Source: Basidiobolus meristosporus CBS 931.73 (Eukaryota; Fungi; Basidiobolomycota). Taken from it: a DNA stretch of 51,955 bases. The first letter of the stretch is position 1; each line of letters starts with the position of its first letter. The stretch spans positions 1 through 51,955 of the forward strand of contig MCFE01000623.1 of NCBI GenBank assembly GCA_002104905.1, written 5' to 3'. The position numbers were made by a program, and so were the translations under genes. Positions 1 through 51,955 of this stretch are shown in pieces. The notes under the pieces are model-generated. The model saw nothing but the letters and a program-made list of their open reading frames with translations. It was not told the DNA's origin and did not search any database.

Positions 1-200
1 GCTTGATCAACCATCGGGCAAAGTAAAGGCTCTGATTGGCTGAAATCCTTGAAATGCTAATTGGTCAGATTTGCCTAGTAAATTTGGCCAGTGATCGCCC
101 AGAAATTCATCTCAGTTCCCCCAGTCTACTGGCCATTCCGGCCACAATTCAGCTACCACAAACCAGTATAACTTAGCTCAGATATATTCAGATTCTCACT

Positions 201-328
201 TCTCAGGCCTGGCTTTCCAGGAAACCTCTCTCAGACCTAGCTAACTAGGAAATATAGTACCACTCAGCTTCTCAACCCTCAGACCTGGCTTACCAGGAAG
301 ATATCTCTCAGACCTAGCTTTCTAGGAA
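201..328 (+). repeat. Four short hairpin repeats (duplicated two-hairpin module)
   Basis: CCTGG-CTTT-CCAGG (208-221), CCTAG-CTAA-CTAGG (236-249), CCTGG-CTTA-CCAGG (284-297), CCTAG-CTTT-CTAGG (313-326). Each is preceded by CTCAG(A/G) and followed by AA. Confidence 0.85.
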
Positions 329-371
329 TAACTTCAGATTAACTTGGCTTCTTTAGATACTTGTCATAAGT

Positions 372-411
372 AAATAAAGATTTCACCACTTGGTGACTTT
401 CCTCCCCCTAA
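372..411 (+). repeat. Shared retroelement 3' terminal motif, copy 1 (AATAAA-GATTTCACC hairpin-oligo C-TAA)
   Basis: AAATAAAGATTTCACCACTTGGTGACTTTCCTCCCCCTAA. Related copies at 1297-1337, 3690-3731, 4445-4486, 4790-4823 and 5006-5048. Confidence 0.9.
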
Positions 412-1337
412 CAACCTCTCACTCTCAATTTCCAAGACAGTCCAATTGGGTGCACTACAACTATACAGAACACTAGCATTCTGCCACAACAAACTGCAAT
501 GTATCTAGGTCTGCCATTTTGTCAACATGGGATTGACTCAAAGCTCCACCTGAATAATAGGATCCGTCTTGCCCAACAGGCTCTCAAAAAGCTTCTAGTA
601 GTAGTCACTCCAGACACTCCAATTCAAAAGATCCCTATACTTCTGAAGCAGTATGTACTGCCGGTACTTGAATTTGGTCTCCACATTATACCCCTAACCT
701 CCAGAGAGCTTCACCGCCTGGATAAATTTCTCCATCAGTGTATCAGATCCTTGGTACCTTATCTTCCAGTATCTCCCTATATCCATGCAACTAATGGAGC
801 CTTTGGGTTCTACCCATACCAAATCCAAATGATCTATCTCCGTGCTTCCTTCCTAGTCAAACTTCAGAAATCTCATAACCCCTCCATCAAACAATGGCTT
901 GAATCTAACTCCTCCCTAAAATCTTCTTGCTGGCACAACCTGGTTGGCTCTGCTGTAGTAACAGAGTGTGCTTCAAAACTTCAAAAAGCTGAGAAACCAA
1001 GACTACTGGCTCAGGACCATCTAAGATCTATGTGGCAGAACTACTTACAAGTCCACACACCTTTCCTACTACACCTAATCCCAGGCTGGGTTCCAGTCGT
1101 GGATTATATTGATCAGAAACATCTACAATTTGTACTTCCCCCAAAACCCCTGAGTTTTATATTTACCCCTGATGAGCTTTACTTTATTGAAACAAACATT
1201 AGAGATGAAACAAAACATAAATTAGATTACTTATTAGAGAAGTTCTAGACCTCTTAATTGGCTTCTTTATTTGTACTTAGATTAGTTCTTAACTCAAATA
1301 AAGATTTCACCAACTTGGTGACTTTCCCTCCCCCTAA
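412..1337 (+). mobile_element. 5'-truncated non-LTR retrotransposon fragment (C-terminal RT/thumb region) ending in terminal motif copy 2
   Basis: ORF 499-1248 begins at the YLG motif and aligns with 2900-3657 (YLGL...LLKQYVLPVLEFGL vs YLGL...LLKHFVLPVLKFGL; LPPKPLS vs LPPLPLN). Confidence 0.85.
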
Positions 1338-3731
1338 GGACACTGAACCAAGCACATACTTTTGTTAAGATGCCAACTAAGTTGGGGATTGTAGCTCAAT
1401 AGTTTTCCCTTGACAAGCTTGTGGCTTTATTCCCCTTCACATTAGATTAGAGACAGAGCCCAAGTATTCCTAGCAAGCTTTTGCCAGAGGTTATTGCACC
1501 CAGTGAATACCCCACACACAAAACACTTGAGAAGTGTTGGATGTATCTCTCCCTGGGACCTATACACCACCACAACGCCATTGCAGCCTAATGATATTGC
1601 TAACTACTTGATGATTATCAGGTATCACACCAATCTACCCAGCTGTGTTGATACTGCATGGCTTTTTGTCAAGCATATGATATTGATTGCTGCTGCTTTG
1701 TCACTACCAACCAAATGCCCAACATCCCAGATGTGCCAGTGGCATAACATAGTATATGCACTGTCCCAGAGCTATTGTCAATTCCCTAACCCCTCACAGA
1801 AGAAGCTACTGGATGATGCAGTTGAATATGTGAAGCTTCAAAATCTTCAAAAACATGCATCCTACTGGAATTATATAATGCACTCTTTACCACTGAAGAA
1901 TGCTGCAGACACTACTAGAAGCATATCAAGAATACATGAAGCTCTACAGCCAGCTTCAGAAGATCTACCAAGTCCCAATCTTTTAGCTGCTGCTTTCTTT
2001 GTGCAAGACATATACAGCTCCAAGCCCTATATAGCTACTTCAAGAGATTGCTCTCACACAATTAACCTGGATGCAGCTACTTTAGAGGTAACTCTCTGTA
2101 AACTACCCAATAATACAGCACCAGGTCATGACAATATAACATATGAGATCTTGAAGCTGGCACCCACTGCTATGGCACATATATTGCTCCCATTCTATTT
2201 GCAGTGTACTTCACATGTGCAAATGCTGTTGGAATGGCGGTTGCAAAGGTGATTCCTCTATACAAAGGTAGAGGCTCAGCCAAACTGGCAGAATCCTATT
2301 CCCCTGTTTCCCTCTTACCAGCTTGCAGAAAGGTATTGGAACTGTTAATTGCATTGCAACTCTTATCTGGTGGCTTGTTCTTAGCAAGTCAGTTTGGTTT
2401 TATACCTAAAGTCTTGCTAGAAATGGCTGTTGTGCTAAGCCATGACCACACACTCTGTAACAAGTTTCCAGCAGTACTCTTGGATATTACCTGTGCATTT
2501 GATGCAGTTGACTGTAACTTTCTCTGGAGAAAACTTGAAGCTTTTGCCAGACCTTCAATTACAGCTCTTATCATGGCTTTATATCAGGACTCAAAGGCCT
2601 ACATTTTGCATCTAAATATGTAATCTACCACTTATGATGCTCCAAATGGGGTAGTGCAGGGATCTGTACTAGGCCCTCTACTATTTGCCATCTTTGTGAA
2701 CAACTTTGCTGCTGTGGAAGCCTCTGCACTTACAACTTTATGTGCAGATGATATTTGTATCTCTTCCAGTAATTTGGAAAAAGACTCTAACCTGATTGTC
2801 AGCTACCTTATACAAAACAATCTTAGTCTCTCAATGGCATAAACTAAGCCAGTTGGATGCAGTATCATGCTGAACTCTCAAACACTGCACCCAGCAGAAA
2901 CTGTCAGCTATCTAGGGCTTCTGTTTACTGTGTCTGGTCTGGATGTAAAGCTCATGTGTGGATGCAAATAGCACTTGCACGGCATGCTCTACACAAGTTA
3001 GTCTCTGTTACACCACCAGATATACCTTTGAGCCAATTTCACTTGTTACTCAAGCATTTTGTGCTCCCAGTACTGAAGTTTGGATTGGCAATAATGCCTA
3101 TTCTGACAAGATACCTGACAAAACTGGACAAGTTTGTTTCCCACAGCATTTATACTTTATGACCATGGCTCCCACCAACAGAGTATCACCATGCAGTCTT
3201 GGCAGCTTTTGGACTATTCCTGTATTCAATTAGGATTTTGTACCTCAATGCAAGACTACATATTCAACTCCAAAAATCAACAAACCAGCTAATACAAGCA
3301 TGGATCTCATGCAAGATGCTTGAAAATAACTCCTGTTGGGCAACTATCATTGGGTGCCCAAAAGTCCAGCAATTTGTCAAAGCAATAGAGGGGAGTAAAA
3401 ACCCCAAAGAAGCATATAGCCAGTATTTTAATCAACTTTGGCAAGAGTGTGTAATTCAGCAAACCCCATTTCTTTGCTTTATATCACCAATTAGCAAAAG
3501 CACATCACAATACATAGATCATAAGTTATTATTGCTAGTGCTACCACCACTCCCTCTCAACACTCTATTCAATGCAGAGGAACTACAAGAAGTAGCAACC
3601 TATCTACACATTAACCCAAAGTGTCTGTACAAATATGTTACAAGACTCCAGAATTAATCCCTGACTTCTTTATTTTCACAATGATTGACAATAAAGATTA
3701 CACCAACTGGTGGTTTCCTCCCCCCTAACCC
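1338..3731 (+). mobile_element. Degenerate non-LTR (LINE-type) reverse transcriptase element ending in terminal motif copy 3
   Basis: LINE RT motifs across frameshifted ORFs: APGHDNITYEIL, VIPLYKG, YSPVSLL, QFGF, LDITCAFDAVD, QGSVLGPLLF, CADD, YLG. Several stops and frameshifts. No endonuclease recognisable in the retained part. Confidence 0.9.
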
Positions 3732-4486
3732 TCTGCCTTTTCTGATCTGCAAGAATCTATTGTCCCTGTGCCAACTCTTCCTGTCAACAAGACTCCCCAA
3801 GAATCATCTGCTCCTGCTCACTCTTCCTACTCTGAAGCTGTCAAAAGCCTGTTCCTGCTTCCTCAAGATATCCTGCTGCTTCTCCCAAGACTAAAAGAAA
3901 GTTTCCAGCCACTTTTGATTTACCTCCTGCTACTGACTGGGCTGTCTGCTACTTTGCCAATGTGGAGTTTATTCCTATATCTGAGCATAGGATGTATTGC
4001 AAGCAACAAGGTTACAATTTATCCAAGATTGTTAACATGAAATTTATCAACCATCACACTCTGGAGGTAGTACTTGACAAAAGTATTGCTAAACAATTCT
4101 CTCAAAATGTTTCTGACCAGTTTTACTGGGAACCTACTGACCATGCCTTTAAAGAGTTTCCTGATTGTCCAGTTTATAAGACCTTCTCATTAGAGGAATC
4201 TCTGCTCACAAGATTCACTTCACTTATCAAAAACTCCCCTTCACCTGCTGTTACTCACTTCCTAAAAGATTATTATATCTCTCAAGCTTATCCACTTCAC
4301 TTACCCATGAACCTGAACTCCAGTGTACTCTGGGATACTGCCTTGACTTTAGCTTAGATTGATTCATATTCAACTTGGTGTTTACTTTGGAAATCTTCTG
4401 TTCCCAGCTGGCTTCTTTATTTATAGTTAGACTTGTCTGTAATCAAATAAAGATTTCACCTACCTTGGTGACTTTCCCTCCCCTAA
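3732..4486 (+). mobile_element. Retroelement-associated unit with a non-RT ORF (putative ORF1-like, frameshifted) ending in terminal motif copy 4
   Basis: ORF pieces 3768-3900 and 3962-4357 (SYSEAVK...YNLSKIVNMKFINHHTLEVVL...RFTSLIKNSPSPAVTHFL). CpG-depleted and closed by the same 3' motif. The ORF1 label is inference. Confidence 0.5.
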
Positions 4487-4508
4487 GTGACTTTCTCTCC
4501 CCTGCAAG

Positions 4509-4789
4509 TCTTAGAGAATGCTGACCAAATTCCTTGTTGGGATTTACTTAGAATATTCTCATAAAAGTATCAGGCACCCAGAACATGGAAATTCTCAAAG
4601 TTATCCAAACAGCCCCAAACTTTGCACACATGTTCTTGGATCCTTCCTAGGCCTATCCTACATGTTTGTTATCCCAAGATCATGTAAAAGTATAAACACT
4701 ACTTTTACATTCAATAAATCATTAGGTGAAAATCACAAAATCTACTTGTTTTCCCAATCACTTACTATATCTCCAAGACTCTTACAACA
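4509..4789 (+). mobile_element. 5'-truncated Copia LTR copy
   Basis: Matches the LTR at 46007-46338 and ends CTCTTACAACA directly against GATTTCACC of terminal motif copy 5. Confidence 0.9.
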
Positions 4790-4823
4790 GATTTCACCAC
4801 TTGGTGACTTTTCTCCCCCCCCC

Positions 4824-5048
4824 AAACCATTAATAATGTTGTTCACAATTTATCCTTATCCCTCTGGCTACCCCCTTCCCACTGAACCATGTCTTGAGCA
4901 CTGAAGTTCAATCATCTCTCCTTATTAACTTACCTACAAATTCCCCTCAGCTACACACTCTTGCATCAGAGCTACAACAGTAGTATTGCTTCTTTGTTTC
5001 AATTGAAATAAAGATTTCACCTCTGGGAGGTGGTCTCCCCCCCCCCCT
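4824..5048 (+). mobile_element. Third divergent RT C-terminal fragment ending in terminal motif copy 6
   Basis: Frame reads ATPFPLNHVLSTEVQSSLLINLPTNSPQLHTLASELQQ*, collinear (31 aa from PLN to stop) with LPPLPLNTLFNAEELQEVATYLHINPKCLYKYVTRLQN* at the end of ORF 3199-3657. Confidence 0.6.
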
Positions 5049-5063
5049 CAAATTTATAGACTG

Positions 5064-5109
5064 TAATCTAAGTGACCAAGTTAGGTGTATATAAGGTGTG
5101 ATTACAACA
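5064..5109 (-). mobile_element. Diverged 5' end fragment of the Copia LTR family
   Basis: Minus strand reads TGTTGTAATCACACCTTATATACACCTAACTTGGTCACTTAGATTA, similar to the LTR start TGTTGTAAAA...CACCTAACTTAGTCACTTAGATCA. Confidence 0.65.
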
Positions 5110-5761
5110 TTCACAATATCATATAGGCCAACACAAAACTAATCTTCCACTGATGAACTTGTAAACAAACCACCAACTTGGCACTTGCTACTACACTTTG
5201 AGTTATTGAAGTAAAATACTCATCTGTTGGTCATTGTCACAATCCCACTAACCCTAAACTGATTAAAGGTGTCCCAACTATATCTCTCTGGATTATATCT
5301 CCAGGCATAGCTTTGGACTAATTAGGCTTCTGTGCATATCTGCCCTAGACAATTAAAGAATTAGTCACTTTCTGACATTCATAGCCCTTGCCTTGACCCT
5401 GATTCAAACAGTGGTAGAGATATGCAATCCCTTAGCACTTTTCCATGACATAATTTTTGCATTATAATTCGTTGATAGCCTGTAAATTATCTTTGCTATT
5501 GCATTGAGAATTCCGAAAGACCCTAGGAATAAGTGTGATACATTACCAGTGTTAATTCTATATTGTAATGTCAGTACTTGATGGATCTTTTGCCGCTTAA
5601 TTCACTATCTCACTTCAAGTTCCAGAACCAAAAGATGAATTAATTGGCAGTGAGTTGAGATCACACGCTAATAAATTGCAAGCTAATCTGGTAGCTTAAT
5701 ATAATTTTTTATTGCATGACCATAGAGTATGCCTTAACTCTAATACATGGTGACTTTGCCG

Positions 5762-5770
5762 TATATATAA
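5762..5770 (+). promoter_or_regulatory. TATA box upstream of the secreted-protein gene
   Basis: TATATATAA about 35 nt upstream of the ATG at 5805. Confidence 0.5.
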
Positions 5771-5804
5771 GGAATCCTTATAGCATAAGTAACATACATC
5801 AATC

Positions 5805-6320
5805 ATGCGCTTCACTACATTCGCAACTATCGTCAGCTTAGTTACTCTTGAGTTAGTTGTTGCCGTTCCCTCTGGCTACACTTCATCCTCCGCCCAGCCT
5901 TTCAAGAAGGTCTATCTTCGCCGAGTACCATGCGGACAACAAAATACACCATGTTACCATAATACGAGAGCCTTTGTACTTCCATCAGCTCCAGTGGCGA
6001 AGGTACCATTGCTGAGACAGGTGTTCACCACGGTCACCCGGAAGCATGATAACGTGAATACTGCTCATGCAGAAAGCGGAAAAAGGCTGGATGTCAAGTA
6101 TCAAGCAGGCCCGAGCCTCGAGTTAGAGGGATCGGCTGGAGCCTCAGAGTATGCCAGGTTGAAGGGGGCTGAGCATCCTTACGTCTATACGCAGCCAACT
6201 GAGGATGTGGAGTACTCGGAGCCAGTGGAGGAAACCCAATGTGTTGAAGAATGCGCGAATGAAACTGAACAAATCACCGAGCCTATTGAAGAAACTCAAT
6301 GCAGTGAAGATTGTGCTTAG
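5805..6320 (+). CDS. Secreted protein of unknown function with an acidic Cys-containing C-terminal repeat
   Basis: 171 aa intronless ORF with a hydrophobic signal peptide (MRFTTFATIVSLVTLELVVA), the repeat EP(V/I)EETQC(V/S)E(E/D)CA twice, and a TATA box upstream. Confidence 0.8.
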   Translation: MRFTTFATIVSLVTLELVVAVPSGYTSSSAQPFKKVYLRRVPCGQQNTPCYHNTRAFVLPSAPVAKVPLLRQVFTTVTRKHDNVNTAHAESGKRLDVKYQAGPSLELEGSAGASEYARLKGAEHPYVYTQPTEDVEYSEPVEETQCVEECANETEQITEPIEETQCSEDCA

Positions 6321-6943
6321 TGGATGTGATTAATGGATATGATTGAATAAAGCTCTCGGGGATTTGAATGATAAGAAATGCGTGAATGACACAGTTGACA
6401 GAGCTGGACGCTTGTTTCTGCTATAGCCTTAACGCTTGGTCAGTAGCACTGATAGTAGCACAATAGCTACTGGCACACTTTCAGAATGCACTTTATCCCA
6501 GTGTTACGTAGCTTTGGAGGCCTAGAGTGCTTGCAGGTGGGTTACTATCATAGAGGACTATTTTTGTGGACATAGTGGGCGCTACCAATCATGCGCAAGT
6601 GATGGTTGATACCACCAACGCGCGGTACCATGTCCAAGTAAATATGTACAATGAAATATATTTCCGTAATTAGATAATCATCCAATCCCAGGGGGAAATA
6701 CTATAAGCAAATATTTCAACTAGGAAAATATACAATAATTTACATCTGCTATCCAACAACAAGCATTAAAAGCCAGTGAACAAGGTGGGGACGAGGAATA
6801 TATTACACGAACAATCAAGCAAATGGTATAAATTGCTGCTTGGGACTATGAGGGCGGAGATTAATGGCTGTGCGTAATAGGTGCAGATGAGGTTTGCAAT
6901 ATTGGGTCACAGTGAATGGTGGCTGAGGGGCTCGATTGTAAAA

Positions 6944-8104
6944 CTAATAAACAAGATCGTACTTGATCCATGGGTGGTCCAAGATTTCCTGGATAGTGAC
7001 CCTCTTCCGGTAGTCTTTCTCAAGCATACTATCCAGTAAATCCAGACAGGCGATGGAACTTCTGACTTTCGGATGTGTGTAGCTGTGATGAATGGCCTGT
7101 ACAGGATTGGCGAACGGTGTCTGTCCATATAGGATGGTGTACAACAGAACACCTAATGACCATATCTCAGCGGGCTCTGGACGGTATGCTTGACCAAGGA
7201 GAATCTCTGGGCTTGCGTAGGTTATGGTGCCACAAAATCGGTTGAGGTAGCAGTTGCGTCTTGGTAAGATAATCGACGAACCGAAATCAATCAATTTTAT
7301 GTTGTAATTGGAATCAATCACGATGTTTTCATCTTTGATGTCGCGGTGACACACACCCCTGCTGTGCAGATATCCAAGACAACTGACTAACTGCCGAAAG
7401 ATATGTTTAGCAATGTTCTCCGGAAGGCGGTTGCATTGTTCGATACATTCGAATAAATCACATGACATTTGTCTCTTGACTAACCGCGGGCGCTCTATTG
7501 GTGCAGGGTGCTCAGCGTATGAGATGTCACCTATATCAGTCACCTTCAACCCCCCCTTAACAGCAGGGGCCCACTCAGAGCCGTGATACTCCATGACAAG
7601 ATAAACGTACTGAGCATCTTCAAAGAAATCGAAGAACCGGACAATATTTTCATGTCGTAGGTTTTTCAGTAGATATACTTCCATTGGCATGTCACCAAGT
7701 TCTGCGTCATGCACCCAACTCTGAGGAGGGATTTTCTCTTTGAGTATGAATTTGATAGCCACTTCTTGATTATCTACTCGCCGGTAACCATTAGTGACGA
7801 AACCAAACCCACCACTGCCCAATTCGGCCCCGATTGAGTACTTTGTAAGGAACTCGCTTTTGAACTTATAATTCTTGAGTATCATCTGAACGGGGCTCGA
7901 GAGCGACCGCTCCGATTGATCATTGGACAGCTCTTGGCTCGAGTTTTCTGAGTGACGCTTGTTCTCCGAGCGAGAATTCTGATTGGAGTGAATAATATGT
8001 TCTAAGGAGGCAGAGTGGGCCAGCACCTGCGCTGCGATGTTGACGGAGAGCGTGGACGGAGGTAGAAGCGATTTACCTTGAAGGTTGTAGGACAGCATGG
8101 ACAT
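6944..8104 (-). CDS. Ser/Thr protein kinase, PAS-kinase/PIM-like (CAMK group)
   Basis: GSGGFGFV, VAIKFI, HRDIKDEN, LIDFGS, GTITYASPE, EIWSLG. HRDIKDEN and CDLFECIE are typical of PASK/PIM. First in-frame ATG at 8104 (the track ORF starts at a TTG). Confidence 0.9.
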   Translation of the reverse strand: MSMLSYNLQGKSLLPPSTLSVNIAAQVLAHSASLEHIIHSNQNSRSENKRHSENSSQELSNDQSERSLSSPVQMILKNYKFKSEFLTKYSIGAELGSGGFGFVTNGYRRVDNQEVAIKFILKEKIPPQSWVHDAELGDMPMEVYLLKNLRHENIVRFFDFFEDAQYVYLVMEYHGSEWAPAVKGGLKVTDIGDISYAEHPAPIERPRLVKRQMSCDLFECIEQCNRLPENIAKHIFRQLVSCLGYLHSRGVCHRDIKDENIVIDSNYNIKLIDFGSSIILPRRNCYLNRFCGTITYASPEILLGQAYRPEPAEIWSLGVLLYTILYGQTPFANPVQAIHHSYTHPKVRSSIACLDLLDSMLEKDYRKRVTIQEILDHPWIKYDLVY

Positions 8105-9011
8105 GTTGATGGAGAAGAATAAGGTAACAGGAGGGATTCTAAAGAATAATGAAGAGATCAATCTCCAAGATGTCACAAAAAGAAGACAGAAAATTTCAAG
8201 GCAGACAGTTGTTGAAGCGATTTGGGAGAACTCGATCCCCAAGGACTCTATTTAAATAAACACGGCCGCAATTTGGAGCAGAATGGGTAGTGCTATGAAT
8301 GCCGGTCTAAATAAGGTGATTGGATCGGAAAGTATTAGAAGGGCTAGGTACGCTAGGCTGAATGCATAGCCTTCGTGCCCTGGCAGCGCTTGACAATACC
8401 ATGGCATTTGTTGAGGAATGGGGTGATTACAAGGACCAAGGGAATTACAAATCGGGCGATTCCAAAGACAAGCTTGATTTCCCATCGAGTGAGTATAAAG
8501 ACAGGCATATAAGGAGAGCGCAGCCAGGAGAGACTTAAACAAAGGCAAGGAGATGCATAAAAGAGGAAATGGCTCCGGCTTAATGGTTTTGAATCATCCC
8601 TGTTTTGCACATCCAGTAGTGGGGAGCGGCGACATTCGCTGAGCGACAAAAAGCGCAACTGAAGTGGATGTCTCACAAATCAGTAGCATGACTTAATTGC
8701 TTGGGTCAGAACAAGTCTATCTGAGGCACTTGATGGATCTTGATGGAAGATTCTTGGTTGGCTGTTGGGGTAATCGGTGAGTAGGTGGGTGCGTGGGTGC
8801 GTGGGTGCGTGGATGATAACCTCCATGATGTCACTAGGATATGTTCACATACCCCTATTCCGCTTGGATGAGAAGTTGTAGGTGCCAGCTTCCATATTGG
8901 TGTTCTCCTGAGGAACTGCGGTGCCATGTAACAGGAAACCGATTCACTGTTTTAGCTGCGTTAAATGAACTGAAAGCATCTACAGATCGGTGTCTAGCAT
9001 CCGCGGCCGCT

Positions 9012-9278
9012 GGCCAATCAGCAGACTCATTGATTACTAGGGGAGATTGGCCAGTTCTGAATGGCTATTGCCCGATTTGTTACAATTAACCAGATGAATT
9101 GGTGTGTGTGGTGGCTTCATCGACAAAAGCATCACTGAAGAGCTTAGGGTCGGAGCCAGCTTACGATATTAAGGATAAGATTTGTAAATAATGATTGCCT
9201 TCTTCTGAAACACCCATCGCTGCTTTAAAGCGCTCCCCTCATGCTGGAGGGATGTTTTCATGTAGGAGGCTGATTGGC
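9012..9278. promoter_or_regulatory. Cluster of three CCAAT boxes
   Basis: GGCCAATCAG (9012-9021), ATTGGCC (9046-9052), CTGATTGGC (9270-9278), about 0.9-1.2 kb upstream of the kinase ATG. Motif match only. Confidence 0.3.
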
Positions 9279-9720
9279 AGGCAGGCCCAGTGGAGAATAG
9301 GCATTCCTCTGTATCTGGCCTGCTGTGGAGGGGCGGCGTCTTCCGGAGAGGCCTATGTGTGCATCGAACGTTTCTTGCCACGGAGGCGAGTCTTGATCAT
9401 CGGCGATAATATGCTCAGCAAAGCTTGGACCAGATCTCGGGACTAATTGAATTGGATTGACGAATGCTTTAGCAAATTGAATGATGCATGCTCTAGCACA
9501 AATGTTCTGGATGAAGACAGATTTCGAATAAAGTACTCGGCCATTTCATTTATTCGGGGTGATTGGTAACATTGCCCGGTGGACAGCTCATTTGTTCGAA
9601 AACCGTCAAGACGCATTTATCAAGGTGTGTGGACGCATTTATTGACTGAAATCGTTTAATATGAAGATTGACCGGTCTCGAACCGATGGTTTTGAATGGT
9701 AATCTTGGGCTAATGATCTG

Positions 9721-9793
9721 TAATGAAGTGGGATCTGTAAACCTCTAATGAAGTGGGATCTGTAAACCTCTAATGAAGTGGGATCTGTAAACC
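9721..9793 (+). repeat. Perfect 25-bp tandem repeat, about 2.9 copies
   Basis: TAATGAAGTGGGATCTGTAAACCTC repeated. Confidence 0.95.
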
Positions 9794-10147
9794 ATGAGTG
9801 GACTTTTGATCTGTGGACGCTACAACTTTTGTGTTGGCATAACCGTTCATCAAAGAAAGTAAATCGATCATCCTTCCTACATGACTGATAGCCAGTGGTT
9901 TTGCTTGTTCTGAAACTTCATTATTGCTTATTAACACTTTGCTTTCTTATTCTGTCTGATGAGGAACGCCTTGATTTCTCCTTCACCGCTCGATTCCCTT
10001 AGCACTGAGCACTATCTCCTGATTCACCCTTTCTTAAATGGGAATAAGACTTGGCATGCTATGCAGCAATTATCCTATTTTTGTTCTGTGCTGGTTTCAT
10101 TAGGCTCTCGTTACAAATCAATTATTAAAACAACTGTTTGACTTGTC

Positions 10148-10360
10148 ATGACCTTCTATGTCCTTACCACAGTGTGTATTTTGGCCCAACTGGCCACCAC
10201 AGCCAGCATCGAATCCACCAAGAGGTGTGCAACTTCTCACAGCAGCGAGGCGTGGCGTATGCTTAGAAAGCCCAGCATGGCCGCGTCGGGGAAACTGGAA
10301 ACCTGGTTGAGGCGGAGGGAATCATCTATTTTGGGATTGGCCCTAAGCTCCATATATTGA
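10148..10360 (+). CDS. Possible small secreted peptide (70 aa)
   Basis: Signal-peptide-like N-terminus MTFYVLTTVCILAQLATTA followed by KR. No other support. Confidence 0.25.
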   Translation: MTFYVLTTVCILAQLATTASIESTKRCATSHSSEAWRMLRKPSMAASGKLETWLRRRESSILGLALSSIY

Positions 10361-11986
10361 ATCTGTGCCATCGCACCATGTATGCGTCAACAGCAGGTAT
10401 TTCATATCACATGAATGGACCAAGGGTGGAATGATGTAGCGTTGTACAATTATGGAGCGCATTGTTTGGAAAGTTTTGAAGTAATTAAACATGAAGTTAT
10501 ATGGAGTGAGGATTCATATTATCAGCACTGAGGACTAGCGTTGCATAAAAAAGAGAATCGTGCATGTTTCATCGGGAAAATGGACGGGTCTAGATTCCTT
10601 TGTTTTCGTATTGGTTTCTTATTCCTATTACTAGATTGTCTCAGCGACCCACTTCCTCCATTCTACCGTGTACATCCACAGGAATATTCTGTTATTCTAT
10701 GTTGCGCAAATTCCGTGACCATTATTCTGCTTTGAATGTTGGCAGTGGCATTGCTGGGCAATTCTGCTTGGACTCAACATGACTAGATGTAGATGGGCCT
10801 TACGTTCTCCTGCATTACATGCGGAGAGGATGGTGTAGTCAGATGGTTTGGCTAGTGATGAAAATCGTTTCCTGCATTCCTAGAATCATCACCAGCAGCT
10901 TTCAGGTTAAATTTGAGCCACGCCGGAATTAGCGAAAAAAGGACAATGGTGATCCTTTGCTGAGGTTGCTATTTAGCAAGATCTAAAGTGTGGAACTCCG
11001 CCTATCATCAGTCGTTCGCTTGTTTTACTAGCATGTGGGCTAGCTTATGGTTGAAGCTGAATCATGGATCTATCATATCGTTCTCCTACCTCAAGGAGCT
11101 CAGATAGAAGTAAAGTGTTCTGGCGGGGTCAAGTCTTCTGCACCGGCCAAGAAACTGCACATGTTTTGGCCAGATTCAATTTGTAACCCTTCTAATCCGA
11201 GATTCAATTGCAGCCTCTATCCAAGATTCATTGTAGCCCTTCCAATCCACCCCTATACATCGCTGATGAATGGCTTCGTTTCTTTGTAACACTGATCATA
11301 TTATCTATGTCAGACTCCATCCCGCTTTAGCCTAAAACCTTGGATTACTCGATCAGACTCAGTGCCATCTCCTATTCTATCACTATACACATGTACATTT
11401 ATGGTTCAGATGAAGCTTAGTCATCACTGGGCCTGGGGGCTAGAGACATGTACACACAGCCAAAGGGGAAAAGTTGATGTTGTTCTCCCAGCACCCAGTC
11501 GCACAAACAACAAGAGTGGGTTGACAAGTCACGTAGCAAACCCCGCCATAACCCTAGCCCTGAGCCGCGACACTGGCTAGCTATATAACAGCCATGTATA
11601 CCTGTCAAGGTGGTGAAATGAAGTCGCCCTGAAACATGCATGCAATAGACCATATCCAATCCTCAATTATAGAGTAAACCAGGAATCTAGTCATTTGGAC
11701 AACTTTACATATATAAGTGACCTGGATGTCTGGCAGCATGAGACAACCTTCCACATCATACTTAGGATTGCTCGCTTGATGGGAGCGAATCTCATTAGCA
11801 ATCCTCCGCCATTCCTCAAGTATTCCTCACAAATCATAGCCAGATAGATCAAGAAACAAATTAATAGACATTCCCTTATCATCTACAGCAATCAGATCAG
11901 GAGATGCCTCAGTACCCTTGGTATTCTTGATTTGTCCATTTTCATTACGTGACCGTTGAGTATGCGAGTATGCGAGTATAAATTAG

Positions 11987-12481
<495 letters not shown>

Positions 12482-13229
12482 CTGCATCATCACCAGTCCA
12501 TAGATCAGCTAGGACGTATCCAACTCTATCGTCTCGCCGATATTCAGCCACTATTCTGACCCTTCTACTCAGCATTCCATTGTTTGAATAGAGTTTTGAA
12601 GAATCCAGTCATTGAGAACTACCCGACCCCACTTATAATGATTCGAACCTGTCCTTTTTGCTTGCCATGTAATGGTACCAGCGTTCCAACTCCCCCTCCC
12701 CAAAGCTATAATGGCAGCTCTTATGCAGTAATCTCCGAAAGTATATTTATAAGGCTCTGTACCACAGCAATTTGTACATTTCAAGTTGGACGTTTGATTA
12801 TAAACCGTCCCGCAATGGTAATGGCTTAGCTAATAACCATGGGATGGGTGATGGCATTTGTCAATGTGGTCTATTGGTTGCGAGCTTATATCTGTGTGAC
12901 TGTTCCTTTGGAATAAGTGATATGCGAGTCATGGTTAGCTATGTAGTTTATACACGTATCAGTATTATTATTATCATCATCATTACTTCAGGTCGTTCAT
13001 GATTAAATTACAAAGGAGCAGAACACTTTAGGTTGGGGAGCAACCAAGGGAAATATTGAGCGATGTTACATAGATAGGCTCATCACAGGTAATGTATCAT
13101 ATTATGCTAATATATAGGCGGTACAGCGTATCGACTTCACACAAAACTTTGAGGGGTGGTGAACGTGAATAGTGCCCGTGAAAAGTGGGAGTAGGACCCG
13201 AAAGAAAATACATAAGAAAGGGGGAACAT

Positions 13230-14131
13230 TTAGCAGCAACCATATCGTTTGGAAGGAGCGTCGGAAGGTAATTGAAAAGTGTTGTTATTACTTGCCTCTC
13301 CATCGCCGAACATGTCGAATTCCATTTGCGGGATTTTCACCATCTTCGCAATATAGCTAAATGCTTGCTCCACGTTGGTGCCTTCTTTAGCACTAGCTTC
13401 AAAACATGGTATCTCCATGGATTTTCCGCTGTGGCGCAAAGCAAACGCCTTGGCCTGTCTCCGTGATACCACCCGCTCGTCAATGTCGATTTTGTTTCCA
13501 ATCATGACGAACGGGAATTCCGTTGGATCTGCCACCCCCGCCTGTTTTAGAAATTCTGCCCGCCAGCGCTCCAGGTGCTCAAAGGTAAGATAGTTGTTGA
13601 CATCATAAACCAGCACACAAGCATCGGCGCCCCTGTAGAATGCCACCCCTAAAGATTGAAACCGCTCCTGACCTGTGGAGAGGCGAGGCGTTAGTCTCTC
13701 ATACAACCACCGAAATGGTTTGGAACGCGATGTATAGAAGTTCTCACCTGCAGTGTCCCATATCTGCAACATGATTCTTTTTCCATCTACGTGAATCTCT
13801 TTGGCAATGAAATCAGCACCTATGGTGGCTTTGTATGCGTTGGTAAAACGTTTGTGTATAAACTAGAAAAACGTTGGCGTAAGTAAGTTCGTATATTGAA
13901 CAGTCTCTGAAGACTGGATTAGTTACTCCGAGTTGGATGAGTGTGTGAAGAAATACCAACTTGATTACGTAGAGAAGTCTGAGGGAGAGCAGCGGAGGTT
14001 CACGATATTCAAAAGGAGAGCATTCAAAATTTAGTCCCGTTGCACCAGAATATGTAGGGATATACAGTAGTACTAACTTTGCCAACTCCACCATCCCCAA
14101 TCAAAACAACTTTCAATATCTCTTTGGCCAT
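13230..14131 (-). CDS. YPT7: Rab7/Ypt7-like small GTPase (4 exons)
   Basis: Spliced [18 protein letters not shown]|TSLRNQ|[18 protein letters not shown]...WDTAG|[16 protein letters not shown], then GNKID, FEASAK and a C-terminal CC. GT-AG introns. Confidence 0.92.
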
Positions 14132-14750
14132 ACTCGAGCGAGGTTCTATTGCACGTCTAATAGTAAGGAGAAAGGGTTTTCTTAAGGACTGTAAGTGTAC
14201 GTGAGGTGTGTTGTTGGGTAAATGCTTGTTGAATTTTCTTAGTAGTAGTGCAGAGAAAAGATACGAATATCATGAAGCAAGCAAGGAGAAATATAAATTA
14301 GGGGCGATAAATAATGAAGGGCTTATAGTGAGGATACGTGTTGAAAGGACGATAGTTGCGTACATGGATTGGACTAACCGTGGAAATCGGGGTACCTGAT
14401 CAGGGTTAGGGTTGCAGCTGGACCTCATAATCAGAGGTGATCGTACAATGTGTAATACAGCACTTCAACTCACATAAGAACTCATAAATTCCACGTCACA
14501 AAAGTGGGCCTTTACAAATGAAAGTGAGTGTTGAACAGATGCCCTTTGTGTGCAAAGCTTAGGACCTCCACTGCCCTGAGGAGTTAGGATAATATTGGTC
14601 ATCTCACCCACTCTTCAAAGGATATGGTTTGAATATGGCTTTTAGCATTCTAGAATAAAAGTGCAGGAATATTTACTGGCAAAAATATGTAAACACCAAA
14701 AAGATTACTGGTATAAGGTGACTTGGTTTACAGAATGGTTGGCTCTTGAT

Positions 14751-15530
14751 TCATTTTTCAGCCTCACCTACATGCCTGATCTGTTGCTGATGTAGCTTGA
14801 CCTGTTCTCTAAACTGTCTTCGGTAAATTCTACGTTGGATGGTTCCCACGCTGAAAACTATAAATCCAATGACAAAAACAACGGAATAGATGTAAAGGCC
14901 GATGGGTGTGGTCTGGATATCTGTCCCTTCGCCATATTGGCCAGGATCCAAAGTTGATGAGGATGGCTTTGGGAGTGGTAGAGAGGCTCGGAAGTATGGC
15001 CCAAATGGCTTAGTGTGCACACTTGAATCTATGGGCATATTGACAAAATCTAATGGCGAAGTTAGAGGGATGCTTTTTCCATCCCCAGGTGAAGAGTCCA
15101 TCACCAAGGTGTAGGACAAAGGGGCTGTGAGTTTGGACAGAGAGCCAGCCGAAGTCGTGCGCTGAGGGGAAAATTGGCCATTGAAAAGGTAGGAATCCGT
15201 TACGCTTGAGGGGCTAATGATGGGCAGGATTACATACCATCCACTCCTATATCTTTCCAAGGTCCAGTTCCCCCAGTATTCGTTGATCCTTGTGGTGAAA
15301 TCGCCAAAGATAAACTTCAGGCTCCATTTAGAGTTTGCAGTCGCTATTGGTAAGGCTATGGTCAGATTTCCACCGAATAGCCCACTTCTCTCGTCCACCC
15401 ACGCCACACTGTATTGAATTTGGAGCCCAAGAGGGTTTGTAGGCTTGTTGTCGGAATCTCTTTTGAAGTTGTGGGAAGATACACCACCTAACCAGACGAA
15501 AATGATGTTCCACTGCGAAAGAAACCTCAT
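14751..15530 (-). CDS. Type I membrane protein with a CBM2-like extracellular beta domain
   Basis: Signal peptide, Trp-spaced beta-rich region (YSVAW...GGNLTI...KWSLKF...INEYWGNW), S/P/T-rich linker, one TM helix (IGLYIYSVVFVIGFIVFSVGTI) and a basic cytosolic tail. The CBM2 call is pattern recognition only. Confidence 0.75.
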   Translation of the reverse strand: MRFLSQWNIIFVWLGGVSSHNFKRDSDNKPTNPLGLQIQYSVAWVDERSGLFGGNLTIALPIATANSKWSLKFIFGDFTTRINEYWGNWTLERYRSGWYVILPIISPSSVTDSYLFNGQFSPQRTTSAGSLSKLTAPLSYTLVMDSSPGDGKSIPLTSPLDFVNMPIDSSVHTKPFGPYFRASLPLPKPSSSTLDPGQYGEGTDIQTTPIGLYIYSVVFVIGFIVFSVGTIQRRIYRRQFREQVKLHQQQIRHVGEAEK

Positions 15531-16008
15531 GTTAATACATCCAACAATCCAATATACAAATGTGGGCTTTGTAAAGAAACAAGGAACGAGAGCTGGATGG
15601 AAGTAAAAGGCGATGGGTGATGTTGGTAGATAACCGAGAGGTCAAACAATTGCAAACCTCAACCATGCAGGCATCTGCGGACAAACTCTGAGGTTGTCAC
15701 ATATCAGCTTATTGTCCTCAAGGACGTTTATCGGGATTTAGAGTTTGGCATTGCCTCAAACATCAATCATCAGTAAAAGATTAAAAGGGGAGGAATCAAT
15801 CAATATCCAGCAGAGTAATTCAAAGATTATCAACTGATACCCAATGAACTCTATCCACACATGCCTGTAGTGCAGAGCAGCATAGATATATCATGAAACA
15901 CGGATATGCATGATGTGTCTAGGTACATTGGTATTTATAGCCCGCAAGTGACCAGCCTTCCTCACCCATTCCACCTTTACCTTTCCCTTCTTTGCATTTT
16001 TGTACGAT

Positions 16009-17146
16009 ATGTTTGGGCAATTGGATAAATTATTTGTTCTTGTACTGGCATCACTAGGTAACTTTGGTATTTCTCTGAAGCTGGTCTCCTCTAATGACAC
16101 TTCAATGATTAGCCACTATCAGCGCAGAACCCTTGGTCGATATTCCATATACCTCGCTGGACTTGGCCATCGGTAGGACTCAAGGCAACGCCCAAAGAGT
16201 TGCTATCGCCATCGACCGCGTGGACAACCTTGTTGGGGATTATGGCGAACTTGTTGCCGCCAAGTTCAGCCATGTGATACTGGACTTTGAAATCACCAAG
16301 GACCAGGTAAGAGAGCCCAATTGAAGTTCCAATACCCGGCACTTGGCTAACGTCCTTTGTTTCACTACTAGATCAAACTAAACAATGTTCCCATTGAATA
16401 CGGAATCTCCAATCTCAAGGTATAGCGTTTGCCCAAAGCTACATATCCCCCCCCCACTTAGACTAAGCCCTTGCCAGTTGGAAGCAGCATTGGCCATCAC
16501 GCCTGAAGCGCTCACAATGTCACCTGACCAAGTTCTTGGAGCATTTGATCTGGGTATCATCGCTTTACAAATCACCGCTATCCGTGACAAGGTATACAAC
16601 TCCACCCTGAACCAAGAAGTGAGCAGAGTCACACTGGAAGAAATCATCACCGAAATCAATGGGTGCGAGATAGTCCAGACCAATATTAGTCAACAGATTA
16701 TTGATTTGGATGATGGCGGCAATGTCACCGGTTATCAGCCATCTGTACGAGGAGACCTCACAATTTCCCAACCACATATGCAGGAGGAATCAGGTGAGTC
16801 ACTAAACTTGCATACGCCCATTGAATCCCACTAAACTTTGGATATTCCAGCCACCTCCCAGAATCCTTGCAACTTCGCTTCTCTACGCAATCGCCTTCAG
16901 TCTTGGATACATGAAAACCCTGGGGCAGCCAGGCTTAGCGCGTTGGCAACCCTGACGATCAGCGGCATTTTTGCCTTCTTTGTCCTTCTGCCACTGTTGA
17001 TCTATCGTCGTTTACGTGAACGCAACGCGCTAAGATTTGTGTACGACGAAGAGTACACCAGAATTGCACAGTACGAGTCGGAGATGGAGGATGAGAAATT
17101 TGGTTCGTTTGAAGGAACAAATGAAGAACAGAAGTTGCTCAAGTAG
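16009..17146 (+). CDS. Type I membrane protein of unknown function (5 exons predicted)
   Basis: ATG at 16009 gives the signal peptide MFGQLDKLFVLVLASL|ATISA. Four GT-AG introns join the track ORFs 16133, 16385 and 16838 in frame. TM helix LSALATLTISGIFAFFVLLPLLIY followed by RR. Confidence 0.7.
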
Positions 17147-18292
17147 GAAAGCAAGTTTAATTGCTACGGAATATCATTGACCTACCCACTGTGTATCGTG
17201 TATCGTGTATCGTATATTGTACCCTATTTTCATTTAACAAAGTATTGGGGAGAATTAATCGAAATGCCTGATTGAGATAAAGAGATCATTCTATTTCTTG
17301 GAAGTACAGATCGTTGTTGCACCACCAAGCCCTCATGTCCGGACTGAGATTTAATTGAGATGTCTCACGTCCTCCACTTTCCCAATCGATTAATCATTTC
17401 CTTGATTCCTTCTACATGCACCCTGGGTCACATCGCAGATCATATGAAGCTCAGGTGGTTCAATTCCTTCCTTGCGTCATAATGTTTCAGACTCCCAATG
17501 AGATCGTCTAAATATAGCTATGGCATGCTGGGATCGCATTTTTTATCACTAGTGTCACCATGTGAATAGTTGACAACTCTTCATCTGTCTGTGACGAAGT
17601 GCGCAATCGGTCGGGCGGGTTATAAGCTTACATCGCAATGTCTGCTCGGTTTGGACATGCACTCCGGTAAGTATCCCCATCGCAGTGGAGAAAGACATCA
17701 ATCAAACGAACAATTAGTACATCGTTCCAGACCTGTATCTCCGCAACACGTCAGTGTTGAGTCAGCCAGAGCGATTGTCTTACATGCCAGGATTAATAAG
17801 GAATCATGAGGCAATTGTCAATCCTTCACATTTGTGCAGATGAGGCCAAGAACACCTCCATAGCTCACGGGCGGAGAGAGGGAAATCAATCACCAGTGCA
17901 TAGATGAGACTGACATAATGCTGCACGTGGAATTGCTTCGACATGCGTGAACGAAACCATGATGTACAGAAGCTTCAGAACTTGCACTTTGAAGGAACCA
18001 ATTTAGCTATTCTGATTAAGGTTAGCTGAAATCGAGGTGTGGAGCCGAGCTATGATTCGCTTGGTTTTCATCCCCAGCATACCAGAGAAAGGCTCATGTA
18101 ACGACAACTCGTCACCGTTCTACATAATGATGTTACCCGCCGATGAGTACAGCTACCATAAGTAGAGAATGACCGAATCTGCTCCCATCACAAATCCTGC
18201 TATAAATAGTCCCCTCTTGGGATGGAAATACGCATATATTGTGAATTATGGTTTGTCTATCGTGCTTCAAACTCCCTGCCAACAACTACCAG

Positions 18293-18508
18293 CTACTGGC
18301 AACTTCGGAAGCAGAAGTCACAAAGTCCAAGCGTTACACCATTACTCCACCACCTAGAAGGGATTCTCTTCATCAAAGGGCGCGATTGCTTTACAAGTGC
18401 AACTCGGACGGCACCCTACAAGATCGAGACAGCATACCACGATTTGAACAAATGCTACAGAACAATGATGTTGTGCGGATTAGAATCACGCCGGCCATTG
18501 CAATTTAA
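18293..18508 (+). CDS. Terminal exon of a small protein, paralog A
   Basis: Ends ...LLYKCNSDGTLQDRDSIPRFEQMLQNNDVVRIRITPAIAI*, homologous to 19176-19421. 5' exons unresolved. Confidence 0.5.
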   Translation, partial: LLATSEAEVTKSKRYTITPPPRRDSLHQRARLLYKCNSDGTLQDRDSIPRFEQMLQNNDVVRIRITPAIAI

Positions 18509-19175
18509 TGATTCCCATCACCTGTGAAGATCACCAGGCATGAATACTTGACCTCGAACCCGGCTTCCACCGCGATGCAGGCGCGGCATAGCGACCGTTG
18601 GCCGCCGCACCTATCGACTAGATCCTAATGAGGATGTAGCTCGCATGAGCAGTTCGCTCCTACGCACCTTGGATTACAATTTATAATTTAACCCCATCTA
18701 GTAGCCAAACTAATTCACTAAAACAAAGATCAACCCATAGTATCGGCAGCCCGAACACAATAAAAACCAGTTGCCAAAATTTGACACCCTCCCCCCAAAA
18801 AGTCGTCCACAGTCCAAAAAAGACCACCAACAGTCTCTTGTTTAACCAGGTTCCGAGCCATCCTTCCCTTGGGATTGAAATTATGGGCGTCGTACCTGCT
18901 GTTGGTGCTACTTCCCTAGTATTGATGAGTACCCATAGTCTGTGCCCCAAGTCGACTTGTTTCATACACGCAACTTGGGGGCGGTGATAGTATTGTGATC
19001 AGTGGTTAAGGTTTACACACATTCTATTACATATTTATTGGTGGCGGGATTTAGGATATCGGTACATGCGGATTAGTGGTGCTCTATGTATTATATAATA
19101 TCTATTATGTTAACATGACAATATCAAACGGTCATTGAATTCTATGTGGCCTCGAGACTGATGGCTTTGCGTTTG

Positions 19176-19421
19176 TTACATGGCGACGGTGGGGGTCAGT
19201 GTGATGCGAACGATGATGTCGTTTTGAAGCATCTCCTCGAACCGTGGAAGGTTGGATCGATTCTGGATGGCCCCTCTCCTATCGCAGCTGTAAGGCAGTG
19301 CTGATGCGTGAACCAAGGAGGAGTTTCTTGGTGGGGATTTCTTTGTACAGAAGGGTTGTGGCTCATTGGACTCTAGTGGTTGATACTTGGAGGTATCGTT
19401 TGTGCATGGAATGCAAAGCAT
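19176..19421 (-). CDS. Terminal exon of a small protein, paralog B
   Basis: Ends ...LPYSCDRRGAIQNRSNLPRFEEMLQNDIIVRITLTPTVAM*. 5' exons unresolved. Confidence 0.5.
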   Translation of the reverse strand: MLCIPCTNDTSKYQPLESNEPQPFCTKKSPPRNSSLVHASALPYSCDRRGAIQNRSNLPRFEEMLQNDIIVRITLTPTVAM

Positions 19422-21476
19422 CGTAGTGTGTTATGCAATATGATGAGTGAAAAGCCTTGATTCGTACTGGACGACCGTTGATGTTCCCTCATTATATATT
19501 CCTTCTGCAACACCAAAAAAGGAACCCGTGCCAAATAACCATGCGATCGCAATTGGACAGAATGCCCATGATCGGACCTATAGGCCCCCAGTCTCCCTGG
19601 GTGGACACAAAATTCATTCCACGCATGGCGATTGGTACTGTGATAAAAGGCCAAATGATTGCTCCTCGACCAAATCAAGAAAAAGTTCACATTCCGTGTA
19701 ACCGATATCGCCGGCTCAGGGGAAAACATGTACCAAGGGGGGATGCAGAAAAAAATGAGCTAAATATCGGTTTAAATTGCCATGCCCTTATATGGTGGGA
19801 ACAATCTCACTAATGATGGGGATCGCTCCAATTAGGATGATTGTTCTGGCTGAGTGGGATGAAAAGAAGCATTCCCTGCTGCAGAAGACGCACCATCCTC
19901 GTCAAAATGATGCGGAACCCGAGCTGGGATCATTACATCCAGGTTGGGAATGGTTGATTGGTTACCGCTCAACGTGGTCTTCTCAACACTGGGATAGGAG
20001 ATCAGTATCTCCGCAATTTTTGCACGCGCGGTCGATGGACACTTCTGTAGAGAAGTTCCATTATTAGTTAGTCAGCGTGAACTCGAGTGGGATTCTCTCA
20101 TTCCGGGCGATCGATAGTACGGCACCCAATTAGTTCTCATACTTCCCATATGTGGCCACCTCATCAACCAATCCACCGACTTTGGGTAAATGCGTCATAA
20201 ATTCGACCATATTCATGTTGAGTTTGCCCATGGGTTAAAATAAAAGCGGAATCCCTTCCTCTTTTGGCTTCTGATGCTTGACGGGTAATGAGAAAGATGA
20301 AGGTGGGTTGATAGCAGATATGATCATTCAGATAGTATAGAAATGGCGTCCATATACTCGAGATCTTTATACCTATGACACCTAAACCCCACTACGCCTA
20401 TGCATATGCAGATACTCCCGAGATTGTAGAGACTGGTTAATTTCTTGAGGTCTTTTGGAGGCTTCGTCTTAGCTGACCGAGATCGAATAAACGAGTTGTT
20501 CATAATTTACCATACGCACCTGGTTTATGCTTACTCCAGAATTGACCAAACAACCCAACTACTCTCGAGTAGTGAAGTTCCCAGAAATCTTCCATCACCC
20601 AAGGTTAACATCCAAATACCGGTTAGCAGTCCTTCGAAAACCATAGTCTTCAGGTATTGACTTGGTCAGGTGGGATACTTGATTCGTTTGCTGGAAGTGT
20701 CACCACTAGGTTTTACTTGCATCGTCTAGATGCATTGGGGATTTGGAAATGATCTGGATTTACTATAATGTAGCATTCAAAGTTCTAATCATTAGCCATG
20801 TATGCATGTCACCTCAATAAACGCAAGAATGGCGTTTTCTTGGATCTTTGACTAGTAGCTGGTGATTTTGGTATGCCCATAACTTGCCAGTTGTATTGAG
20901 AGCCTGGAAGTAAACAGATTTAAATTCAAAGATTTGGTGGCCAATGTACAGACTTGCTTCAGCTTTACAAACCTTGGTTTCACATAGCTGAAAGCATTGC
21001 AGGATCTTACCTAGCATGGGAAGTGATTCGAAGAGTCTGTATCTCTGCATAATGCTCGTCTGTTAACGAGTTCATACTATAAAGAATGTACTTGAAAGTT
21101 GGAAATCTTCCAGAGCATGACTTGGCAAATGCTATTCAAGAGAAATACCAAGTGAATGGTCCATAGCTCAGCAATTAGTTAAACTACATCAAAAGGATGA
21201 GCAAAGTAACTCCAACACAAAATGATCACACCAGCAGAATACTTTCATAATATCAGGTGAATTCTAAGCTTTCAGAATTGGCAGCTCTTAATATCTCAGG
21301 TACTAGCTGCTGAGCAAACAAGCAGACATATTTTCCATGAGGAGACTAGGCCCACTAGTACTCATATCCAGACAAAAATTGCTCATTAAGATCATAATAC
21401 TGCATGTAGTTTTATACTTGATTATACCATGAGAGGTTGAGATGTATTAAAGATGTCTGGAAGAGCATCTTAAATA

Positions 21477-22342
21477 TGCTGAACATTTTGTATTTACACC
21501 TATACATTAACCTAACATAGTCACTTAGATCTGTTGTAAAAATTCGGAATTCCACCTAAATATTCACCTAACTTAGTCACTTAGATCATTACCTTCAAAT
21601 CCTAGAGAATACTGACAAAATTCCTTGTTGGGATCCACTTGAAGTATTTACCCAGAACATGAAAATTAGATAAGTTGTCCAAACAGCCCCAAATCTTGCA
21701 CACATGTTCTTAGGACCTTTCTTAACCTATTCTACATGTTTGTAATGCCAAGATCATGTAAAAGTATAAATACTACTTTTAGATTCAATAAATCATTAAG
21801 TGAAAATCACATAATCTACTTGTCCTCCCAATCACTTCCAATATCTCCAAGACTCTTACAACAAGATCATTGCATACAAATCTAATGAAATTCTAGCCAA
21901 AGTACTTATTGGGACTTACTTGAAGTTTTTTTCACCAGACATAAAAAATTTATAAGTTGTCAGAGCAGCCCCAAACTTTATGCATGTGCACTTTGGACTC
22001 CCTTAAGCATATTCTATCTGTTTATTTTGCCTTACTTACTTAGAATATTCTTACCAACACATCAGGTACCCAGAACATCAAATTTCTCAAGGTTGTCCAA
22101 AAAGCCCAAACTTTGCACACATGTTCTTGGGAAACATCCTAAACAAATTCTGCAGGTTTGTCCTGCCAAGACAGTGCAAAAGTATATATACTACCATTAC
22201 ATTCAATATATCATTGATTGAAAACCACAGAATCTACATGTTGTCTGAATCACTCCTAGTATATCCTAAACTCTTGCAGTAGGTACCAAATAATCTACTT
22301 GCTCTCTCAATCACTTTCAATATCTCTAAAACTTACACAACA
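21477..22342 (+). mobile_element. Cluster of old degenerate Copia LTR copies with a nested younger solo LTR
   Basis: An eroded LTR start at 21477 resumes after 21868. A second partial copy at about 22035-22342 ends CTTACACAACA. Confidence 0.8.
21532..21863 (+). mobile_element. Solo Copia LTR (332 bp) with 5-bp TSD AGATC
   Basis: TGTTGTAAAA...TCTTACAACA termini, with AGATC at 21527-21531 and 21864-21868. Confidence 0.95.
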
Positions 22343-23322
22343 AAAATTTCAGCACAAGCAGATGTTGCCATTCTGAGGTGTAGCAATTTGGGACTCATGG
22401 TTAAGCATAAGTGCCTTGAAGATACTCCAAGTGATAGGTTGAACAAGTAAGTTATGGGATAGCACTTAATGATTAATTGATTATAGTAGTGACACTATTA
22501 TTCTTACACAATCCTGGCAAAACTGACATGAAAGAAAAGCTTGCTGGCAAAGCTTTGACCAACTTAACAAATACTTATATTATGTGTATTGCAAGATTCT
22601 AAGGGGCTTTCAAATTGATCTGGAAATCTGAGAGGTCTGTGTTTCTTGCTCATTATCAAACTAAATGACAATAAAGTATTAGTACCTTTGGAACTACTTT
22701 GTAGAGCTAGTGATAAGAATACTTTGAGAGAAGTAGCTGGCAGCTGTATGCAAAGCTTGAGCACCTTTAAACCAGCTTGGAGATGCTAATCATTCTGCAA
22801 ATCAGCAAATGGCCTACAAACTGAATCTCAACTAAGCAATATATATTATTATGGCTAGCTAAGTGGAGTTTTAGGTAATATCAGTACTTTAAGTGTAAAC
22901 CAAATGGCAACAACTTTGAATACTCAATTCTTGATAATACACCATACTAGAATCTCAAAAAAGTATTGGCAATACACTCAAGGATTCATTGGTAAAGAAT
23001 GTAAGTGACTAAGCTCATGGAAATTTGTGTGTATATGCAAGTTTTATAGCATCAATTGCTAGAAAAGCTTACTCTTGATAAGCCAACAAAAGTACAGCTT
23101 TATATAGAAATATTCTGCTATTAGGCAAGTTGTCCAGAACTTATAGAAGGTCCCAGTTGTACTTATGCATGTATTATAGCCTCAATAGTAGCATTAAAAA
23201 ATATTGTACTATAGGTACCTGGTATTTGCCTTCAATCAATCATTAGGGTATACAGAGCATGAAAAGTTGCTGGTGGTCCAATTAGCCCCAATCCTTGGAA
23301 AATGCACTTGGGACATTCATAA

Positions 23323-23806
23323 TATTTTAAAATTTGTAACTCCACCTAAATATTCACCTAACTTAGCCACTTGGATCATTACCTACAAATCTTAGAGAAA
23401 ACTAACCAAATTCCTTGTTGGGTTTACTTGGAATATTTTCACCAGAATTTCAGGTACTCTAAACATTAAAATTCTTAAGGTTATTCAAACAGCCCCAAAC
23501 TTTGCACACATGTTCTTGAGACCTTCTCAAGCCTATTCTACATGTTTATTATGCCAAGACCATGTACAAGTGTAAACACTACTTTATATTCAATAGTTCA
23601 TTTAGTAAAAACCACATACTCTACTTGTCCTCCAAATCACTACCAATATCTCCAAAACTCTTACAACATCTAAACATATTGTGTATGTTTGATTTGCCAA
23701 GACCATGTAGATGTATAAATATTACTTTTACAATCAATAATCAAGTTAAACCACATAATCTACATATTCTCTGATTCACTTCCAATATCTCCAGAACACT
23801 TACAAT
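23323..23806 (+). mobile_element. Degenerate Copia LTR (23323-23668) plus a duplicated 3' LTR part
   Basis: CCACCTAAATATTCACCTAACTTAG...CTCTTACAACA, then a second 3'-end segment at about 23680-23806. Confidence 0.85.
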
Positions 23807-24559
23807 TATACTGTGGTATGATAAGCTCCATGTGTGCCTTGACAGTACTTTAAGCAAGCTAAGGTAAACAAATGCTGCAAGGTTCTAAGGAGTAATAGTA
23901 GTTACATAACAAACTGGAATGCTGTATGATATCTACTTGTTGCTTAGTGAAGTTCAGATGAAGTATTAATACCTTGAGAACCTTATTATACTAGCAACCA
24001 ATATGTTCAAGAAAGGCTCAAAGAAGTTAGGTGCTAAGCTTGGACCCTTTTGGGCCAGTTAGATAACTTCTGTGTCTTCACTAATTACAATATCTCAAAC
24101 TGAGTATAGTTGACATGAGTCTAAACATCACTACATCACCTATTGAAACAAAGAACCTACTAATCTATGCATATATATCCAAATGACCTGAACTAAATAA
24201 TCAATACACTTTACGTTTATCCAGTAAGTCGATAAGATATTATTGCCAAATCACCACCAACAGAAGTCAAGTATCTCGATGGAGATATATGATAATATTA
24301 TATGGGTGTTGCTTATAAGTTTGGGTTATCATATGGTTGTCTTTCAAGAAATTTGAGGGCTTCTGGAGATTGGAAGAAATAATTAGAAGTGACATATGCA
24401 TTTATTTTGCTATTATACATCATTCAAAAGAACGTTAATGTCAAATCAGCAGGGCTAATGTACAGGTATTTGTTTCAATATATATACAACAGCGGCCAAC
24501 CCTAGCAGCGGCTAAATGAAGATGAGGTTAATATTCTCAAGGAAAAAAAGTGGTTCGGG

Positions 24560-24644
24560 CGCGTCAGAAATTTGGGTATAGATAATTAGGTCAACAGCGT
24601 TCCTTGGAACTTACTGACTGACGTGCTTGATCTCGTCATCCGCA
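24560..24644 (-). ncRNA. C/D-box snoRNA copy 1
   Basis: C box ATGACGA, C' TGTTGA, D box CTGA, terminal stem GCG/CGC. Guide CTATACCCAAATT is complementary to LSU rRNA AAUUUGGGUAUAG; second candidate guide GCACGTCAG is complementary to CUGACGUGC (rRNA sequence recalled from memory). Confidence 0.85.
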
Positions 24645-24780
24645 TGTATATTCAGAATAATTACCTTGTCAGCGGGTCTATGGCAAAATTCCCATATGGT
24701 GCTTGGAGGGAACTTAGGGTTAGGGCTAAGTTAAACTGGGAGAATTAGGGTTAATTGAGGAAATGATAAGAAATGATTGC

Positions 24781-24869
24781 ATCTAGTCAGAAATTTGGGT
24801 ATAGATAATTAAGTCAACAGCGTTCCTTAGAACTTACTGACTGACGTGCTTAATCTCGTCACTCTAGAT
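24781..24869 (-). ncRNA. C/D-box snoRNA copy 2
   Basis: C box GTGACGA, D box CTGA, perfect 6-bp terminal stem ATCTAG/CTAGAT, same guides as copy 1. Confidence 0.88.
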
Positions 24870-25009
24870 GGCTCAACATGAATTTAAACTTACCTCGTTG
24901 CCAAGTGGTGTCAGTAGTCATGGACTGTCCGGCAACCCTGTCACTGAAATAACATTAGTACTTGGCTCGAAAAAAGGGAGGATCCTGAGAATAGCGCAAC
25001 GATATGAAA

Positions 25010-25092
25010 GTGTCGGAAATTTGGGTATAGATAATTAGGTCAACAGCGTTCCTAAGAACTTACTGACTGACGTGCTTGATCTCGTCACTCAC
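25010..25092 (-). ncRNA. C/D-box snoRNA copy 3
   Basis: C box GTGACGA, variant D box CCGA, terminal stem GTG/CAC, same guides as copy 1. Confidence 0.8.
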
Positions 25093-25646
25093 AAACATAA
25101 CCATCACCACAACATGGATTGTCACTTACCTATACACCTCAGTAGCTTCGTATGCGAGTGTCTCACATTGCGAATCATCCTTCATCATCCACTGCTTATA
25201 TACTTCAGTCGCGAGTGAAAAAAAACCGGACCCCTGTTTACAAGGGGCGATTGGAATGATCAGCTTGGGGCAGAAACAGATGATTCAGATCCACTTAACC
25301 AACATGCTAATCAGGCTTAGAGGCCTAATCAACGTTCGTGATTAAACGACCGTATTTGCCATAAAAGTGAATTTTCTGCATTCTGCCAGTATTTTCAGAA
25401 CTTACCATTTCCAGCGATGGTCGAAAAGGAAGTGATTCGATTTCAGAGATTTTCCTTAATCGATTTTATGCATATTAGGGATTCTACTAAATCTGGGATT
25501 TCTGTGTTCCTAAATTCGAGCTTATGAGTCTCGCCACAGCAGACCTCTCGCTCACATAAAAGGTAGTCGAGTCCACCACGGCTGATCAGAACTTTGGGTC
25601 GAACTTTATTCTTTCTCTCTTTCCCTTGTAAATTCACTCTTTCGTC

Positions 25647-26610
25647 ATGTCTAAAATCCTGCCAAGATCCATGGTCATCGAACAAGGCCAAGGGATGATT
25701 GAGTGCGCCGTTGTCGGGGACACCGCTGCCCTCACTCGTTTCCACTCCCGCTACCCTTTGAAACTGATTCGTCCTTCGGCCCACATGAAAAAGACCGCTT
25801 TAGTATACGCTTTGACCTATGGTGGCGGTTTGGTTTGTGGTGATGTTGTCACCATGAACATTGCGGTGAGGAAAAGCGCCAAGTTGGCTATGCTGACTCA
25901 AGGTTCCACCAAAGTGTTCAAGAAGCGTAACCCTAATCTCCCACTTTCCACCGCCGCTTCCGCCCAACACTTCAAATACACCATCGAGGACGACGGACTT
26001 TTGGTGCTTCTCCCTGACCAAGTCACCTGCTTCAAAGATGCCATGTACCATCAGACACAAGACTTCCAAATCTCAGGTACCGGTTCCTTGGTCCTGTTTG
26101 GACTGGTTCACAAGTGGAAGAATGAGCCGTGGTGAAAGCTGGGAGTTTGCTGAATACAACTCCGTCAACAACATCTTCCACGATGGTAAGCTCGTTCTTC
26201 GCGACGCCCAAGTCATCAGAGATGACCATCGCGTCAAGGAATTGGAGGGTGGTGAGATACGCTCAGCAGAGGACAAGCAAGCCATGAACCACTTCGGACA
26301 GCGCACAAATTATGGTTACCGCGTCGCACCTTACGAATGCTACGCCATTTTGGTCATATACGGACCTCACCTGAAGGAGCTCACTAAGAGCATACTCGAG
26401 GAGTTCAACCGAATTTCCATCTCACCCAGAAGCTCCAAGCTTCCTCCTCAGAGCCCCATCTGGTCGGCCTCGGTCATCGGCAATGACGACGGAGTGATCC
26501 TTCGTGCCGCTGCTTTGACCACGGAGGAGATCCGACTTTTCGTGAAGGAGCACTTGAAGGAGATTGTCCCAATTATTGGTGATGACGTTTATTCACGCAT
26601 GTTGATTTAG
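25647..26610 (+). CDS. ureD: Urease accessory protein UreD (one frameshift at about 26097-26099)
   Basis: YPLKL, YALTYGGGLVCGD, LTQGSTKVFK, PDQVTCFKDAMYHQTQ in the first frame; DWFTSGR...GESWEF...RDAQ in the second frame. Confidence 0.9.
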
Positions 26611-27381
26611 ATAGAATCCATAGGACATCGAGTGTTTTATTTTCCCTGTAAATCACTACTATTTCATTACATAAGATGTTAGAATATTTAATTTCCCTTA
26701 ATTAAAGACCTTTGTTTATTGTTCAATTACGATCTCCATGGGGAGTCCCTTGGGTAACAAGCGTAGTACACGGCGCTGGCGATGATGCACGCGAACTTAC
26801 TGGGGAAAGATGGGGGGCTATTCAATAGAATGTTAGCGCGGGACACTCGGCATCACGGGAAGCTTATAGTTACCGAGGATGCCCATTCCTAAGCGATGGA
26901 GACGAGGGAGTGCAGTCGGGACATCCATACTGCTTAACGGTGGGATGCTGGAGAACATATCTTCAACAGAGTTAGTGGGCGCGTTCGTGAGCGAGGTTAC
27001 CACTCCTTACTTTGTGCCATATCCACCAATCCCATGGGGAACTCTGGGATAAATTCTATTCCTAGCGGGAAAAACATTCACTCACGAGTTACCGAATAAG
27101 ACAATTTTTTTCTGATGCACTTACCAGAAACAGCCCCTATGGCTTTACCAAATGGACTGGCCAGAATTGCTAACTAAAGGTTAGAGGTGTTCGAGGTTTA
27201 GGAAGCCGATGGACTTACTTGGCTCCCAAAATCCCGTCATCCCAGATTGGTCAAAAACATCTAGTGAGCTCAATCAGTGACAAGCGCCTATTTTGGTGCT
27301 ACCCATGGTCGACAGCCATGTGTTTAAGTTGTTTCTAACTTATGTGATCTTCTTTACCTGGTTCAGCGCGAATTTCCCTAA

Positions 27382-27706
27382 CTAGGAAGTTGGGAGACTG
27401 TTCTGCCATTCTGCCTCGGGGAAATCCCATAATAGGCACATCGTCCATTCCGTGGCATTCTATTTGGACGTTGGTTAGTATGACTGGGTGTGAGGGCAAT
27501 CAATCCCACAGTTTACCAGCTTCTGTCGGCCCTTGAGATTCTTGCATCTTCCAAGATGTCCCTTTGGTTTCCGGAGCTTTCACCGACGGAAGTACACTGC
27601 CCATAGGCTCATGCTGAGTGCTCTTCTTCAGACCAAACACCACCTGATCTATCGGTGTGGCCACCACCACTGAGAGCAAGGTGAGTTGAAGATAAACTAG
27701 ACGCAT
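27382..27706 (-). CDS. Small secreted protein (about 88 aa spliced; 68 aa if unspliced)
   Basis: Signal peptide MRLVYLQLTLLSVVVA and TATA-like CTATATAG about 35 nt upstream. Predicted 57-nt intron 27516-27460 (GTAAAC...CTAAC...AATAG) continues in frame to ECHGMDDVPIMGFPEAEWQNSLPTS*. Confidence 0.6.
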
Positions 27707-28128
27707 GATAAGCCAGGCAGGGTCGCCTCAGTCGGGGCTATATAGCGCTGAACGGAAGATTTTTGGCTACAAGTTTGATATTCGGCTGGGAACTGGCGTG
27801 GTGGAAGGTTGGACTGATGCTTGTGATTCCAAAACTTCAAAGATGAAACCGCATCATGCAGATTTGTTGCGTGTGTCTGATTAAGGTAGGTTGAAAACAG
27901 TTCGAATCCTGCTCATTCATCAATTTATTTGGAATCCGACGAACTTCAATTTCGTCCATTTGTGCACTCTCCCAACATCGTATAGGATTCTGGATGAGGT
28001 GGGGTCCTCTTCTATCGAATATATTTACATAAAAACGCGATGAAACCATGGTACAGGATGGGATGGCCAAAATGGCTTCCGAAAGAGCGAGGAGTCGGTC
28101 AGATGGGGCTGGGCAAATCAATCAATCA

Positions 28129-28749
28129 TTAGCTGTCTTCTTTGATGTCTTCATCCCATTCACCCTCCGACTCCTCGTCGGTATCCATGCACATGTCGCT
28201 ATCTTCGTCGCTCGTCTCTTCGGTGGAGCTTTTAAGGGTGATTAGTCTTGCCTCCAGCCAAGAGAAAAACTCCGCTCTAGAGGCCCAGCGTGTGAAGCCT
28301 ACGTCACTCTTCCTTCGCCAAACTTCCCCTCTTGAGGGTCCTTCTACTATAAGTATCCAATGATTCAGATAGTCATCACTGGCCAACACTATGTGTCCGT
28401 GGTTTAGGGAGTCTAGGAAGTTTTCGTCCAAGCTTCCGGCCGCATCAAACAGAAAATTCTCTGTCAAAGGAAAAGGTTCACAAAGGTTTCTCAGCAGATC
28501 GCTGTAGGGCACTGGATATTCGTAGGGAACATATCCTAAGGGAAGAAGTCCGCTGCTAGGGCAGGTGCCGTTTCCGACCTGGCTTAGAAGTGCGCGATAA
28601 TCTTCGGGTAGGCGGACGAAGTGTTCTCGTTCGAACTCCAAGATCTTCTGTTCGGAAATGGGTAATTGAAAATAGATGTCTTCTTCAAAGAGCCGTTGGC
28701 CCAGTTCACGAGCGTCCTCTTTCACGCGACAAAGTGTCAAGGCCGGCAT
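28129..28749 (-). CDS. SMI1/KNR4 (SUKH superfamily) domain protein with an acidic tail
   Basis: ISEQKILEFEREHFVRLPEDYRALLSQVGNG...GLLPL...PFPLT...GHIVLA...WILIVEGPSRGEVW. Intronless. Confidence 0.85.
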   Translation of the reverse strand: MPALTLCRVKEDARELGQRLFEEDIYFQLPISEQKILEFEREHFVRLPEDYRALLSQVGNGTCPSSGLLPLGYVPYEYPVPYSDLLRNLCEPFPLTENFLFDAAGSLDENFLDSLNHGHIVLASDDYLNHWILIVEGPSRGEVWRRKSDVGFTRWASRAEFFSWLEARLITLKSSTEETSDEDSDMCMDTDEESEGEWDEDIKEDS

Positions 28750-29854
28750 TCTGGTTTGTGATGGCTATGGCGGGTGGTTTCTACTGAAGGTTAAGGTGGG
28801 TGTGTTATCGGGAGAATGGGGTAGTTATGTTTGGTAGTATATCAAGGCAAGGGGTTATTGAGCCTCTGCTGGCTATTTGGATGAATATTTGAACGGTAGA
28901 ATGGTAGTATTCATTCAAAGGGCAGCGTTTCAGGAGATCGGCCTTTCTTAAAAGAAATCGATTGGATGTAAAAAGCAAAAAGCAGACCAAGCGGGGAAAT
29001 GTCGACTATTGTGTGACAGGTTGAGGAGAATATATTGAATGTGTTTACGCAATTAGAGGAACAGAAGACAAGGGGGACAGGAGAATAAGGAGGGTAGATT
29101 ATGGAAGAAGATCAATACTGTCTAGATTTCTAACTTGCATTTCTATCAAAGCCTAATTTATAGCTTCAAAATTGAAGAGTGAATGCGGATCCAATTGTTG
29201 CAGTCACCATCTGATAAATACTTGAGGCAATTGTAAACACTTCAGGGGTTCACTCTACGCCAGGCCCAAAAGCATCCATCGAAAAGCCAGCTTAGCAACA
29301 GGAATAGTTGGGTGCTGTTTCAGCCTGGATACGTGTGCCGATGGGTAGCCGATGGGTAAGCGGAGGTGTGAAGGCTGGGCAACGTAGCAAAGTGCCATTT
29401 TGATGGGTGATTGCATCGTAATGTCAGCAATCCTTTGTTGCGTCAACACGCCCATTTTGTGCCGGAGATATACCAAGGCAGTAGTCCTGATCAATCCTGT
29501 ATGAATGCTCATCCTTACTTTATATTAACTGGGTTACTACCGATGACTACCCCTAGGGTTTGTTTTGGAACTGCACCACCAATGCAGTGAAGGTATTTAG
29601 ACTCATCCTGCTCAAAAGGCGCTTATACCACATCAATCTCTATTTAACGTTGTCAACTTAATCACGATGTTTATCCAATTTATGATTGGTAAACGGTGCT
29701 TAATTGCGGATTTGCGTAATATCCTAAGCTATGAAGAATACTCACTAAACTTACTTCCAGTAGCGCCATTTTGAATTTTTGTCCAGGCAAAAGCATAATA
29801 TATTCCTCCAAACCAAGCTAGTCAAGCCCATTCAACACAAAAGCAAAAGAGAAT

Positions 29855-32557
29855 ATGGAGACCGTCGAGAAATCCTTAAGGGATAAGCAGATAGGTGAAT
29901 ACCACATCCCGGCGCTTCTGAAGTGTATCGTTCATGTTGGCTAATCCTATACCGTTCCGTAGAATCGATTGTAAAAATGCTCAATCTCAATCATGAAGAC
30001 ACTTCAAACAATGAGGAGTCGAATATCCCTTTAATCGGATTGGCTTCTGGCGATCCCGTGTGGAAGGTTCTCATCTTTGATCAGTTCGGGCAGGACCTCA
30101 TTTCCTCGGTACTTCGTGTCAATGACTTGAGAGAAAACGGAGTTACTGTTCATATGTATGGAATCTGAAAGTGTATATATGTGTACTGGCGCTACATTTT
30201 TGAAATAACACATCCACTTGGATTAGGTTATTGAACAGCGAGCGCCTGGCAATCCCCGATGTCCCAGCAATTTACTTTGTCGAGCCAACCAAGGAGAACT
30301 TAAAGAAAATAGGCGAGGTAGAATCAGGCCCCAGATGGTAGATGTTGGCATTGTTTAACCCTGTTACCGCAGGACTTTTCCAAGAATCTATACGAATCCT
30401 ATTACTTGAATTTCTCCTCCGCGCTTCCCCGTCCCCTACTTGAAGATTTAGCCTCTGCTGCTATCACAGCAAACTCCTCTGATCAAATTGCTCAGGTACT
30501 ACCATCTTATGAGACATCCCAAGGCTCGCATAACTAAACTGTGCCCCAACAGGTGTACGATCAATATTTGAACTTCGTTTGTTCGGAATCCAATATGTTT
30601 TCCTTGAACATACAAAACTCTTATCTTCAACTAAACGATCCTTCCGCACCCGAGACCTCAATCGAAGTGATGATTGACCAGATTGTCAACTCATTGTTTT
30701 CGGTCCTTGTTACAATGGGTAATACTCGAAATGGAATCTAGCGTCTTGCCAGGCCGATTGTTGACAGATTTTTAGGCGTTGTTCCGGTCATCAGATGCCC
30801 TAGAGGCGGCGCCGCCGAGATGATATCTCAACGCTTGGATAACAAATTAAGAGATCATGTCTTGAACAACAGGGCAAACTTGTTTGCCGACACCACTGGT
30901 CTAGCTGCACAGAGTCCAGGTAATTATTCTGACAATATGCCAAGGGGCCACCTCTAATAGCCACTTCTCTTTCATCAGTGTTGATCCTACTCGACAGAAG
31001 CATCGACCTTGCTCCTCTCTTTAGTCATTCGTGGACCTATCAAGCCTTGGTTCATGACGCCTTGGACATGAAGTTGAATAGAATTGTTATTCAGGTTAGG
31101 CTCATGCCTTGTAATGTGATTATCCGGTTTGCCTTACTAAAGAAGCCAACTACAGACACAAGAGCATGGCAGAACCAGCAAAAAAGGATACGATCTTGAT
31201 ATACAGGATTTCTTCTGGGCCAAGAATGCATCTGCTCCTTTCCCACAGGTTGCTGGTAAGAGGGATGGAGTTGGTTTTTGGTGATTTGTGCTGATCGAAT
31301 GTCTAGAGGAGATCGACCTGGAGCTTAGTAAGTACAAGCAAGATGCTGCTGAGATTACTAAAATGAGTGGCTTGTCATCCCTCGACGATGTCAATCAAAT
31401 GTGAGTCATCCAAGCTTTTGCCACCTGGCGATTCTAATCTCCATCTCCTCCACAGGGACCCCACCTCCAACGCAAAACATCTGAAATCCGCAATCACCGC
31501 ACTACCAGAGCTGACCGCCCGGAAAGCCACCATTGATATGCACATGAACATCGCCACCGCATTGTTGAATATCATCAAGGATCGCCAGCTAGATGTTTTC
31601 TTCCAGATGGAGGAGTCCATGGCTAAACAGGTAGGTGGGCCAAGTGAGGGAACTTCGCGGTAAAGTGTCTGATCAATAGCCTTCAGAACAAGAGCACAAT
31701 CCTCGAAGCCATCAAAGATCCAACCAAAAAGCCCGAGGACAAAATGCGTCTGTTTTTGATTTACTACCTGTCAGTGGAGAAAATCTCCCAAGAGGACATG
31801 TCCGAGTATGAAGCTGCGCTGGAAAGTGCCGAGTGCGATATGAAGCCATTGCATTACCTTAAAAGGTATCTGCCGTCTCTCTGACCTGCCCATATACCTT
31901 GTATACGATTAACGCTTGCATGTTGCCACAGGGTCCGTGCCTTTACCCGCATGACTGCCGTCACCAACGTGAATCCTGGCGCTTACAAAGCCCCCGATTT
32001 CCTCAACCGCTTCAGTTCCATCGGTAACAAGGTGAGAATGAGCTGACTGACTCAGGCGCAACGACTGTGCACTAACTAGGGTGGATCGTGGCTTTTATTT
32101 AGTTGACAGACCATTTGAAAGAGGGTGGCATTATGGGTGGAGCCTACGGCAATCTCTTGTCTAGCTTCAAGAACCTACTACCTGCGCGCAAAGACCTGAA
32201 CGTCACAAAAGTGGTAGAGCAGATGATGGATCCCAACAGTGGTATCAATGAGACAGACGACTACCTCTACTTCAATCCGAAGCTGAGTCGCAGCAGTGTG
32301 GGCAAGTACACCCGTGGCAAAGTTCCTTTCCAGGAAGCCATCGTGTTTGTTGTGGGTGGAGGAAATTATGTAGAATATCAGAATTTGCAGGAATTCGCCC
32401 AGGTAAGGATTCGGACGATCCCAAAGCACGAGCGCAAACTAATTCGGTCCGGTTTGTTTAGCGACAAGTTATCAAGAAGAAGATCACCTACGGCTCTACC
32501 GAGCTTCTCACCCCAAGTGGCTTCCTGCAACAGCTGGGAATGTTGGGCAAGGAATAG
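29855..32557 (+). CDS. SLY1: Sec1/Munc18-family protein Sly1 (multi-exon)
   Basis: SLRDKQI|[90 protein letters not shown]. Confidence 0.93.
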
Positions 32558-32859
32558 GAAGCAAACGCATACTACAATATTAACATTAATAATAAAAGAT
32601 ACTTGTGCAAAATCCGGACCTTAAGCATGAATCATGGAGTATTGTTTGTTTTGCTTTTGTGCCATCCATCCAAGAGATATCAACAACTCTGATGACATCT
32701 GATTGGTGGGACAAGCGATGTGACTGGATAAACCTCAGGTGTTACGAATATGTACCTGGAGATGAATCTTTCTGTTTGAACTACTTTACAGTGTGTGGAC
32801 GGTCAATTTAGCTTCAACTCGTATTTAGAAAATTCTCAACTTCCCCTACCTTACCTAGA

Positions 32860-34394
32860 ATGGAGGCACTAAAAAGATCAGAGAGCAAGCTTCGCGAGAA
32901 AAACCACGAAGCTTCGGCCGAATCAGTAAATCCTGTGCAAAGGCCTTGACAAACCCGCATACAACTAAGCGTTTTCTTTCCTAGAATCGGCCGAGACAAA
33001 TGGCTTCGAAGCAGCACAAACTCCCTGTCCCCACCGCCAACAAGGCAAGAGTTCCCGGCGCCAAACCAGGGCTGAAAACAAAGCCGCCTTCAGTAAACAA
33101 AACTTTGGCTGACCGCGTCACAAGTAAAGGGAACGCACCCCGAAACAAGCTTACCGACGCCCAGTTAATGCCTCCTCCGACCTCGCTTCCTAAAATGTCC
33201 AAGGAGCAGACCCATTTTGCAGGCGAAGATAGGTACTGATAGGCATTCGGCCTCTGTACCAGCATGTGACGTTTACAAATCGATATTATTCAGGGTCCCT
33301 TACAGACAGTTCACCTTGCACGATTTCCACATCGCCAAAACCTTGGGCCGTGGTAAATTCGGCCGGGTATATCTCGCAAAGCTGAAGAGCACCGGATTCA
33401 TCTTCGCCCTGAAGGCGTTGAAGAAATCGGAGTTTGTGGAGTCACAGCTGGAGAAACAGGTGAGAAGAGAAATCGAGATTCAGATGCATCTAAGGTAACC
33501 TGACAACACGAGGAACACCCGCTCTGATCTGTACTGAACCACTTGCTTCCAGACATCCAAATATACTTCGTCTGTTTGGATACTTTTGGGACGATGATAT
33601 GATCTACCTGATGATCGAGTTTGCCGGGAAAGGCGAGCTCTACAAACAACTGAGGAAGCTTGGCTGCTTTCCTGAAAAGCAGGCGGCCATCGTAAGTGTT
33701 TGAGATCGATGGGCATCTGGTATGATGGTTGCTAAGAGAATCCCATGTAGTTCATTGCGCAGATTGCGGACTCGCTGGACTACCTCCATTCCAAGCATGT
33801 CATCCACCGTGATATCAAGCCCGAGAATCTACTGCTTGACATTAATGACGTAGTCAAGCTTTCCGATTTCGGTTGGTCTGTCCACAGCACGGGCAACAGG
33901 TAACTGGCTTATCCTCGCTTCCGTCGCCTCAACACTAACTCACTGGGCTCAGGCGCACGACTCTCTGCGGCACCCTAGACTATCTGCCGCCTGAGATGGT
34001 GGAAGCTCGCGACCACACCGAGAAGGTTGATCTCTGGAGTCTGGGAGTGCTGACATATGAGTTCCTCGTAGGGAATCCCCCATTCGAAGACTTGTCCAGC
34101 GTCAAGGCAACCTACAAAAGAATCAGCAAGGTCGATCTACGGATCCCCGACACCGTCTCTGCTGAAGCAGCCGATTTGATCCGCAAAGTAAGATGAGCAA
34201 GTCCGTAGTAAGCGAAACTCCTCTAACCCTGGCTTTTCTAGTTGCTGGTCCGTAATCCCAACCAAAGGCTACCTCTCTCCGAGGTGAAACGCCATCCATG
34301 GATCACGGCCAACGTTTCCCCGGAGCTTCTTCGGAGGTTCAAGGACTACTCCAAAACAACCGAGTCAACCCACCATCTAAGTCATGTACAGTAA
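32860..34394 (+). CDS. IPL1: Aurora kinase (Ipl1/Ark1-like, multi-exon)
   Basis: [80 protein letters not shown]. The start at 32860 is inferred through an in-frame intron; 33000 is the alternative. Confidence 0.93.
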
Positions 34395-34584
34395 GCGGCG
34401 TTGTTCGTCGTAAAAATCAGAACCCTTTCAATGTGTAGTATAAACAGTCCTTATTTCTTCTCAAACCGCCTTTATTTTACACGTTCTACTGAATTCGGAC
34501 AAAGATTAAAGTTAGTAAGATTCCGCCACTAGCACAAGTCTGGTGGAGCAAATTAGTAAGATCCGGTAACTAGCACAAATTCCC

Positions 34585-36482
34585 CTAGATCTCTCTGTAG
34601 ACGTAGGCTCCGGTGCTCGGGCGAGAGGGGAAAATGAAATCATCCAGCTGGGAATCGCTTAGATCTGGAAATCTCTTCCCGTAATATTCAAGCTTGATGT
34701 TGGAAATAAAGCCCTCCACCTGATCCTCACGTACCAAGGATACGGTGCAGCCACCCCATCCGGCACCAGTCAATCGAGAACCAACGGCCCCTTGTTTCCT
34801 ATAAAACATTGATGCGTCAGAATCCCTTTAGCTAGTCTGGGAATTGGTGGGGAGCGTTACCTGCACAGCGCGGTTAGTTCATCTAATTCGGGGCAAGAGC
34901 AATCGAAGTTCTCCTTGCAGGAGGATTGGCTCTCGTTCATCAATTCGCCCAGCGTGTTGAAAGTGCTCTCGCTATCGACAACCGCCGCTTTGAATTGAAC
35001 CTCGCATATATCTCGGAACTTAACTACCCGGAGTGCCTCCGAGTAGACGTGCTTAGCACGCAAATAAAGCTGGAATAACTCAGCACGAACAGGGAACTTG
35101 GTCATGAACTTGGATGTGAGCTCATCGGGGGTGATCCCCAAGGCTGTGGCCGTCTCTTCTTTCGTGTAGCCTCCTCGCTTGCTGAATACCTTCTCCACCA
35201 ACTCAAGCATGGCGGATAAACGATGGATCCATCGTGCTGTTTCGCCAAGGTCCGAGGGCTCGGGGTTGACCTTGAAGTAGGCATCCATCGCCTCTTTGAA
35301 TGTTTGCGGCTTGTATTCGGTGAGACCCAACTCTTTACCCATCAGTTGGGCCCCGATGCGCGTTTCCACCACGCGAAGGTTGTAGCAAATCGGACTTGAG
35401 ACTACCTTATCAGCAACCACTAGCGTATTCGCCACCACGAAAGAAAGAGGCGGTTGGGTTCTAGGGAAACGAATCGGAGTTGTGTTGAAAGTAGGAGAGA
35501 ATTCGATAAAGAGGGCGTTGTTTGAGGTGGACATGATACTGGCAGTCTGGTCCATTCTATCAATGCAGATTCCAGAGAATTAGTTCAGTTTGAAGGCCAG
35601 GTTCGATTCGAAAAGAAATCGAGATTACCCGCCACCATTGGTCCCCACATATCGTTCACTTTCAACAGCAATTTGTACAATCTTTTGCTATTATTCAAAC
35701 ATCAGCCACACTAGCCAGACACGCTTGTCTCAAACCCGCTAACCTTTGGAAGATCGTAGTTGTTCGCTATCATAGTGGCCATAGCAGCGGAGCATACCAG
35801 GGCTGAGGAGCTTGAGAGTCCAGCACCCTAAAATCCCAAAATGTCAGGTGCCAAGCAAACGGGTGCTTTAGAAGTTGGCGGACTTACACCTGGTACAATC
35901 CCATCTACTAAGCAATACATAGAAGCGGGATTCCGAGTCTTAATGGCTTCGTGCATTCCCTGAAAGAAGTTAACTCGTTTGCCGTAGGGACAAATTCGTG
36001 GCAGCAGAAATCAGCAATACCTTGTATCCTGCCTTGAAATAATTGCTCCAATCGTGTAGAGAAGAATCGATATCTACGCAAGTGTCTTGCACATGAGCAA
36101 AGTCACTCGAATGGTATTTAGGAACGATGTTTGCTAACTCTACTCTGGGTGTAGAGGTTTTCTCCGCCGCCACAGCTATTAAACAATCCCGCTCTATCGC
36201 CATGGGAAACACTGGAAACCCCGCATAGTCGATATGCTCCCCGATGATATTGACTCGGCCTGGCGAACGAACCACAAAGTCAGCTCTACGTCCATAGAGC
36301 TCCTGGAAACGGTCGAGAAGAAGTTTAAAGCGCTCACTATGCGACAGGAGTCAACGTTTAAGCACGAGATGATAGGGGCAGGTGGACGAATGCACTGACC
36401 TTTGTGTAGAGATGCTATTTTCGGGATAGATATCCGAGACGGAGTGAGCTATGGGAAGGACGGCTTCAGAATCGATTGTCAT
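34585..36482 (-). CDS. GAL1: Galactokinase (GHMP kinase, GAL1/GALK2-like, multi-exon)
   Basis: [57 protein letters not shown]. Confidence 0.93.
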
Positions 36483-36958
36483 GTTGGATGGCTTGAAGAA
36501 ATGCTACGTGAGAAGAAAGCGCGAACTTTAGTCGAATTTATCTTCAGCAAGAGCAGTCTTGCGTTTTTTTTATTTAAGGTTAAGTTGGTGGAGTATATTG
36601 GTCCATTTCTCTGAATAAGTAACTGCACCATTAGTCTAACGGCCAATTGTTTCCTCTGAAACCTGCTTCACCTACCGATTCAATCACCGGGAAATGTCCT
36701 ACACATTTTGGTAGCATTGAGAAAAAACTGTGCCCAAAGCTGGTCACACGGCATCGATGTGTCACTTACATGTCTCTGGAAATTATGCTTGTATTGCGGG
36801 TGCATTTAATCTATCCAAAGCGGACTAGTCGCTCAGTGATCAGCTATCTTGTTAATTTCCTGCGTAAGTTAGACCAGTTTGCATTGCTGCGAATCAGAAA
36901 ACGAACCGCTGTCGTGTATTCCACAATATCCACACTCTCCTTTACACTGCTGGTGAAA

Positions 36959-38326
36959 ATGGAGTTTCCAGGGCTCGGTTCGCAATGCACCTTCAAAAGC
37001 TGTCAACAGTTAGGTAGCCCTCGAAACGATGTTCTCCAGTTCAATCCTGTTTTTCTAACCCGCTGACCCCAAGATTTCCTGCCGTTCCGTTGCGGACTCT
37101 GCGACAACATTTTCTGGTAAGTTACGCTGGGCATGCCATCGAAACAGAACTGCTTTCGAATAAGAACCGTTTTTGGGATCTTTTACAGTGCCGAGCATCG
37201 ATCTATCTTCAGTCACAGCTGTCCTGAAGCCGAGGATGTAAGCAGTGATGGTGAAGTCAACTTTCACGAGACCCCGGTTACCTAATGTATACTGTTTAGA
37301 CCAAAAGATTTGTTTGTGCCACGTGCGGCTTGGCACTCGAAGTCGAAGGCAGAACTGACACTGACCAGATAGTAAGATAGCTTTGCCCAAATGTCAGTTA
37401 TTGCACATAAGAATTCAAGTCCGCGTACTCTACAGTCTAAGGAGCATCTTGAATCTGGCTGTAAACGCCACGTTCTAGTGTTGCCAAGCATCAAAAAGAA
37501 GTGTCAGCTTGACTCTTGCGGGCAAGCCGAAACAATCGTCTCATTATGTTTATATTGCTCTGGTGTATATTGTCTGAAGTAGTGGGTTGGTCTTGGATCC
37601 CCTATGTGGAAAGATGATTAACCGACCTGTCTCTAGACATCGACATGCAGCTGATCATCAGTGTGTTAGCAGTGAACAAACCGCAATCAAGGCTCAGGAG
37701 AAGCGAAAAACAATCCAGGATCTGATCTCCAAAAACATCAAGAAGCCCACCACCACCAGCTCTGCTCACGTGCCGGCCAAGCCCCGGAAGAAAAGCCCAG
37801 TGGTAGAGCTTATGCGAATGAAAGGAAAAGCCAAGGTTGCTTCATCTCTGTATTCTTCTGGACACTGGCCTGATCTAACCCGACCTGTAGGGAGACAATG
37901 GATTGCCACAGGCTCAAAGGTTCTATCTGAAATGCTTCCTGCCCATTGAGAGCAAGTCTCCTCCCGTAATCATGTTCTTTGACAAGGTATGTAATGATCT
38001 GCATTCCCCAAAGATTTGCTCTAATTTGGAACAGAGCTGGAGTCTTGGTAGAGTGCTAGACAAAGTCACATCTGTGGGAAAGGTGATCAATATGAACAAC
38101 AGAACTCAGGATCCCACTCAGGTACTCACTAACAAGTCCACCGCCAGTCCATAATGCTCACTCCACTCTTGTTCAGAAATTGCACATATTCCTCCAAAGG
38201 AGTGGCGAAAAGCTCCCGATCACGGAGACCTTGGAGCAGTTGGAGGGCCAGATTTTCAATGGGGACACCCTGGTTATCGAAAAGACAGCGGAGGCAACCA
38301 TTGACTCCAATTTATATTTAGATTAA
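36959..38326 (+). CDS. AN1-type zinc finger protein ZFAND1/Cuz1-like (two AN1 fingers plus a ubiquitin-like C-terminus)
   Basis: Spliced MEFPGLGSQCTFKSCQQL|DFLPFRCGLCDNIF|CAEHRSIFSHSC, a second finger (HRHAADHQC), then VELMRMKGKAK and WSLGRVLD. Confidence 0.85.
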
Positions 38327-38452
38327 GTACAGCACATGTGAAGTATAAAATGCGAGCAACATAGCTTTATCTATTACTGCTATTAGTGTTAACTTGATAG
38401 TACATTAGACGGGTACAATGATCCCCGGTGACCCTTACGGCAGGTTGTAACT

Positions 38453-39684
38453 TTAGGCTAGAGCAAGAAGGACGATCACTACTGCGATGACCGCAAAGAT
38501 CAGCAGTAGGCAGCACAATTTATTGCGGGCCTTCTTCTGATAAGTGGCTGCGGAGCCAAGCTCTTCAGCCGCATTACGAACATGCACAGCCATACTTGTC
38601 ACGTTACTCTCGATGTTGTCTGTTTGTAGCCAGATATAGTGAGTGAAAATGGCACGGCTCTGCCATAGCGTCAAGCACTTACCTAACAGTGACTGCTGTT
38701 CGTTAACGATGGTCCCTAGATCTCTAAATATCTCGTTCAACTCGGTTATGCCTTGCTCGATTTCCCTGATCTCAACTTCACGCTCGGCAATAAGATTCTC
38801 GTTAAACTCAATGTCGTTATCCAAGCTTTCGAGCTGAAGCCTACAGTGGAAAAGGACATGTTCAATCAGGACATGTTTCGAGTAGATATCTGCGATTTGT
38901 TGATCTACAACCTTCTCTGGGCATTTTCCAGGAGTGGCTGCTCTTCTGGAACACCATCTGCCTCCTCATCCTCACTAATATCGATAAGTACCATGGATCA
39001 CGTACATCTACCTGCATCAGCCACTTACTATACATCGTCGCGGGCGGAAAGCCGTTTCGCACGATCTACGTATTCCCGGGATTTTTCGGCCGAGAGTCTT
39101 TGAGCCGCTTGAAATTGCTCGAGAACCTTCTGAAAATCCTTCGATAGTTTCTGTTGCTCCAGTTTGCGTTGTCTCTGCAAGTGGGTGAGAAGACGCATCC
39201 CACTGTTAGTGACTACGCTCCTTCCATATACACTGAAACCAAAGGTCTAGACTTACCGCTTCACGAGGCGTGCTGGCCTCGTAATTTCCTAGGTCCTTGA
39301 TGTCATTCCCAACCTCTTTAACTAGGTCTCTGGTAGTTTCGGCCAGATGGTGTCTAAGAGTTCAGAGGAAAGTCAACCGTGGAGTCCAATACACTAAACA
39401 ACAAATGCTTGGCATACAATTCGTCTCGAGAAACAGGGGAATCTTTCAAGGTTCCCATGAAGCTTACTAATCTCTGGATGGAAGTAACATTACTGCTGAT
39501 TTTGTAGGTTTTCTGGGCGATTTTCTGCACCAGATGTTTGTACTCAATTTGGGGATTTCCTTGGTATTGGGTGAAGGATGAGTAAGACCGTTTCGGCGCC
39601 ACATGTTGTTGGTGAATTACCGTCACTCCCACGCAGAATCGAGTTTACTGGCCCAAGCCCTCTTTCCAAATCATTGAAGGACAT
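38453..39684 (-). CDS. Qa-SNARE syntaxin, Pep12/syntaxin-7-like (multi-exon)
   Basis: MSFNDLE start, Habc helices (ISSNVTSIQRLV), SNARE motif (IAEREVEIREIEQGITELNEIFRDLGTIVNEQQSLL|DNIESNV) and a C-terminal TM helix. Confidence 0.9.
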
Positions 39685-40667
39685 TTGTTGATACTAGGAG
39701 GTTAGAGTTAGACAAGGATGTCAGGAGCCATGGAGGGTTGCTCTGAAAGCGAACTGGCAGTCACATGATATCGATCTGAGCATTAATGATAAAGAATATT
39801 AAAGGATATGGATCAACGCTTGGCAACACCGTAAACGGAAGGGGAGTTGGAAGCGTTCGGAGGCTAATTCGGTTATGCGATCAACCAACAAATTCTAGAT
39901 CCGAGCCGGAAGTTGTGCTCATTAAACAGGTTGAGGGCTCAGAAAAGTCAATTTCCTCAATTCACCCAATTCACTCAGATGCATAACAATATAACATGTG
40001 CCAATCATGCGCACTTCCATCACGAGTGATGAAAGTTACAATGTGCTTCATTGCTCGCCGTGTGCCTGTCGCATACATTATTCGCCAGGGGGATTTTTAG
40101 CGTTATCCCACTGATATCTGGTTGGAAATGGAAGCTGATCAGTAATGGCCAATCTCTAGTGCTGCGATGGAGTGGCAATTTCGTCACCTTGTTTGCCGGC
40201 GATTTCTGATCTGAAATGTTCCATATTGAGTGATGTATGAATTGTGTTTTCCATTTGATGCTCATTCTGATCGAAAGATGATGATTTTCTTCCTTCCGAA
40301 ATCATCCCGTTCGCCAGAATCTCGTTGGTTACCTCAATGCACGAAATCATTGGCTTTATTTATATGAGATCATGGAACCAGCCACCGCAGCTTTTTCACT
40401 GGAATTCCCTTTTTGATTTGACTGTATTCTGGATATTTATTTTATCTGGGTTTCCCGTCCGCACTCTTGCAAGTTTCATCCATCATCCTTGTCCACACCA
40501 AGCCGTCCCAAGAGGTCTTTGTCTCTCTAGCTTTGCAGTAGCTAAGAGATTCCCAGTTCCCCCAGGATCTCTTCCTTACCATACAACCTTCATAGATCCT
40601 TTTTTCTTTTATAGAGAAGTAGCCTGTCATTCTTTCCGAGTAGCCCTACAGCTTCATAAACTGTCTA

Positions 40668-41821
40668 ATGGCAGAACAATTGGTCGCCTCTTCGAGCATT
40701 TCTGACTTCACAACATTATCCCACAGTAATAGCATACTTGCAGCTGCAACAACCGCCGCTTCCGTCTCCATGGACAACCCGGACAATTCCATTGCCACTG
40801 CAGTTCTAACCAAACCATCTGCAATCAACCATCTTTACTTCGTCTTCTATACCTTCCTTTACGATGTGCTCTCCAAATTCTCCGTTGTGGTCAAGGTTTA
40901 CAACCGACTGCAACGAGTTTTCGGGGTGACCGCCACTCCGGAAAGTACCCTAGCCCACGGCACTCCTAACGGCTCCAGGGCTCTCAGCACCAACCCGCCC
41001 TGTAAAAAATCCAACAAGTTGCCTAACCCTGCACCGATGCTCCATTCGAAGCCACGTCGCCCCATTCTCTCGTTAGAAGCCAAAGTGTTGGTTTTGGACC
41101 TAGACGAAACCTTGATCCACTCCACCTCACGAGGAACTAGCCACGACGCCGACCACATGATCGAAGTACGCATAGATAATCATGCCTGTCTCTACTACGT
41201 CTTCAAACGACCCCACGTCGAGTATTTCCTCAGCAAAGTACGTATGGCATGCAACCCATGGCTGCGGCAATGGCCCTCACCAGATTGTCCATTAGGTATG
41301 TGAATGGTATAAGGTCGTCGTCTTCACCGCGTCCGTCGCCGAGTATGCAGATCCGGTGATCGATTGGCTGGAGGCCACGGTGATGGCGCGTTATAACATC
41401 AAGAAGAAGATATTCTCCGAAAGATATTTTCGAGAGGTTAGTGCCGATCAAACCACAGGAACGCTCTTGAACAGCGGGTAACTAATGTTCCATCGCAGTC
41501 GTGCATCCACAAGAATGGCGCATACATTAAGGACCTTACCAAGATCGAGGCGGATCTGAACAAGATCGCCCTCGTTGATAACTCGCCTATCACCTATTCC
41601 ATTAATCAAGGTGAGTTCGTTTCGTTGACCCATGGGTGAGGCCCCGGACTAAAGGCTCTCTAGAAAACGCCATCCCGATCAAAGGTTGGATGAACAACAA
41701 CAGCAAGGATGAGGCATTGTTAGAATTACTGCCGTTCCTAGACGCACTGCGCTTTGTCCATAATCTGCGTAACATCCTCTCTCTACGCCTTGGAGGAACC
41801 ACACGAAAGATCCAGCCCTGA
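40668..41821 (+). CDS. NEM1: Nem1/CTDNEP1-like HAD phosphatase (FCP1/SCP family, multi-exon)
   Basis: VLVLDLDETLIHS, YVFKRPHVEYFL, VFTASVAEYADPVIDWL, YIKDL, LVDNSP, DEALLELLPFLDALR. Start codon uncertain. Confidence 0.85.
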
Positions 41822-42218
41822 GCCAACTCGGCTTCCCCACCCCCACTTAGCTGCTCTTTCGTATTTCTGTAATTAATTGTAATTTGTTCCCGATCTTTTG
41901 TGTTTACGCTTCATTGTTTCTTTATTCCATTCTTCAGTGGGAATACAAGGCAAATCCACATTCCACCCACCGTCTGCGATCTTCGAGACCGGCCACCAAT
42001 CCCTCCCCCACACCATTGGTCGGCTGTGACGTAGGTCGGTTTCATCTTCAACTTGTCACCACTTTATTTGTTCCTGGGCCTTCAGAGGGAATCCTCTGGA
42101 GGCCACCAATGACCATGCTCGATGTGATATCGTTGCCGATTCCGCATCCACCATGGGGGTGTCCGGAATCATCAGTGATCCCGATCGACCAATAAATCTG
42201 AACGTGATCTACCAACAA

Positions 42219-42270
42219 ACGTGTGTGTGTGTGTGCATGTGCTTGGGCTTGTGTGTGTTTGTGTGTGTAC
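42219..42270 (+). repeat. Imperfect (TG)n microsatellite
   Basis: GTGTGTGTGTGTGTGCATGTGCTTGGGCTTGTGTGTGTTTGTGTGTGT. Confidence 0.85.
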
Positions 42271-42289
42271 AGGAAAAGCTTTATTTCAA

Positions 42290-43450
42290 TCATTTAGAGG
42301 TGTTCTTTTCTAAGGCCCCATCGTGCCCCCAGTCCCCCTCGGTTTTGACCAGATCGGTGACCTTGGCGCACCCGTGAAGCCAGGTGCTCTCCCCTTCCGG
42401 GTACACTTTCGCCAGTTCCTTCATGGCGCGGACGCTCTTGACGACGTGTCCGTGGATATCCTCGTCGTTGATGGCCGCTTTCGTCACCTCCTCCCATGCC
42501 TTGTTGCGGTCCTTCGGCAGTCGATCGATCGAGTACCCGTTCACCTCGTTCCACTCCGGTTTGGGATGCCCTTCGGCGACGTACATGAAGAGTGCGGTGA
42601 GCCATATCAGGCGTAATGCTCTGACCTGGTCGTTCTTGGCCAGCCTGGGTAGTAGGACCCGGACGGCGTGAAACCCGGTCATCACGTGACAGAGGAAGAA
42701 GTTCAGTCGGTAGCTGGAGGAGTACCCGAGGAAGAGCAGGGTGATCGCCTGGGAAAGCTCATAAACCTTCGCGGCGTAGTCGTCCCCGGGGAAGTTCGCA
42801 TCCCACGCCGCGAAATACTTCTGGGTGTACTCCAGGTGTTTGGCGTCAATGGCCCGGGTGAATTTGGACTCGGCCGCGGGGCCTTTGTCGACATCCTCGT
42901 AGTGGGTATCCTTGCTGACCTCCTCTATGATCTTGACCGGATCTGTGGAGGTCGCGGTGGGTAGCACCTTGTCGATGAGTTCACCGTGGGCATCGTACGC
43001 CAATGTGCCAAATGCAAGCGCCTCCGCAAGAACCAGATCGTTGTTGAACTCTACTGCGTAGCCAAGGTGGATCAAGGGGTGTACCAGATGGCCGCACAAG
43101 CCTGGCAGCAACGAAGGAACGTATCTGTTGAAGGCCCCATCGAACCCAAGCTTCCCCACCTCCTTCTCAAAGAAGTCGACTAGATCACGGTAGGCGTCGT
43201 TTTTCCCCACGAATTCCCTGTAGTTGTCCCGGTTCACTTGGTACTTGGGTTCGGGGAGTTTGTATAGATATCTCGTCTCGAGTTTCCGGTACATCTCTCG
43301 CATACGCTCCGCGGACGCCCCAAGGTCGTACAAACTACCCAGAAGGTGGACGGCATGGTTGTGATAGTCATGCTCCATGAAGAGTCCGTGCTCCCGGTGA
43401 TTCTTCGCAACCAACTCCTCGAACGTATTTTTCTCTTCGCTGGGGCTCAT
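42290..43450 (-). CDS. Questin oxidase-like / AflY-HypA (DUF4243) oxidoreductase
   Basis: HNHAVHLLGSLYDLGAS, HPLIHLGYAVEF, LAEALA, FFLCHVMTGFHA, GHVVKSVRAM. 386 aa, intronless, GC-rich. Confidence 0.85.
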   Translation of the reverse strand: MSPSEEKNTFEELVAKNHREHGLFMEHDYHNHAVHLLGSLYDLGASAERMREMYRKLETRYLYKLPEPKYQVNRDNYREFVGKNDAYRDLVDFFEKEVGKLGFDGAFNRYVPSLLPGLCGHLVHPLIHLGYAVEFNNDLVLAEALAFGTLAYDAHGELIDKVLPTATSTDPVKIIEEVSKDTHYEDVDKGPAAESKFTRAIDAKHLEYTQKYFAAWDANFPGDDYAAKVYELSQAITLLFLGYSSSYRLNFFLCHVMTGFHAVRVLLPRLAKNDQVRALRLIWLTALFMYVAEGHPKPEWNEVNGYSIDRLPKDRNKAWEEVTKAAINDEDIHGHVVKSVRAMKELAKVYPEGESTWLHGCAKVTDLVKTEGDWGHDGALEKNTSK

Positions 43451-43896
43451 GGTATATTTCGGTAGGGGAATGGGTCAAGCCACATGGGTATATATATGCC
43501 TGCTGGCCATCTACGACCGCCAAATCGGGCCCAACACTGCCATCATCCAACACCCAACCCAACCCAACCCATCATCCATTATCCAACAACCATCACCCAT
43601 CACCCACCACTCATCACCATCGCTATTGCGTAACCTCGCCAGCGAAGACGATTTCCATGACATCAAGTGCGGAGTATGCTACATCGATGATTAGCCACGT
43701 TCTTCCCTGAGGAACGTCACCAAACCGCTTTATTCATTAGTTTACAGGTGCATCCCATATCCAGCAAGTGACGAAATAGGTTCCTCTTCCTGCTCCTCTC
43801 GGCGGGTCCAATGCTCTGGGGCTCCAGGGCGCGCAACCCTCCGCGTGATCGCCCAGGTCACATCCCCCTCTCCCTCCCCCTCCCCTCAGCCACCGA

Positions 43897-45146
43897 TCAT
43901 TTCTCCAGGATCAGCACGATGGGCACGTGATCGCTCGCCCCGTAGCATTCGCATCTAGGCGCGGAATGCACCACCTTCGGAACGAGCGCTTCGCTCACCA
44001 CGAAATAATCCAACCGCCAGCCCAGGTTCTTCTTGCGACACTGGAACCTATACGAGAAGTAGGTGTAGGTCGATTGATCAGGGTGGAGGTGACGAAACGT
44101 GTCCACCATAGCCCCGCTGCTCAAACTCAAACATTTAGAGAAGCCGGCCCGTTCCGCGTCGGTGAAGCCGGGGGTCCTACACGAGAAACGGTTGGTTGGA
44201 ACGGGTCCTTCTAGGGTGGTGAGGGAAGGTGGGAGGGGCAGGGGCAGGGGCAGGGGCAGGGGTTTGGAATCTTATCGGAACTAGACCTACTTGTTACGGT
44301 TTTGTGCCGGCCTGGCCAGATCGATCTCCTCGTGGGCCACGTTCAGATCGCCCGCCCAGATCACCGGTTTCTTGGCATTCAGCTTGTCCAACATCTCCGA
44401 CATCTTGACGTCCCACTCCTCCCGGAACTTGAGCCGGACCAGCTTCTCACCAGCGTTCGGGATGTAGCAGGCGACAAGGAAGTACGCCTCGAACTCCAGG
44501 GTGATCACCCGGCCCTCGTCGTCCAGGTCGGAGTCGTCCAGCCCATAGGTTACCTGGAGTGGCTCGATTCTCGACAGGATGGCCGTCCCGGCTAATGAAT
44601 CCAAGGGAACGTAAGTACGTAAGGTCCAGGGCGAGGGGTGTGGAATGGGAACCTACCGTAGCCTTTCTTGCCGGACTGGCAGCAAGGCCAGTACTGATAC
44701 TTGTACTCCTTCTTCAGTACATCCTTGGGGGCTTGGTTCAGCTTGGTTTCTTGCAGGCACAGGATATCCGGGTTCTCCGCCTTGACGTACTCCAGGAAGC
44801 CTTTCTTCATCGCGGCGTTGAGCGAGTTCACATTCCAAGAGACCAGCTTTATCTGGTTCTCCGGGAGCTCCTCATACGAGTAGGTTCCGGGCATGGTGGT
44901 GTTGGTGCAAGGGGTCAGCGATAGGGAGGGGGCCTCGGTGGGCTTCTTCCGTTTGGGGGAGGCGGGTTTCTCCTCCGGGGTGGGGCTGGTGGTTTCCGGT
45001 TCGGTCGATCTCTTGCGTTTCTCGGTGGTCACGCTGGTGAGCTTGGGGACTTTCTCCTCTTGAGTGGGTTCCGGTGCAGCTTTGGTGGTGCTCGAGGTAC
45101 GTTTGAACATATCTTTGATATCCAGTTGTTTGGTGGTTGCCCCCAT
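43897..45146 (-). CDS. ExoIII-family AP endonuclease, APE1-like (3 exons)
   Basis: SWNVN, LCLQETK, KKGY|AGTAIL, EGRVIT, YIPNAG, GDLNVAH, K|TPGFT, GWRLDYF, SDHVP, with a Lys-rich N-terminal extension. First in-frame ATG at 45146. Confidence 0.93.
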
Positions 45147-46006
45147 GGTAGTGATGGTGGTGATGGGCAAATTGGGTCAACACTGGTCCAGGATATCTGC
45201 GCCTGGATGGGATGAAGGGATGAGGGATGATTTGTAAACATTCATTGTTGTGTATTACCATCCAATTTCTCATTGGGTTTCCCGAATCTGGATGGGATTG
45301 GCAAATGCTTGGGATGGTTGATTTTATGCAATATCAACATTATTATCATCTCCCAATGGGACATGAATCATCTTTTCCCATTCCATACGGCCTGGATGAG
45401 CTGAAATGGCCGGCGCCTAATCTGCTGTACGCACGATACAAAAGTGTCCCATCTGCCAGTTTCTGGCTACCATCATTCTTCAGAATGGTCGGGTGGGCTT
45501 GGATACTTTTGCCAAAGGCCCATGGAGTGCACACAGCCATTGGATTAGAGGCTAATGATTTATCTATGGACAACAGCAATGCTGAGAATCATCAAACTCC
45601 TAAAACCATCAAATGGCTCAAGTTGGTTCAAATTTCCTGTGATATGATACATTGTGGCCTCAGTCCCCTTAGAGCATATATACAGTCATTCCTACTAAGT
45701 TCCATCAGAAGTAGCAGTACTTCACTTCAACCCATTTGAGCAATCAGTGCACATTACTACATCATGTAGTTCAAATCAATCTGCAGCAGCCTAATTTTCT
45801 AGGAAGTGTTGTTAAAGGTTGAGGTTATTTAGTTGAGTTCAAATATTTGGTAGTCCCTGGAACTGGGTCTATCTATTTCAATGGTTTCCAGGACTTCACA
45901 CACTTTGGAATAGTAGCTATCCCTATGAAAAAAATTGTGATGATCCCATCAAAAGACTGTCACAAAATTGAAGTCCCATGATTAAGAGGTATTGATGTTG
46001 CATTTA

Positions 46007-48229
46007 TGTTGTAAAAGCTTGTAATTCCACCTAAATACTCAGCTAACTTAGTCACTTAGATCATTACCTTCATATCCTAGGGAATACTGACCAAATTGCT
46101 TGTTGAGATATACTTAAATATTTACCCAAAACATGAAAATTAGATAAGTTGTCCAAACAGCCTCAAACTTTGCACGCATGTTCTTGGGACCTTCCTTAGC
46201 CTATTCTACATGTCTGTCATGCCATGATCATGTACAAGTATAAATACTACTTTTACATTCAATAAATCATTAGGTGAAAACCACATAATCTACATGTCCT
46301 CCCAAATCACTTCCAATATCTCCAAGACTCTTACAACAGTTTATGAGCCCCATGCTGTCACTCTCTGCAGTGTCTACTACTGCTACTACTGGAACTTTTT
46401 CCTCTGCTAAAAAGTTGGATAGATCTAACTATCAAGTGTGGAAGGTGAAGATGAAGATGCTGCTACAAGAAAGAGGCCTTTGGGATATTGTCATGGGAGA
46501 AGAATGCCCTCCTAAAAACATGCAAGAGGAAGCCTCAAAGTACCAGAAGAAAGAACGAAGTGCCTTTAACTGCATTTGCCTCAATGTCAAAGACAAATTG
46601 CTAGTTCAATGCTCAAGAGCAAAAACAGCAAAGAATGCCTGGAAGGCATTAGAAGACACCTACCAGTCCTGTTCAGCTGCTAAGAAAATGTATCTGAGAT
46701 AAAAATTCTTTACTACAAAGATGCAGCCAGGAGGAGAAATGAAAATTTAATTGGAAGAATTAGCCTGCTTCTGGATGAGATGGAATTGGTGGGCATACCA
46801 ACTAATGAGGAGGATGTGATATTGACTATCCTGCGTAGCCTGACAGACAAGTTTCAATGCCTTGAATCAGCCTCAAGGTCCAGAACTGAAGATTTGACCC
46901 TAAATTATGTATATGGAAGGCTCCTGGATGAAGAATTAAGAAAATTAAGCACCAATAAGAAGGAAGAAGAAAATGTGTAAAAGTTTGTATTTCCACCTAA
47001 ATGTTCACCTAACTTAGTTAGAGCATCACCTTTAAATCCTAGAGAATACTGACCAAATTCCTTGTTGGGATTTACTTAGAATATTTTCACCAAAATACCA
47101 GGTACCCAGAACATGAAAATTCTCAAGGTTGCCCAAACAGCCCCAAACTTTGCACACATATTCTTGGGATCTTCCTTAACCTATTCTACATGTTTGTAAT
47201 GCCAAGAACATGTAAAAGTATAAGTACTACTTTTACATTCAATAAATCATTAAGTGAAAACCACATAATCTACTTGTTCTCCCAATCACTTCCAATATCT
47301 CCAAGACTCTTACAGCAAATAGAACACTTGATACATTGGGAGAAGGAACTATCCAAGTAAACCTAAGAAGCAGTTATGGAAGCCATACACTGAGCTTTAA
47401 AGAAGTACTCTATGTACCAGAAAGAGCCAAGAACCTACTATCTGTAAGCAAGGCCACAGCAGAAGGACTCAGTTTCAGCTTTGACAATTCTGGATGCAGG
47501 ACCACTGATCAAAATTGTGCCCATATTGCTTTGGGTATCAGAGATCAGAATCTATACAAGCTGACTTATATTCCACCATTTCTGGAAGCCAATTTAAGTA
47601 ACTCAAATGAAGAGACACTAATGCATTGGCACAGGAGATTTGGACACATCAATATTGATTGTTTGCGCAAAATGATCAAAGATCAGCTAATTTCCAGAGA
47701 AAAATTGATCCCTCAGCTAACTTGGAGCACTGTGAAGCCTGTATATATGGGCAACAAGCCAGAAAACTGCTCAAGAGCTCTGGGTTAGTCAAAACTAAGA
47801 AAAAATTAGATCTAATTCACTCAGATCTGTGTGGACCTATGCAAAATTTATCCTTAGGCAGGATGAAGTATATAATTACTTTTATTAATGATCATACAAG
47901 ATACATGTGGATCAATGTCATGAAGAGAAAGGACAAAGCTCTGTCTAGGTTCAGGGAGTTTAAAGCCATGGTGGAGAGAGAAACTGATGAAGAAATCAAG
48001 AAAATACACTCTGACAATGGTAGAGATTATACCTCAAACTCTTTATCCACTTTTGCAAAATTCATGCAATAAAGCAAGAGACTACTGTACCATATTCCCC
48101 ACAGCAAAATAAAGTAGCAGAATAGGCTAACAGATCAATAATTGACATGGCAAGATCTATGATCCATGATCAAAAATTATCCTATAATTTTTGGGCAGAA
48201 TCATTTGCCACAGCTGAACACCTTTAAAA
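46007..48229 (+). mobile_element. Disrupted Ty1/Copia retrotransposon: 5' LTR, PBS, gag, protease remnant, integrase
   Basis: LTR 46007-46338 and PBS GTTTATGAGCCC 46339-46350. Gag (KLDRSNYQVWKVKMKMLL...LWDIV), GAG-pre-integrase (WHRRFGH...CEAC), integrase (LIHSDLCGP, IHSDNG). Several stops. Confidence 0.92.
46974..47317 (+). mobile_element. LTR copy interrupting gag-pol
   Basis: TGTGTAAAAG...CTCTTACAGCA. No TSD; the zinc knuckle and protease active site appear to be deleted at the junction. Confidence 0.9.
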
Positions 48230-48298
48230 TGTTGTAAGAGTCTTGGAGATGTAGGAAGTGATTGGGGGAACAAGTAGATTATGTGGTTTTCACTAAAT
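48230..48298 (-). mobile_element. 3' end fragment of the LTR, reverse orientation
   Basis: TGTTGTAAGAGTCTTGGAGATGTAGGAAGTGATT... is the reverse complement of the LTR end. Confidence 0.9.
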
Positions 48299-49013
48299 AG
48301 AAGTGGTTTGTTTCCACTAATATCAGTAATGGGGGCTTTGAGGATTTATTACTACTTCTTGCCAAAACCATACCAGGATGCAACCCACCATGTACATGGT
48401 ACAAGTGGGCAACCATCATGCGGCTGGCAACATATGATCCAGAGACTGTCCTGATTCCAGCATGTGTTAACAGTTACATGGCATTCACATCCAAGAATGC
48501 TACCATTACAATGTGTCCAAATTGCCAGGAATCCACCACCATTGAGGGAAAAAATTGCTCACATTCCAGATATATTCCAGTCATACCCCATCTAAGGAAG
48601 CTGATGTAGTTCAACAAATATTGCAAAGCTGTACAGTACTGCACTCAGTATCAATGAAGTGCAAACATATCCAATATATTCAATGGCAAACATTACAAAC
48701 AGCAAAGAAGCAAGGGCTACTTTGAAGGTATGTATGACCATGCCTTAGCCTTAGCACTTGATGGACTCTTATTAAACAAGTACTCTACCAGCAAATCCTG
48801 CTGGCCACTGATTCTCATCAATCTGAATCTGCTGCCCATTTTACAGGATCAGAGCAATAATCTGATAGAAGTCTCACTGATATCTGAGCCTAAATCACCG
48901 TCCAATCTGGATAGCTACCTGTATCCATTACTGCATGAATTTTGGATGCTTTCCATTGAGATATCAGTAAACAGGCATCATGTAAGAGCTCATGCTATTA
49001 TCTGCATTGGATA
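48299..49013 (+). pseudogene. CACTA/En-Spm (Transposase_21-like) transposase fragment
   Basis: CPNCQ...RYIPVIPHLR...LALALDG...SCWPLILINLNLLP...ISEPKSPSNLDSYLYPLLHEF, with stops. Confidence 0.75.
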
Positions 49014-49362
49014 TGTTGTAAGAGTCTTGGAGATATTGGAAGTGATTTGGAGAACAAGTAGATTATGTGGTTTTCACTTAATGATTTATTGAATGTAAAA
49101 GTAGTATTTATACTTTTACCTGGTCTTGGCATTACAAACACGTAGAATAGGTTAAGGAAGATCCCAAGAACATGTGTGCAAAGTTTGGGGCTGTTTGGAC
49201 AACTTTGAGAATTTTCATGTTCTGGGTACCTGGTATTTTGGTGAAAATATTCTAAGTAAATCCCAACAAGGAATTTGGTCAGTATTCTCTAGGATTTGAA
49301 GGTGATGATCTAAGTGACTAAGTTAGGTGAATATTTAGGTGGAAATATGAATTTTTACAACA
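49014..49362 (-). mobile_element. 3' LTR (349 bp) of the minus-strand Copia element
   Basis: TGTTGTAAAA...CTTACAACA on the minus strand, immediately preceded by the polypurine tract GAGTGGGAG (49363-49371) and the pol stop at 49374. Confidence 0.95.
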
Positions 49363-49373
49363 CTCCCACTCAG

Positions 49374-51955
49374 CTAAATGTTCATACTGACTAGTCCTAA
49401 TTTTGACCTAAGATATTCAAACTTGTCTCTAGCTAATGGTTTGGTAAATATGTCTGCAATCATTTCATCTGTAGGACAGTAAACTAAGCTAACTAAGTTA
49501 TTCTCTATAGCTTCTTGTATGAAATGATGTCTAATATCTATGTGCTTGGTTCTAGCATGAAAAGTTGGATTTCTACCTAATTGTATACATCCTTGATTAT
49601 CTTGAAATAAAGTAATAGGCGTTTTTTGACATAGGCCTAAATCTGTAAACAGCTTTCTTAACCACATTGCCTCTCTTGTAGCTTCACAGGCTGCCATATA
49701 CTCTGCCTCTGTGGTGGAAAGTGCTACGGTTGGTTGTTTTCTTGAATTCCATGAAATTGCTCCTTTACAGTAAAGAAAGGTGTATCCTGTGGTGGATCTT
49801 CTGTCTACCAAATTTTGTCCCCAATCAGCATCAGAGTATCCCACAAGATCCTGTTCTGAATCCTTATAAGTGTATCTTAAGCAGATATCAGCAGTTCCTT
49901 TTAGGTATCTCAAAATCCGCTTAACTGCTGCAATATGATCAGATCCATAATTCTGATCATGTTGGCTGACAACTCCCACTGAATATGAGATATCTGGACA
50001 TGTTCCAAGCATGATATACATCAGACTGCCAACCATAGATTGATCAGGAAAGTCAGGGCTTTCAGATGCAACCCAGCTCTCTTGATTTGGTTGAGTTTTG
50101 ACCAAGTTAAGGTTTGTCTCCATTGGGGTAGCTGCCAGTTTACAGTCTTCCATTTTGTACTTCTTTAGTATATCTTGAATATACTTGGATTGGCTTAGGG
50201 TAATAGTCTGGGTACTTCTGTCTATGGAGAACTTAATCCTTAAGTAGTAACTAAGCTCTCCTAGATTGGACATCTTGAACTCCTTAGATAGGCTGGATTT
50301 AGTCTCTTCCAATGTTTCTAGGTTATTGGCGGCTATAATAAGATCATCCACATATAGAGCTAATAGAACTGGATTTGCTCTATCTGGCTTATAGTATATA
50401 CTATAGTCAGCATTACTCCTTTTGAAACTCAAAGATTCCAAATAAGAATCTATCTTGCAATTCCAGGCTCTCGGTGATTGTTTGAGACCATATAGTGACT
50501 TTTTAAGTTTGCAGACCAAATGGGGGTTATCTTGGTCAACAAACCCATCAGGCTGGTCCATATACACGTCCTCATCACGTTCTCCATTCAAAAATGCAGT
50601 TTTTACATCCATTTGATGAATAAAAAACTTATATTTGGCTGCAATAGCCAATATTAGTCTGATGGAATTAAACTTGGCTACCGGTGCAAATGTCTCAGTA
50701 TAGTCAAGTCCTTTTGTTTGAGAGTATCCTTTGGCTACAAGTCTTGCTTTGTATCCTTCAATTGTACCATCAGCCTTGTATTTTGTCTTGAAGACCCATC
50801 TGCATCCAATTAATTTTTGGTTGATTGGTAATTTGACTAAGTTCCAAGTTTGATTTTCCATCAGTGCCTGATATTCCTCAGTCATTGCAGATCTCCAAAA
50901 CTTTGTCTGAGGGCTATTTAGGGCCTCTTTTACAGTCTGGGGTTCATCAATATGGACTGAATAGGCATAGGCTAAGTTTGTACCCTCATTAATATAGTAA
51001 TTTGGGCTATTTCTTGTCCAATTTGATCTCCGGGCATTTGATACTGGAATGATCACTTCTGGGATATTCCTGGGCACTGATTCTGGCTGAGCCATGGTTT
51101 TAGAGTCCTCTGGAGTGAAAAAATTTTCATTGTTTTGCTCTGATTCAATCCTGACAATTGGTGGACTTGAGATCAAATTTTTGTCATCATCTGATGTCAT
51201 TTTTTGTGAAAATTTTGAATTTTCATCAAACAACACATCCCTGGACTTGATCAGCTTCTTTGCTTTGGTATTGTAGAGTCTGTATGCCTTACTCTCATTG
51301 CAGTAGCCCAAAAATATGCATTTTACACTTTTTGGCTCAAATTTTGACTGATTTCCGGCCAATTTTTTGGCATGTGCTGTACACCCAAATATTCTTAGAT
51401 GTTCTGCACTTGGTCTGTATCCATACCATGCTTCAAATGGAGTAGAATCACAAAGTATTCTGTTATAACTCCTATTTTTAAGGTATACAGCAGTGGCAAC
51501 TGATTCCGCCCAAAAATCATAGGATAATTTTTGATCATGGATCATAGATCTTGCCATATCAATTATTGATCTGTTAGCTTGTTCTGCTACTCCATTTTAC
51601 TGTGGGGAGTATGGTACAGTAGTCTCTTGCTTTATCCCATGAATTTTGCAGAAGTGGATGAAGAGTTTTGAGGTATATTCTCCACCATTGTCAGAGCGTA
51701 TTTTCTTGATTTTTTCACCAGTTTCTCTCCCCACCATGGCTTTAAACTCCCTGAACGTAGACAGAGCTTCTTCCTTTCTCTCCATGAAGTAGACCCATGT
51801 GTATCTTGTATAATCATCAATAAAAGTGATTAAATACTTCATCCCGCCTAAGGATAAATTTTGCATAGGTCCACACAGATCTGAGTGAATTAGATCTAAT
51901 TATTTCTTAGTTTTGCTTAACCCAAAGCTCTTGAACGGTTGTCTGGCTTGTTCCC
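49374..51955 (-). mobile_element. Ty1/Copia pol (integrase-RT-RNase H), continues beyond the window, two premature stops
   Basis: LIHSDLCGP, IRSDNGGEY, KARLVAKGYSQ, QMDVKTAFLNG, LYGLKQSPRAW, LYVDD, YSDADWG, EAEY, DNQG, KHIDIRHHF, ADIFTK. TAA stops near 51597 and 51900. Confidence 0.97.

Follow-up and report, generated by a model that had tools for sequence, protein, structure and literature searches.

The window analysed here, a stretch of 51,955 nucleotides from Basidiobolus meristosporus CBS 931.73 (contig MCFE01000623.1), contains a real, unannotated RNA gene whose layout is already known and does not represent a new mechanism. Three near-identical repeats lie on the minus strand, and we identify them by their sequence as box C/D snoRNAs of the snR40 type. 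Box C/D snoRNAs are stable RNAs of ~70-120 nt that are bound by fibrillarin, Nop56, Nop58 and Snu13; their guides complement rRNA over 10 nt or more, abut the D or D' box and have the target residue opposite their fifth nucleotide. The repeats, their boxes, the complementarity of their guides to rRNA, the covariation of their stems, the geometry of the surrounding splice signals and the absence of an open reading frame (ORF) together point to a short minus-strand Pol II gene that has no meaningful ORF and carries one copy of the snoRNA in each of three introns. We consider this the probable explanation of the locus. Transcription of the gene, splicing and processing of its introns, methylation of the target residues and any benefit of keeping three copies are predictions that follow from this reading.

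Conserved repeats and snoRNA family

A repeat search of the whole window recovered three direct repeats with start-to-start spacings of 223 and 226 nt. In each copy, the conserved block is 76 nt long and lies on the minus strand, with the C and D boxes as its exact bounds. Copy A lies at 24564-24639 (C box ATGACGA, D box CTGA), copy B at 24787-24862 (GTGACGA and CTGA) and copy C at 25013-25088 (GTGACGA and the variant D box CCGA). Every pair of cores differs at 4 of the 76 positions (72/76 identical). The spacers between the cores, 150 and 147 nt long, and the outer flanks resemble one another only at the level expected by chance, with global alignment z values of at most 1.4 against shuffles and an ungapped identity of ~25%. 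Only the 5' parts of the introns around copies B and C retain a weak trace of similarity (z 2.8). The repeat search and the alignments against shuffles thus bear out the preliminary description of this DNA, which reported near-identical 76-bp repeats with unrelated spacers of ~150 bp; the repeats and the period that it gave are real, and the start positions are one base off. An nhmmer search of the window with the three cores detected no further copies, and a scan of the window for the D guide, allowing up to three mismatches, returned the three copies and one weak site.

Only six core positions vary, and both guides are invariant across the copies. Variation affects the C-box purine (R), a single base located 5' of the D' guide, two loop bases of the GUUC/GAAC hairpin, one base directly past the C'-like box, and a U>C change in the D box at core position 74 that occurs in copy C only. 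Copy-specific bases occur at core positions 11, 34/35, 51 and 74, and the variant of copy C can be told apart by 34/35 and 74.

The C box reads RUGACGA in all three copies, a variant that is shared with the Rfam snR40 consensus and with many of the relatives described below. The C'-like box TGTTGA (UGUUGA in the RNA) and the D' box CAGU are degenerate. An internal GTTC/GAAC hairpin is found in the copies, so that the C, C' and D boxes and the hairpin are all present as first reported. Short terminal stems enclose the cores: UGCG/CGCG in copy A (4 bp, extending the RNA to 24560-24644), CAUCUAG/CUAGAUG in copy B (7 bp, to 24780-24870) and GUG/CAC in copy C (3 bp, to 25010-25092). These stems had been described as different in sequence yet able to pair in every copy. 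We find in addition that they do so in a single register, in which the base adjoining the C box is unpaired and pairing starts beyond it, and that the pair at -3/+2 covaries, being C-G, A-U and U-A across the three copies. The single-strand fold z-scores range from -0.2 to -1.6 and are not significant, which is normal for the whole-molecule fold energy of C/D RNAs.

No Rfam family was reached at the gathering thresholds anywhere in the window. Under permissive local settings, RF01201 (snR40) was matched over its whole length by all three copies at 28-30 bits, specifically 28.1 bits for copy A (full length), 30.4 bits for copy B and 27.9 bits for copy C, with E values of 0.002-0.007 and below the gathering threshold of 50 bits. 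The last 17 positions, comprising the D guide and the D box, show no difference from the model consensus. The cmscan comparison that the preliminary description had proposed as a check therefore found snR40 in the permissive search and nothing at the gathering threshold; the full-length matches nevertheless uphold its reading of the repeats as C/D snoRNAs and not as CRISPR repeats.

Predicted target of the D guide

The rRNA used to evaluate pairing is that of other eukaryotes and not the organism's own. The sample consists of more than 100 contaminating eukaryotic rDNA contigs, which we obtained from a scan of a prokaryote genome collection for the target pair. Yeast numbering was placed on L089, a complete rDNA unit, after correcting for an Rfam 25S match that begins 3 nt into the 25S. 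The target sequence of the D guide in 25S rRNA is AAUUUGGGUAUA. Watson-Crick pairing with the guide extends over 13 bp in the 25S of L089 and over 14 bp in the numerous rDNAs whose sequence is AAATTTGGG. Counted from the D box, the fifth guide nucleotide faces the residue equivalent to U898 in yeast numbering, and in yeast Um898 is the site of snR40 (PMC5699541). We infer that the D guide would direct 2'-O-methylation at the U898 equivalent of the large-subunit rRNA, which is the function of snR40.

Related snoRNAs in metagenomes

We identified 85 metagenome loci in which a C box is followed by the same guide and a D box; these collapse to 55 distinct RNAs. The hairpin between D' and C' is found in these relatives too, with other stem sequences. 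When 18 of the relative loci were run through Rfam, only two passed the threshold (58-72 bits), and both of them have the yeast-type second guide. In practice, the Rfam model represents the budding-yeast form, and the low scores of the window copies are thus no argument against homology.

A donor-like hexamer occurs no more than 70 nt upstream in 32 of the 55 distinct relatives, as compared with 6 of 55 in the antisense control. The median donor distance is 32 nt, and the median distance from the D box to the acceptor is 58 nt.

The D' guide and turnover of the second guide

The D' guide, GCACGUCAG, pairs perfectly over 9 bp with 25S 873-881, and this is the longest rRNA complementarity of the D' region. 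The longest match does not lie in 18S rRNA, and no yeast-type guide for 18S G1271, the target of the second guide of yeast snR40, was found in the D' region. The cmscan alignment places the yeast D' box CUGA against CAGU here, in which case the fifth nucleotide pairs with A876, a residue for whose methylation yeast uses snR72 (PMC5699541). An independent relative, L042, pairs over 13 bp with the same A876 site from the same place in the RNA. Taken alone, the 9-mer match is weak, because ~20% of shuffled guides reach one somewhere in rRNA; the hairpin is also predicted to run into the 3' half of the D' guide, which is a caveat for that guide. Most likely, the D' guide would direct methylation at the A876 equivalent, 22 nt from the U898 site.

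We compared the second guides of 58 distinct RNAs, namely the 55 metagenome relatives and the three window copies. The yeast-type guide for 18S G1271 is found in 10 of the 58. The most frequent type, with 28 of 58 RNAs, pairs with 25S 864-872/873 and has G867, likewise a methylation site in yeast, at position 5. The A876 type is represented by 4 of 58 (L042 and the three window copies), and the remaining 16 of 58 have other second guides. Judging from these predicted pairings, the second guide of the snR40-type family is evolutionarily mobile, in agreement with the published target switching among fungal snoRNAs (PMC5824354, PMC2780460).

The predicted host gene

Upstream of copy C lies a candidate Pol II promoter (25195-25254, minus strand), recognized from sequence only, with a CCAAT motif at 25254-25250 and the TATA box TATATAAG at 25202-25195, 73 nt ahead of the first donor. 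The predicted first exon spans 25130-25172 on the minus strand, as do all further parts of the gene; its 5' end was placed ~30 nt past the TATA box and is a guess. Predicted intron 1 (24944-25129, 186 nt) holds copy C and has the signals GTAAGT (donor), TACTAAT (branch-like site) and TTTCAG (acceptor), with 41 nt from the donor to the C box and 69 nt from the D box to the acceptor. It is followed by predicted exon 2 (24894-24943, 50 nt), which has a single open frame. Predicted intron 2 (24736-24893, 158 nt) holds copy B between GTAAGT and the signals CCTAAT and TCCCAG, at distances of 31 nt and 51 nt, respectively. Its acceptor is ambiguous, as CTAAC and further AGs occur downstream, inside 'exon 3'. 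This predicted exon (24665-24735, 71 nt) contains CCCTAACCCTAA, a telomere-like 12-mer. Predicted intron 3 (24512-24664, 153 nt) holds copy A, with GTAATT, TATTAAC and ATTTAG and distances of 25 nt and 52 nt. The predicted last exon would extend over 24380-24511, where AATAAA is found at 24406-24401 and the 3' end is placed by inference.

The intron borders proposed previously (25129/24944, 24893/24736 and 24664/24512) correspond to the outermost bases of these GT..AG intervals. As had been claimed, each copy is situated between a donor and a branch site with an AG, and the distances match those of the relatives, a correspondence that concerns the signals only. The three units share descent, and the splice signals thus do not count as three independent observations. 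Their retention amid randomized flanks argues that they are used. The two strands of the window together contain the heptamer GGTAAGT 11 times against an expected 4.6, and two of these 11 occurrences are at this locus. The 5' end of the host is uncertain, because an additional GGTAAGT upstream, at 25406-25400, could be the donor of one more exon, with its end at 25407.

To assess coding capacity, we considered the frames of each exon separately and used frame arithmetic. The single frame open in exon 2 meets a stop at the second codon of exon 3, and the open frame of exon 3 itself has no ATG. The longest possible ORF has ~37 codons and exists only if transcription begins upstream of 25188, a position just 14 nt beyond the start of the TATA box. 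No ORF of note was found downstream on the minus strand. The host had been described as invisible to the ORF track, which is consistent with exon frames of no more than ~37 codons. The suggestion that its exons have diverged completely likewise agrees with our alignments, in which the exons are unrelated and similar only at the random level.

We propose that a primary transcript of ~0.8 kb would run from roughly 25170 to 24380. After splicing and debranching, exonucleases would trim each intron down to the snoRNP, whose bounds would be set by the C and D boxes and the short terminal stem. The expected product is an RNA of ~80 nt.

Origin of the array

In L035 and L038, two metagenome contigs from another fungus-like organism, the snoRNA occurs as a pair of copies at a distance of 224 nt. 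Each copy is accompanied by signals for donor, branch and acceptor, and the flanks can still be aligned; in the second copy, the C box and the guide are mutated. No second copy was found at 83 of the 85 relative loci (in 67 of all 85, flanking sequence of 400 nt or more is available on each side), which suggests that multi-copy arrays of the snR40-type family are uncommon. The L035/L038 duplicates and the window array look like a young and an old stage of one process of duplication followed by drift. The array probably originated in the tandem duplication of a unit of ~224 nt made up of exon, intron and snoRNA. The exons and intron flanks would afterwards have drifted to randomness, while selection, possibly together with gene conversion, would have kept the 76-nt cores, the pairing of the stems and the splice signals.

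Alternative explanations

The three copies could instead be released from one polycistronic precursor without splicing, by an endonuclease that cuts between the units and by exonuclease trimming, with the GT..AG intervals unused. Unspliced polycistronic snoRNA precursors are found in plants and in the snR72-78 cluster of budding yeast. The tandem arrangement of the copies on the same strand, their regular spacing and the single candidate promoter upstream would all suit such a precursor, the terminal stems could act as processing landmarks, and splicing-independent processing is documented for some intronic snoRNAs (PMC11028025). We nonetheless consider this route improbable, given that consensus donors occur at the family-typical distance in all three units amid randomized surroundings, that branch-like sites and AGs are also at the family-typical distance, and that fungi outside the Saccharomycotina mostly use the intronic mode (PMC2780460). 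Three independent snoRNA genes, each with its own promoter in a spacer, are much less probable still. AT-rich, TATA-like strings do occur in spacer 2, but there is no TATA ~30 nt ahead of each C box, the spacers share no upstream motif because they are unrelated, and the splice signals would be left unexplained. Regular repeats with unique spacers, as well as a marginal Rfam match to CRISPR-DR47 (E = 4), might suggest a prokaryote-type CRISPR array or a non-functional repeat, readings to which we give almost no credence. The genome is eukaryotic and its genes are of fungal type; the Pfam content of the window (UreD, a questin-oxidase-like protein, SMI1/KNR4 and a copia-type reverse transcriptase) fits a fungus, and a scan for sigma-70 promoters and terminators is irrelevant to such a genome. 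Moreover, the match to a snoRNA family is on the opposite strand, the repeat of 76 nt and the spacer of 150 nt are unlike CRISPR sizes, and the pattern of conservation fits the parts of a snoRNA exactly, which also speaks against a non-functional repeat.

The predicted host gene with three intronic snoRNAs is the explanation that we prefer, and within it the copies need not be equivalent. It is possible, although we think it doubtful, that only some of them are functional and that copy C, with its CCGA box, is a decaying paralogue like the second copy of L035. The U>C change in the D box is the only box change of copy C, its terminal stem is the shortest of the three (3 bp), and the duplicate in L035, in which the C box and the guide are mutated, provides a precedent. 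On the other hand, both guides, the C box and the hairpin are intact in copy C, its stem pairs, and it has diverged no further than copies A and B have from each other (4 differences per pair). As its D box is non-consensus, it may be a weaker copy. A broader proposal is that Basidiobolus amplifies canonical rRNA guides across the lineage in hosts with the same snoRNA in each intron, as a counterpart of SNORD115/116, and that the second guide has moved among 18S G1271, 25S G867 and 25S A876. We regard this as unlikely; if true, it would mean that fungi have arrays of the SNORD115/116 type that serve ordinary rRNA modification.

Comparison with known systems

The window copies resemble yeast snR40 (RF01201; family CD_43, PMC5824354) in the UGACGA of the C box, the identical D guide and D box, the predicted target U898, the hairpin between D' and C' and a comparable length. 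They differ from it in a D' guide that fits 25S 873-881 (A876, the snR72 site in yeast) and not 18S G1271, in the degenerate D' and C' boxes, and in scores below the Rfam threshold. Yeast snR40 is a single independent gene, whereas the window copies are predicted to be intronic and are three in number.

Clusters of snoRNAs have been described in fungi (PMC3596301). In Neurospora, 45 of 55 C/D snoRNAs are intronic, mostly as single copies, and UHG-like non-coding hosts with short ORFs have been reported (PMC2780460). The predicted gene is similar to these hosts (clusters I-V) in its short exons and ORFs, in having one C/D snoRNA per intron and in the distances to the splice sites. The Neurospora hosts carry different families, in contrast to the single family present three times in the window. 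Mammalian SNORD115/116 and SNORD113/114 and the rat Bsr locus are non-coding genes in which every intron bears the same snoRNA, and more such tandem arrays may exist in understudied genomes (PMC11028025). Repeated units, one copy per predicted intron, and conserved cores among poorly conserved exons are features that the window shares with these arrays. The mammalian arrays comprise tens of copies and are imprinted, brain-specific and mostly orphan, whereas the window has three canonical rRNA guides in a fungus. The preliminary description overstated the novelty of the layout, given that non-coding hosts with one snoRNA per intron have been published for Neurospora (PMC2780460) and single-family arrays for mammals (PMC11028025).

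The analysis adds an unannotated RNA gene to the genome, consisting of three snoRNA copies and their predicted host. An early-diverging fungus is seen to have an snR40-type guide for U898 whose second guide is a different one, and this difference helps to trace the exchange of guide elements in C/D snoRNAs over fungal evolution. Together with the young duplicate of L035, the array offers a two-stage picture in which tandem duplication of exon, intron and snoRNA would be followed by decay of all sequence outside the RNA. Two features are of modest interest: a guide RNA for U898 has a second guide of the A876 type, and the snoRNA is present in several copies, an unusual condition for fungi.

Minor observations

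Antisense to the start of UreD, at 25648-25586 on the minus strand, ATGACGA is followed by a D-guide-like 17-mer with 3 mismatches, which might be taken for a decayed fourth copy. The interior has no similarity to the cores (z 0.57), and there is neither a stem nor a fit to U898; this candidate is probably a chance occurrence. We also rejected a C/D-like stretch of 50 nt in 'exon 1' (25188-25139, with ATGATGA and CTGA), which is too short and lacks a terminal stem, and whose 11-nt match to rRNA adjoins no box.

A role for the spliced host RNA itself, whose exon 3 has CCCUAACCCUAA in the orientation that is sense for a telomerase template, is much less likely even than the lineage-wide amplification proposed above. 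The idea that the exon with CCCUAACCCUAA belongs to a telomerase RNA was dropped, as no Rfam telomerase family matched it up to E = 10. Telomere-like 12-mers are over-represented in the window generally.

Telomere-like repeats and the 5' end of the host gene

The predicted minus-strand non-coding host gene of the three snoRNA copies contains an exact (TTAGGG)2 on the plus strand at 24714-24725, within predicted exon 3 (24665-24735); on the strand of the host RNA this is CCCUAACCCUAA. TTAGGG-like units continue from it as far as position 24760, and the 3' end of predicted intron 2 (24736-24893) holds one more telomere-like stretch, TTAGGGTTA. The sequence UAGGGUU is also present in exon 4, the predicted last exon (24380-24511). 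Telomere-like 12-mers are in excess across the window, with three observed against 0.11 expected. The stretch at 24714-24760 looks like the remnant of an interstitial telomere repeat, and it also provides CTAAC branch-like motifs.

At the other end of the gene, an extra GGTAAGT (25400-25406, minus strand) was identified upstream of the candidate TATA box (25202-25195), and the host gene may have one more exon and intron at its 5' end. Between this GGTAAGT and the candidate TATA box is an 11-bp hairpin (25333-25306). Direct repeats of about 57 nt, arranged as two pairs with a period of 139-143 nt, occur at 23529-23805; their surroundings, downstream of the host gene, are AT-rich (GC 0.34).

SnoRNA-like candidates outside the three copies

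Two further minus-strand stretches resemble box C/D snoRNAs. One (25586-25648), antisense to the start codon and 5' UTR of the UreD urease-accessory gene, begins with ATGACGA, followed 39 nt on by TCGACCCAAAGTTCTGA, which is identical at 14 of 17 positions to the D guide and D box of the snoRNA copies taken together. Its interior showed no similarity to those copies (z 0.57), and no stem was found at this site; the stretch may represent a fourth copy that has decayed. The other, a 50-nt ATGATGA-to-CTGA stretch in the presumed first exon (25139-25188), has 11 nt of complementarity to 25S (index 668 in L089, a complete eukaryotic rDNA unit) that adjoins no box, and no terminal stem was found for it. 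Its snoRNA-like appearance is probably due to chance.

The UreD gene itself is represented by two overlapping plus-strand open reading frames (25647-26135 and 26038-26610), whose Pfam matches meet at profile position 90. The sequence suggests that the split results from a single-nucleotide frameshift within a T run at about 26093-26096 rather than from an intron. This frameshift could be an assembly error or mark a pseudogene.

Metagenome relatives

Across the metagenome loci (L001-L085), the second guide of the family carrying the 25S U898 guide takes at least three alternative forms (18S G1271, 25S G867 and 25S A876), each matching a site methylated in yeast; 16 of the 58 RNAs have other second guides, with no assigned target. 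The metagenome relative L035 (3890-4210, minus strand), and likewise L038, contains the snoRNA-intron unit twice in tandem, at a spacing of 224 nt. The flanks of the two units are still alignable, and both the C box (CGACGA) and the guide are mutated in the second copy; this is a young duplicate, either decaying or changing.

Eukaryotic rDNA was also detected on more than 100 contigs (L086-L190) within bacterial and archaeal assemblies and MAGs, and is contamination of public prokaryote genomes. Many of these contigs are rDNA units roughly 9.2 kb in length whose sequence is like that of budding yeast.
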